A stretch of 64,000 nucleotides of DNA, from positions 7,316,001-7,380,000 of the forward strand of contig CM102283.1 in NCBI GenBank assembly GCA_046563655.1, read 5' to 3'. This DNA is from Yuukianura sp. NJ FZ-2021. Taxonomy: Eukaryota. The position numbers were made by a program, and so were the translations under genes. The notes beneath the pieces were generated by a model that saw nothing but the letters and a program-made list of their open reading frames with translations, was not told the DNA's origin and ran no database searches. Below are positions 1 through 64,000 of this stretch, piece by piece; position 1 is the stretch's first letter, and every line of letters begins with the position of its first letter.

Positions 1-1891
1 TTATGGCTACACACAAAGTCAAGCCGAAAAGAAATTGGAAACTTACAAGCCACTTTCAACTTTTTTTTCCCCTTTTAACTGCATTCCGATTTTTTCAGTT
101 TAAAAACACTTTTGTCTTGCAAAAATTTATCTAAAAGACAAGTAATTCAAATCCAGGATTTACCTTCCGGGTCATCCTTTACTTTGCAAATCCAATTTGA
201 AAAAAAAAGTTACAAAAATGATACTAAAACGTGTAAGATGAAACCAGAACTTAATTGGGCAGATTGTTGAGACTACAATTTTTTTGATGAAGCTTTTAAC
301 TTAATTGGCACTTTAAAGCAAACGATCCGACACTGACTTTTGTCAACCCTAGGAGCACACAGCATAACTGTAAACATTAATGTCATTCCATGAATCTATG
401 GAAATCCATTACTTTTTAGTGCTGCAGTGCTTGAAGTACTGGCAGTACTTGCAGTATACTGAAAGTATGAAGGTTTACAAATTGAAAAGCGATGACACAG
501 AAACAGAGCCTCTGATTTCCATACAATTGAATTTTAGTAGAGCGTCAAGCAGCGAGGAAATGGCTGTATTTTTCCTTCTACAAACAAAAATTGTAGACAA
601 ATTCAAATTTCCCACGCTTGTCCATTCCCATTTCCCGCCTCATCTCCTCTCTATCTCTCCACTTTACTCGTCTACTCCATTTGAATAGCTTCTTCTGGAA
701 CTATCATAGTAGTTGACCTGTGACCTCAGTCAGTTCAATAAATGTGAATGGGGCCATAAGGGCGGTGTATCAATTGAGTACTCCTTCCAGAATAATCTTT
801 GGATCTTACAGGAGATGACATTGGAAAAGAATAGAGAAATAAAAGTGACTGGAACAGTGGACTTCCAGTCATTCAATTTTATGACAAACCACTGAAAGTA
901 GAAATGACAAGTCGGCAAAAACTTACTTTTTTACACTGCGTCGTAAAACTCAAAAACGGAAAAAATTGCTTTTGATGAATTTTTTTTCAACGAAAGGATT
1001 TTGCTGTTTTAGTTTCTCTTTGAGAAATTGTAGGGGGAAAACGCTTTTAGTTTGTTTTTGTGACTTTTCTAAGCAACTTCAAACAGAATTTTGAAAAAGA
1101 GTAAAAGCAGGACGAAAAGACTTTGAAAGGAAGAAATTAGCCTCCACAGGTTACAAATTCGCTCAAATTGGCCCAATTCTTGGCCTTGTTGACAAGTCTC
1201 AAACCCAAACAAACAACAAATTATTTACACAAAGAACATACACAAGTGAAAGTAAACACAAAAGATTCATAGAACTTTGACAAACTAAAACGAAATTTGC
1301 AATAAGAAGCCTTTCAACTATTTACTTTTTACACATCGTAGATCAAAACACAACATACTTTTCAATTTTCAATTTCTCAAATTACTTTTTATGAAAAAAA
1401 TTCTGATTCGTTTATTTTCTCTTCACATTAGTTCAGACTGTGTGGAAAAGAAAACAGTTAAACAAAATTCAACTTTTTTCTGCCAAAAAAAAACTTTTCC
1501 AAAACTTTTTCAAATCGGGTTCAAAATTTGCCGTAACTACAGAGAGGCGTGTCACCAAATTTGGCGAATTGAGATCACCAAGAACCAACCATGACCATTA
1601 TTGGTCAGATTTTTGTATGGCCATGACCATGCCATCCGCCACCACAAATGAAAATTATTTTACACCTACATCATTGCAGATCTCCCAATTTGCAATTTCA
1701 TGATTCACAATTGAGCAAATTCACACCTACGCATTACACATCTCCTTTTTTGCTACTCCATGTTCAATGGTGCTGAATTCCTAAAATGGTAAATGCTACA
1801 AAACTGCTTGGATTTAAACAAATCAGACTTCATTGATTCGCCAATTGTCAGAGAATCAAGAACTGAAAAACAACTCAAGTCAGTGAACAGC

Positions 1892-2750
1892 ATGGTCGTC
1901 AAAGCCAGTGGACAGGCCCTTTCACGCGGCGATCCAAGTAAGAATCCAAAAAAAGTTGAAACTTTCTTTGTTCAAAAAATTAACAATTGTGGCTGTAATT
2001 TCCTTTTGATGTTCGCATATTTTTGTAATCTGAATCTTGCATTGAAAAATGTTTAATTTTTCAAATATACTGGCATACCAAACGTGTTTGCTGGGACTGC
2101 GCCCCAGGACCGTTCAATTTTCCTAATTTTTAAAGCTAACCAAGGCATTTTTTTAAAAAACTATATTTTGGAATTCTTCAATTTCCTATAAATGAGGAAA
2201 ATACATAATAGCATACATATTTACACATTTTAGCGTGATCATGATTTTTTCCGAAAGTAATATGCTAGAAAGTTAGAAGGTGTAATGGTGTTTGGAAAAA
2301 CACACAAAATATTTCGGACTGAGGAAGACTTTCAGATATGGCTGAGGAACTTACATTTTAAAAAGTTTTAAGCCGAAGCCGCTACTTGAAGTTTTTAAAA
2401 GTAAACCAATCAATTAGAAACTATGCATTTCCAGAATTACCTCTCGCTTATAACTTTTCATTAGTAAATGGGTTTGCTAACATTTCAAACTAAAGTGTTA
2501 TTTTTGTATTCGTAATGTTATTACAGGGAATCCAAATACGTTTATGCTGGATCTAGACGAAGGTGATGACGTGCTGAAACTGAGTTGCATGATGGTGGGC
2601 ATGGGAAAACCGGAAATCTGGACCGAAACACTTCCAGGGGGAAAGCAAGTCAAAGTTTCGTACCGTGTCGGTCTCGTCGGAGACTACAAAATTCACATTG
2701 AATACGATGGGAAACATATTGAAGGATCTCCGTTTCCTATGAAAGTCTAA
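1892..2750 (+). CDS. Filamin-type Ig repeat protein: two exons (1892-1937, 2527-2750) encoding one complete repeat; standalone or last repeat of a longer gene
   Basis: Exon MVVKASGQALSRGDP ends at a phase-1 donor (a|gtaag, 1938) and joins in frame through ttacag|gg (2526) to RNPNTFMLDLDEG...VKVSYRVGLVGDYKIHIEYDGKHIEGSPFPMKV*. This matches the filamin repeat pattern V.A.G..L...F.+D...V.Y....G.Y.I.I.+.G.HI.GSPF.+.V. Confidence 0.75.
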
Positions 2751-5700
2751 AAAAATACTCCGGGCAATCCGAAATCCGAATTACTCGTTCTCAACATATA
2801 TTGTCCAATTCGATTCAATCCATTGTTGAACTTTTCAAAGGAACTAATAGAAAAAAAAAAGTTTTTTGGAATTTGGAGTTCTTCAAATATGTTTGGAAAA
2901 TTTTTGTGGTTTATTTATAGCTGGATGAGAACTTTGAGAAAGTGCAGTAAAAGTAATCAGAAGAGAGTGACGCGGATCCGGTTTCTGAAAATAAATTCCG
3001 ACACGCGGCTAAACTTGAGCGGAATTCCAGGTCTGCTGACTGAGGACATCAAAAGCCGCAAGCTGACGCTGGAAGTCAATTGGTTTCTATTTGTACAGAA
3101 AGTTTTTCGTTGAGTTGATATTAGAGCGGACAGTGTAATGAATTTTCAAGTACATTTGATTTAGACATCTCTCAGCCAATTCCCTCGAGGAATGGCCGTC
3201 CGCTAACGTTGATTGAAGTTGGCTAATGAGCCAATGGCAAGGACGACATAGAGGCTTCTGGCCATTCATTAGAAACCTAAACTAAAAAGATTACCGAACA
3301 CTCCCGAACGGATATTGCTGAACCGACGTATCCTCGAGCAGATTACTCTACACTAACATGCATAACGGACGAAAACTTTTCGAGGCCGACATACCCATGG
3401 ACAGCGTCATGTCTATTTTTGCCCTACATTAACATGAAGATAAACGGGAATTTTGAATTCGTATGTCCATGGACGGACTTTTTTGCGCGGCACTTTGATT
3501 CATACTTTGTATTCGGATGAAATGACGCAGTTTTATATGTGTCGTTAAAATTCTATCCATCGCTAGACACATCAGTCTAGAAAAGTGCGTACTTGTAAGT
3601 CCTGGAATAGAGTAAACGTAGGTTGTGGACTTCGGAAGTGAAAGTGAGACAAGGCAGACCGTGTAAGGGCGACAGGAATGCTTTCAACGCTTCTCCTGTG
3701 CAGTGTCCAGCCTGAGTCTGCTGTGCTGTGTCCAGTCCAAGTATACTCTTGTCCAGAATTTTCTCTTTTAGTGGTGTTCAACTGTATTTGTTCTAATTAG
3801 TGACTGAAAGAGCTAACTAGGCAAGTCAAAAGGAAGCCCCGCCCCTGCTTACTCTCTTCTAATCCAATTGATCTCGAATTGAACTAATACTTGGACTCAT
3901 TCTCCCGTCAAAAATGTCGTCAAAGGAAAAGGACTTTCACGTTCTCATCTTCAGAACAATCTATCAGATTTTGTCCTAAAGAAAACCTTGTCATTTCAGC
4001 TTCGTCGACTTTCTTCTCTTGCCGTAAGGTTATCATTAGCTCAGATTTTCTCTTGTGAAAATGATTGTGAAATTGGCGTCATTTTTGTGAAAGAGACCTC
4101 TTATGCGTATATGGACAAATAGAACGAGTTGTTGTGATGGGTATAAGTTTCACTGAAAATTGCGTCGAATTGGACAAAAAATAGGAAGAAAGTAACGATC
4201 CGAGGATTCGGTTCGTTGAGAAAATACAAGAAAATCCACTCGGGTAAATTCATCAGTTGGTTCCATTCACATCACACAAAAGAGCCCTTCCGGATCCAGT
4301 TCTTGAAAACTCAATAATCAGTAGAACTCCATCAAATAAAATTTTTGAAAAAGAGATGAATTACATTTCTGATTTATACTGCCACCAAATTTTTATTTAT
4401 TTATTTTACATATTTTTGGGAAAAAAGGTAAAAAAGTTACGTTTTGTTCAATTGCAAATAGCTACTCAAGTACTACACAACTCCAGATCTGAGATATGGA
4501 TGGCGTCGAAATTTTTCAAAGTTCGGGTTTTTGGACATGTCAATGAGAACTTGAAAGGGTGATAAATGATAGCTCTATTTTTATTAACCAAAAAGCATTA
4601 GAGTAGCCGCAAAAAATGTTTTCTGGAGCATCTCGTGCTGTTATGAAAGACACATTCTGAAAGCTGCTCTTCATCATCTTTCTGCCAAAATGAAAACATC
4701 CGGGTAAGCCAAGTGACAGGCTCACGAAAGCTGCTCATGTGTAACTTAATTTCTCGAGAGCTGTAGAAAATCCTGTCAAAAGTTGATGACAAGACGCTCA
4801 CAAATAAATTTTTTCTTCAGGTCAAACTACATTTCAGGACAGGTCACGTGACAAACCCAAATGTTGTTAACTGAATTCATATTTCTAAAAAACCTAATAC
4901 TTTTTCAAAATAAACGAACATTCTAGTTTTACATTGAGCAAAATAATATCTCGTTAGATAATTATATGCATGTTAAAGATTTATAAATTGTAAATTATAG
5001 AGTAACCATGCAAATTACAATCATTTTTGTGTTTTCTAGAAACGCAAAGCACGACTTCAACGAGAGACAAAGCAGCGTCTCTGCTCTTGACACTCCATTT
5101 CTGAAAATTTAGAAAAGTTTTTGATCGATTCGCTTCAAATTAAGTTCCAAGAAATATCAAGTTTGCGTAATTTCTTCATAATTCAAGTTTTTGGAACCGC
5201 AGAACTGAAAATTAGGACTCGATGGCATTAAGTTTTCCAATTTTCACATAAGTTTTCGATTATGCGGAGCCTCTGGCTTCCTTGTCAAAACTATGCCAAT
5301 TCTTCAAATTAAGCAATCAACCAAAATTTATATGCTCTTAGCTCTTCGGTAGAAGTGGAAGTTTAATCTTGTGTTGAACAAAAGCTGTCATTTCAAAACG
5401 TACGTTTGAGATGTCATTTCAAATGGAGAATTGAATTAATCTGCCCTACCAAAGTAGACTAACAAGACATTTGAAATGTGAAGAGGAACAGCTTTCCCCG
5501 TAGGTGAAAGCTTTCAGAGAGGTAGTACTTGGAAATACTTGGAGAAAGTTTAGGTTACGCTCTTGTTATGTTACGTTGTGTTCAGGTTAGGCTGTTTTAC
5601 TTTTGAAATGCCTTTCACCTGTCTTGTGTTACGTTAAACTATATTTTATGATGTTGATTTTTAGGAGCGCAGTTCAACTTGAGTGAGTCTAGATGGAATT

Positions 5701-8376
5701 TCAGATGTCGCTCGAAAGACTTATTACAAGGAAAGAAGTTCAACATGACACTTTTTCCTAGGAACATCTCTGTTTTTTGAAAACATTCTTCTTCTTTTTT
5801 TCGAAAACACTTTTTAATAAAAAACACGGTTTGTTATTTAAGTCCCTCTTGAACGCCGTTTTAGATTTTCCAAAGAAAAAACACCTAAGCAAAAACCGAC
5901 ACATTTTTTGTAAAACTGTGAAAATTGGCCCATTTACTCAAAAGTCTTACTGTATCCGGTGATCGTCACAAAAAAAGTTTTCTCGCTCAGATGTAGTTTT
6001 AAAAATCCCAAAATGTATTTTGGCAGCAAAGCTAGCAGCATTGTTTTGGCATGACCGAAATTCCTAGGAGGGAAGTTTTAAATTTTCCCAAAACTGAATT
6101 TGATCGTAACATGTTAGGGTTGGACACCTTGTTCGAAATCCTTGGAACCAAGATAGAACTGTCCAAGGTTTTGATAATTTTCTGGAAATCTTAAATGGAA
6201 CCATCCAAGTACTAAAAGTTGGATTGATTTTCAATATGTTACCATTAATGTCACCACAGTTTGCCAAAATGGAAGCATCTTCTCTTACTAACAAACAATC
6301 CCAAAGATAGAGATGCGGAACGAATGGATCCCAGTCGTCCGCAAAAGCTTTCTCTAAAAAAAACGGAAAAATCCGGGAAATCGTTTCGTCTTCCAAAAGT
6401 GGAGCTCTTTTTCTTTGTGACACCAAAATCCAGTTCCGTCCCGTTTGAATTAATGTGCCATTTGTAACAAGTTGATTTGTTCTGAGAAGGAAATATCTCT
6501 TCTGCCGCACAATATAATATCCGCAGTGTCATTAATCTCTGTTGAGTGTTTCCAGTGTTTTTTTATACCTTTGAAGTAAAACCCTGAAAAAAACACCAAC
6601 ACTAACACAAACACAGGAAAGAAAAACTTTCCACTTCGTCAAGTGAAGTATTGGAGACTGAATTCGTGGAACTGCGGGCGTTCCAGACAAATTATTTCGA
6701 AAAGTGAAAAAGTTCTTTTCAACTTTGATCTTTCCCAGGAGCAAAAATGCGGGAAAGAACCTGAATTATAGACGAAATAGTACGTAGAAAAGGAGAAATT
6801 TCAACGTCAATCAATCAATCAGTACCAATTTTGTTCTTAATCTAAGAAGCAGGAGAAGCTAGAAAAACAAACTTCTTTTTTTTTTCTAGCCTTTGAGCTC
6901 TCAAGTGGAACGTATAGACCAAAACTTCAAAAAAGTAATTTCAATCGATTTGTTTCGAAACCTAAGTTGAACAGGACAGTACATAAGTTAGTACAAAGTC
7001 AATTTCATTTTCGAACTAACTTTTTGCAAGATTCTTGAAGAGAAAAAGTTATGTCGAGTAGCATCTTGTTGGTTTTTTAAAATGCTAATTTAAAAAAAAA
7101 TTGGAACAGGAAACTTTCAAAACTTGAACTTTGAGCACCATACGATCCAAATTTCAAATCCTAGCGCTCAATTTTATTTATGAAAAATTAGCCTTTCTTA
7201 ATCTCGAACTTCAAAATGGGGGGTTTCCGGGATACAGTTTCTGGGACACAAAATTTCAATAGGAAGGCTAATGAACAAATCGTGAAACTCAATTGAAATT
7301 TTCTAAGAAATAATTTTCTAAATTTTCTAAAAAACTTGTACATTGAACCTGTACTGGACCAAATTTTAAAGAAAATTTTAAAATTCAGAACGCGTACACA
7401 ACCAGGTTGGATACACATACACAGTGTGTGCTCTGCATGAATTTATTCTAAGCTTTGATACAGCAGCAACTTTTTAGTACTATACTACACAATCAATCCT
7501 TTTTCTAAAGCTTCTGAATTTTTGAAAAGGCAGGTTCAAAGTTCAAAAATAGCAGAAAAGAAAAATGGTTTCGAGAAGAAAGCAGCCAGTTTATCAGAAC
7601 TTCAAAGCATGTTGCTGAGAACTACACACTTGATTCCCTCTTGAGCTCTCAATTTTCGAAACCTCATCATTTTTTTTTCAAAAAATCCTCAAAAACTGAA
7701 TTTTTTAAAACTAGTTTTTAAAACTTAAAACTAGTAATTTGCAGGCTCTGCCACTGGAAAAGCATAATGTAAAACGTAATCAAGAATTTTCATTCTCTGT
7801 TCGGATGACTAGTTTCCTTAAGCTGCTAAATGGATAATGTAATTTTCGTTTGTTCCTTTGTGCAGAGAATGCAATCTTGGCAGAGGGAGTAAACTACGGG
7901 AGAAATGAAGTGTAAAGCTATTTTCTCCAATAAACATTAGGTTTACGTTAGGTTATGGTAGATTAGGTACTTTAATTTTCACACTCTGCACTTAAGACTT
8001 GACTTTAAGTAACTTTGGGCCAAAAAAGACAAGGGATTTGGCACAACCAGAAGAAGTTAGAAGACGAGATAAGATGAGAATCGTGGGTGGGATCAAGGGA
8101 TTTCAAGTGTCCAGACACAACTAAGATCACGAAATGAAGATGATCTCTTTTACAAGATGTGGTTCAGACAATGCTAGGTCATGTTGCCAAACTTTCTCTT
8201 CTTACAACTGACTTTCACTAAAAAAAATCTTTTCAAAATGGAATTTCAGAATCTATAGCCAAAATTTTAAAAACGGAGAAGTATCCACAAAATTTTAGAA
8301 ATGTTTTGTAATTTCCAATGGAACAGGCGCTGTCTGGATGGGCGTACAGGGACCACTCTATTTAATTACTAATCAG

Positions 8377-9058
8377 CAGACCTGCCAGAAATATTTCTTA
8401 TCAATATTTTAAATATCTTCAATATTTGAGGGTTTTTGGTAAATACCAAATATTTAAGTTTAAGTCAATATTTATATCAATTTTTGCGGCTTTTTTGAAA
8501 TTTTAGTTAAAAATTTGAATGAAAAGTAGGAATCTGGCACATATTGACTGTAAATGAAAATTTAACACCGATGTGACATGATTTTTTTTTTCATTTTTCG
8601 GCGTAAAACAAGGTAGTGTGTGTAGGCCGCATTCAGAGACAACTCACAATGGGACTTTTGTAGGGTATTTACTCCTGCTTAAATGCAACTTCAAAATTAC
8701 TTAATGCAATTCAAATTGCATTATGTATTTTTAAAGTGTTTTTGGAAAACGTATTTAGTATAGCATATAAACACACAAAACGTACCCAGGATTACACTCT
8801 CATACACAAATTAACATTTTTGTAAGACGATGGAACTTATAAAAATTGAGGATATGGAACTATTTGTGCTAACTGAACTGCGGTGTGTAGTAAAAACTGT
8901 TTTTCTTCAAAGAATAGTATTAGACTACATAATTTCCCTCTTTTCTTCAATAAATTATCTAAAAGTTGGTCAATATTTGCGTCAATATTTCAGCAGTTTT
9001 GAGTCAATATTTCAATAAATATTCCTTTGGTTTTTAGAAAATATTTTTGGCAGGTCTG
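8377..9058. mobile_element. hAT-like non-autonomous element (MITE), 682 bp
   Basis: TIRs CAGACCTGCCAGAAATATTT / AAATATTTTTGGCAGGTCTG, 8-bp TSD CTAATCAG at 8369-8376 and 9059-9066, subterminal (c)aatattt repeats. CAG ends with an 8-bp TSD are typical of hAT elements. Confidence 0.85.
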
Positions 9059-12000
9059 CTAATCAGCAAACCGAATTAGATTTCTGTCAAGACTTGATGT
9101 ATTTATGCGTCCCTAAACACCTACTCAATGGAAAACTTTAGAGGAGAAAGTTAGTCAGTTTGAGAGAAGTAAGATTAAGATGGACTTTCACTTTGCTTTC
9201 TTTGAAATTTTGGGTTTTCGAAGAATTTGGAGAAATCAGAGTGATTTATTGTTGTTGTGCGGTTAATTGATTTGTTCCTTTTCTTCCAGTTTTGAAACAT
9301 TTGCTTTAACCATTTTGAACAAAAGGCTTTAAAAAGTTGTTCTGTTTTTGTGAAGAAACAGAACGTAGCTTTTTCTTTTTAAATTTGAAAAGTTTTGCAC
9401 TAGAGAAAGTTTTATGGGCCACTTATGTTTTTTGAAAACGGCTACAGAAACATGGTTGTAAAGTCAGGAGTGGCGTATTACGACAAGGCGTTTTGGGAAA
9501 CCGCGAAAATTCAAAACATGAAAAGAAAGACTTATGAAAAGAAATATTTCACAAATTAAAAGCAAAAATTTTCGAGACAGATTGGTTTTTGAGTTTAATT
9601 AGATAATAGTGCCGACAAAAAGAATTTGACTTTGTTTAACTTTTTTTTTAATTTGGTTTGTTTTTTAAAAGTTGGAAAATTAGCAAAAACGGAGATTCCA
9701 ATCATTTTCCTTTCTTCTTTTTCCTAACAAACAAGACGTCATCAATTCCTTCCGGAAAAAAAGTTTTTAAAGTTTTTTCTCTTTTCTTTATGAGATTTTT
9801 TTCAAACTTCCTTTTTCAACAATCGCTGGAAGCAAAAACGTACGCTTTCCTTAAAACTTCTTTGAAAACTTTTTTTTTTAAAGTAAAAGCTTTTTCGGAA
9901 GTATTTAGTGTCTTCCAAGCTCATTTAGCTCAGTGTAGAGCATCCCACGGCTTTTGTTTTACTTAGAACTAATTACTGTGAGTGGGAACAAGTTCGAAAG
10001 GGGATTAAGTTCTTGTCCAAAATCCAATTTGGAAAATTGGAAAAACCGTACAGCTTTCTCTACTAGACAAGAAAGAAAGCCAAATATTTGCATTTCGACA
10101 GAAAGCGTTGGTGGTCACAGCGCCACGCTTCAAGAATTTTGAATTTTCCCGCGAAAACGGGACACGGGGAAGTGCAATTGGAAGGAGAGGCAATAGAGTG
10201 AAAGTAACGAGACGTGAAGAAAGTAGTGAAAACGACTGCAAATTTTGAACCAATTCACCTTTTACCGCCTTTCCAGTTGGTTAGTTTTAGTCATGTTTGA
10301 ATTACTTAAAACGTAAAATGGAGAGTTAGCATATGTTTGAGAAATGAAAACCAAATTGGAATTTTAATTAAACCTAACACATTAATTTCTATGTTAATAA
10401 AGTCTAGTCAACCGAGGTTGGTGAAAGTAGGAAATTCGACACTTAATTTGTCACCAACCACACCCACACTCTGCAGTTCAATTCATTTAATTGTTCTCCA
10501 AATAAAACGGTGTTGCAGTGTTGTCAATTAAAACAATGGTTTTGCAGTGTTGCATCAACTAAAACTCATAATGAAAACAGTTTTGATCAAAGTCATTAAA
10601 TTCTAATTTAATACTGTTTTTGACACTTCAAGTGTGAAATGAAAAGCAAATTTGCTAAAACCCGAAGCTATATTTAGTTCCGAAAGGAAAAAGTGTTACA
10701 CAAAGGAAAAATGTTTCCCTGAAATTAAAAAAGAAACAGCAGTTTTTTCATATTCTTCCTCCACCATTTTCAATATTGCATGAAATACGTTGTTTTATAT
10801 GTGCACAGTTTTCAAAAATATTCATATAAAAAATTGTACCCTGCAGCAATTCCTGTTTGAATTTTTTTTTAAAAAAGAGGTAAGTAAAGTAATGGGTAGA
10901 AAAATTTTCTTTTGGAAAGTAATTTTCAATATTGCAGGAAGTAAAATTGAAAAAAAAATTCAGTTTTTTCTTCATAACGCCTATGTTGTAAACCAAAAAA
11001 AAGTCACCGACAAAGCAATTCTCAATGAACCTAACAAAGTTCGAAATTTTTGAGAATTATGAAAGCAACGGAACTTGACGTTCCACGTCACGTTTTTAGG
11101 AAGAGCCTCATGGATGTCCTTCCCGGTAGTTTTTGTACGCCATTTTCAAGTTCCAGGAAACCGGCTCCTCCTGTACCATGTTAAGGCTTTGTACAGCTTA
11201 AAATCTATGATACTCCACGTGCCATTTTTTGACAAATTCCTGCCACCTTACTATGCTTTTTAACTTGACTTCAACTTAACTCGTGATGGATGATGCGATT
11301 ATATTGAAAATCTAAAAAAATGTAATTTAGAGAAAGAGCTAAAAAGATAAAAAGTGCTGAAAAACAAAACTTTTAGAGTAAGCAACAGGAAATGTACAAA
11401 ACCTAGTGCAGGAGCAAGGAAATTACAAAATTTAATTTACTTTTACTTCTGAGCAAATCCCTTTGTCTCAAAAATTTCAAAAACTAGTATAAAAGGCAAA
11501 CTGAATTTGGAAACAAAGAAACCCACTTTGTGGATTAAAAACAAAGTTGTTGTCTGTTTCATTCAATTTGTAGTGAAGCTTACTTTAATTATAGCAAGTA
11601 CAGCGGGAATACTAAAGGTTAGGTTAGATTAACGTTAGGCTGGATGTGGACAAATGTTGTTGTCGACAGAGACAAAGACATTTGGAAAAGTTCTGTTGAA
11701 TATCCTTCCGGGACTCTTTGAAAAAAAGTCAATTCAATTGACCTCCATGTGAGTAACGGTGAAAGTCAACGGAAACATTCCCTTTCCTCCCTATTCTATC
11801 TGTTTTTTTCTTACAATTTCATTGAAAAAAAGACTAAACTAATTGACCAGAAACTTATTAACCTACCCGTAACATGAAAAATTCAGCCTAAGACATAACC
11901 TTACTAGAAAACATCCCATAACTTAGTTAGTTTTGACCTGAACCACTTACGAACCCTAACCTAAAGCTAAGCCTGGCAAGCTCATAAAATTATTTATCAA

Positions 12001-14092
12001 AGAGAAAGTTTGGACAAGATTGAATTTGATTTTCTTTTTGAACATTTCGGGATTACGGTTGAATCTGGAGGTCTATTTTCATTCATTCGTTATTATCTTA
12101 GAGTGAAATTTTTTATTGAGTTACGCTTTCATTGAAAGTGACAAGCCTGACTTTTTGTTTGTAAAGCACTTTAAAACTCGAAATTTTGAAGTTGTGACTT
12201 TGTAAATTTAATTTCCAAACTTTCCATGCATCCTGGTGAACTTTTGTTTTAATTTATTTCACTTGGCAAAAGCTAACAAGTTTTAACAATTTCTGATTTT
12301 TCTGAGAAATAAATTGAATGACAAATTCAATTTCAACAAAGATGTTATTTTTGTTTGATCTTCACATTTGTTGTTGTTGTGGCCAAAGAAAAGAATTGGT
12401 TGAAAAGTTGAAATCCAGGAAGCGAGGAGGTGTAGGACTCCATATGTAATATTGGTAAACACGAATACATTTACCTATTTTTATCCCAATTCCAACCAAT
12501 TTTTCCAAAATACACGGAACATGTTTTCTTCAACTTTCTCCGAATCACTTTCCTTACTTGTCTTCGTCACGTATGTGCATCTTGGTTTCTGTGTAGTACA
12601 AAAACTTCTTAGGATTCGCCAGTTTTTCAGATGATCAAATCCTGAATAAATTGGTGACAAATACAAACAAAAAATAAGGGATAAGGAAAACAAATGAAGG
12701 ACAAATCAAAGCATTCTGTCTTGCGCGTGACATTGCCAAATCACACAAACAACAATCGGCAAGTCGATTTTCCTGTAAATTGGCAAGCATATCATGTTTC
12801 TCAGTTGCACTTTGTACCCGACCCAGGACGTATAAAAGGTTTATTTACTTCAAAAAAGAAATCTAAATCGAACCTGAACCAAACCAAACTTTCACTTCCT
12901 GATGCTAGTTCCTGACTATTGAATTCTCACTATCCAATTTTCAAAAATCATCTCAATTACAAAGTGCTTGGTCGAGATTTACCAATTTGTGGAGTAATTT
13001 ACCATGAGAAACAACTTTAACACACTAATAAGTAATTCGTATGGCTTAAGCGAAGTCACTCCAGAAGTATGTTTTTTTTTACCATGGTGTTAAATTTTTT
13101 TTTAACATTTTTAACTGAAATTTTAACTTTCTTTTGAAAATTTTAAGGCCAAAAAACTTCTTTTCTTTCAGTGGTTTGGGTTACAGTAGGTCGAATGTTA
13201 AGGTCAATGTTAAGACAGTTTACGTGCGGTCTGTTTGAACAAAAGATTCAATTTCAAGTTCCCTCTGGGGAAAGTACATGAGGATGACGGTGAGGTGGGT
13301 AGTGGTGTACTTGTGTACCGTAAATCTTCTAATACGGTACGGTTCTGAGTAGAAGCCGGATTTCTATTGCATGCTGGGTAGAGATGCTCCGAAACTAAAT
13401 TGAAGCCTGGCTTCTATGAGAAGTTTAACGGCAGTTGATTTTTTTTTAATAATGGAATTTGAAATGTTAGTGGTACACGAGTTTAAAGTTAATCATGAAC
13501 TTCCACTTCTTGTGAGGGACAATTGAAATCTGCGTAACTTTGTTTGTAGTTACGTGGGCGACTTCGTTTCATTGTTCAAATTCAAAAACATTCTACCCGC
13601 TCAGATTCAAAATTGAGTCAACCATAGTAGGAACAAGGGAATTAGACTAGAAAGATTAATCGCATGTCGGCTCATGCTAAACTTGTCATCAATAATCCCG
13701 CACTTTCATCTTCCATTTCATTTTATTTTACTATCTGAAAACCTCCGTTTTGGCAATCATAGATGAGCATTGTCAATTTGACAAGTCGAAAGAAGGACAA
13801 TCGTCAATCATTTTCATTTCAGTTATGCAAATTTCAAAGTTTCCGGAAATCCAAATTTTGTTGAAATTTATCAAAAAGCATTTGTAGAGACGAAAGTTTT
13901 CAAGACAATGAACACTTCCTGCCAATTCAAACTAAGTTGTTTCCATCTTTTCTAAAGTGTTAGCAATGTTTCGTATTCTTTGAAAATGTACGTTTTACTG
14001 TACTAACGCCATTCACTTGGGAAGTTTGCAGAAATGTTATTGTTTACAAAATATGAACAAAGAGTTGGGGCAAGGTGCGACAAGTTTCTTAC

Positions 14093-14496
14093 CTGCAAGC
14101 TTTTTCTACAGCGGCTTTAGTGGCTGGAATTCCATGTCCAGCGGGAGCCGGTTGCATTTTGATACACTGTTGGAGTGATCCTGGTTCACAACCGGGTATG
14201 GCCGTCGTCGTTGACCTGGGCAACCGCGTTGAGTCCTGTTGTGACCTGCGGGATTTGGCATTAGGAGTGGTCGAACCGTCGGACCTGATTTTTCTGATGC
14301 TGTTGTTGTTGCTGATGCTGATACTGTCTAAGTTCCTGATGCTGGTGCTGTTGTTGTAGTTGACAAGTTTGGATTCAAGGTCGCTGCTAGTGCTGCTAGT
14401 TTCTCCGCTGATGAAACAAATGTTCGGAGAAAAGAAAACTAGGAACAGGCCAATGTAGATGAGGGACGAAGCGACAATGTCGGCAAAACTGCCCAT
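14093..14496 (-). CDS. First coding exon of a putative secreted Cys-containing protein (partial; no downstream exons recognised in the window)
   Basis: ATG at 14496, hydrophobic signal-like segment (IVASSLIYIGLFLVFFSPNICFISG), Ser/Thr/Asn-rich linker, then GCEPGSLQQCIKM...GIPATKAAVEKACR ending at a strong donor cag|gtaag. Confidence 0.65.
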
Positions 14497-15397
14497 TTTG
14501 TGTCCTGTATGTAGTTGTTTGAAATTCAAAAATTCAAATTCCAATTTGGGAGAAAAGCTTTCCAGAAAAGTTTTTCAAAAGTTGTCTCAAGGCTGTTTAA
14601 ACTGGAACCTTCGAAAGGTTTTCTTTTTCTCCAAGTCAAATTACTGGAAGAAAAAAGTTTGCATTTTCTAAGATTGCACAAAAAGTTTTTGAATCAAAGT
14701 CTCCAGCAATAAAGAATCTCCCTCAACTTTTCACAAATTTGCCAATATGGAACGCAATTCGTTTCAGGAGTGAAGTTTAGACTAATATTTTTTTAATTTT
14801 ACGTTTGAATGTGACTGATGTCAAGGAGTTGCTTCTATTCGACCTACCCTGACGAGGACAACGTGCTGAATGAAGTTCTGGATGGGGATGCCGGGTAGTT
14901 TTCTAAATAAAACTTTCACCCAAGAACTTGAACAACCAAAGGTGCTACTGGATTGGCCAGCGCACGAGTAGCGATGACTACTGAGGCAACTACTCGTGTA
15001 TTTCTATTCAACCCATCTTGCAACACTTAGATTGTTTGTCAAAACAAATTTGCAATTACTTTTTACATAAATTGCTTTTTCATGTCTCAGGTGAGGATTT
15101 AAGGCATTTTCCGTAGTAAATAAAACGATTTGTCAACGTCACGCCATGAAATGTCAACATGTTCTATGCTATGTGCGATGCAAATTAAGGAACCCGTTGC
15201 AGTGCAAAGCTTCTCGCAAATATTTTGCTGGAAAGGCATGAACGTAACGGTGAGGTCAAATGCTGATTAATCATTGTAAATTAATTCACACTATTAATCA
15301 CAAGGGTTTGGCAAGGATGCCCATGCCAGACAGTGGTACCAGAAAAAAAAAGTGAAGTGAAGGTATCTGTTTCTCTTACCGCGGTTGTCAATGTTTA

Positions 15398-16044
15398 GGT
15401 TGAGGTAAACTTTAACGGAACTCATTGTAGCCGCACAGTGTAGCCGCCGGCGGCCATCTTGAGTGGCTACAATGGGTGGCTACGCTTGGGCGGCAACATT
15501 TGTAGCCGCCCGTGAGAAATTTTGCCTTGTCGCCACTCTACTGTAGCCGCATATAGTAAATAATGCTGGCAACACTGTTTAGGAATTTAGGAAAGCTTAT
15601 CCTGTATACAGACGTAATCAGTATTGCGAACTTTAAAAAACCTAACTCCGCGCCTTCGGCGCGGGAAAACATAACAGGATTTAAGATTTACTGAATCAAA
15701 AAGAAATGGTTGCCAGTTTAATATTATTTGCTGTTACATTCGGAGAATATAGTTTCATTTTCCCGCGCCGAAGGCGCGGCGTTAGGTTAGGTTAGTACTT
15801 AACAATAGTGATTAGAATTGAGGTTTTGTTTTAGGTTATTGTATCTCGAGACCAAATTCTAAAACATGGTTGCCAGCGTTATTTAGCATGTGCGGCTACA
15901 ATTGGGTGGCGACAAGGGAAATTTTCTCACAAGCGGCTACAAATGTTGCCGCTCAAGTGTAGCCACCCATTGTAGCCACTCAAGATGGCCGCCGGCGGCT
16001 ACACTGTGCGGCTACAATGAGTTCCGTTAAAGTTTACCTCAACC
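15398..16044. mobile_element. Palindromic MITE with GG..CC ends and 8-bp TSD (Merlin- or Mutator-like)
   Basis: Long near-perfect TIRs GGTTGAGGTAAACTTTAACGGAACTCATTGTAGCCGC... / ...GAGTTCCGTTAAAGTTTACCTCAACC; TSD AATGTTTA at 15390-15397 and 16045-16052; internal inverted CCGCGCCTTCGGCGCGGGAAAA. Confidence 0.9.
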
Positions 16045-16165
16045 AATGTTTACATTTTGATAACGTTAATCAAATTACAATTTACTTAATTTAACTACTA
16101 AATTACGATTTAGTAGAGTTATAAGATTTACGTTTCAAGGTTCCTTTGCTAAAACTCTGTTCGTA

Positions 16166-17512
16166 ATGCTTGCAAACAAATTTAGTGGAATTATTACTGG
16201 TGGATGCAAAACAGTAACTGCAATTGGTCGATTATCGAATGCTGTTTGCAAGGATAATGTCGTTGGCGGGAATTTTAATAACGCATTCTCACCTAGCGTC
16301 ATTTTCAATATTGGAGCAAAACGATTTTACCCTCAGCGTAAGTTATCCTGAATAAAAGTAATTAAATTTGTATTGAATAACGTTTTATGATCGAGTTATT
16401 GAATTTGCTTTTCTAATTGAAATAGTTCCAAAAAGATTCTATCAAGAGGTCACTGTGACGAAGAATCCAGGAAATGACACCTACGAAATTAATCTGGATC
16501 ACCGAAAACTGAAAACTCCAGGGAAACATACGTTTCAAGTCAAAAGTGAAGGATTGGCTATGGCAATTTGTCAAGAGTGGGCTTCCCAAGACCAGTTTAT
16601 TCAACAATCGTTCATGCATTTGGTAAAGAAACATAGTCGACGAACAACAAACGTAATCTCTAAACGCTAGTATTTTTATTAATCTTTTTGTGCACTTCCA
16701 GACATCGTTAGCAAATACAGTTCTCGACAACCCGCAGCACAAGACGAAATTCGATCTAGTCAATCAATGTCTGTCATACGTCCCGGAAGACACTATCTTA
16801 TTTCGTGTTCCAGTGAGTGATTAGGTCTACGATGGCCGGATCCATTGTTTATCATAGTACATACCTTCCCTATTTTTATTTTATAGGAAACCAATAACAA
16901 GTTGCTGGAACTTCAAAATGAGAAATGGGATCCCGTAATACAATGGTTTGAGTCCGAATTCGAAACAAGAATACCCATTGTGTACGGCAGTATTTTTCCT
17001 CCAGAAATATCCGAATCAGAACTCGCCAATCTTAGAAGTTTCCTCTCCACTTACAGCTTTGAATCACTTCAAGGTATTAACAGTTGACTTCTCCTCCCAA
17101 GTTACATTCAAAACGTTGATGTTGTAATTTTCAAGCAATTTGCATCTGTCCAGGTTTAATTTTCGCTATGGGAACTCTCCGATCTGTCATTCTGACCATG
17201 GCAGTAGCCAAGCAGAAGCTAAGTGTTCGAGAAGCTGTAGAGTTATGTCGCCTTGAGACCACATTTCAGGTAACCCTGCACCACTTTGTAAAAAAAAGTG
17301 TCGCTGTCGCTAACACACCTAGTACTAGTACTAAACGCTTAGTTTGAAACTAAACTGAATTATCGTAGACTGACCATTGGGGTAACGTCGAGTGGGCACA
17401 CGACCTTGAACTACAAGAAACCCTTGCACGGACCTCAGCGGGTATTCTGTTTCACAACTTTCATGTCACCAGTGACAACGACAAAAGACAACGTAGCGAA
17501 TCACTCAGTTAG
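16166..17512 (+). CDS. ATPAF2: ATP synthase mitochondrial F1 assembly factor 2 (ATP12 family), 6 exons
   Basis: Exons 16166-16337, 16426-16622, 16702-16812, 16887-17073, 17154-17269, 17369-17512 splice in frame. Motifs PKRFY, YEINLDHRKLKTP, LAMAICQEW, MHLTSLANTVLDNP, QNEKWDPVIQWF, RLETTFQTDHWGNVEWAHD. Confidence 0.95.
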
Positions 17513-17739
17513 CTGAATATACAATCTTTTACTTTATTCATTTCCTAGTGAAAACAAGATACTTTTGAAATAAATAATGAAACTAATATCTTTAGTTAAC
17601 TTCAACATCCACATTACCCTGTGGTAAAGGTAAGGCACAAAACAATAAGGAAAAGGAATTAGGTTGACTCAAGGACTTTTTCTATGGACTGGAACAGGAT
17701 GAGAATCTATGGCCATGGATGCTGATGCTGCTGGTTCCT

Positions 17740-20700
17740 TTATGGTAAGTATTTACTCTGTTTGGCACGCAACACGAACACAACGACTCCAATAACGATC
17801 AGAAGCGTACTCACACCAATGACTGCCCACATCGACACATTGGCAACGTGGAACGTGGACAGCAGCTTGTCCTTGAATTCCTGAGCTCGGTCGGCTGGCA
17901 TCGCAGCGTACTATTAAAAAAAACGATTTCATGTCGTTTCAGTTTCGAAATTTCAAAAAACTACGTCTTACCTCATCCGCCCAGAAAACTGGGAAGGTCA
18001 CATCGCCTATCAGCTTATTCATTTGGTACACAGTAGCCGTCTTCTTCAGCTGAACGTTGATCTGAATTTTCTTACTCGCGCGGAGGACAAGGCCAGTATT
18101 CTGAAATCAATCAAATCAATTGCTAATCAATACAACTTAAGATTTACACACGCCAAATCCTAATTTGCATAAACACTTCATTACAATTTCGAGATCGATG
18201 TAAGTTCCATGTTTCTCTTCATCAGGATTCAGTCCTTCAACATGTTTCACATCCGAAGGTTCGCCAAACAAGAAGTGCGGAGTAGATGCCACAATTGGTT
18301 TTCCTGGAAAATCAAATTGAACAATTTAACATCACACCACATAATCCTTACTGAAATTTCAAATTTCAAGGTTTGGAACTTACCGCCTTTGCATCCCGAC
18401 AGCAAGATGACACCAGCACGACATTCCTTTGGTCCATCTTCGTCATTTTCAGCGATCTGTTCCGGTTCAACTGGCTTTGGAGGCGGGGTGGCTTCGCTAT
18501 CAAACAGATCTTCTCCCCAGTCATCATCTTCTTCAACTTTTACTTCTTTCTTCTCTTCCGCCGCTGCTGCTGCCTCATCCCGCGGTCCAATATTTTTACA
18601 GAAACATTCGTTGTCTTTATTCACCGTTCCACGTTCCATCAATTCCTTCGGCAGAGAGAATCTATAACCTGGAATTCCTTCGTGCTCAATGTCCTTCTTG
18701 AAGGTTAGGTAGATTGACCGACATAACTCTTCGCTGAAAACTCGCAACGTTCTGTCTTTAGTTACAAAAGGAGCAAAGATTGAGCCATCAGTTCCATTGA
18801 TTTGGTTGCAGTAGTGTCCACCCCACCAACTGAGGTGGGTTTGGTTATCCCACTTTGTAATTTGGCCAAATTGAGCAGAATCGACGACTCCTCGTTTAAC
18901 TTCAAACTCGGGTCCATTGGTTCCATTTTTCTAAAAAAACAAAACGAAATTCAACATTAACGTTACTTCAGATTCAATTTACAAAAATTTTCAAAATTGA
19001 ACTCACCCCGTAGTTAATTGCAAACATATTGTCGGGCAACAGGACTTTCCCGCCCAGTAATTTCTCTGAAATATCTTTGACTGTCCCTTGAAGGTATCCC
19101 TTGAACATAAACGTCTCGACGGAGCGTTGAATAAACAGCGTTTCATTGTTGTTCCGCACATGCTCATCCAGTATTGTTCGTAACGAGATTGGAGATGTCG
19201 AAAATCCCTAAAACACAAAGCATTCAACATTTTTAAACCAACTAAATCCTAACATTCGTATTTTTAATAGCTTACGGCTAGCGGGATGTTGAGAACAGTG
19301 AACACATCTTGGTCAGACCGACCATCAGAAAGCTCCGGACGGAAGAAGTACGTAACTGCTTGTCGGTATGCCACCGTATCAAGATCTTCATTCACACGGG
19401 CAATCGTTTTCAGTCTCTTCTGCCTAAAAATTCACGAATATATCAATTAATCAAACCTTAAAAATCAATCATCTTAATTAAATCAATTACTCATAAACAT
19501 AGGGTCCTTTCTCTTCCAGAATTGGCTTTCCTCCTTTGATAATTTCATCTGGATTGGTAACGTTGAAGAGGTAGTATCTGATGAAGATCGGTGTTGTAAT
19601 GTTCCTCCATTTATCAAAAGTTATCGTTCCTTCCTGTAACCGGACTTGCTGCAAAACCAAAAAAAAAGCATTCTAAGTTTCCATGTTTAATTTCCAAAAT
19701 CATAAACTAAAAACATATTTCCTGTTTTCTAGCCAAAATCATATCTTTGATTAACGCCGTCTGAAAAAGCTTCCAGCGTGCTAAATAGAAAAAAGATGCT
19801 GTGTTATTATTACTACAAAAACGTAGCTGTCTGTCTGTTTTCTTGGCTCAACTCTTGAAAATTTCCGCATTCGCATAAGGTACATCGTAAATTGCTAAAA
19901 AACTTTCAAGCCAAGAATCCAATTCCAAAGTTCAACTTTACATTAAAAGTTACATAACCAAGTACAGGCGCTCTTTGTACTTGACACAAAAAACAAACAA
20001 CGTGACTGTCGGACTTTCCAGCACCAGAATTCCAGAAATCTGCTCTACTCATACATGTTTAAAAAACCGCCCCCCGTCAATGCAATACATTTGAAACAAA
20101 AAACTGAATGTGATCATAAACCGATGATTTCAACACAAAAAATGTAAAACTTAGCAAAAACCAAAATTACATAAGTCATCCTTCCTCGTGTCCTTGTACC
20201 ATTACTCATCGCGACTGTACAACGTCAAAAAAAATTCTCATGTCTCACAGTACGAAGTTTACCAGGCTAAACATGTTTGAAAAAATTGATGTTTCGGTAT
20301 CAACTTTTTAAAATGCAAGAGTAAAATGTCATCTTGAGTCATCTAGAAACATAAGACGTAAAAATGCCATATCAGGCGACCGAGAATAATAATTCATAAC
20401 ATGTCAAGTAAGTGACAAGTCCAAGGGAAAGCTGGAGCTGAGCCTGATAAACACTTAGGTACTTGAAATTGTACGAGGCTCTAGAAATGCCTAATAATCA
20501 GTAATCCCATTAACACTGAAGTGCTTTTTAACATTTGAAAGTGAAACATATTAAACCTACCTAATGCTAACAATATTATCGCACATGTTGCATATTCCTT
20601 CGTGCTAAAAGTCAACCCTCATCTCCTAGCACTTTTGCACTTTGTAATCCGGGTTCATTTCTATGACTGATACTAAAATTACAAACGAGCGATGAGCTTG

Positions 20701-23413
20701 TGAAACTGATAGTATAACATATTAGAATCAAAAATAACAATCCAAAATGCAAAGTCAAAGTCGTATACATTTTCACCAGTAATGGCAACCATATGTGATA
20801 TGTCCAGCATGCACATTGAACACAGTCCAGTATGTCCTCTACACAAGAAAAAGACGCAGTACTAGTTAACTAAATTTCAATTTTATACTTCAACTCCAAG
20901 TTGTAGTCTAAAGATGAAAAAAACAAAAATTACTGACCAATTTAAAAATTTAGAGGCTCAATTAACAATAAATTGTCTCATTGTGCACCGTTGTTGCTTT
21001 TTTTTAGTATTTCAGCTTTAGTTTTGCCTTTGATAAATTCTCGAGTAAAGGAGCATAATTGCAGAAAAAAAAATTGTAACCTACTAATTTTTTTTAGTAA
21101 CGTGTGTTCGAATGTCCATGAAATTCTTGGCCAGCGAAGATGCAAAGATGAAATAGTTGCTCAACGGGATGCGATGATTATCATGGCAAAAACAACTACG
21201 AAATTCAGCATCACACACCTTCTTGTGATTATCTTTCATTGCCAAAAAATTATGGGCACCTTTACATCCTTCTTGTGCCAAGTTCCTTCTTCTTTTTTTG
21301 CGTACTATGTGAATGGCGTGAGTATACAAATGTCATGTCGAACGGGAAGTTTCATGGACTTTGACATTTTGCTCAAAGCAAAACCTACCCTACGCCTTAT
21401 TTACATCGTTCCAAAAATACTAAAAAGTTGTGACTTGTGACGGCGGCGGCGACAGCGGTTACCCGCGTCAGCCGTAATAGGACACACCATAAACTAAACC
21501 GCGATGTTTTTGTATGGTGAGATACATAACTTTTGTAGCCACCAATTTTTATCCTACATGCAACTTTTAAACAATAAATATCTGCGGTGGTATCCAGATT
21601 GCAATTTTTTTTTTAATTTTTTGTCAACGAAACAAAAACCGCAACCGATCCGAGAAAAATTTCCATTGAAGTTTGCATTTTGATAGAATCGTAAATTTCC
21701 AACAAAACTACAACTGAATAGCGTGCATGTATTAATTGATAACCGGTATTCCGTTTTCTAGAGTCATTCTATAGCTATGTAGTTGATCGATGGACCTGGA
21801 CTCATGGACTCGACTACAAAACATGAAAAAAGTGGGATCTTTGACCTGCTTTGACTCATTGTTTTCATGGATTTTTACAACTAACTTGTTCCTATCGTAT
21901 CTACGTTTTGTACACACCTACAAGATAAACCCTCATCATTGCGTGGAGTAATAAATTCGAAAATGATATAGACGAAAATTATTTCATGTACGGTTGAAGG
22001 ATTCAAGGCAGCAAAAGTGGAAGATTTTGCAAAAATTGAATTTCCGTTTCCTGCAATTAACACTTTAGCGAATATGAAAAAAGACAAAGAAAAACGGCAC
22101 TCAATCGAATCCCAACCTTTGTGTTACAGCTAGAATTGCATAAACCCCGTCTAGAAGATCAATTTTAACGTTGAACTTTTTAACACGAACTTTTTATCCA
22201 TCCATGTTATCGGTTCTCACTCACAACTTCTGGGAAGACAAATACTGAAATACTAAAGCATTTTGTAGTCCTAAAAGCAGAACAACGAAATCTTTCAGTC
22301 TAAAAGCAATTGTTAGTTGAATTTCCTAATCTTCCTTGGTACACCAGGAAAGAAAAAGGAAACAAAGTATCTTCTTAAGCAAACATACAAACTAACTCTA
22401 CCATTTCCTGGATAAACAATGGCACAAACACAAGATTAGTTCCGTGAGGTGACAAAAACTACGAAAGTGAGGCTTTTTAACAGTAGTTTCAACAGTCTAT
22501 AAACAGTATTGATGCAAACCTTCGTTTTGCTTCCTTTGAGAAACAAGAAACCTAAAATATCATGCCACACTTGTATTAATATTGAGAAAGCGCAGTTTTA
22601 CCACAATTTTCCTGCTGCATTTCTAGTATTTCAATGAGAAAATGAAAATTTTTCATGACCATGTTGAGGAAAATTGGTCATTCATAACCTTTGAATGGCT
22701 AACCACACCCGAAGATGAGGGTCATTAAATGTAACAAAAGGAAACACATCCCCCTTCCACATCTCTTAAATCCTGCTGATGCTAACGTTTTCTATTGAAG
22801 GACCCCTCTTGCTCCATACAGAAGCCGTTTAAAACATAAACTGTCAAAATGGAAGATGCTTCAAAATGTTCACGCTGGGGCAGCATAACTTGTACTGCAC
22901 AAGTATTGTACTGTGTAAGGAAAAGGAAAACATCAAGGCATGCCTATGAATAAACAAATGCGTCAAAATTGAGTGAGATACAAATATGAATACGATTACC
23001 AAGATTCACGGCCAGAAAATTCCCGTACGGGGATTTTCTAATGCACGAATTATGCAACTTATACTTAACTATAGTTGTACGTTCTAATTCTTGAATTATG
23101 ATGCACAAATTCATCTACCAACGTGACGAGTGTTCGATCATCCTTTTGCGTATGTAATTTAGTACTGTTGCTTTAAATTAACATGACTGGCCAGGCATCT
23201 AAGAACTTAAAAATATTCAACAAACGGCATTAACATCCCCAGACTCTGACTCTGATCAATTAAAAAAGTATAAAAAAAAAATAATTTGAATAAGCTTACC
23301 GAACTGATTTTAGTTTCGACGACTTTAGGAAAAACGACGACGCCAATGATGATTCCAGCGAGGAGAAAGAACACTCCAAGGCCGATTAGAATTAGCGGTA
23401 GAGCTCTTTGCAT
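17740..23413 (-). CDS. CD36 / scavenger receptor class B family protein, about 8 exons, first intron about 3.6 kb
   Basis: N-terminal TM exon (MQRALPLILIGLGVFFLLAGIIIGVVVFP); YLFNVTNPDEIIKGGKPILEEKGPYVY; CNQINGTDGSIFAPF; FSEELCRSIYLTF; GIPGYRF; KPIVASTPHF; PDEEKHGTYIDLE; LRASKKIQINV; C-terminal TM (VSMWAVIGVSTLLIVIGVVVFVL); stop at 17740-17742. Confidence 0.93.
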
Positions 23414-24717
23414 TGCTTAGATTTATAGTAAATGACGAAAGTTGACTGGATTTGGATAGTAAGCTGTTGAAAGTCGTTGTGTAACTGGAATTCCCCCTTC
23501 CTGATCTCCTCGATCCGGCTTTCCGGATTCCAATTCAATTCAGAGATGATCTCAAGATGTAATCAGTAGCAGTAGTGACTAGATGTCCAGGAACTTGATT
23601 AGAGAAATCGGGCTTCTGGAACGAATGGCACTTTCAAGTTAGGTTATGGTTGAATGGGAAAATGGGATCTGTGACAATTGGTAATTAAGTTCAGATCTGA
23701 TGAACCGCGTGATTGTTCGTAGAACAATACAACGGACAGATTGAAGTTAGTGTAATAAAGTTAATTGTTGGCAAATTAATGTATTGTTCGATACAGATGG
23801 AGGAACAAAGACAGCGACACAACAAACTCAACAAACCTCGCCGGCTCAACTGCAAGAGAGGGAGGACTGACTGCATGGTTTTTACCACACACACATTAGA
23901 TCAGATCACACCACCTTATAAACACACACGCAATTTCCAAGAACCTTCCAGGAAGGCGAGACGGGGACTCGCGACAGATGATTTACATTGCACATGCGTA
24001 GCAATATATATATTTATATATTACAATATTATATATGATTATTACAATATTAATATAGGATAAATAAGATATTAGTAACGTTATTACACGGTACAAGAAA
24101 ATGGAATCACACAATGAACCAATCAGATTCGAAGGATTAGTTTTTACCACAACAAGTCAGCTGACTAACCGCGTCGTCGTTAAAATTTAAGTTTTACCGC
24201 GAAATCGTGTTTCTTTTTTGAAAATTTGAATTACAATCCTGCTCAAAGATGGCGGCGAATCGAATTTACTCCGTTTTTTTTTTACTTTGAAACAATGCAA
24301 TAATAATATAAGATTTACTTAAGTAATTAGTATCTCCGAAATGCCCATTCTAAATAACCGCAAATAGCAAACTTTACTTTAAATTAATAACATCATTTTT
24401 ACATTTTAACATGGAATTGTCGTCAGAAAATTGTAAGCACAAAAAAGATCGGTGTGTTTTCAGTATCTCCGGATGTTGCTTCCCAGTAAACACCGACAGG
24501 AACGGCTACGTTAGTTGAAATCTGACTCCTATCGAAACGAAGTCGGGAGAAAAAACTGCGAAACCTATTTTCTTATCCTAGAACACCCACATTAACGATA
24601 TCATAGAAATTATAGGTATCGGAATCTTTCTCCATAGGCTCGAATTCCTAACTAACCGTAATTCTTGATCAAACTAAAGTTAAATCTTTGGAAAAAAGAA
24701 ACTTAAGGACGATTGAG

Positions 24718-25905
<1,188 letters not shown>

Positions 25906-26561
25906 TCAGGGATTAGTTGTTAGCTCAGCCACAAAATCTGGTCATCCACAGGGCCGCTGCAAGAAAAGAACAAAAAGAAGCTCCTTGAAGAATGTGTCGG
26001 TTCAATACTTCAAAACACAATGGAGCACGAAAAATTAAATAAGTGACTGGTAATCGACCACGATTATAGTTTTCTTGGCAGAATAGTTAATGAGTGTTTC
26101 AGCTATTCCCCTCCCCTCCCGTATATCCCTCATGAATATGGAGTTAAGCTGTCGTCACCGGTTGCTCGTGATTGCGTAAAAATGTTTAAAAGAAGCCGAG
26201 TTTATCTGGTCATCAACTTCTTTTCTTTCTCTGTGAAAAGCTTAAGTTAACATAATGATAATGACAATGAATAAGTAGCAACAAAACAAAACAACTCGTA
26301 ATGACAACCTTGGCACTGATCACTTCACTGTTACCTTTAACTTAAGCACTTTAACATTGTTTACAACTAACCTTGGAAAAAACCGAGCTTCAATTCGCGA
26401 TGTCTACGAGCAGCGCACCAATCTCCGCCTTTTACGCTTCCAAAAAGTGTTGATTGATTCCAGTTGTAATCTTCAGAGCTTTCACAGAGATGTGCGCTAA
26501 AAAAACAAAGAAAAAATCAGTGCTAATTCGTACGCATGACTCATCAATCATGAAACCTAAA

Positions 26562-29500
26562 GGATGGTTTCGGATATCGATGCTACCTTTGAGGACGGAA
26601 ATGAACATGAAGGCGGTGGTACTACATCATGAAATTTTAGGATGAGCATCATATATCATCCAAGAAACTATGTTAAAAAATTTAGGATGGAGTACCACCG
26701 ATTAGTACCCTAAAAGTGTACCTAAAGTTGACTAGTTTTCTAAGGAAATAATCAAGTTTTTCTTGATTATTTCAACCCATTTAAATCATCCGGCTGGATG
26801 TAATTTTTACCACTGGGATGTGCACAATTCTCGGTTTCGTTTTTCGAAGCTGCACAATTTCAAACTTCGTGTTTTTGAGTTTATCTTGGACAATTTCTAA
26901 GTTTTGAGTGCGCATTGCTACGGAAACGGTTTTGGTGCATCAATGTTTGTTTATAAAAAAGTGCGATTTCTTGCTAAGACGTTTGGAAAGGTCAATTCAA
27001 TTTTGAGTTTTGAATAGTACGGACGTGTTTTGTTTTTGTGTTTAAAAAAGTTTGAGTAATTGAGTTTGGATAAAGTTTAATTAAAAGTTCTTATAAGAAC
27101 TAACTTTGTCAAATCAAAATGGGACGCTGGAAGTGTGGGAACTGTCTGCGAATGATAGCTTGCAACAAGCGGAAGTATGTATCGGAAGGAGATTCGATTT
27201 GTGCTAAATGCCAATGTGTTCTACGTAATTCATCAGGCTCAATTCATCGGAAGCTGCGAATGTGTGAGTACAATAAAAAAAAAAAGAAATACCCATTTTG
27301 CAAATTCTGAATTTATATTTACGTTATGACGATATGTTTTATAGCCATTGCTGCCAGTCAACCAGTTCTTCCCGTTTGTCCAGCGACCAGAAGCAAAAAT
27401 GTATCTACTTTTCCTTCTGTTTCGGCTGTAAGCGGTTCAACTGAGTCTTCTACATACTCAACTGAAGCCATGGATGCCGAGTCTAGCCAACATTCATCAA
27501 TTTCTAATGGTAAAACACTGAAACACAATGTTATCAAAGGAATCCAATCTGCAATCGATCCAAAAGAAATGCTGTGGGCATGCTCATGATGCAACTGAGG
27601 ATGAATCTCACCCAGAAACAATTGGCGTTCCTTTTTCGTGTCCCCAACATTTCTACAATTAGTGAAACTCTGGAGGCAGTTCTGGAGGCGCTGGAGAAGA
27701 CGTTCGTTCCAAAACACATTGGATTTCACCACATTTCTCGCAACGATTTGATTGCAAAGCACTCAGTTCCATCGTATAACAAACTTCTTCGAACCACAGC
27801 TCCAACTGATGATTCCGATGACGAGGATGATACTTACAGTAAGTTAATTCGCATTACATTTCATTTTATTACAACTGATTTTTAACGTTGGACTATATTA
27901 ACTATATTTAAACTATGCTTTAAATATTTAACATATTCTTTTAGTGGGCGATGATGTACTGAAGCTTATTTTCGACTGTACGTACCTCTACCACCAAAAA
28001 CCTTCCGACTTTGAACTTCAAAGGAAGACATTCTGCATGCATAAGGGGGCGAATTTGGTAAAACCGATGATGGTGGTTACGGAAACTGGATACATCTTAG
28101 AAGCCTCGGATGTCTACTTTTCTGATGCCGCCAACAACGACGCAGCGATACTCCAACATATGATGGACACTGGACCACTCCTAGACTTCTTCCAAGTTGG
28201 TGACCGAGCTATTTTCGATCGCGGTTTCAGGGACGTCGTGGATTTCACGGAAGGCCAGGCCATTTATCCACACATGCCCCCACTACTGCCGCGTGGTGCC
28301 AAGCAATTCTCGGATCTTGAAGCCAATACTTCTAGGTAATTGTAAATTGTATATTTACAATGTTCACTTCTTTTTTGAGTATCGTTTTCATAACTATAAC
28401 ATTTGTTTGAAATTTCAGACAAGTGACCATGATACGATGGGTTGTCGAGTCAGCCAATGGACGTGTAAAGAAAAAATTCTCCTTCTTTAGTGATGTCATC
28501 GAAGCGTCATACCTGCCGAAAATCGGAAGATTGTTCAGATTAGCCTGTGCTTTCATAAACGCATACTCGGGTCCTTTGTTCAAAGAGTCAGACGAACATG
28601 AAGAGATTGTTGACGACGCCATTGCCAGGATGCACGAAGAAAATGCGCTTCTCAAAATGCTGATGTCGGAAAACCTCCTAAGAAAACGTACGGGATGGAC
28701 TGAAGTTGGAGATTCCGCTGTTCCAGAGTTTCCCAAGTTAACAATGAGGGACCTGAAGATGCTGACTCTGGGTGTTTACCAAATTAAACTTGCCAAGCTT
28801 TACACAAATCAACACATGGCGAACTCCGCTGACTTCATGGTATTTTATGTGAAAAAAATAAATAACATGTAAAGCTAACCATTATATTAAACTGGATTAA
28901 TGATAATTTTGTTCTGGTTGTAGGTGTGGAAGCATGACACCAAGACAAACTTGCTCAAAGCCAAAATCCAGTCGAGGTTCACCAAGAATCGCAAGTACAA
29001 TACGTGGATTGAGTTTGAGCCGAACGGAGGAGGAGCTTCATCCGTCACTGGATACTATTGTTGCTGCTGGACGGGAGCAAGGACCCTCGGTACCTGTTCA
29101 CATGTGGCAACAATGTTGTACTTCCTCGGCTACAGACGACACCAAACTCAGATGACTCAAAAGAAGCGACGAGACCTATCCAGTTCAATTTTGACAGCAG
29201 AACGGACTGTCATTGAAGAGGCCAGTGATTCTACCAATACACAGGATGAATGAAAATACGAACACTGGTGACTCTGAACACTAAAAGGTTACATTTTTTA
29301 TGTTAGTCTTCAGTCTAAGTAGTCTTAAGTTCAATTCAATCTTCAGTTTAAGTCATTTACTTTTTCAATCATTTTTTCTTTTCTTTGTGCAAGCCGAGTA
29401 ATTGTAACTATATTTTCATACCCTTTCCTCTGTGGATGGGGTAAGCGGCTTGAATTGGTTGGGATCTCACACTAACGTGTGAGAGCAGAGGAAAGGATAG

Positions 29501-29914
29501 CTAGGTTAGTTTTAGTTTTAGTTAGCGTTAATTTCTAAAATATTCCAGTTAAAGAAAAAATAAAAAATTGAACATACTAAATATTCTTCTGGAATGTGTT
29601 CATTTTTCAAATTCTAATTGTCATGTTACGGTACTTTCAGTGTCGAGGTTAACGGTCATTTTATTATCAAAAATTCTCCATTTTTAATGTTTTCTTTTAG
29701 TTTCGACGTCGCCCAAACGGTTTGCATACAATGCACAACTCCGAAGGAATTTGTGCAACCATACAAACCATTTGTACATTTTCACACAAGTTGCACATTT
29801 GTGATAAAAAACAACGAATTTAAAACGTTTTATATCGTTATTAAGTGGGCCGGAGAAAATACAAACAAACAAATGGCGCTGGGCCGGTTTGGCAACGCTT
29901 ATCCGAAACCATCC
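26562..29914 (+). mobile_element. DNA transposon of the PIF/Harbinger-ISL2EU-Spy group, 3353 bp, Spy-like insertion signature
   Basis: Perfect 15-bp TIRs GGATGGTTTCGGATA (26562-26576) / TATCCGAAACCATCC (29900-29914) enclose the transposase. Flanks are AAA (26559-26561) and TTT (29915-29917), with no direct target duplication. Confidence 0.8.
27119..29253 (+). pseudogene. Intron-containing DDE_Tnp_4-type transposase with N-terminal Cys cluster, HTH and C-terminal SWIM-like zinc finger; apparent frame break near 27510-27590
   Basis: CGNC...CAKC N-terminus; HTH-like RNAVGMLMMQLRMNLTQKQLAFLF; catalytic-type residues in IFDCTY, IFDRGF and RWVVESANGRVK; YYCCCWTGARTLGTCSHVA. Downstream introns (27839-27944, 28336-28418, about 28840-28923) splice in frame, but the exon-2 frame stops at 27589 while the HTH lies in another frame. 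Confidence 0.75.
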
Positions 29915-30364
29915 TTTCCAAGAAAATTTCCGCCCCTAAATCCCTCGATTAGTTTTAGTAGAGCAAGCCCAAGCACACTAACCTATTGCCTTTCTAAATC
30001 AACTTGACCTTGACATCAACGAATCAACCAACTATGAACCTCACAATGATAAAAATGTATTGCCCTGTAATACACTACCATTTATTGTAAAGATCGAACT
30101 GGAACTTACTGATAAAACAGCTGGTTAGCCCGTTTCCGTTCTCCAACACTCCAGTGTATGCAAATGGAAAAGTGTATACAGGATTTTCAGCTGGCCAAAC
30201 CTGAAATTGAACAGCTTTCACATAACCGAATGACCTCGAATACCAAATCTTACAGAATCAGCAGTAAATTGTCAACTTACCTGTGGTTTAGAAAGTGAAG
30301 ATTTACTCCGTCCTCCTTCCCTTCACTTTTCCTCCCAACTCACCCCCACATGAACCATCGCAAT

Positions 30365-30621
30365 TCGACCAATGGGTCTGTCGTAAGGGTAATAGTAGAT
30401 GGTAGGGTAGTACTTTCACGCCAAACATTCTTTGGATCTATAAGCTTTGGAAACCACTGGTGTGAACTCCTTACGACTAATTAGTAAGGATTATTAGGTT
30501 TTATGTGTATGAGGAAGTGTTAATTAAAAATTTTATGCTTTGGTTGCAAAAGCTAGTTGGTCGAAAGGTTGTTTTGCGTGAAACTACTACCCTACCATCT
30601 ACTCTTATGATCATTGGTCGA
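30365..30621. mobile_element. Small palindromic MITE-like element
   Basis: Inverted repeats TCGACCAATG..TAATAGTAGATGGTAGGGTAGTACTTTCACGCCAAACA versus TGTTTTGCGTGAAACTACTACCCTACCATCTACTCTTA..CATTGGTCGA. TSD not resolved. Confidence 0.7.
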
Positions 30622-30740
30622 CATTAGGACAAGTGGCCAATTTATTGCCCTTCGTGTCCACCTTGACATATGACATGACCGTAACGTTTTGGTGCGTTTT
30701 CCCTCATGCTCCGTAAAAAGAGTTTTTAAAAGTCGAAAGT

Positions 30741-30775
30741 AAAGCTATTTACCGCTTTTTGCGGTAAATAGCTTT
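30741..30775. repeat. Perfect 15-bp-stem hairpin with T5 loop
   Basis: AAAGCTATTTACCGC-TTTTT-GCGGTAAATAGCTTT, inside an aaag(c)t-rich degenerate repeat region. Confidence 0.8.
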
Positions 30776-31899
30776 TTTGGTGTTTTTGCTTTTTATGCTT
30801 TATAAGCAAAAAGTTGCTGAAAAGTTGTTGAATGAATTTTAATTAGTTTCGTGTTATCGACTAAATTTCGTTACATTAAATGCTTATTGGTTATTTTTAG
30901 TTCATTTACAATTTTTGTTCAAAATTTAGTAAAATTAATTGCATTTTAATGATTAACTCAAGTCATTTTTGTTAATTAATAATCGTTCTAAGGTATGTGT
31001 AACGTCAATGAGGCATTACAACACAAAGAACATGCATCAATATGCTGTCCCGCATAGTTCGTGTTTTGCAACAAAAGCCCCCGTTCCAACACTTCCAAAT
31101 TTGAAGTATTCCCATCTCCTCTGTGTTGGCGAGCCAAATAGATGGAGGCAGACCCAACCCAGTTTGAGTGAGAGTGAGTGAACGAAAACTTGGTTGGGTC
31201 TCCTAACAAGTGAAGATTACTGAAGATGTTGAGCCAGCGCAGGTAACCTTGCAATTTTTAGAAGATCCAAAACTTTTCCTATTCCCACCCCACAGGATGA
31301 TCTTCCTATATCCAATATCCATTCACACACTCACTACTCACCAACCACTCACCCACTGGTTCCCACCCCTTCACAAGCCATAACCGGTTGACAACTTAAC
31401 GAAGTGACTCACCAATTGAAACAATTGAAACTATTTAACAACTTTTAGCTTAAAAGCTAAAAGGGAGCAAAGATTAAAATGACTAAACTCGTCTATTACG
31501 TAGTTCATCATGAAATGGAACGGAAGCATCAGCGCATCTCGATGGACCTGTCATCAGTCGCATTCAAGCATGAAAAATTCTGATGGTGATGCAGGACAAA
31601 ACGTGCTGGGAAGAGTGATTTTTAATTAGTTTTCCTGGACAAAAGAGGAAAAACTATAATTAAAATTTACATTATGTGGTTGAGTTGAGCCAATTAAAAG
31701 ATTTGTTTGTAGAAAGAATTTGCAGATTGATAGGTTAGCTTTACAAGATCCACTTTCAGATTTTAGGCATAGTGAAGCACCATACGCTAAGTTATCAGTG
31801 AAAATTCTATGCAATGAGAATATAGAGCCACCGTTTGACACAGTCCGTGTCATATTAACTACCGAATGCTTTTGGAATGGGACGTAAGGCTTCAGAAGT

Positions 31900-34800
31900 T
31901 CAGTTGTTGTCCTTGTTGAGCGTAACCATTCGAAGATATTTCTTTCCGGAAGGCATGTCGACTGAGTCAATTCCTTCGGGAAATACCGTAGGCACTTCTT
32001 CAGCAGTTACTCCGGGCAGAACCATGCAAGCACATCCAGGCTATGGAAATATAGAAAAGTTAATCAAGTTGGCACTTTTGGATTAAGTAGTTGTGTCGTA
32101 GAAGTTGTGTCAGCTTTACCTTCCAGTCCACAGGCGTTGCCACTCTGCGCTTAACAGTTAGTTGCAAAGAGTCAATGACCCGAAGAACCTCGTCGAAGTT
32201 CCGTCCAGTAGAAGTGGGGTAGATGATGGACGCTTTCAATTTTTTGTCGGGACCGATGAAGAACAAAGAACGGCAAGTAACTGGAATCCCGGCAGCATCC
32301 TTTTCATCCGGATCCAGCATTCCCAGCAAAGTAGCCAGCTCACGTTTCTCGTCAGCAATGATTGGAAATGGGAATTCGTTCCCTTGAAGACCCGTAGTGT
32401 ATGATTTGATGTCCTATGATTACATTATGTCATACCGGTAACAAAAAGCACAAAATGTTATTTAAGTAATTCAAAATGCGATTTACTTCAATCCAGCCTT
32501 TATGGGAGTCCACACTGTCGCAAGACAAAGCAATCATTTTCACTCCGCGTTCCGTAAATTTATCCGCCAGACTTCCGGCTCTTCCCAATTCAGTTGTACA
32601 CACAGGGGTGAAGTCCGCCGGATGAGAAAATATGATTCCCCATCTGAAAACAAGCAAGGTTTTTAAGGGGTGTATCAAGACAGCACCTCATCACCGTCAA
32701 ACCAGCACCTCAATTTCAGCACCGTCAAGACAGCACCTCATTTCAGCACCTCAGCTCTGTGCTAAAGGATACCCCACCGTCAAGACAGCACCTCAGCACC
32801 TCAATAATTTTTTAAAAAAGTGAGGTGTTTGGGTGCTGACTTGACGCATCCCCCCCGGTGCATCAAGTCAGCACCTCACTTCTAGCACCTCACTCCCAAT
32901 GTTAAACGGTGCACCATAAAAAATTCAATTTCAAATCTCGGATTTTTTTCCCATTTTTTTTCCAGAAAAACTTTATTGATCCAGGTTAGGCTAGGTTCTT
33001 TTTAAAAAAAAATGGACCCTCATTTCGAAAAAATATTTTGGTTTTTTAGTAGAATTTTGATTTAGTGGGAAAATTCTGAACATTTCTGAGGAGACACTAC
33101 ATCGACCCCTCATAACGAAAAGCAAAAAAAAATTCACCGAAAATCAAAAAATCTACCTCAAAAAAAATTTTTTCAACATTTTGAATGAAAAAATTTTGAT
33201 TTCCGGTCAATTTTTTTTCCTTTTTGTTATGAAGGGTCCACGTAGTGTGTGCACAAAAACTTTCAGAATTTTCAAATTTTCCCACTGAGTCAAAATTTTT
33301 CCAATATTTTATTTTATTTCTGGTGAAGATAAAATTTCCGTTTTTTTTTCGTATCATGGGTTAGTGTGGTAAGGTGTTGCTGGATGCTTAAACGTCCAGT
33401 GGCTTAATCGCAACTTCCAGTGGATATCCACTGGACGAAATGTGCCCCAAATGGTCGTAACTCTTAGTGGATGGAACAAATCAAAAATTTAACATGAAAT
33501 TTAAAAAAAAAATCCAAATTTAGAACTACAAAATAATAATAACAAAAAGTTTTTCATTCACCCTTAAAATTAATTATATATTGAAAACTTGCTTAAAAAC
33601 GTACCTCGTTTGTCCACCGTATTTTTATTTTTGTTAGTTTTTTTATATTATATTTATTCAAACCCGCGGGTAAAGCTCCTTAGGATTCATCCATTTCGTC
33701 CGATTCGTCCACTGGATATCCAGCCGTGGATGAACTGTCGAAAAAGTGGATATCCACCAACACTGGTTCGTTGGCCTTAATGCACATTGGCAATTGATCC
33801 CGGTTTTGACCCCCTCGGAGGGGTCACAAACTCATGGTCCATATACCATAGTTGATCAACTCAATGAGAGGAACAACTTTTGTTAGGGCAATTTTCCCGA
33901 TTTTATATTGAAAAGGTCAATTAACTTGACCTTTGACCCAGCAAAAGGTCATAAAACCGGATGATATTCAATAGTGACTAGATCCGAGTCGTGCCATGGT
34001 TGGTGGTAAAAATCCGATTGAAATTGTTCCACTAATTGCCGAGATAATTTTACTCATATTTTTCTTATTATAAATTCTTATTATAGACGGACATTAATCT
34101 TATTATAAAAACGGTTGTAAATCGGTGTACGTAAGTAGCGAAGAATGGCCCCACCCAGTGGCGGTGGTTCCTCCCACTATCCCGCCCCCCTCCGTGGGGA
34201 GTGAGGGTGGGCTCCCCCCCCCCCCCGGGGGAGTGGGCCCCACTTTCCAGCCAGGCGGAGTGGTGGTGGGTTTTACTTCCCCACAGCAGGATGTTGAAAT
34301 GAAAGATGTTGACCTTTGACCCGGATGGAGGTCACTTGGGGTCATGTGATGTAAATAAAAGTAGTTGGTCTCAATGAGACGAAGAACTTTTGTAGAGGTC
34401 ATTTTCTGTGTTTCCTGGGATGAAACCGGTTGACCTTGACCTTTGACCCGGAACGCATTGACCTACCCGGATGATATTCAATAGTGAACGTCTCCGGGTC
34501 ACTAGGTGTCCACCGGTGAAAACAGATCTCGGAAATGTTGAACCGTTTCCGAGATAATTGCCGTGTACGGCCGGCCAGACAGACGGACAATGTCGACACA
34601 TAAAGTAGCTTACCTACTTAATAAGCTTCAAGATACCGCCCAATAGTAAAACTAACCGCAATTGAATTTTTTATGATGCAACCTTAAACATTGGGAGTGA
34701 GGTGCTAGAAGTGAGGTGCTGACTTGATGCACCGGGGGGGATGCGTCAAGTCAGCACCCAAACACCTCACTTTTTTAAAAAATTATTGAGGTGCTGAGGT

Positions 34801-35066
34801 GCTGTCTTGACGGTGGGGTATCCTTTAACACAGAGCTGCGGTGCTGAAATGAGGTGCTGTCTTGACGGTGCTGAAATTGAGGTGCTGGTTTGACGGTGAT
34901 GAGGTGTTGTCTTGATGCACCCGTTTTTAAGTTAATTTGTGAATTACTACTAAATTCATTAACTCCATAATACTTACGAGTCTCCCAGCCATTCATGAAA
35001 CGATATTTCTCCGATCGTTGTGTTGGCTTTGAAGTTTGGAATAACGTCGCCAAGTCGAAATGCCAT
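31900..35066 (-). CDS. PRDX6: 1-Cys peroxiredoxin (peroxiredoxin-6), 4 exons
   Basis: Exons 35066-34978, 32643-32487, 32413-32120, 32040-31900. [37 protein letters not shown] (PVCTTE active site), [43 protein letters not shown]. Confidence 0.97.
32668..34922. mobile_element. Mutator/foldback-like non-autonomous element in PRDX6 intron 1
   Basis: TIRs of about 260 bp (32668-~32930 and ~34660-34922) starting GGGTG(T/C)ATCAAGAC and built of CAGCACCTCA subrepeats; 9-bp TSD GTTTTTAAG at 32659-32667 and 34923-34931; no transposase inside. Confidence 0.9.
33790..34635. repeat. TGACCTTTGACC-rich interspersed repeat with internal direct duplication, nested in the foldback element
   Basis: Segments ~33850-34050 and ~34361-34560 share CTCAATGAGA..AACTTTTGT, TTGACCTTTGACCC, CCGGATGATATTCAATAGTGA and CCGAGATAATT; a short CAGACAGACGGACA microsatellite follows. 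Confidence 0.6.
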
Positions 35067-35669
35067 GTTCGTAGCTCTCTTGTAGACTGTTCAAGTGCAA
35101 TTTGGTGGACGTGGTCCTAAAATACTTATCTTATCTGTCCAGTCTTCACGTGGATCTGCAAACGGCACACAAAAAAAACTTGTACGCGTGTCAAATCGAT
35201 CAACTTAAAACAGCTTCTGCGTTAATTAGCATTCTGGAAGCGACGTGGCACTCCATGATTGGTATTTTCGAATTCCGATAATTGGTTTAACGATTATTCT
35301 AAAGCTCAATAAACTTTACATTGGTTTTGATGAGGTATTTTCAATGGAAATGGAAAATCGGCTTCTTGTTCTCCCGTTCTTGGAGTTGGAAGTGGAACTA
35401 GTCTTATAGAAAGAGGATCGTGTGATAGTGATACGTGGTCGTCCTTCAGTCAATCTACTAGATATGATGCCAGGTCCTCCCACCGATTTTTCCTGATTCT
35501 TTTCCGCTTTGTCAATTAACTGTAATTATTAACTCGACAAGGACAACCGACCGCTAATTGGCTGGCGCTGGCAGTTTGGCCTTGGAGTGAGTTGAGGACG
35601 AGTGAGCGAGAATTTGGCTTCTGCTGGAATTTATGATTGGAGTACGGTTTACCGACCCTTCTTATGTCA

Positions 35670-35832
35670 TAGTGTCGCCACTGGGCAACTGGGTGGCTAC
35701 ATTATGCTTATGCAGCTACTTTTGTTGCCACCGCGGGTTAGATTTTTGTAAGCTAAAGGGGCTACAAATGTTGCCACTAGGTGTAGCATCTTATTGTAGC
35801 CACATGACATGGCCGAAGTGGCTACAGTGTGC
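35670..35832. repeat. Degenerate fragment of the 15398-16044 MITE family
   Basis: GGGTGGCTAC, GGCTACAAATGTTGCC, ATTGTAGCCAC and ATGGCCG..GGCTACA blocks occur in the same order as in the arm at 15894-16020. Confidence 0.6.
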
Positions 35833-36031
35833 CTTAATTTACTATGTTCGTAATCCTTATGTCAACCAAACACGTAGCTGGAGGGCTTGACATTAAAAAA
35901 CCGAAAATTCAATTTTGAATTTTGACATTTCCCGCTTTTCTCAAATGAATGAAAAAACAATACAGAAGAGGCAGAATCAGCTGCTTGTCAATTGAAAAAA
36001 AGGGGAACATACTCTGCTCTACTCTTCTGTC

Positions 36032-36567
36032 GGTTGAAGTAAACTTGGGCGGCCAGACTGTCCCCACCCGTTCAAATTTTCGCGCTGCTTCAATTGTACC
36101 CACCCAGTGTCCCCACCGGATGGATACATTTGTCCCCACCACAACCAAAAGCAGTACGTCCACCTAGCGGCAATACAGTAACCTCTGAATTCAAGCTGGC
36201 AACGTTCCCTTCCTTTTTGATTCGCTGAATCCTGTTATATTTTCCCGCGCCGAAGGCGCGGCGTTAGGTTTGGTTAAGCACGCAATCGTGATTACGTCTG
36301 TAGCTTTGGCTGACTGAGTTTCGCTATATTGATTCCATGTGCCATTGGTTGGTACAATGGAGCAATGGTACAACGTTGCCAGCTCGAATTCGCTAGTTCC
36401 ACTTCAGCCGCTAGGGGGACTCGGTGTCAGGCTGGTGGGTACAGATTTGTCCCCACCAAGTGGAGACATTTGTCCCCACCAGGTGGGGACAATGGGTGGG
36501 GACAATTGCAGCAGCGCGAAAATTTGAACGGGTGGGGACAGTCTGGCCGCTCAAGTTTACTTCGACC
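36032..36567. mobile_element. MITE with GG..CC ends and 8-bp TSD, related to 15398-16044
   Basis: TIRs GGTTGAAGTAAACTTGGGCGGCCAGACTGTCCCCACCCGTTCAAATTTTCGCGCTGC / reverse copy ending AAGTTTACTTCGACC; TSD CTTCTGTC at 36024-36031 and 36568-36575; shares internal TTTTCCCGCGCCGAAGGCGCGGCGTTAGGTT with the first MITE. Confidence 0.9.
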
Positions 36568-36708
36568 CTTCTGTCGCCACTTTATAACTTTTCTCCAGTA
36601 CTCTTTCCAGTTTCCGGGGAAGTATTTGGTTTCATCAACCTGTTCCAGGAGTAAGTCCCAGTCTCTTGTAAACAGCAAGAGTTTCGGAGTAAAAGGGAAT
36701 TCTCAACA

Positions 36709-38350
36709 ATGTCTGTCCTCGGCGAAAATGGAGCTGGTAAGTTTTTGGTCGATTTTAATAAGTTGTTCGTTGTAGTGCCGTTGTTACAGTTATACTGCCA
36801 AACGTCGAGCTGAATCAGTAGTAGTACTCCGCCGTAATGTCGTTTACACGTAGATGTATGCGATTTGTTTTTGGGTCCTTCGGCAAGTGCTGTTCTTGTA
36901 GAAAGTTTCATGACGGCATGAATAGTAAGATGACTGACAATTATCTTTATAAAAGCATGATGAACTCAATTTTTTTTAAACTTTTACCGCAGATTTGAAT
37001 TCTACCCAGCAATACGTTGTACCCAGAAAGGAAGTCCTGGCACCAGCCGACTTGCAGAAGTGGATTAAATCGGAAGCGTACTACGTAAGCAAAAACATCT
37101 TGGAAAGTTGACTTTGCAACTTATAGTGGAAGGAAGTACAATGTGATGGACTTACATGTATAATATTTGAATTGCAGGAATATGTCAGTTTCCTGGAGTG
37201 TTTGAATGATGCAGTCCGTGGAAAATCGCAATCTCATCCTATTGTCGCATCCGACACAATTTCAATCTTGCTTGGTGTTCTGGAGAAACTTAGCGTTTGG
37301 ATTGACGAGATTCCTCCAATTGAACAACCTCAGAGATTTGGCAACAAGGCCTTTCGGACATGGTACGCCCGTTTGGCGGAACATTGTGAGCCTCTCCTGA
37401 AGTCAGCCTTTCCTGACAAGTTTCACGCCGCGGTTCCGGAAATATCAATTTACTTGACTGAAGGCTTCGGAAACTCAACGAGAATAGATTACGGCACAGG
37501 TCACGAGATGTCATTTGTCATGTTTCTGTACTGCATCTTTCGAATTGGTGCTCTCGATGTCAACAACACAGATGACAAGATAGCTGCCGTAACTCAAGTA
37601 TTCACTTCTTACATGACACTCGTTCGGAAACTCCAAGTTGTTTACCGCATGGAACCTGCTGGCAGTCACGGAGCATGGAGTTTAGACGATTACCAATTCG
37701 TTCCTTTCATTTGGGGAAGCAGTCAACTTGTTGGTGAGTTTTCAGTAACACGACTTAGTACCAAAATTTAAATAAAAGCGCCCATTTCGCTTAAAAATAA
37801 TTTTGTTTTAGCACATCCGAAATTGGAGCCCCGTAATTTTACTGATGAGGGAGTGATTCGTGAGAACATGTCGGACTACATGTTCTTTGGATGCTTGGAG
37901 TACATAACTCGAATGAAAACTGGACCATTTCATGAGCATTCCAGTCAACTCTGGAACATAAGGTGAAAAAAAAAAGTTTATTAAAGCCTCAAAGCAACTT
38001 TAAGTACGCAGTTTCTGTAATATTTCTTGTTATATTTTAGTGGAGCTCAATCCTGGACAAAGGTCAACCAGGGACTCCTGAAAATGTACAAAGCTGAAGT
38101 ATTGGGCAAATTTCCGGTGATTCAACATACCTTCTTCGGCAGTATTTTCTCTCTGAAAGAAGCAGTGCCCAAAGCTCCTGGTTCATCAGGTCCAGGATTC
38201 AGACGGCCATTACCAAAGTTTCCGTCAGCCCCAGCACCACCCACGGCTGCAACGGAAGCGAAACCACAAGAACCCGTGTCAGCATCACAAGCAACTGCTA
38301 CAGCGCCGGTGCCAACTGCTTTGCCTTCGAAAACTACTGATCTCAACTAA
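36709..38350 (+). CDS. PTPA: Serine/threonine-protein phosphatase 2A activator (PTPA/PPP2R4), 5 exons
   Basis: Exons 36709-36736, 36993-37084, 37178-37733, 37812-37962, 38041-38350. [101 protein letters not shown]. Confidence 0.97.
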
Positions 38351-38532
38351 ACCCAGTCATCTCTTCCGTAACAACATCAACATTAAATCAATCATGAAAT
38401 TCTTCGTTTCTCTCAATCCTGTTGCCTTCATGAACCTTCTCTTTTATTTTCTGTAATTGACATAATTTAATTTTATAAGTTCGTTAATTTATAATTTTGT
38501 GCTCAACAGGTTAGTAAGTTTATCACTAATGT

Positions 38533-39713
38533 TCAAATTTTGAACACTTCACATTTTCCTGACAGCATTGTCAGTGCAAACACTGCTGCACCAGCCGCTG
38601 ACACTGCGATAACACTCCAAAGGAATCCCCAGCACTGAGCACTGCCACAAACTTCTTCAGCGAACATCACAGCATCAGACTTTCCCTGCGTGCTGTTGCT
38701 AATCCTCTTGCAAAGAACATCGTTGATGCAATCGTACAAGGCATGCAAAGTACAAATCGTCCCAACAACCAACATACAATATCGAATTGGATGTACTGGC
38801 ATTTCTTCAACCATTTCTTCCAGAACCCAAAGTCCTGCTGGAATACAAGCAAGCAACACGATCAAGATTCTCATCGTTAGTGAAAAGGCACAACGGAGAC
38901 CACAGATACGTTTTTCCTAAAAAGTAAGACAAGATATATAAAATTTATCAATTATAAACTGATTAATCAATTAACATGTACAGCAAAACCTCTCATTCGG
39001 AAACTTTTTTTAGTTCACGTGACTGTCGCATTCTGAAAAAAAAGTTAACTTTATAATAAGATGCCAACTTTACAGAAATAAGCTGTAGACACTTTGGCTG
39101 GTCCATTGTGCTCAGAAACGTTTTGGTGTCGCGAAAAACGTTTTGAACCAACGGACCAATCAGAGCGAGTTTCCAAATGAGAGGTTTTACTGTATGTATG
39201 CCTTACCTCGACTTTTAGGATAAGCGCCGTGACTAGACAGGAAATCATGAACACCACTGCGGCAATTTGTGTTGGCAACCTGTCCCATGTCATCAAAATG
39301 AAAAACGAACCCCAGACGACACTGCCAGTATAACCAGCAGACAGAATAATCCAGCGACTTCCGCCTCTGCTCAACGTTACTCCTCCATAGCTGTCGTTCA
39401 CTCTAATTCCAGAAACTTTTCCACAGGTAAGCCAAGTAGCACTGGCATGTGAAAATTCATGTAGAAAAACTGCAACTAATTTAATTGGGGCTAAAATTGC
39501 AGATCGCCACAGAAATCCCGTCACGATAATGGTCACTCCAATGACAATCAATCCCTCAAGCTGTCGATTGTTGCAGCAGCAAATGCCCTGCTTGTCCACC
39601 ACTTCGACTCCACCGAATTGAATCCGAAGTGCTTCTGCTGCCGGAGTATAATTGTGACTCTGATGCTCAAACTCACTGTGGCCATTGCTCGTCAAATTTT
39701 CGCCCGCCAACAT
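38533..39713 (-). CDS. Peptidase M50B-like multi-pass membrane metalloprotease, 2 exons (39713-39207, 38916-38533)
   Basis: LWRSAILAPIKLVAVFLHEFSHA (HExxH), LTCGKVSGIRV..GGVTLSRGG..WIILSAGYTGSVVWG, ALYDCINDVLCKRI..SDAVMFAE..C....WGFLW. The intron gag|gtaag...ttttag|gaa joins the exons in frame. Confidence 0.85.
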
Positions 39714-42700
39714 TTCAAAAAACGTCAGTCAAGCAATACTTTCTCAAGAAAGTAACTTTTACTCCACAAAAAAAAAACTCGATGCTGGAGGATGTCAAGC
39801 TCTGCAGTAAGGAGAATCTGCAGTAACCAAGAATTAGTGACTCACACCTTATCCAAATTGGAATTTAACAACACGAAAGCAAGTCTATGATGAAAACCTG
39901 AATGTGGCACAACAACCACGGACCAAACCAAACCCTAGTCTAGTGATTTCTGTGCAGTCTATACCATTTCAGCCTCCTTTCAGTATATTTCAATCTCTCT
40001 GGTTGGTAATATTTTACCGCAAAGCAAAGCCAGAGCCATTACCATCAGTGATAAGTGCCTGAGGGAGATAAGGCCAAACAATGCCAGGAAATCAACGTGT
40101 TAAGTACGTCCTCTACACCACCAAAAGTACCTTGCACACTTCTACCAGGGTTGTTCACATTACAAATTGGAAAGCGTTTTCAAAAAGCCCTTGGATGCAT
40201 CTCTGTAAACCAAAAAAAAAGTTGTGGACTTTATCTACCACTGACGTCTTTACCACAAAGATTAGACTTTTTGCCATACCGGAGTGAGTAGGTGGTGGAC
40301 TTGCTGAATTCTATTTAGCATTTGGCACAAAGTCGTCTTATAAATTTTGTACTACAGAATGACGTCTCTCCTGCTCGTCCTCTAAAAAGATGGCACAAAA
40401 AAAGTTCAATGAAGTCTGTATTGCGTGCGTCCTTATTCCGGTTTAAGAATCTTTGCTCCTGGTAGTACTAGTGGAGGTGGTTGGTCGTTGGCGGATGACG
40501 TTGTTACCCGGTTTTCGGTTTTTTTAGATTCCACTTCAGCAGAGACTGATATGGCTTCGTTTGTTTCAAACTCACACAAATGTCAATGAAAGTGAAAGCT
40601 AAAATAGTTTTTCCATTTCCATTCATGGATTTTGTCATTTCCATTTCAGATGAAGTCGGGAAAATCGAAACCGTAACTTTTCTTTCATTTTTTTTTAGAA
40701 AGAAAGACAACAATGGTTTCTAAAATTAGGAACTTTAGAAAACCAAGAAACCGCCTCCAAACAACTTTTTAAATTAAGAACTCTGATTGGCTGAGGTTCA
40801 ACTTTAGCAAAACTTTGACGTCAATGACACCATTTCAACATGAAAAATTACCGTAAATTTTCTTTAAATAGTACCAAAAAAATCAATTCCTAACGACAAC
40901 GAGAAACCCAATCAATCACTAAAGAAAAACAAAAATTGAGGAAACCTGCAAATTCTTGCAATTTTTTTATGTCGTATTTTTATTATTACAATAAATTGAC
41001 AATTTTTGACAAATGCCTTTTTTGGCTATTTGTAATCAAGTGTACTGAAAATTTTGATAAAATGTAAGTAAAAGTATTGTTCTCAATCTTTTACCGGTAG
41101 GATTTAAATTATATGGAACAGAAATAATGAAAATAATAGTAAGAAATGTTAGTTTAAACAGGACATAAAGAATGAGTAGTAAGATTATACATAGGAATTA
41201 AGACAGTACCTGATGCACATAATAATATGTAGGAAAACAAGAGAAAATATTTTAAAAATATCACTTTCTCTTCAAAAAAAAAATCGCTGTTTTTAGAATC
41301 GATAGATATCTTTTTAAATATTTTCCCGCTTCTACAAAATAATTTTTACCTCGAAATTCGATAAAATTAAGTTTACTTTTTATTTAATACGCTCTATTTA
41401 TAGAGGGCTCTAAACGACAGCACGCTTTATACTTAAAAACATAAAGCATCAAAAGGCTCTGTTTTTTTTTAGTTTTTACAAAGATCTAGATATATTGGAT
41501 CAATTTTTTCGAGATTTGCACATTTTTGGAAATCAGAATTGTAAATTGGAAAGAAAATTATGAAAACTAGAAAGTATAAACTCACTGATTATTTTACTAA
41601 TTTGTAACACAACAACACATGAGCGAAGGAATTGAATTGCAAATTGTCACAAGTTTCCGGTTGTTGCACGAGACCAAATTAATTTTAACATTTAACCTAC
41701 GGATTTACATTTAACTAAATGTTAAAATTTTAACTTTAGCTCGTTTATAGCTGTTATAGTTTACAGTTATACATGTAAAGACAAAAGAAGTTTATTTTAA
41801 TACTCGATTAACCAAAAAGTTACTTTTTATATACTCTCTCTAAATAACTTAAATTTATTACACAAGAGTGAAATATATTCTGTAACTTTTTTATGATTAA
41901 CGGGAGTATTATTAAATTTTCCAAAATTATGTCAAAACGGAGACCTGCTCGGGCGGGACTTTTTTTAAACTTTAGAAATCGTTTTTCGAAAAAATCCAAA
42001 ATGGAGTGTAATCTTTCCAAAAAACTACTCTTTTCGTTCATTTTCTTTAACTTTAATGACGAAAGTCACGTTAACTTTTTTTTCCTTGGTACACCCGTTC
42101 GTCTCGAGAAGGCACAATAAAATCTACACTTTCCAACACTTTCGTAACATAACGAACCTAATTTGCTAAATTCCTACTAAATATGCGCATTCGCAGAGCA
42201 AAATTAAAGTTTAATGCTCATGTAAACTCGAATTTAAACTGAAAGAACACAAATCCAAAGTTCCAAAAACTGCTTCTATAATACATTTCGTCCAACCTCC
42301 GCAAACTAAAACATACAAGTACTGATCCAAATATTCACATAGCATAGTAAAAACTCAAAATTTCAATTTTTGAACTTTAGCAGCCTAGTTTACTTTTTCT
42401 TTTTTCATTTTCTTAATTTTCTTTTAATCAACTCAAAAATAGTAGTCAACCTCGAATGTAATGAACAAAATTAAGTATGAAATTTGAAAGATGATTACAA
42501 TTTACCAAAAAAAGTGTAGTTTAAATGTCAAATTTGTCAGTAAGTCAACTTATGAGCACCACAAGGCACAAGTAATACAATTCAATTAGTGTCCAAATTC
42601 CACTTACTAGTGATTTTTAGTAGTAGTACATCCTCAAAATTTCAGTCTCCAATCTAGAATACCAAGTGTCTTTCGTTTTTTTACAATTTCTACAACACTT

Positions 42701-43315
42701 GTCAAAATTTTCTTGACTTTTCGAAAAAAAAAACTCTCATTTTCAAAAACTAATCTGCAACAACCTAACTTTCTTCGTCCACCCTCCGATGTGAGGCTAC
42801 CCTCAAAAAAGTAAGGCTTAAGCAAAATTGCAAATTTCACACGTCACAGCTCATGATCCCGCCAAAAATCTTCAAACTCAAATACTTCGCTTTTTGTCGT
42901 TTTAACGCTTACTTTTTAGTACTATATTTGCTGCATTACTGTACATTAAATAGAACTTAGCAAGTAATCTTAATCACGAAAACTCAAAAACTGGCGTTTG
43001 ACTTGAAAATTTTAAATTGTAAATTTCAAGTTGAACTTCAACAGCCACTAAATTTTAAGTAAAGCCTAAAAGTACAAGTAGTACAACAAAATCTCCTTAC
43101 AAAATTAAGAGCTGAATTTGAGTCCAAAAATATTCCAAGGAGTGAACTTGGTCTGGCTTTCAGAAGATGTTGAGAATTTCGGGATGATGATACATGATGA
43201 CGTTGAGAGGACAAGATTAGACGACGTAGTAAGTTGTTGATGCTGCGATGAATGTTATGATTGGAAGGTCATAAGGTCAAAGGAGACAATGACCATTGAG
43301 CTCTTGATGAAAAAG

Positions 43316-44668
43316 TTATACCTTCATGGTAAGCACACGCTGATGGTAGCGATCATGACTACTGTAGCAAGGGCTGCAGAGATCTTTGGTAGTTGTTTTT
43401 GACACTTTGTCTCCCACTGGAAGCGAATCGAACGGTGATCGCTGATTGGCGTAGGAAAGGAGGTCAGGCGAAGACATTGAACGGACTAGTCCAGTCGTTC
43501 CGGTCGCTCCACTCCCCTTGCTAAATGAAAAGTACTGGACGAGATTTGTGATTTTGTCCAAGTCGAGGTCCATGGCCGTCTCTTGCTCATGCTCCTCATC
43601 GCTGCTACTGCAACTCCCATTGGAAGATGGAACACGACGATCATTTTTCTCTTTCTCCACGACAATGTCAGGATCATAACTCTCGAAATCGTCATCTTCG
43701 AATAGGAACGGCGATGCATCGGCCTCTGCCGATTCTTCTTCGGTTTCCTCAAACTGGGATTTCTTCGTTCGGAAGTTGAAGTTGTTTCCCTTGAAAGTGA
43801 AGAATGGCTCGAGCGGGGTTCGGTTAGCAGAAGAATTGTAGTTTGACGTGGTAGAAATCGACATCAACATTGAAGTACCGGCCGGAATTGTGTTCTCTTT
43901 GCTATCGCAAGTTGCACGGAAAGTGTAGTTCTCGCTCAGAGCAAAACGAAATCTTTTCGTTCCAAAGTAGGTGGAATTGTTATTAAAAACTCCCGAATCT
44001 TCTTCATCGACATCGCTTTCCTCAGCATCGTAGGTCCAATCTCGACGGCGCTTACAGGAAGGAGCTGAGGCTGCGTACTTAAGCTGGCTATGGCTCATGT
44101 CACTTGACGTCATCACATCAGCTGATAGGCTGCTAACCAGTGCTTCGGCCGAAGCCTGGTCCAAATCCAGGTACGTAATTGACTTTGACGGAGACTCCGA
44201 CGACAAGCCCTCAGCAAATTCAGCCAGGATTAGTTCAGCCGTGGTTCGATTCTCATCTTCAGACGCAGTTCCGTTCCCCCTGAGGGTAAATTCCACATCC
44301 ACGACATCCGGAATTCCGCCCATCTTTTCCACACAGTTGAGGATGTCACTTGGTAGATCCATTTCTGTTCCATCGAGTTGAAAGAGAGCTCGGGAGTCTA
44401 GGAGAGCAGCTTGATCCTCTTCACTAATCGGTTCAGAGAAGGACAAAAGCTTCGAAGCACCGGTTGATGAAGACTGAGCTGGGAAAATTTCAGTGTCGTC
44501 AGTGCAAACAGTGAGACCGTCCAAAGTGATGTAAGCGGATCGAGCTTTTGTGAGAACCGATGAAATTAGAAGATGCTTGTGCAGACTGGTGCCACCGCGG
44601 CGAAGGCCTCTTGATTCCGCAATTTTTGTCAAAGACATGCTGATCACCTTCTCTACCTCGGCTTTCAT
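43316..44668 (-). CDS. Immediate early response (IER) family protein, intronless CDS, 450 aa
   Basis: N-terminus EVEKVISMSLTKIAESRGLRRGGTSLHKHLLISSVLTKARSAY matches the IER2/IER5 N-terminal block; C-terminal MDLDLDKITNLVQYFSF matches the IER C-terminal block; acidic disordered middle. Confidence 0.85.
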   Translation of the reverse strand: MKAEVEKVISMSLTKIAESRGLRRGGTSLHKHLLISSVLTKARSAYITLDGLTVCTDDTEIFPAQSSSTGASKLLSFSEPISEEDQAALLDSRALFQLDGTEMDLPSDILNCVEKMGGIPDVVDVEFTLRGNGTASEDENRTTAELILAEFAEGLSSESPSKSITYLDLDQASAEALVSSLSADVMTSSDMSHSQLKYAASAPSCKRRRDWTYDAEESDVDEEDSGVFNNNSTYFGTKRFRFALSENYTFRATCDSKENTIPAGTSMLMSISTTSNYNSSANRTPLEPFFTFKGNNFNFRTKKSQFEETEEESAEADASPFLFEDDDFESYDPDIVVEKEKNDRRVPSSNGSCSSSDEEHEQETAMDLDLDKITNLVQYFSFSKGSGATGTTGLVRSMSSPDLLSYANQRSPFDSLPVGDKVSKTTTKDLCSPCYSSHDRYHQRVLTMKV

Positions 44669-45889
44669 TTCCTTTCACCCAGAAAATGGCGGGCTTTCCA
44701 AAAATCTGAAAACCAAGAACATTCTCCTTCAGTCTCTCCACGATATCGTAAATTTTGAGCCTTTCCATTTCAAAAAACGTAGGTTTAGTCTTCCGTCAGA
44801 GTTAAAAAGCTCAATTTGAAAAGAAATCAACACGTTAAGATTCAGTGTTGGATCTCATCTATCATCATTGAAGACCAAACCGGAAAATTCGTTCTCTCCG
44901 TTATGCTTGACGTTCCTTAGACGATTTCCGGCCGAATCAAAACCAACTTCGGTTTTCAACTCACCAAAATTGAAGGAACTGCGTAGCCTGTGTCTCCTCG
45001 ACGTTTTGTTCGAAAAGTCGCAAATGTAATTTCCCCGATCCACTTACGCTGCAACCGGACTGTAAAAAAATGAACAATAATTGTTATAAACAAACACTAA
45101 TTGCTCAACTAGAAGAAGACTGTCCTTGATCTCTCAGAGGTGATTTAGAGTTCAGTTGGAAGTGGTTGAGCGGCTAAACTAAAAGTAGCAGAGCAGTTTA
45201 TCGCTGAATCGACTTTCAACTAAACTCTAAATTTGTCACGCCGCCCCTGTCAATCCACCACCCAATCCAATCGGTGTCTAATATCATCTCATCAAATCAG
45301 TCAGAACATTTACCCATCGTCAGAAGTTGACTTTTAGTTTTATCATCACATGACTTATTGAATTCGTTTTCCGTCAAAAACTATAAACTATCCCATAGCA
45401 GGAATAAAAGTAGTAAAAAATTAAATTTAGACAATTGCATTAAAATTATTCGTAACTTAAACTTAACGCTGCTAACTTTGTTATTTTGTATAAACTCAAA
45501 CTGGGGGGAATACAAGACAGACAGACGGGATGGGATGATGGGAACCGAATGAAAAAACCACGCCAAGGTCACGTTTCCGACATTAAGTTTAAGCTTCCAG
45601 GAGCCGAGAGCTGTGCCTCCTGGTTAGATTAGGCAATAGCTTAATCTACTCCTAAGCAAAAGAAAAACCGGGTTTCATTTGGAGATCATACTCCAAAAAG
45701 AGTTTAGATTAAGCTAATTTTTGGTTTAGCTTTAATCCCATTTTCGGTTCGCAAACGGAGAGCAGCGGACAGCGTTCCCAGTGGGAACTTGCTCCTAAGG
45801 GAGACGGCTGTGAGTTCAAAACCTGCAGCAGATGTAATTTTTTTTTTATTTTGTCAGAACGTGCCTACTCATATAATATTGCCTTTCAG

Positions 45890-46330
45890 GGATGGCAAGT
45901 GACCCCAACATGTTCAAGTAAGGTCAAAGGTCAAGCCAAATTCGGTTGACCCCTCCTGACCTCAAATATCAACTGCACAAATGGGTTTCCTTAAGAGAAC
46001 ACTCACCATACGCATAACAAGACCATGCGTGACCCGGCTGAGGTCAACATGTCATTTTTAGTTTGAAGTGACATGACCTTTGACCTTAGAGGAATGCCAT
46101 TAGATCTTACATTGAATTGAACAACGAATTAAAGCTAGCAAGCATTAAAACATTCACTCTACATGTCAAGAGGGGTCATTTACAGTTGAGCTGACCTTTG
46201 ACCTTGCCGAGGTCAAAGGTCAGGTCGCGGGAATATGTATCGTACATGAGAGAGATTGTCTAGTTAATCGAAACAAGTTTGTTATGTGTCATTTTTCAGG
46301 TCAAGGCCATCAAATTTGAAGTAAAACGAA
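45890..46330. repeat. Second TGACCTTTGACC / GGTCAAAGGTCA-rich interspersed repeat
   Basis: Multiple GGTCAAAGGTCA and TGACCTTTGACC motifs in both orientations, same motif vocabulary as 33790-34635. Confidence 0.5.
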
Positions 46331-48487
46331 CTTTTTTGCATTAACCCAAAAGATAAAACTGCTCCGGAGTGGTTTTTGTTTCAGCATCAAAATCTGGTTA
46401 GATTAGGAAGGTGTGATCTCTGAAACTCTTAATCGGTATTAATTTTCTGGGTGATCTCACCCTAACCAGATTTTTTTGGGTTAGCTGACGATTATCTCAA
46501 GATTAGGGATAATCGGAAAAATTCCGATTAGTGGTTTCGGTGTGCTCGTCGTTTTTTCTTAATCGGGAACTAAATTCCGATTACCCAGGCACAGCTCGCG
46601 GCTCCAGTTCCTCTAAAATCATAAACACTTCCTACTACGCATTGGTTTTGGCATTGAAGAAACTTAGTATAAAGCCCGCCAAACCATAAACCTGCGATTA
46701 AGCCAGTTCCGTTACCCTGGTCGACGATGGATGACGTAATTTTCACGTCAGACTCTATTTTAAGAACAAGAGAAGACGACGACAAAAAAAAAACAGAGAG
46801 GAATAACCTCTCGTACTAGCGTTATCGTTACTTTAAAAACGTTAGCTTAATCACTTGCGAGCGAAAAGTTGCCATTTTAATACAACACTGCAAATTGCAG
46901 TCTGCAATGGAATAGTGGAGTAATCATTTGTAATTCAATCAATCAATGTTTGTTTTCCTATTTGCTAAGGTTTACTTGACTTTAGTTCCGTAAATTACGT
47001 TCGATTCATGTTTTGTTTGTTACGGAACAACCGAAAACTGGATCAGTCACGTCAGTGCGACTTCAAAATAATAGTAGTACAAAGTACAGTTACGATAAAA
47101 AAAATATAGTGTGAGACTGACCTTGAAGCCAATGACTATAACTTTTACTAGTATAGGTACATAGACGTGTTATATCAATCAATTCCAAAAAATGGACCGC
47201 TCATGTCATTTGAGAAACTTCAAAAATGAGCATAAGTATATAAAGTATATGTAGTAACTAGGTAATCTATGTTTGAACTTTAAAAAATTCATTTTCAAAT
47301 TTCAAAAGCTGAACGGTTGTTGATAGGTGGATAGATAATGCCAAGATCATGGTGTTAATGATTACTCACTCACGTTTGAAGGGTGTCAACAATCTCACAC
47401 GTTCAACACGTGAACTATATAACTAGTACTGGAAAACTGGGGAAGTACACGTCTTGTAAGGTAACTGATAGATCAAAATCACACAGATCAGTATAATTGG
47501 CAATATAATTTGAAATAGCGCAAGTTCTGGTCAGTCGAGTGATTCATGATTAACTTTATGGAAAGGAATACATAAATGACAAATCAAGAGGTTTGTCAGT
47601 TTGTCGTCACAACTTCCGGAAAGGAATAGCGAAAGTAAAATGAAAGGAAGGAACTGATTTAACTGTTTAGTTAATATTTGAGGTTTCGGTTTAAGATTGT
47701 TTACGATATACGAGCGATTAGTCACTTCATTAATCATCGTCAACATCGACAACTATAGCATTTAACCGCAACTTAGGATATATTGCATAGTTGGTCAGGC
47801 AAATTAGTCAATCCCTATCAACTAATAAATTTAAAAAATATGACTTAGGGATGTAAACTCTGCTTATAAGTTCGTTTACCTCATCTTAAAAATTGATATG
47901 AAGATTCAGTTATGGCCACACTATAGTAGGTACTAGGCTGTGTGTATGAAAGGCTGTAATTGTGAAATTAAAAACGAACTTGAGAAGGCTACTCTATGAC
48001 TAACAAATATTCTTAGAATTTTAGCAGTGACCAGTGTCACTGTTATCATCACCGTCTCCGGTAATACCCCGTTAGTTTTCATACTTCAATTCTATCATCT
48101 GATTCCGTACATCTATACCTAGTCAATGACCTTTGCACCCCGCCAAAACCGATTTTTCGAGAATCCCACTACACTACGTATGCGTAACGTAAGAACAAGA
48201 ACTTAGAGAAACAGTACTCACCAAAGAGTTGCTACGAAGTCCGTCGATGCTTCAATTCATCCAGTTGTTTACACCGCAATTACTTAGTAACCGATTTTTA
48301 GAACAAGTGTTGCACCGTCGTCGTCGTACGTTTCCACCAGCAGTGAAGTATAGGAGCCTGTAATGGTGGATGGGGCAATTCCAAATACAACTTTGCAACT
48401 GAGAAAGTACCAAAAAAATGGGGAAACTGGTTGAAAGGAGCGAATCGTCGTCTGTCTCTTGGTTTTTTTCGCAGAAGAGAACGTGCG

Positions 48488-48495
48488 TGACGTCA
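48488..48495. promoter_or_regulatory. Consensus CRE (TGACGTCA) in the putative promoter of the IER-family gene
   Basis: Perfect palindrome in a GC-richer island upstream of a candidate non-coding exon ending at minus-strand donor ttg|gtgagt (~48221); CCAAT/ATTGG pair at ~48573-48586. Confidence 0.45.
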
Positions 48496-49573
48496 GGAGA
48501 CGAGAGGTAAAGGGGGAGAAGAGCGGCAGAGACGCGCCGGGGGGCGCAATACTGTATATTCTACGCACATATCCAATGCTGATTGGTGTAAACTGTCTCA
48601 TGTGTTTGAGTATATCTGCATCTTCATGTAGTAACGAAGGATGAAATTAATAGAGGTCAATCTGTACTTCGCTTGCCACAGAAATTTGTATTTGAAATGT
48701 AGGTTTACCTATGTGGGAAATGTGGCAAGTCAGTGAAGGCGGAAAATTGGAAAGTTCTAGCGAGTGGGTGGTGGGTGGGGGGTGGAAGGCGGAGCATAAA
48801 AGAGGGGGTGGGTGGGTGGAGTAGTGCATTTGGTGGGTACTTTAGTGCAGTCAAGTGCATTTTTAAATAAATTAACATATTTATAAACTACTACCTAGTT
48901 TAGTACAGTGTATAATACATGGATTTATATAAATTAATTGAGAGATAATTATGAAATATATTGTTATTATTAGCGGAATTTTAGAAGCATATGGATTAAA
49001 CACGGCTTGATAACAAAAGTAAAAGTTTCGGTATATTGAGTAAACTTTAATACTTGCTTTTAGCTACCAAACTTCAGAAATTATTTTTTAAAATACTGAT
49101 TACTTTATCTGAACAACAGAAATACTTAAGTTTTATTAAGTTTACTACATACTTAAAAATTGTGTAAATGTAGTTGTGTAATTGCGTAGTTGTAAATGTA
49201 AACATTTAAATACTACCCTACTAAATGGGCTAAGGATTTTGTATAGTTGCCCATATCGGTTCAAAGATAATGTAGTGTGATGGTAACTCCTAAATTTTCC
49301 GGGGCTACGTGCTTTTGCGTGGGAAGGATGGCGGAGCCGTAGCGGAACTGTTTGGTGGGGCTTGGTGGCTCGGAGGAAGAGCAAGAGGAAGGAGACGAAG
49401 ACGAATGGTCACCACGTGCTTTTTGTTCAGGCTAGTGTTTTTGTTTGCATTATGCTAACGGATTAATCAATTTTTAATTTATTGATTTTTGATTTTGAAT
49501 CTACCTTCAGGGATTACGTATTTTGGATTGGATAGCCCTACTCAATTAATCGTTTCAGTAAGGAGACAAGCAA

Positions 49574-52500
49574 ATGTCGGAATTAAAGCTACTACCGCCA
49601 TCGGCAGCTGACTTCAGCTCAAGCGATTATTGGGATTCGTTTTTTACGAAAAGGAAGACTGACTTCGAATGGTGAGCGACAGTTTATATTGATGATTGTT
49701 TTTCCGCAAGATTACTTATAACTTTATGCTCTGCTTCAAGGTATGGAGAATTTGACGAACTTGCACCTTTGCTGCGAAAGTTTTGCTCACCAAAACATTC
49801 GATGTTGATTGTTGGATGTGGAAGCTCTAATTTAAGTGACCGATTGTATTCTGATGGGTATCAACTTCAGCTCAGCATTGACATCAGCAGTATCATCATT
49901 AATCGAATGCAGAAACTCTATCCCCATCTAGTATTTAAAGAGGACGATGTAACCAACCTCCACTGCGCTGTAGGTAAAGAAATTCATACAATAACTCCTT
50001 GATTACTTCACTGATTGATTTGATTACATACTGTGGCACTTTAACACCGACTTTTCTTATTTCTCAGGATGAGGAATTCTTGTGTGTTTTGGACAAAGGA
50101 ACATTTGATGCTCTGGCACCCCCACCTCCTAAGAAGCATGCCGGAACGCCTAATAGTGACGACCAGCTTGAAGAAGCCCAAAAATCGATCCAAATGCTGA
50201 ACGAAGTTCAAAGAGTGTTGAAAGGCGGTGGCCGATTCGTTTGCATCTCGTTACTACAATCACACGTCGCTGAGCTTCTGATTGGATATTTTATTACTCG
50301 CGGCTGGATGATTAAAATCAACAGATGTGAAGCAGCAGAGAGTAGAAACGTCAATTCGAAAGTTGGTCTACCAGTATACGTTTGTCTTTTCCTCAAGCCA
50401 CTTAAAACGCAACAAGATCTTCCTACACAAACCGTAAGTTCGTGAAACACCAAATTATAATCGTTTTTCACGATTTTACGTTTCTTTACTGTACGCAGTT
50501 TATCGAGTTCGTGGGCCTGGAAAATGGAGGAAAACCACAACGCTTGAAGACACTGTCAGAAGTCCTTGAATGTCTAAAGGATGAAATGACTAAGAAGTTC
50601 TATGCCGCCGCCGTGAAAACAATTGGTCATTTTTCCAACTCAGGAACTGAGTGGACTCTTTGTGAAGAAAATGGCAAACCGAAATATAAACTTACCGCCG
50701 TGGATGTTATGAGTCTAACGAAGAATCCAGTTGACAAGCAAATGGTCATTTTCATAATTCCCCAAGGCAGGTTCGTCATTTCTACGTTTTTCTGTGGAAC
50801 TGGAGTTCCTTTTTGAACTGTCCTAAATGATGAGTCTAGTTATCGGCCTGAAGGTCAAGGTGCTGGAAGCATGAGAAGTTTAACTTTTCATTGTTTCTAC
50901 GTACTGAGACTAATAGTGTTGCCAAATAACCTGCTGATATTGGTTTCTTAGATTAGTTAAACTGTTTGCCTCTACTAATTAGTTTAGTTTAATTTCCGGT
51001 TTTGATTTGCAGAGAGATGGAGTACATGTTCGCAACACATGAGGGTCGTACGACAGTTGCTAAGCAAATGGGTTTCACTCGAGCGGTGTTCGTAGCCTTA
51101 CAACACGATCGTCAGTATCCGTCATTGGACGAAGTTCAAAAAGAAGTAGGAAATCATGTGCAATTCGTTACTCCTGATGCAGTTGCCGATGCTAAAGTGA
51201 AGGTAATTTTTTAAGCCATTTTATTTGATTTTTGAAGTATTAAGTTGTTTTAAAATTTGAAGAAGAGTAGTTTGAGCATTTCCTCTTCCTCGTTAGAAGG
51301 TGTTGGACTCGGAGGTTTACCGGCAGCAGTTCCCTTGCCTTTTGCTTGTGTCAGATACGCTTCGATGTCCTGGTCGCTGCTCGACACTTCAATGGTACTG
51401 GCGCTGTTTGGTTTAGCATACTTTTGGAGCAAAGTTTTGCAGTTGACTGCCTCTCGTTGGATGAGATTGATGGCTTTATCCGTGATTGTCTTGTAGTACA
51501 TTTCACTATAACTGTTTCGTCCAGGAGGAGTTTGTGCTTGATACATCGGTGAATAACTTGCTGCTCCAACTGGAACTTGTGACAGACGTGGAGGATTGAC
51601 AGGATGGAAAGTATAAGTTGGAGGCTGCTGTTGTCGCATAGAGTGCGAAAGTTGCGCTGGTTGTGGATGGATGATTTGTATGTCGCTGGATTCTTGACCT
51701 TGCAATTCTGGTACTCCGCTTCGTCCGCTGCTTAGCGTAAGCAAGTTTAGTTCTCTGGTGTAGTAAGATTCCAGCTGAGCTAATCGCCTCGCTTGATTTT
51801 TTAAACTTGCTTCACGCTTTTCAAGTTTCTTGAGTACGGCTTTAATGTTCTCTTGACTTGGAGTGTCCAATCGCTGCAACTGATCCTCCAGTGCACTCAT
51901 GCGGGTGGAAAGACTGCGTTGAACGTTTTTCAGATCTGCATTCTCCTCCCTGAAAAGTTAGAATTCGGGCTGAAAATTTATGTTGCACAAAATTTACCCG
52001 GGTATTTCAGTTTAACTTACACGAGTTGGACATTTTTGAGCAATGTTCGTGTCAATTCGTCTGATAGGTGCTGATTTTTGGACTCTAATTCCTTCATGAG
52101 TTGATTGTAGCCATAGTCGTGTTCTTGGCGTTGACTGTTGATTGTTTCCAGATCTTGTTCCAACTCGTCAATCCTTGCCAACAATTTCCTACGTTCTGAT
52201 TGAAATGCTCGATGCGATGCATCTAGCTGGACGCGGAGTCTTGTAATTTCATGAGAAACTGGTCCCTGACTCTGATTGGTTGTCTCTGTGTGGTTGCGCT
52301 GTTCAGTTTGACGTGATGTGATCATTGAATCTTGTGGTGCGATGTAATTGTTGTTGAAATCTGGTTCCTGTCGGGAGCCCGTGTTGTAAGATGACGGACG
52401 AGGTTCAGCACTGGATGCACGAGCGTGACGAAAAAGAAGTTCGTCCGGGTAAACTCCTTGTTGTGGACGGCGTGACGATGTAGTTCCTACCATCATTGAA

Positions 52501-54063
52501 GTACTTGGCTCGTGTCGCGAATTTTGAAACTGAAAATGATAAATAATATAACTTATTTTTTTGTTTTTATAGATTCCAATTGTAACTGTGGACAGTGACC
52601 TCGGGTCTTGCGAAATCATTCATCGCGGCCACTCGGAGTTCTCTGGAGTATATACTGTTGAAGACGTCAAAGTTGGGACGAATATTTTGAGAAGACTGAT
52701 ATTTTTGAACGCTCCGAATCTTATCCAGTCTGAAGTGGCGCTGAAAGGTATGTTGCCTTCTTGCTTCTTGTTTACGACAACAATGTTTCTGTTTCAACGG
52801 TAGTTTTTGTTGGTATGAAGACTGTGAGAGCACCTTTATTCATGAATTTTTTTTTGACTTTTTGTCTAACATAACAGTATTCGTTTTGAATTTTTTTTTA
52901 GTGACGACTCAGAAGGGCAAAGGTCAAGGGTGTAAACAGCAAATCAAGACTCCAGTGGCACATCAGCTGACATCAGACTATCATGGTTTTATGGCATTGG
53001 CTATTCCAATGTTGCGGTTCTTTTTGAAACAGGATCAGACTCGAACGGTGGAAACGCTTGTAATCGGTTTGGGCGGCGGTCTGCTCGTTTCATTTCTTCA
53101 TCACTATTTTCCAATGGTAAGTGAAGTATTGTTTTTTTTTTGTTGTTTTCATATGCAAACAAACTGTTTTCCATTTCCTTGGTGCAATGATGAATGAACC
53201 CCACCGCTGGTATTCGCCTTCTTGCGTTACCAGATATGAATCCGTGTGACATAAAAATTTATTCTGAATCGTTGAAATATTTATAATCTTCCCTAACTTT
53301 TTATTTCAGTTCTTAAGTCAAGCAAGGCTAACGTTTTTTTTTTACTGTGATAGGTGCACGTAACTGCGTTGGAGCTGGATAAGGAAATTGTAGAAGTTGG
53401 AAGAAAGTATTTTGGACTCCAAGAGCATGAAGGAGATGGGCGTCTTCGGATAGTTGTTGAAGATGGACTAAAATTCCTGAAAGAAGGTTAGTTTTGGTTT
53501 ATATTTTTTCATTATGTTTGTAAAATCTTCGAAGTTCAACGAATATGTTATTTACAGTTCCAGCAGAAAGGAAATTCGACGTGATCATGTTCGATGTTGA
53601 CAACAAATCCGTCGCCTCCGGGCTGTCTTGTCCTCCAGCTGAATTTCTTACAGACGAAACTCTAGAAGCGACAATCAGAGCATTAGCTCCCGAAGGAATC
53701 TTTGTAGTGAACTTTGTATGTCGAAATTTAGCGTTGGAGGATTGGAGCATAGCGTCCTTATCGTCACATTTTCCATTCATCTACAAATTCAAACTTGGCC
53801 AGGAAGTGAACACCGTTTTCTTTTGCTTTCCGAAAGCCCCTCCTGGAAATTCAAAGTTATTCTCGAAATCGCTTAAGAAATCTGTCCAGTTCCTGAGGGA
53901 TATTCAACTTAACGACATAACTTCGAATCAGAAGTCAAAGAAGGCTTCTAGTAGTCATGTTGAAGTAGATAACCAAACGGAAGATACGATTGTTGGTTTG
54001 ACGGACGTTGGAGTGGAAGATTTGTGTGCTAAATTCAAAATTATAAGAACCAAGGACACGTAG
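49574..54063 (+). CDS. METTL13: eEF1A lysine and N-terminal methyltransferase (two MTase domains), multi-exon
   Basis: LLPPSAADFSSSDYWDSFFTKR..FEW|YGE, LIVGCGSSNLSDRLY, VLDKGTFDAL, IFIIPQGRE, LFA-like YMFATHEGR, GHSEFSGVYTVEDV, LRRLIFL...LIQSE, LVIGLGGG, FDVIMFDVDNK....LSCPP; stop at 54061-54063. Confidence 0.95.
51250..52496 (-). CDS. Uncharacterised coiled-coil protein nested antisense in a METTL13 intron (2 coding exons: <=52529-52021 and 51949-51250)
   Basis: Two long ORFs are joined in frame by a 71-nt GT-AG intron (52020-51950; ctc gt|gtaag...ttttcag|g gag). Heptad-rich region EITRLRVQLDA...LAQLESYY. Lies within METTL13 intron 51203-52572. Start uncertain. Confidence 0.75.
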
Positions 54064-54252
54064 TACATTTTATTCAAAATTATTCGGTTCTATTTTACTA
54101 AACAATTTATTTAAAAAACTAAAAAATTATATCAATGCATTGAACTTGTTGAAGTCAACACATTTGTATTGATTTGTGGTGAACAACATTTTGGCAGGAT
54201 CAGACTAGTAAAATGCTGCTTTGGTAGCAAATGTGCTGCAGCAGTATTTTGT

Positions 54253-56826
54253 TCATTTTCTGATTTCGTTTCCTTTGTTCCATGCTTGCATTATAAGTGT
54301 AGCAGCCTTTTCGCCAATCATAATACACGCAGCATTTGGATTACTGACGACGATTGTTGGCATTATGGAGGCATCAGCTACGCGAAGCCCTTTGACCCCT
54401 ACAACACGAAGCTCCGAATCAAGCACTGCGTTTGGATCATCTTTTGCACCCATTGAACAAGTACTGGTCGGATGGTACATTGTAAAAGACATATGTCGAG
54501 CATAACATTCCAAGTATGCATCACTAAAGAAATAATTTCAATAATATATTAATGAATTTATAGTAATTAAGTAATTACTTAAGTAATTAATTAGTAATTT
54601 GGATTTTACCTCTTAGGTACATGATGTTCACACCCAGGAAACATTACTGGTGTCATGGCTCCGCCCATACTTTGAAACGCAGTAGAATTTTCAACAAGAT
54701 GGACAGCTCTTCGCATTCCTTCTACCATGACTTGTATGTCATGTGATCCAGCATCTTGAAAGTATTTTGGATCCATAAGTGGATCCAAAGTAGGATCAGT
54801 TCCAGCCAATAGAACTTCGCCTCTTGTTTTTGGTCTTCCGACAATCGTGATCATCATGAAAGAATCCTTGCCTTTGATTGGTCCATAATATTTGTGCAGT
54901 ACTCCATCTCTGACGTTAAATGCAAATTCAAAATCACGCGGTGCTTTGTCATAAACAGCTGTTCCGAGTAACATGTACTGGAAGTCAGGCCAGTCTCCTT
55001 CTCCGCCGTCTTTGGCTAACTGGGACGTAAGGAATGCTGAAGCCTAGAAAATTCAAAATTTTAATTTTCAAAATTCAGTTTTAAAAATTGGAATTTGAAA
55101 ATTTAGTTTGTTACCATAGGTCCAGTAGTCGTTAGTGGCCCGGTTCCACTTGTTGCAAACTGGTAGAACGCCTGAGGCGTCAATTCCCGGTCCAAGTTGA
55201 ATGCCACGGAGTCATTGACCGTAAACGGGCCGACGAATGATGTGATGTGATCTTGCAAGTTCTTGCCTACTGGTAAATCTTTCCGTACTTTTATACCCAG
55301 TTGCTCCAAATGCTCTTTTGGTCCAACTGAAAAATGGATTTTGTCAATTTTATGAAATTTTGAAACTTTTGTTCTGAAGTTTTACAGAACCATGCATATG
55401 CTGCTGAACTTACTTCCGGAAAGCATCAAAATTTTTGGAGTGTTTATGGCTCCTGCAGAGAGAATGACTTCTTTAGTAGCAACTGCAAAACGTTTGACTC
55501 CATGACGCTCATATTCAACTCCAAGAACTTGGTTGTCCGGTCCCAACATCAACTGCACAAGTACAAAATTTTTCAAAATTTTGAATCGAGAATTTTGAAG
55601 TTTGTGGTACGCCATAAAATTTTTATGTGCACTTACCCGATTGACATGAGCAAATTTGTAAATTGTTAAATTTTTTCTATCGAGATGCGGCTCTAGAAAT
55701 GCTTTGTAAGTTCCGAAACGGCGTCCGTTTTTTTGGCAGTAAAAGTTGGCTTCAAAGCCTGAGAAAAATCAAAAAAAAATTAGAGTTGTTGTTACTAGAG
55801 TGTGTAGATAGATTTAGGAGATGAAAGAGATTTCATTTTGCAGTGACTTTTGTATAATTTCCGTATACCTTCTGTATAATTTCCGTTGAGATCTGCCTCT
55901 GGATATCCAAACTCAGCTCCAGCCTTGATAAAAGTATCAGCCAATCCAGTGTAATCTGGTTTCTGAATATTCAGTGGTCCACCATAGGCATGGCGACGTT
56001 TCCGTTCCGAATCCATCTCTTTGTCATAAACGTAATTCTCTGATTTTTTAAACGAGTTAAGTACGTTTTCATAGTTCCATCTCGGGTCTCCAGTGATGTT
56101 GGCCCAGTTATCATAGTCTTTTGCATGACCTCGCAAGTATATCATGAAGTTTAAGTTACTTGATCCACCAAGTCCTGGAAATTTTCAAAAATTTTAGTTA
56201 CTAAAGTGCTCAAAATGTTCAAAATTCTTAGTTTCAAAAACAATGTCGCGGAATCTTACCTTTCCCTCTTGGCCAATAGCATTGCTGAAATACCAAAAAA
56301 AAAAACAAATTCGTAATTTGAAATCACAAACTTTCTTTTTAGGAATGATGTTGTGTTAGTTTTACGTGATTGTTCATAGCGAGGCAAGCATTTTCCTGTG
56401 GAGTCGTCAGATATCTCCAGTCGATATGAGGTTGTCGCAGCATCAAAAGCGATAACGCCGGAATAGACTGCAGCGGTGACGGATCTCCACCAGCCTCCAG
56501 TAGCAGCACATTGAACTCCTCCGATAGTCGGCTTGCTACTACTGCTCCAGCACTTCCAGCTCCAACTATAAATATCGACATATTTTGAAAAATTTTGAAA
56601 AAAAAATTCAAACAGCATTTTCTTTAAATTTTAGTCCTAAGTTACCGACAATGAAGTCAAAAGTATCCTGGTACTCTCCGAAGGTCATTCGGACGCTGTC
56701 GGAAACACGGTCCAGATCGGAGTACGTGTTGACATTTATTGAGATCATGCCAATGAGGCTGTAAAGAATCGGGCGATACCACATCCCTAGCCTCGCAAAC
56801 GGTCGAACGAAAACGTTCGGTTCCAT
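54253..56826 (-). CDS. GMC oxidoreductase (glucose dehydrogenase-like flavoprotein), multi-exon
   Basis: FDFIV|VGAGSAGAVVASRLSE..VLLLEAGG, WPRGK|LGGSSNLNFMIYLRG..DYDNW, KEVILSAGAINTPKILMLSG, LPVGKNLQDH, YHPTSTCSMG...AVLDSELRVVGVKGLRVADASIMP....NPNAACIMIGEKAA. Confidence 0.95.
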
Positions 56827-57552
56827 TTTGAATTTGAACTTTTCAAAAAATTGAGCACTAAAATTAAATTTAAAACTTGAACTTTTTATATCAAGTCCAC
56901 TTTGAGCAAAACCTGTAAAATGTGAATGCCAATTTGGGACTAACGCCAAATCAGAAGCAATCGTTCGTATTTAATTGTTTTCAGTGTTAAACCAATGATG
57001 CAAACCTCCTCGTCAGACAGCATTACGTTTTGTCTCTTCTCTTTTTTATTGCAATTTGGAGGTTAGGCTGCTTGTTGCCTACGTGCCTTAGGTCTCGATT
57101 GCAAATTGTACGAAGATCAGCATGATTTGACATTGTCCTTGGCAAAAATTTCAAAAATGTTGCATTGTGGGGTCATTTAATTGTATTGTAGTAACATTTG
57201 AAGCATTTGAAGCAATCGATTACATCAAAATCCTGTTTGGTGTGATGTCTTATCATCGTTGGCTTTAGGTTCTTACGTATTAAAATCAAGAAAAGTGCTT
57301 AAGGTGTTACCATTAAAAGTGAAAGCTGTAACGTGTTTTTGTAATAATTGAAATTATAGTTAGCAATCTTAAAATGATTGATTACTGTTTACACAAGAGT
57401 GAACACGCATCATCGTTTATCGATTTGCTTAAAGCATAAAACGATGATTTATGATTTTAATTCAGATACAAATTAATTTTTCAGAAAATGTGATTTCAAT
57501 TTATTTTCAAAAAATACAGTTGTTTTTTTCTTGCGAAGATTGTACAACAAGT

Positions 57553-59000
57553 TCAAGGTTCTTCTTCTACTTTTGAGGTTGGTTTGACCCCTGCTTGCGT
57601 CATAATGGGATTGTCGTTGCCATTTGAAACGACTTTTAAAGGTTTGGCATGTTTGATTAGTGGCGGTGGATCAATCAAAGCATTTTTGCGAAACATTTCC
57701 CTGACCTCTTCAAGTGTATGATTGTTACTGAGTTCTTCGGCGTTCAAAACAGGAAACACAGCGGAACATGGAAAATTTGTTGTCGAAATTGCCCACTCCT
57801 TCGGTAGACGCAAACTCATGATCAACCGAATTTCTCGGATGATGTCTGCACAGAAGTCGTCTAGCGGCTGAAGTTCAAAAATTGTTAAAGATTCAAGTAA
57901 AAAATTTCTCCAATTTACAAAATTTTGCAAAATTTTGATTTCCTACCAAGTCATTGTCATCATATCCAAACGGATTTTCAATTTCCTCTCCGATTCCCAG
58001 TATTCCCAGAATTGCAAAACAGGCAATCACGACAATTGGCACAGTTAGCCAACCCAGGTCATGGACCAATTGAAACGGAAGTGCCAAAATGTAAATGTGC
58101 AAACAGTGACCAAGGTGGCGGGAGTAGGCTAAGGGCATCGGAGTCCTCAAAATCTTTTCAAATGAACATAAGTAGTCCCCCAAGGCAGAAACGGCTAAAA
58201 GTTCAATCAAAAGCAGAATCTGAATTAGAATGAAAAATTTGAATGTTCAACACAAACTGTGAAATTCTTACATTCCTGCAAAACTTTCATGACATTCTGG
58301 TCAGCCATGCCCTTTTCAGTGATTTTGTCCAGATAGGCTCCAATGTAGTAAGTGATTAAACAAGGGGAATTCGACGGAGCAACAAAATCAGGAATTTCTT
58401 CTTGCCTTGCTCCTGCCGGCGCATGAGCATTGGCCATGATTGCTTTGACTCGATTTGGGGCTGGTTTCAAAAGGACTTCTGGAAATCCATAGACATACGG
58501 CTTCATGTCTTCAAAGTCCTGCGAATACTCGTTGCGCAAATAATGTTTTGTTGCAAGTGGAAACGCTGTCAGTAGATTCATAATTGTTTTCTTTTCAACC
58601 AAATCTTTGGTATCAGAGTCCTTGATGCTGATCCATACTAAACGAGCTAAAGTTCCAACTGTACTGCCCAAAGATGTCCACAAATTCCGTCCTTCCCAGT
58701 ACCTTTCAAAATTTTCAAAAAAAAAATTTTTTTTGAATTCAAAATTGAAAGTCTTCAACTTTCAACTTTTTTTTACCTGTCGTATGCAATTTGTGTCCGA
58801 AAAACCAAGAGAAGACCAGTAACGATACCCAGGATATCCGTAAGGTCAATGCGCAGACTCGTTTCAGCAAAACTCGGAACTGACAAATAAATTCCACAAA
58901 CGACTGCAGTGTATATACCAACCAGAATTATTTTGAACCAAATCCGCTTAAGTACTGTTCCCTTCAACAGTTCCTGGAAAATACTTCCTGCTGGCAGCAT
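57553..59000 (-). CDS. Bestrophin-like anion channel of the YneE/UPF0187 (microbial, fungal, plant) type, 4 exons
   Basis: Exons 59000-58777, 58702-58272, 58194-57947, 57867-57553 splice in frame. GLLLVFRTQIAYDRYWEGRNLW, AFPLATKHYLR, EKILRTPMPLAYSRHL, LALPFQLV, GILGIGEEIENPFGYDDNDLPLDDFC. Confidence 0.92.
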
Positions 59001-60321
59001 TTTGACGATGCTGGATCAACACTTCACCTTGACCTTCAACTTTTGACTATTGCACAACACCCTCTCCCGGATTCACACTTTGAGATGTGAACCGACGCTG
59101 GCTCAAAAGTCGTCTGTGATGATGAACTTGACCTCAAGGATTTTATAAAACGATGCCAACAAAATCTGGTCTCATCACATAAAAACTTTTCATCTTTCTT
59201 ATTCCCACCATCATCGTGAGATGTATTATGTAGTTATGTACTTTTTTGCATGTTAAGACTTATCAAGCACACTGGAGCAGTCGTAGTTGTAAAATTTACA
59301 TGGTGAATCTGGTTTTTTGAAACGGTTTTCCACTTTTCAATAAATTGATTTGGCACTTTACGATGTATCTCTCTTTCAAACTTGTTGAACGGGTTTGCGA
59401 AATCAGTTTTTGCAAAATTCCTTTCAAAATTTTACCTTCCAGTTCATGTTTAAGCAACTTCCAGGACTAGAATTCACACTGTTTGCGTGTGTGCGTTTTT
59501 TTTTCGGTAATAAAAGAATCAATTTATTAACCTTGATTGTTTTAAACACAAAAAAATTAATTGTGAATTCAAGTCATGTATTAAGTGTCTCAACTTTTTA
59601 GATAACAAATTAATTACTACTCTGCAAATTGTCCTTGGTTAGAAACATTTTTTTTTTACTTCAGAATTCGACAAAAGTTTTCTACTTTTTTGGGAATACA
59701 AATCCTTTCCTTACTACTTTTTTGAAATTAGTAAATAAAAATGGTGCGTGGATTTAAATTAGTTTTGGTTTAAATATTCTACTTTTAACAATCTACGGGT
59801 AGTATAAAGTTACAAGCTACAAAAAATTGCACATAAATTACTAAAAATTTTGTTATTGGTCGACTGGTTTTGTCAACAACGTTAATGTAAAATAATAATA
59901 CTAAAACGTTATTAAAGTACGTATATCCGTTTACACAATTTTAGTACAACTTTGACAATACTATTTTACAATGGTTTCAAAAATTTGAAGTTTTCAAAAT
60001 CAACTTGATTGTACGTAGCTTAGAAATTAATTTTAGGGAAGCAATCAATTTCAAACCAAATACGCTACGAGGGTACTCCTCGAAGAATTTTTCTTCTGAA
60101 ATTTTCTGGATTATGTTACACGTCATTAGTTTTGTTCGAAAAAGGGCTCTGCTGGATTTAGTTTTTGGAAAACAACATTTTTAACTTTTAAAACTATTGA
60201 AAACTTTCCCGAAACACTAATTTTTTGTTAATGTTTTCTTGAGACGATGGTAGAGGAACTCAAAATTAGCAAATTTTTCTAAATTTTTTAAAACTTCCAT
60301 AAAAAAAAGTTCTAAAAAAGT

Positions 60322-62554
60322 TTACTTGTAGTAATGGTGGTTGCTATGCTGGAGATTGTGGTGGTTTCCATTGGAGGAACTTAGGATGAGAGATGAATTG
60401 GTTTTGGCGGGAGGATGGTGATGGTGGTTTAAGTTATTCGGTACGCATGCGCTGCCAGGAATTCCGTTGGTAGACATTTTGTTTTTCGGTTTCCTTTTTC
60501 TCGTTTGAATTCCATCTTTGCGCATGGCTTGTGGGCGATTGACACCGTGCAACTTGTAGTACAGGCCACATGCATTACAAACCGGTTCTCCGTCGTTGTT
60601 GCGCCGCCACAGAGTTGTAGTTGTCGTTCCACAATTTGTACAACAAAGGCCAAGACGTCGAGATGTTGCCTACAAAAGTCACAACGTAAGTGTCAACCTT
60701 CAACTTCAAACTCCTGAGACAAACCACATTTGACGCAAGAGTTGCGTGTATAGCAAAGTTGCCGTTGCACAGACCTCGAAGTTCAAGTTGCGCATCATGC
60801 TTTTGTTACGAGAAAATTCAAGGTTTGTTAACTTTGATTTTCTGTAACAGGTTGGGTAATACTTCATGTTTTTTGATTTTGCAAAAAAAAGAGTGTATTT
60901 TCATTTTACGGCATCCTAGTCATAACAATACAGCCGAATTCTTTGAATTTTGCATACGAATTGGCAGCAATTTTTCCTATTGGTACTAAAATTGGTACCA
61001 ATTTTTTTTTTGTTTCTTTGGCAACAAGCGAAGTAGTGTCCAACCAATTAAAGAAAATTAACTTTTCCTTGTCAAGGAACCTTGGAGAAAATCAGAAATT
61101 CGACATTTTTAAATGCCACAACGCGGGAATTTCAAACTCACCATTCTCCTTGACGGTTTAATCAGCGGTCGGTTCATTCCGTTCATTTTGTGGTAAAGAC
61201 CGCAGGCATTACACAAGTAATGTCCGGTTCCATCACGGCGCCACAACGGTGTCGAAACAGCACCACAGTTGACACATTCCCTTGCTTCGTTTATACCCGC
61301 CGGAGTCCATCCAGGACCAAGGAAGCAAGTTGTGTCCAAAACAGCCGCTGCAGTCAGTGCAACTGAAGACGTACTTCCAGTTGAACTCATTCCCAGATTT
61401 GACATGGACATGGGCATGTGAGGAGCGTGACCATGGTGACCGGACATACCGAACATACTGGATGCTTGGTTGTTAACTGCAGAGTGTTGATGGTGGTGGC
61501 TGGAATTGGAGTGACCGTGGGTGTGGTGATGACTTAGGGCCGCCGTGGCGGATGAACTCATAAAACTGGGATTCATTTCTGGAGAAACCAAAAAGAAAAA
61601 AGTTTTTTCAAAATTTGGCGCCTTGTGAGGAGCCATTAGCGCCAAAGAAACATTCCTGAGGTTTTCCATTAAGGAAAAACGGAGAGAACATGACTGGATT
61701 TCTGAAATGGAATTGGCTAAGTGACAACAGAAAAATTTCCGAAGGAATTCCATTCTCCTTTTTATGCATCAAGTCTAATCTACGGCTGATAAGAAACGAC
61801 TTTCGTTTTTTCAAAACCCCGCTACTTTTGAAAATTTCCAAACACAAAAAACTTAACGCCATTTTCAAATTTTCTGCCTATCATTTTTTCGAGTAGTAAC
61901 AACCCCGCCTCCTCTTTTTTATTATCAAGTGCTAAACGGCCCGCCACGCCTTCATGTTTTTGATTTACTTTTTATAACTTCTTAGCATTCCTGTTGTTTC
62001 TCAATCCAGCTTTTCAAAATTTTATGAAAAAAATCAAAATTTTGAAAAACCTTACCGTAGGCATGATGTGTCCTGGATATGCCAGTGTCATAATGGTGTC
62101 TCCACATTGCTCCTGCGTAGGGATACAAGTAGGAAGAGGGGGAGTAGGACCCTGAATTGGCACTTCCGGAAGATCCGGAACTGCTATTCGTACTATTAGT
62201 GGGGCTTGTTGTGATGGTGGAATTGTTGTTACTTATGGACAGAGATGCAAAATTGTTTGGCCATAAGTTAGACTGTTGTTGGTGTACCGAATGAGTCCTG
62301 CCAGAACTGGACGTGTCCATTGTTTCCACCCCTGACTCAATTTTGATCGTGGTTTGCATCCCCTGTTGTCCCTGGTTGTGTCCATGCAGCGGACTTTGGT
62401 TAGGGTGAAAACCGAAATTGGAGCGGGAATGCATCGTGGTGGAGCTGGTTGCTACCCGGGAATTTCTGTCCGTCGGATCGATTCCCCCGCTGGACGAAAA
62501 AATGGAAGCTGATGACGGTTGCTTTTGGACGTACACGTTGGATGAGTACAGCAT
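60322..62554 (-). CDS. pnr: GATA transcription factor with two zinc fingers, pannier (GATA4/5/6) type; 5' end may extend further
   Basis: Exons 62554-62056, 61578-61142, 60669-60322. [109 protein letters not shown] is the pannier signature. Confidence 0.9.
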
Positions 62555-64000
62555 CTAAAAATTTTCTGACGGGAAATCGGAACGGAATCTGAAATTTAAA
62601 AAATGTAACAATTTCAAAAACAAAAAAAAAACTCTTTTTTTTACTCAAATTTGGTAACTTGGAATATAAAATTTAAAGGTAAAGATGCATTTTGTTCTAA
62701 AAATGTCAAATAAAAGTTAATTGTGACTAATTTGTCGAATTAATGGCTGATTTTATTTGATTTTTTGAATTGTAGTGCACCTTATTTATCTTTGGCGCTT
62801 TGTTTTTTCTTTTGTTGTGTTTCTTGAAACATAAAATTGGAAAAGCGTGTTTGGAATTTTAATTTAAAATTTCAGTGAGTGTTGAACTATGGAGTGGGAG
62901 GGAATAAAGTTGACATGTTTTTTGGAAAATGGAGGTGTGGAGTATGTGACACAATGAATTTATTGCAAATTTCGTTCATTAATTTTCCACCACCGCCGCA
63001 AACTTAAAGTTTCAATGAGCGCTAAAATTCAAAACACCAAAAATTCAAACTACTTTAAAACTTTCCGTCTGTTTCTGCCTCATTCCCTCTTCAAGAAATG
63101 CAATAAATCCATTTTAAATTATGGAGCCAGAAACAGACGCATAAATCTTGTAAACAACTAAAAAGTGTATGGAACTTTTAGGAAATGGAATTGGAAACTC
63201 AGCATATGCCCCAAAAATTCTCAAAAACCAATTTCCGCGTGGTTTTTGTACAAGAGTGTTTAGTTTTTTCTTTAAATAAGAGATACTCACTATTCCTCTG
63301 AATTGCGCTTAAAAGTTCAGACTTAATGAACATCTTGTAAGTTTTGTACTAGTTAGTGTGACTTAAAACAGTGACTTTGGAAAACAGAAAGTGAGAAATC
63401 AGGCGTGTAGACTTAATTGGTCGTTACTTGACTTTTGCATATGGCAGACACTTTGAACTTCTTCTTCGCGCTCTGAATCCTAACAACCATTTAATTTTTC
63501 CTGGAAGGAGCCGCTACCATTAGGATTTATTTTCTTGTTTTTGGTTGATGCAAAAGTTTTGTACTTTGGCAAATTAGTTATGTTCGGAGCCTGGTTTCTA
63601 AAATTTTCAATTTTGAAATTGAAGTATTGTTTTATTTTTCGAAATGTTTTTTGTTGGCTTGTATCCAGATGTAAAAGGCGCACGAGAAGGAACAGGGTTA
63701 AGTGGGTTCATTTTTCTGTAGGTTTTGTGTTTCGGAAACTATAAAGAGGGCTTTCCCCCTTTTCAAACTGACACGCGACATAAGCCTAACAAAGCAAAAA
63801 ATATTTGAAACAATTTTTGGTTTCATATGTCGTGGATGTAACAGAAATTACAAAACCCAAACTTCATTGTGAAATTTTTAACAAAAAAAAAATCTATGGT
63901 GCAAAATAAAAAGTGTGAACCACGCTTAACAGCGAAAGTAATTTTTAAGCAAATTCTACTTTTTAGCGGCATTTCTTTTTTGGAGTTTTTGTGCAAAGTG

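Follow-up and report, generated by a model that had tools for sequence, protein, structure and literature searches.

The analysed window is a stretch of 64,000 nucleotides from Yuukianura sp. NJ FZ-2021 (GCA_046563655.1, contig CM102283.1, positions 7,316,001 to 7,380,000). Its minus strand carries, from 39713 to 38533, a two-exon gene encoding a protein of 296 amino acids, referred to here as the M50B gene, whose spliced frame has no internal stop. Exon 1 (39207..39713, codons 1-169) encodes the CCCN motif, the first transmembrane helix, the HExxH helix, a beta hairpin, the AGY motif and further transmembrane helices, as assigned from the motifs, the Pfam match and, for the secondary structure, the model of the Folsomia orthologue. 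The intron (38917..39206) is a 290-nt GT..AG intron in phase 0. Exon 2 (38533..38916, codons 170-296 and the stop) contains a clade-specific insertion, the YDxxxD helix, the SDA motif with D250 and the last transmembrane helix. The protein carries CCCN at residues 45-48, HEFSH at 85-89, AGYTGS, YD at 230-231 and SDA..FAE at 249-256; on the minus strand, the codons of H85, E86 and H89 lie at 39461-39447 and the SDA..FAE motif at 38679-38662. Both exons match the family PF13398 (Peptidase_M50B) above its curated cut-off of 26 bits, exon 1 with 96.1 bits (E=3e-27) and exon 2 with 32.4 bits (E=1e-7). The first-pass annotation of this DNA had described an intact two-exon HExxH membrane protein of the Peptidase_M50B type beside PTPA, and the unbroken frame, the motifs it quoted and both Pfam matches bear this description out.

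The gene is present in a single copy, and the search of the 98.7 Mb, 22-contig genome with exon 1 returned one match, the M50B gene itself. As the first approximately 25 codons show no conservation among homologues, the ATG at 39713 is taken as a putative start, and a further exon may exist upstream. Nine of the 40 variants listed (506 more exist) fall within the coding sequence. Seven of these nine are synonymous, and the other two alter codons 7 and 9 in the unconserved N-terminus.

Convergent with the M50B gene lies the native arthropod PTPA gene (36994..38350, plus strand, 5′ limit approximate; PF03095, E=1.5e-69). The two genes are arranged tail-to-tail, with 182 bp separating their stop codons. 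The PTPA matches that bear species names, among the 120 matches listed, are all animals, mostly arthropods, and in a tree of a single PTPA exon the window copy groups loosely with Orchesella, JGI records and one psyllid (89/70, weak). This tree, together with the M50B tree itself, is the basis for regarding the host as springtail-like. Further genes of the window match the CD36, IER and peroxiredoxin families. The M50B gene is therefore physically linked to host genes, and this arrangement bears on the possibility that the assembly of the sequenced animal was contaminated by a gregarine. Gregarines are common as co-bionts, and a fly assembly holds one related record on a contig of 34 kb; such contamination is nevertheless effectively refuted by the arthropod genes flanking M50B and by an independent contig (X3 record 18, 37803-38926), which differs by 27 substitutions and joins the 3′ exons of PTPA to M50B exon 2. 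The intron also carries a genomic repeat, a MITE-like element of 216 bp (38979..39194) with 27-nt terminal inverted repeats, arms that are 93% complementary and TA on both sides. In addition, M50B orthologues in five other named species sit on contigs of 1.6-193 Mb, and in the metagenome locus L004 the orthologue adjoins an exon which we take to be Robo-like.

Several minor features surround these genes. In the alignment of independent contigs, loose ends occur at 39155 and 39194 within the M50B intron, and contigs of the X2 and X3 sets show a 142-nt internal skip inside the MITE-like intron element. Upstream of PTPA lies a high-copy MITE-like element of approximately 540 bp (36032-36567) with 108-nt inverted arms; one X2 contig skips it, which indicates that the insertion is polymorphic. 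A single long frame at 43316-44674 (minus) begins with the IER domain (E=1.4e-9), and a DDE_Tnp_4 transposase is spread over several frames at 27514-28872 (plus).

PTPA was not seen beside the gene in the other loci compared. Comparison of the whole window with 10 loci by tblastx matched no PTPA; the animal-like loci with useful flanking sequence in this comparison were L004 (11.9 kb) and L005 (4.3 kb). A functional link between M50B and PTPA was rejected, because no PTPA was seen beside M50B in either of these two genomic loci. The M50B gene as a divergent site-2 protease (S2P) was likewise ruled out, as the genome holds its own S2P elsewhere (G000:C1, approximately 2.59 Mb). That native gene bears both HExxH and NxxPxxxxDG; the second motif is absent from the M50B protein, which has no DG dipeptide anywhere in its sequence. 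The distinction from the animal S2P/MBTPS2 drawn in the first-pass annotation is thereby upheld.

The conservation of the motifs allows the active site to be predicted. Among 148 near-full homologues, H85, H89 and D250 are invariant, E86 is kept in 147, and G111, G127 and G130 are invariant or nearly so. Conservation is lower at D231 and D235 (138 and 135 of the 148 rows), and D250 is therefore the best candidate for the third zinc ligand. The accessible part of PMC5249076 describes HExxH, a downstream conserved Gly, a conserved Asp and no NPDG, which matches D250 as the suggested ligand. The structural model is that of the Folsomia orthologue (pLDDT 82.5), standing in for the window protein, and it shows seven long helices with a two-strand hairpin after the HExxH helix. 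Its top Foldseek match is MjS2P (3B4R, E=0.035). When the model was compared by VIA with 48,161 chains, S2P-family enzymes took four of the top five places, with Z 5.4-6.8, under the reliable range; RseP reached Z 6.8 (rmsd 4.2, 119 aligned), SpoIVFB 6.2 (4.5, 115) and MjS2P 5.4 (5.0, 128), all under Z 8. A search of PDB sequences with the M50B protein gave 0 matches, and no solved PF13398 structure was found. With the site-2 proteases (MjS2P 3B4R, RseP 7W6Z/9J83, SpoIVFB 8VJL, MBTPS2) the protein has in common the membrane-embedded HExxH, the beta hairpin and a distal Asp; unlike them, it has neither NxxPxxxxDG nor a PDZ domain. In the proposed mechanism, H85, H89 and D250 would serve as zinc ligands, with E86 activating water within the bilayer, and the hairpin following the HExxH helix would hold the unwound substrate strand, as in S2P and RseP. 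Such zinc-dependent intramembrane cleavage is predicted, and we consider it likely. The best guess for the role, a tentative one, is a putative housekeeping cleavage of membrane-anchored peptides, presumably in the secretory pathway and alongside the native S2P, because members of the family occur from bacteria to plants and lack PDZ and sensor domains. The classification of M50 peptidases is treated in PMC5939537 and bioRxiv 101204, as far as their accessible text goes.

The relatives of the protein were collected by several searches. A search for homologues with exon 1 gave 14 matches from 197 candidates, the named ones being Folsomia and three gregarines. The full HMMER scan gave 1061 matches at E<=0.001, of which the top three scored 237, 166 and 157 bits, followed by a drop to 119. 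The profile search, considered for the best 120 of its 167 matches, added a second Lankesteria copy, Gregarina and Porospora; it missed four of its own 15 query sequences (P0023, P0028, P0057, P0183), so the recovery of homologues is lossy. Thirty cluster look-ups yielded Orchesella dallaii, Bradysia coprophila, B. odoriphaga, Pseudolycoriella hygida, Condylostylus, Rhytidocystis, Plasmodium, plants and Parmales, and the ESM Atlas returned generic PF13398 clusters. A mention of 'M50B' in Taenia (accessible part of PMC4070553) was set aside, since it follows the MEROPS subfamily naming and concerns another family.

The named animal carriers are springtails, three sciarid flies and one doubtful record of the fly Condylostylus. 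Among the matches that bear names, in a lossy search with many nameless matches, no other animal phylum was found; the same named matches include no further insects and no annelid, tunicate or crustacean copy. Orthologues across many unrelated animal phyla, which the first-pass annotation had held to speak against a foreign origin, are thus not seen among the named matches. Its view of a gene particular to one lineage has to be given up, as other springtails and sciarid flies also carry the orthologue. The doubtful record (P0028, labelled Condylostylus longicornis) lies on a 34-kb contig and branches at the base of the hexapod group. It may belong to the fly itself, to springtail prey or to a parasite; for Condylostylus, the accessible part of the FCS-GX preprint names bacterial contamination alone.

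Identity to the window protein was compared over 237 columns. The uncharacterised orthologues of Folsomia candida (LOC110843832) and Orchesella dallaii (CAL8103146) are 67% identical and have the same motifs and both insertions described below; relative to them, the N-terminus of the window gene is longer. Among the sciarids (Bradysia coprophila LOC119075615, B. odoriphaga, Pseudolycoriella hygida), the two compared reach 71%, and here the carriers are flies. The nearest named non-animal relatives are gregarine apicomplexans at 43-58%: the two Selenidium species (58/58%), the two copies carried by Lankesteria (52/51%), Porospora (47%) and Gregarina (43%). These M50B-like proteins, mostly transcriptome records, have both insertions and fall in the same clade. 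Lower values are found for Parmales and one plant-clade row (38% each), Rhytidocystis (34%), Plasmodium vivax (32%) and fungi (25-32%). The gregarine copies differ more among themselves (43-70%) than the hexapod copies do (67-93%).

Two insertions mark a group of hexapod, gregarine and Parmales-type proteins among the 148 near-full homologues, window included. The first lengthens the D231-D250 span, which measures 19-21 in all 24 rows of the group versus 15 in 105 of the 124 other rows. The second concerns the GY-GT span, which measures 92-99 in the group; only two of the 124 other rows reach 92. A mixture-model tree of 21 rows gives 100/100 to the split between hexapods, gregarines and Parmales on one side and the plant-clade, Plasmodium and fungal rows on the other, and quick trees of 73 and 46 rows recover this split at 93 and 99. 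The canonical PF13398 proteins of plants, fungi and Plasmodium (e.g. PBANKA_1362500, the Plasmodium protein being called putative and still to be studied in the accessible part of PMC5249076) have HExxH, GY, YDxxxD, SDA and the lack of NPDG in common with the window protein; they are without both insertions, show 25-38% identity and form a separate clade. Membership of the M50B gene in this gregarine-type subclade is well supported by the compared sequences. Parmales-type marine members (L007 7929-8845; P0183, P0186, P0024) have both insertions and, for the most part, xQHE preceding the second His; they carry an intron at another position.

The placement of the gene was examined with AU tests. 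The first run, of 36 rows, used fast constrained searches and included long-branch bacterial rows; here, grouping of the hexapods with the canonical clade was not rejected (p=0.41). For the LG run, seven of the 36 rows were dropped (P0215, P0239, P0020, P0057, P0046, P0208, P0094), and the mixture-model run used the 21 rows of the tree. Hexapods with a fungus, represented by one fungal row, were rejected under both models (p=1e-4 under LG, p=3e-4 under the mixture model). A plant or fungal donor is ruled out by identity, indels and tree. The first-pass annotation had called the gene plant/protist-like and typical of plants and fungi among others: the protist side of this reading holds and is narrowed to the gregarine-type subclade, and the plant or fungal side falls, with identities of 25-38% and no insertions. 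Its main claim, a foreign gene domesticated in the animal, is sustained by the M50B match, the separate native S2P, the animal neighbourhood, the integration in other springtail assemblies and the rejected opisthokont grouping.

The same evidence makes vertical descent of an ancient eukaryotic paralogue, lost in nearly all other opisthokonts, very improbable. In its favour, members of the family are found widely among eukaryotes and bacteria, and those of the subclade in animals as well as two SAR lineages. It would nevertheless demand very many independent losses, and the 58% identity to Selenidium exceeds the 25-42% found among Plasmodium, plant-clade and fungal copies themselves; in addition, sciarids group with Folsomia rather than outside the springtails (97/94).

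Gregarines are single-celled gut parasites of invertebrates, and the hosts of the sampled gregarines are marine invertebrates and insects. On balance, the probable reading is that the M50B gene, a predicted seven-helix intramembrane zinc endopeptidase, was acquired once by a springtail ancestor, through transfer from a eukaryote of the gregarine-type subclade, with a gregarine gut parasite as the likeliest donor, and has been retained ever since. The AU tests did not reject gregarines plus Parmales standing apart from the hexapods (p=0.45 under LG, p=0.51 under the mixture model), and the direction is therefore inferred from the distribution, in which the gene spans four genera on the gregarine side, with more diversity than among the hexapods, and a single class plus a single fly family on the animal side. 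In the mixture tree, hexapod monophyly itself receives weak support (36/79). It is unlikely that host sequences contaminated the gregarine transcriptomes, because the two Selenidium species pair at 99/99, the Lankesteria copies stay together as well, and annelids, tunicates and crustaceans are absent from the named carriers. The four genera and the Selenidium pairing are as expected for genuine parasite genes.

The gregarine copies (P0007, P0008, P0010, P0185, P0187, P0190) are non-orthologous to the Plasmodium/Rhytidocystis copy (P0038, P0048). A single clade of all alveolate copies was rejected (p=9e-10, LG); relative to the Plasmodium gene, the gregarine one is therefore paralogous or xenologous, and gregarines, too, may have received it by transfer. 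A clade made up of gregarines alone was marginally rejected (0.03), because Gregarina attracts Parmales. Conceivable, yet improbable, is a reverse or shared origin, in which an early animal host passed the gene to gregarines or a third source supplied both, and most animals lost it or never had it. This would agree with the lack of orthology to the core apicomplexan gene, with the short hexapod branches of the mixture tree and with the weakly placed internal root. It fits poorly with named animal carriers limited to springtails, sciarids and one doubtful fly record, and with Selenidium, Lankesteria, Porospora and Gregarina being the more diverse side.

A more serious alternative, still rather unlikely, is transfer into springtails from another, unsampled protist, with gregarines merely the nearest sequenced relatives. 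As the subclade also occurs in Parmales and protist-like records, such a protist could be the donor: its distribution in protists is patchy (Parmales P0183, locus L007, P0023, P0024, P0057, P0188), the sister position to gregarines survives the AU tests, and about a quarter of the foreign genes of Folsomia were assigned to protists (accessible part of PMC5490193). The top non-animal identities among named records are nevertheless gregarine, versus 38% for Parmales, and gregarines inhabit basal hexapods, which according to the accessible part of PMC6955108 are parasitised by at least six gregarine genera, at that time without sequence data. A gregarine donor thus stays the preferred reading.

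The sciarid copies raise the possibility of a further step. Sciarids group with Folsomia at 97/94 in the mixture tree and with SH-aLRT 94.7 and bootstrap 98 in another tree. Springtail monophyly excluding them is borderline, with p=0.11 (36 rows), 0.039 (LG) and 0.087 (mixture). These values are suggestive only of a second, animal-to-animal hop from springtails to fungus gnats. Introns offer additional markers. Two phase-0 introns interrupt the gene in the animal-like metagenome loci L004 and L005; in the window gene the first is missing and the second persists at the same position. Read-through fragments in or beside the sciarid clusters end at those same two intron positions. The record P0011, whose two exons place outside the hexapod clade, reads through at both positions, and this lead hints that the introns predate the transfer, i.e., came from the donor. 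A two-step chain, in which an early springtail would acquire the intron-bearing gene from a gregarine gut parasite and the fungus gnat ancestor would later receive it, introns included, from an isotomid-like springtail, is possible, and we propose it tentatively. A close relative in L008 (600-1093; 78% over residues 23-109) is likewise without the first intron, and an in-frame stop just 5′ of its conserved start hints at an exon upstream. L002 and L003 align over the intron positions without large gaps and resemble spliced transcripts of relatives.

The M50B gene is a domesticated foreign gene of a known family, in an animal group known for such genes; what sets it apart is that its donor appears to be a gregarine and that it may have made a second hop, to flies. 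Foreign genes are common in springtails and have mostly been attributed to bacteria, fungi and unspecified protists. The accessible part of PMC5490193 reports 809 foreign genes in Folsomia, 24.6% of them from protists. Those genes are likewise foreign and domesticated in Collembola; in the present case the donor side is an apicomplexan parasite lineage. The Folsomia orthologue may be among the 809, but the main text of PMC5490193, as far as accessible, does not mention gregarine, apicomplex or M50, and the searchable part of its supplements 1 and 3 gave no relevant M50 entry. No paper on gregarine-to-springtail transfer was found in the literature searched, in which subscription papers are few. 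Terpene synthases were likely passed from mites to Sciaridae (accessible part of PMC11665903), which also involves soil arthropods and Sciaridae; the M50B sciarids group with springtails, not mites. Cell-wall enzymes are abundant in Folsomia as well as in Bradysia (accessible part of PMC12198962).

If the favoured reading is true, a gene of an apicomplexan gut parasite was fixed in its host, which would mean that extracellular gut parasites can reach the germ line, and it would prompt a re-screen of the 'protist' transfers of soil arthropods against gregarine data. The sciarid copy offers a testable case of animal-to-animal transfer, and Bradysia and Folsomia are laboratory animals in which PF13398 can be studied. 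Elsewhere in the window, at 57553-58761 (minus), lies a multi-exon bestrophin of bacterial/fungal type (Pfam Bestrophin_2, E=4e-28 and 7e-13), probably the other transfer candidate of the first-pass annotation.

Follow-up and report, generated by a model that had tools for sequence, protein, structure and literature searches.

An intron-bearing Bestrophin_2 gene embedded among animal genes and probably derived from a fungus close to Mortierellomycotina

Introduction

Between a GMC oxidoreductase gene and a gene for a GATA factor, the DNA shown above carries a gene whose product resembles the bestrophins of bacteria, fungi and plants. This raises the question of how such a gene came to lie among animal genes, and whether it is still a working gene. 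We explored this issue in the whole stretch of DNA that was analysed, 64 kb in length and here called the window. A preliminary description had read the locus as an intact gene for an acquired anion channel, with fungal affinity and with animal neighbours on both sides that argue against contamination.

Our analysis suggests that this is a functional, host-integrated gene for a Bestrophin_2 membrane channel subunit, and that its lineage goes back to an ancient horizontal transfer into springtail-type soil hexapods, the donor being a fungus close to Mortierellomycotina. We put the probability of this reading at roughly three in four. The transfer part of the description is supported by the tree and by a topology test, while the selectivity implied by the words "anion channel" is conjectural because the closest solved homologue, the bacterial channel KpBest, conducts Na+.

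Results and Discussion

Gene Structure

The four exons of the gene (Table 1) splice into a coding frame of 1218 nt, or 405 codons, which is open throughout. An intact four-exon gene had been claimed here, and its coordinates proved exact, with three introns that all begin with GT and end with AG. The spliced product contains the motifs that had been quoted for it, LLLVFRTQIAYDRYWEGRNLW, ILRTPMPLAY and EIENPFGYDDNDL; the last of these, continued by PLDDF, crosses the junction of exons 3 and 4. The alignment with P0101 and P0346, both relatives whose sequences are intron-free, is gapless at all three exon junctions, and eight homologues used as tblastn queries break off at identical exon borders. 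The tail encoded by exon 4 can be aligned to the tails of springtail, unnamed and fungal relatives. By tblastn, the 64-kb window holds a single copy of the family.

Table 1. Features of the bestrophin-like gene and its immediate neighbours, in positions of the window.
Feature	Position	Strand	Description
Bestrophin-like gene	57553..59000	-	ATG at 59000-58998, TGA stop at 57555-57553
Exon 1	58777..59000	-	codons 1-74 and two bases of R75; TM1 and predicted pore-lining TM2 (I59, L63, F67); PF25539 36.7 bits, hydropathy
Intron 1	58703..58776	-	74 nt, GT..AG, phase 2, within the Arg codon of AYDR/YWEGR (slash, intron); GC 0.18
Exon 2	58272..58702	-	codons 75-219 (partial); cytosolic helices and variable loop; PF25539 42.1 bits
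Intron 2	58195..58271	-	77 nt, GT..AG, phase 1; gapless junction against P0101 and P0346
Exon 3	57947..58194	-	codons 219-301; best-conserved part (ILRTPMPLAY ... EIENPFGYDDNDL); TM3 and TM4; PF25539 95.6 bits
Intron 3	57868..57946	-	79 nt, GT..AG, phase 0, after DDNDL
Exon 4	57553..57867	-	codons 302-405 and TGA; C-terminal cytosolic extension starting PLDDFC; no Pfam match
AATAAA polyadenylation-type signal	57500..57505	-	50 nt after the first base of the stop codon; sequence motif only
GMC_oxred_N and GMC_oxred_C	54606-56184		Pfam; flank the gene on one side
Two GATA zinc fingers	60322-61768		Pfam; flank the gene on the other side

Family Membership and Predicted Protein

Exons 1, 2 and 3 each pass the cut-off of 27 bits for the Pfam family Bestrophin_2 (PF25539), and their matches are colinear, at profile positions 15-77, 79-182 and 194-272 of 288, respectively. 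The profile of the canonical animal bestrophins (PF01062) matched exon 3 only, with 17.7 bits, which is below its cut-off of 24.2. On these profile scores the gene is a member of the bacterial, fungal and plant branch of bestrophins (KpBest/YneE/UPF0187/VCCN) and not of the canonical animal branch, and its earlier placement there is upheld.

The nearest full-length relative, P0101, is 47% identical to the window protein and was used as its stand-in for the PDB search and for folding. KpBest chains made up 19 of the 22 matches that a PDB sequence search with P0101 returned (E 4e-27 to 3e-25); the other three were a bestrophin-rhodopsin fusion and two VCCN1 entries. No animal BEST1-4 name was found among these 22 matches (E <= 0.01). 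The AF2 model of P0101 had a pLDDT of 86.6 and a TM score of 0.84 against KpBest 4WD7, normalised to the target.

KpBest of Klebsiella pneumoniae (PDB 4WD7, 4WD8 and entries beginning 6IV) is thus the closest solved structure, with E about 1e-27 for the relative P0101. It has an I/L/F-type hydrophobic neck and a four-TM core, the latter predicted for the window protein, in common with the window protein. However, KpBest is bacterial, has about 297 residues and lacks both the variable loop and the C-terminal tail, and its TAAND takes the place of the acidic YDDND of the window protein. Plant VCCN1 (PDB 7EK1) and the algal thylakoid bestrophin-like proteins belong to the Bestrophin_2 branch, as the window gene does; yet the VCCN1 match to P0101 was far weaker (E 4e-14, TM2 region only), and the VCCN1 and algal proteins are plastid-targeted. 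VCCN1 has been described as a voltage-dependent Cl- channel (PMC4890181, PMC9076864), and the opisthokont search reported in the VCCN1 paper gave top 10 matches that were all fungal. The canonical animal BEST1-4 (PF01062) would share the superfamily fold and the pentameric design with the window family, and both have a hydrophobic neck; that of the animal proteins reads I-F-F, whereas that of the window protein reads I-L-F.

In the hydropathy profile of the window protein, TM1, TM2 and TM4 are clear and TM3 is weaker. When aligned via P0101, the KpBest neck I-x3-I-x3-F falls on I59-x3-L63-x3-F67 of the window protein; that is, a hydrophobic three-residue neck with the spacing i, i+4, i+8 is present on its TM2. 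KpBest has been reported to be a pentamer with four TM helices per subunit and to be Na+-selective, and with Phe in place of the middle Ile of its neck it favours Cl-; Phe is also found at the middle neck position of the anion-selective animal bestrophins (PMC8496536).

By its sequence the window protein would have channel activity. By analogy with these homologues it would form a pentamer, each subunit contributing four transmembrane helices, in which a central pore would be gated by the hydrophobic neck of TM2; a cytosolic vestibule and a lineage-specific C-terminal tail would lie beyond the neck. Judged from the plant and algal members, anion selectivity would be the more likely property, yet the Leu in the middle of the neck resembles the Na+-conducting KpBest. 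Because this residue is Leu and not the Phe of animal bestrophins, the sequence does not imply anion selectivity.

Relatives in Sequence Collections

We searched for relatives with exon 3 as query, and 98 of 124 candidates matched, the named animals among them being three springtail proteins. The top matches were two unnamed metagenome fragments with 91% (P0001) and 77% identity. They were followed by proteins of Folsomia candida, Allacma fusca and Orchesella cincta (65-69% identity), and then by Zoopagomycota, chytrid, Glomeromycotina and cyanobacterial proteins. A profile built from three springtail proteins collected 4541 proteins at E <= 1e-10. The best 120 of the 4541 included 11 rows from four springtail species and 17 rows without an organism name, and the remaining named rows were all fungi, mostly Mortierellomycotina. 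When 1.84 billion cluster representatives were searched exhaustively with HMMER, 9278 family members were obtained, and the best 150 of these held no new representative closer to the window protein than P0101. Ten further cluster representatives were checked; seven had names, and all seven were fungi. With exon 2 as query against longer proteins, none of 165 candidates was found at E <= 0.001, that is, the word-based search sees no close full-length relative.

The preliminary description had held that orthologues found broadly across Metazoa would speak against a transfer. Such a distribution was not seen: the named animals among the matches listed were four springtail species, and no named animal other than springtails appeared among the matches listed for the exon-3 search, the best 120 of 4541 proteins or the 10 representatives. 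Outside springtails, the named relatives among the matches listed were fungi or cyanobacteria only. A taxonomy check showed that the springtail orders Symphypleona and Entomobryomorpha are both represented.

The springtail Bestrophin/UPF0187 set consists of Orchesella cincta Ocin01_08903, 15013, 08902 and 16099, of the Folsomia candida proteins named "UPF0187 protein sll1024/alr2987", and of the "Bestrophin homolog" proteins of Allacma fusca and O. dallaii. These genes, a multi-copy family, are like the window gene in their Pfam family, their animal nuclear host, their membership of the same Mortierellomycotina-containing clade and their C-terminal PLDDFC extension. However, the window protein is only 42-43% identical to their products and belongs to a separate deep lineage. 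The bestrophin-domain proteins of Mortierellomycotina and Glomeromycotina, whose hosts are of another kingdom, can be aligned with the window protein over almost its whole length, including the tail, at 37-41% identity.

Phylogenetic Position

A careful maximum likelihood tree was calculated with LG+C20+F+G4 from 48 rows x 443 columns, with cyanobacteria as the outgroup. A single clade of this tree, supported at 100/99, unites the window protein with 5 unnamed rows, 8 springtail rows and 10 Mortierellomycotina rows. It is nested within the fungi, whose other lineages in the tree are Glomeromycotina, Mucoromycotina, Zoopagomycota, a chytrid and Ascomycota; the cyanobacteria fall outside, and an 88-row quick tree recovers the clade (41 rows, SH-aLRT 100). 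The five unnamed rows were counted as animal by association, since they have genomic look-alikes with animal-type introns, one of which adjoins a split tyrosine-kinase gene.

The groups for the AU test were named after the quick tree had been inspected. Forcing the 29 named fungi together, with the animal-type rows outside, was rejected (delta lnL 43.7, p-value 0.005), and forcing the 14 animal-type rows into one clade was not rejected (delta lnL 3.7, p-value 0.39). The proposed horizontal transfer and fungal affinity, for which a maximum likelihood phylogeny had been suggested as a check, thus find support in the nesting of the window protein among fungi, together with springtails and Mortierellomycotina.

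The same results bear on vertical descent, by which this hexapod lineage would have retained an ancestral opisthokont Bestrophin_2 that almost all other animals lost. Fungi and animals are both opisthokonts, and an intron that the gene has in common with fungal-like loci (described below) could be ancestral. However, the tree that keeps the fungi together was rejected, a single fungal subphylum joins the animal-type rows at 100/99, and no other named animal was found among the matches listed. In Table S6 of the 2016 O. cincta genome paper, moreover, the best metazoan scores are 35-42 bits, compared with 255-291 bits for Rhizophagus (PMC4987106). We therefore regard vertical descent as highly improbable.

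Inside the clade, the Mortierellomycotina lie within the animal-type rows: their sister is the main springtail group (97/86), and a Folsomia paralogue joins this pair next (94/86). Reciprocal monophyly would agree better with a single fungus-to-animal event than this arrangement does. The window protein belongs to a deep separate branch with the unnamed metagenome sequences P0346, P0001, P0002, L001, L002 and L018, in which no named springtail protein was found among the matches listed. In the careful tree the window lineage has a long branch that arises close to the base of the clade; the lengths are 2.09 for the window protein and 1.93 for its partner P0346, and the program flags their join.

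It may be explained by several transfers or by a transfer in the reverse direction. The window lineage (P0346, L001, L002) may go back to an acquisition of its own, apart from that of the main springtail group, or to gene exchange between soil arthropods, for which the terpene synthases that such animals share offer a precedent (PMC11665903), or the Mortierellomycotina may have obtained their copy from a springtail-like animal. However, the single animal-type clade is not rejected by the AU test, and a pull towards the base is expected for fast-evolving paralogues. Furthermore, one ancestral gene fits the data because introns 1 and 3 occur in every readable animal-type lineage. On balance we consider several transfers or a reverse transfer unlikely. 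The ultimate source would be fungal in any case, because the whole clade is nested in fungi and intron 1 is common to the window gene and Glomeromycotina-like loci.

Introns in Related Loci

A metagenome scan with exon 3 found 28 loci. Thirteen of them share one contig-name prefix and together resemble every animal-type subgroup; the locus that adjoins the split tyrosine-kinase gene is L009. The junction of intron 1 is interrupted in all 7 animal-type loci that show both flanking exons, with the phase read for L001 only, and the junction of intron 3 has a gap of 68-337 nt in all 10 animal-type loci in which exons 3 and 4 can both be seen. Intron 2 is absent from L009, L010 and the fungal-like L013, and it lies at the same place in L001. 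The bacterial-type loci are uninterrupted.

A comparison of intron positions with fungal genes had been proposed. Two loci of Glomeromycotina-like type carry intron 1 at the codon where the window gene has it and in the same phase; L013 shows 63% identity to an Entrophospora protein and L023 shows 72% identity to a Rhizophagus protein. Introns 2 and 3 have no counterpart at the same places in L013, whose 3' intron lies 7 codons beyond the animal intron 3. L023, which for these later introns was read around intron 3 only, continues in frame through ...DDFSG, which matches the intron 3 point, to a stop. Both loci are Glomeromycotina-like and not Mortierellomycotina.

Because at least one fungal intron came along, the transfer probably took place as intron-bearing genomic DNA and not as a processed transcript. 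The donor in our preferred reading would be a fungus near Mortierellomycotina (Mucoromycota), and the recipient a springtail-type soil hexapod. After the transfer, the gene would have multiplied into several deep paralogue lineages, and the single copy in the window would represent one divergent lineage.

Conservation of the Window Lineage

The metagenome locus L001 is an orthologue of the window gene. It has the same 4 exons and 3 intron positions, and its identity is 71.8% over 393 codons. The dN between the two genes is 0.21, and dS is saturated. GC3 is 0.66 in L001 compared with 0.43 in the window gene. Because the structure of L001 and an identity of 72% persist despite saturated synonymous sites, the window lineage has been kept intact through a long divergence.

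The long branch of the window lineage could also belong to a decaying or silent relic that has no present function. However, the frame of 405 codons is open, the splice sites are canonical and the invariant motifs of the family are kept. The identity to L001 despite saturated synonymous sites and the presence of a polyadenylation-type signal speak against a relic as well, and we think that this explanation is very unlikely.

Genomic Neighbourhood and Integrity of the Locus

The GMC oxidase that had been named as a neighbour of this gene is confirmed by Pfam domains, and the neighbour named as pannier is confirmed as a GATA-type gene and a candidate pannier (Table 1). The GMC oxidoreductase ends about 0.9 kb from the gene, and the GATA factor begins about 1.3 kb from the opposite end. 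IER, PTPA, CD36 and a SNORD36 snoRNA were found farther away in the window. GC3 ranges from 0.39 to 0.48 in the four exons and from 0.34 to 0.52 in the neighbouring genes. The introns were previously called short and host-like, which agrees with their lengths and with their AT-rich composition (GC 0.18-0.27). The gene is physically embedded among animal genes, and its introns and composition are host-like. No repeats of note were found flanking the gene, and thus there is no sign of a recent mobile-element insertion. A tblastx search of the window flanks against the 28 metagenome loci gave no match at 1e-5, most of these contigs being too short for the result to have meaning.

Public DNA contigs from two studies cover the locus, and 30 of 30 depth bins are covered in 3 runs. 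In the second study, contig sequence runs across the gene's 5' border (58946-59361) and also includes some of the intergenic DNA on the 3' side (57008-57433). Very high read depth was seen at 60514-61181; it reflects a repeat and is uninformative about the bestrophin-like gene.

The locus could be an artefact, either fungal contamination or a chimeric assembly join, and none of the public contigs listed, all of which are short, bridges the whole 10-kb stretch from 53500 to 63500. However, the 64-kb window contains no N, and animal genes (GMC, GATA, CD36, PTPA and IER) surround the gene, the nearest of them within about 0.9-1.3 kb on both sides, as the preliminary description had argued against contamination. 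Three short AT-rich introns, host-like GC3, the border-crossing contigs and depth coverage described above, and a metagenome orthologue with the same structure also speak against an artefact. An artefact is extremely unlikely.

Prior Record and Novelty

Table S6 of the O. cincta genome paper lists Ocin01_08903, Ocin01_15013 and Ocin01_08902 as transferred (PMC4987106). In the same source, orthomcl5020 (Bestrophin/UPF0187) has 10 copies in one of 11 count columns and 0 elsewhere, and we took this column as O. cincta (PMC4987106). The main text of that paper makes no mention of bestrophin (PMC4987106), and neither bestrophin nor UPF0187 nor PF01062 is mentioned in two supplementary files of the Folsomia candida genome paper. 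Our literature search found no work that joins bestrophin with springtails. Among the literature on horizontal transfer in springtails or arthropods, no paper naming bestrophin in this sense was found, and the bestrophin-naming papers met there had unrelated subjects.

The transfer is therefore not new in kind, as the foreign origin of the springtail family is already on record. This also modifies the earlier reading of an acquisition: the transfer itself stands, but it is not private to this genome, since the gene belongs to an old multi-copy springtail-type family that already appears in Table S6 for O. cincta. What is new here is the placement of the donor next to Mortierellomycotina, the intron in common with fungal-like loci, the deep paralogue lineages and the unnamed window lineage. 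The practical value is modest, because the transfer was already in a supplementary table and is visible in database names.

A more far-reaching account can be imagined. Soil hexapods would possess a second bestrophin family, of fungal origin, received from a Mortierella-like fungus as intron-bearing genomic DNA when the springtail orders had not yet diverged. It would comprise at least four deep lineages and about ten copies per genome, and the window lineage would be one without a described member, perhaps in a host other than a springtail. In its boldest form, the gene would have passed repeatedly between these animals and Mortierellomycotina, and in the animal-to-fungus direction as well, as the topology of the best tree suggests. 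We consider this account speculative and rather doubtful.

Implications

The O. cincta paper noted in its discussion that the genes which animals took from microbes mostly encode enzymes (PMC4987106). An ion channel that was transferred, grew to about ten copies and is maintained by selection would be an uncommon gain for the membrane physiology of animals. The intron in common with fungal loci gives a concrete handle on how the DNA moved, which points to genomic DNA and not to a processed transcript. The family may have a bearing on osmotic, pH or anion handling in soil-dwelling hexapods.

Other features of the window

Four further features lie in the window. Pfam matches the two-exon M50B-like gene, 19 kb from the bestrophin gene, over profile positions 4-110 and 116-198 of 201 (E 2e-27 and 1e-7). 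Because PF13398 is found mainly in bacteria, fungi and plants, this may be a second foreign-type gene in the window. The SNORD36 snoRNA lies directly past the 5' end of an IER-like open frame (43316-44674), and the DDE_Tnp_4 open frames are probably a transposon copy.

In all four runs, summed contig depth over 60514-61181, between the two GATA zinc-finger exons, rose about 30- to 200-fold above the adjacent bins, and the contigs there had numerous loose ends and joints. This indicates that a high-copy repeat separates these exons.

Features of the window other than the bestrophin gene
Feature	Window position	Strand	Evidence
Peptidase_M50B-like (PF13398) gene, two exons	38533-39728	-	Pfam match
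SNORD36 C/D-box snoRNA	44790-44873	-	39.3 bits; gathering score 30
DDE_Tnp_4 (Harbinger/PIF-type transposase) open frames	27514-28872	+	E 7e-6
Indicated high-copy repeat, between two GATA zinc-finger exons	60514-61181		Contig depth

Bestrophin paralogues and candidate transcripts of relatives

Nearly half of the metagenome loci from the exon-3 scan (13 of 28: L001-L005, L007-L009, L012, L014, L018, L019 and L022) have one contig-name prefix in common. Since these 13 loci together show likenesses to every animal-type subgroup, a single sample seems to hold one or several animals with at least 10 bestrophin paralogues. At L009, a three-exon tyrosine-kinase gene is located upstream of the bestrophin copy.

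Six protein relatives of the window bestrophin (P0101, P0346, P0169-P0171 and P0180) are full-length (362-421 residues), and their coding sequences, which sit on contigs just 1.2-1.6 kb long, are uninterrupted, in contrast to the intron-containing genomic copies from their subgroups. The short contigs look like transcript-derived ones. If they are, relatives of the window gene would be expressed somewhere.
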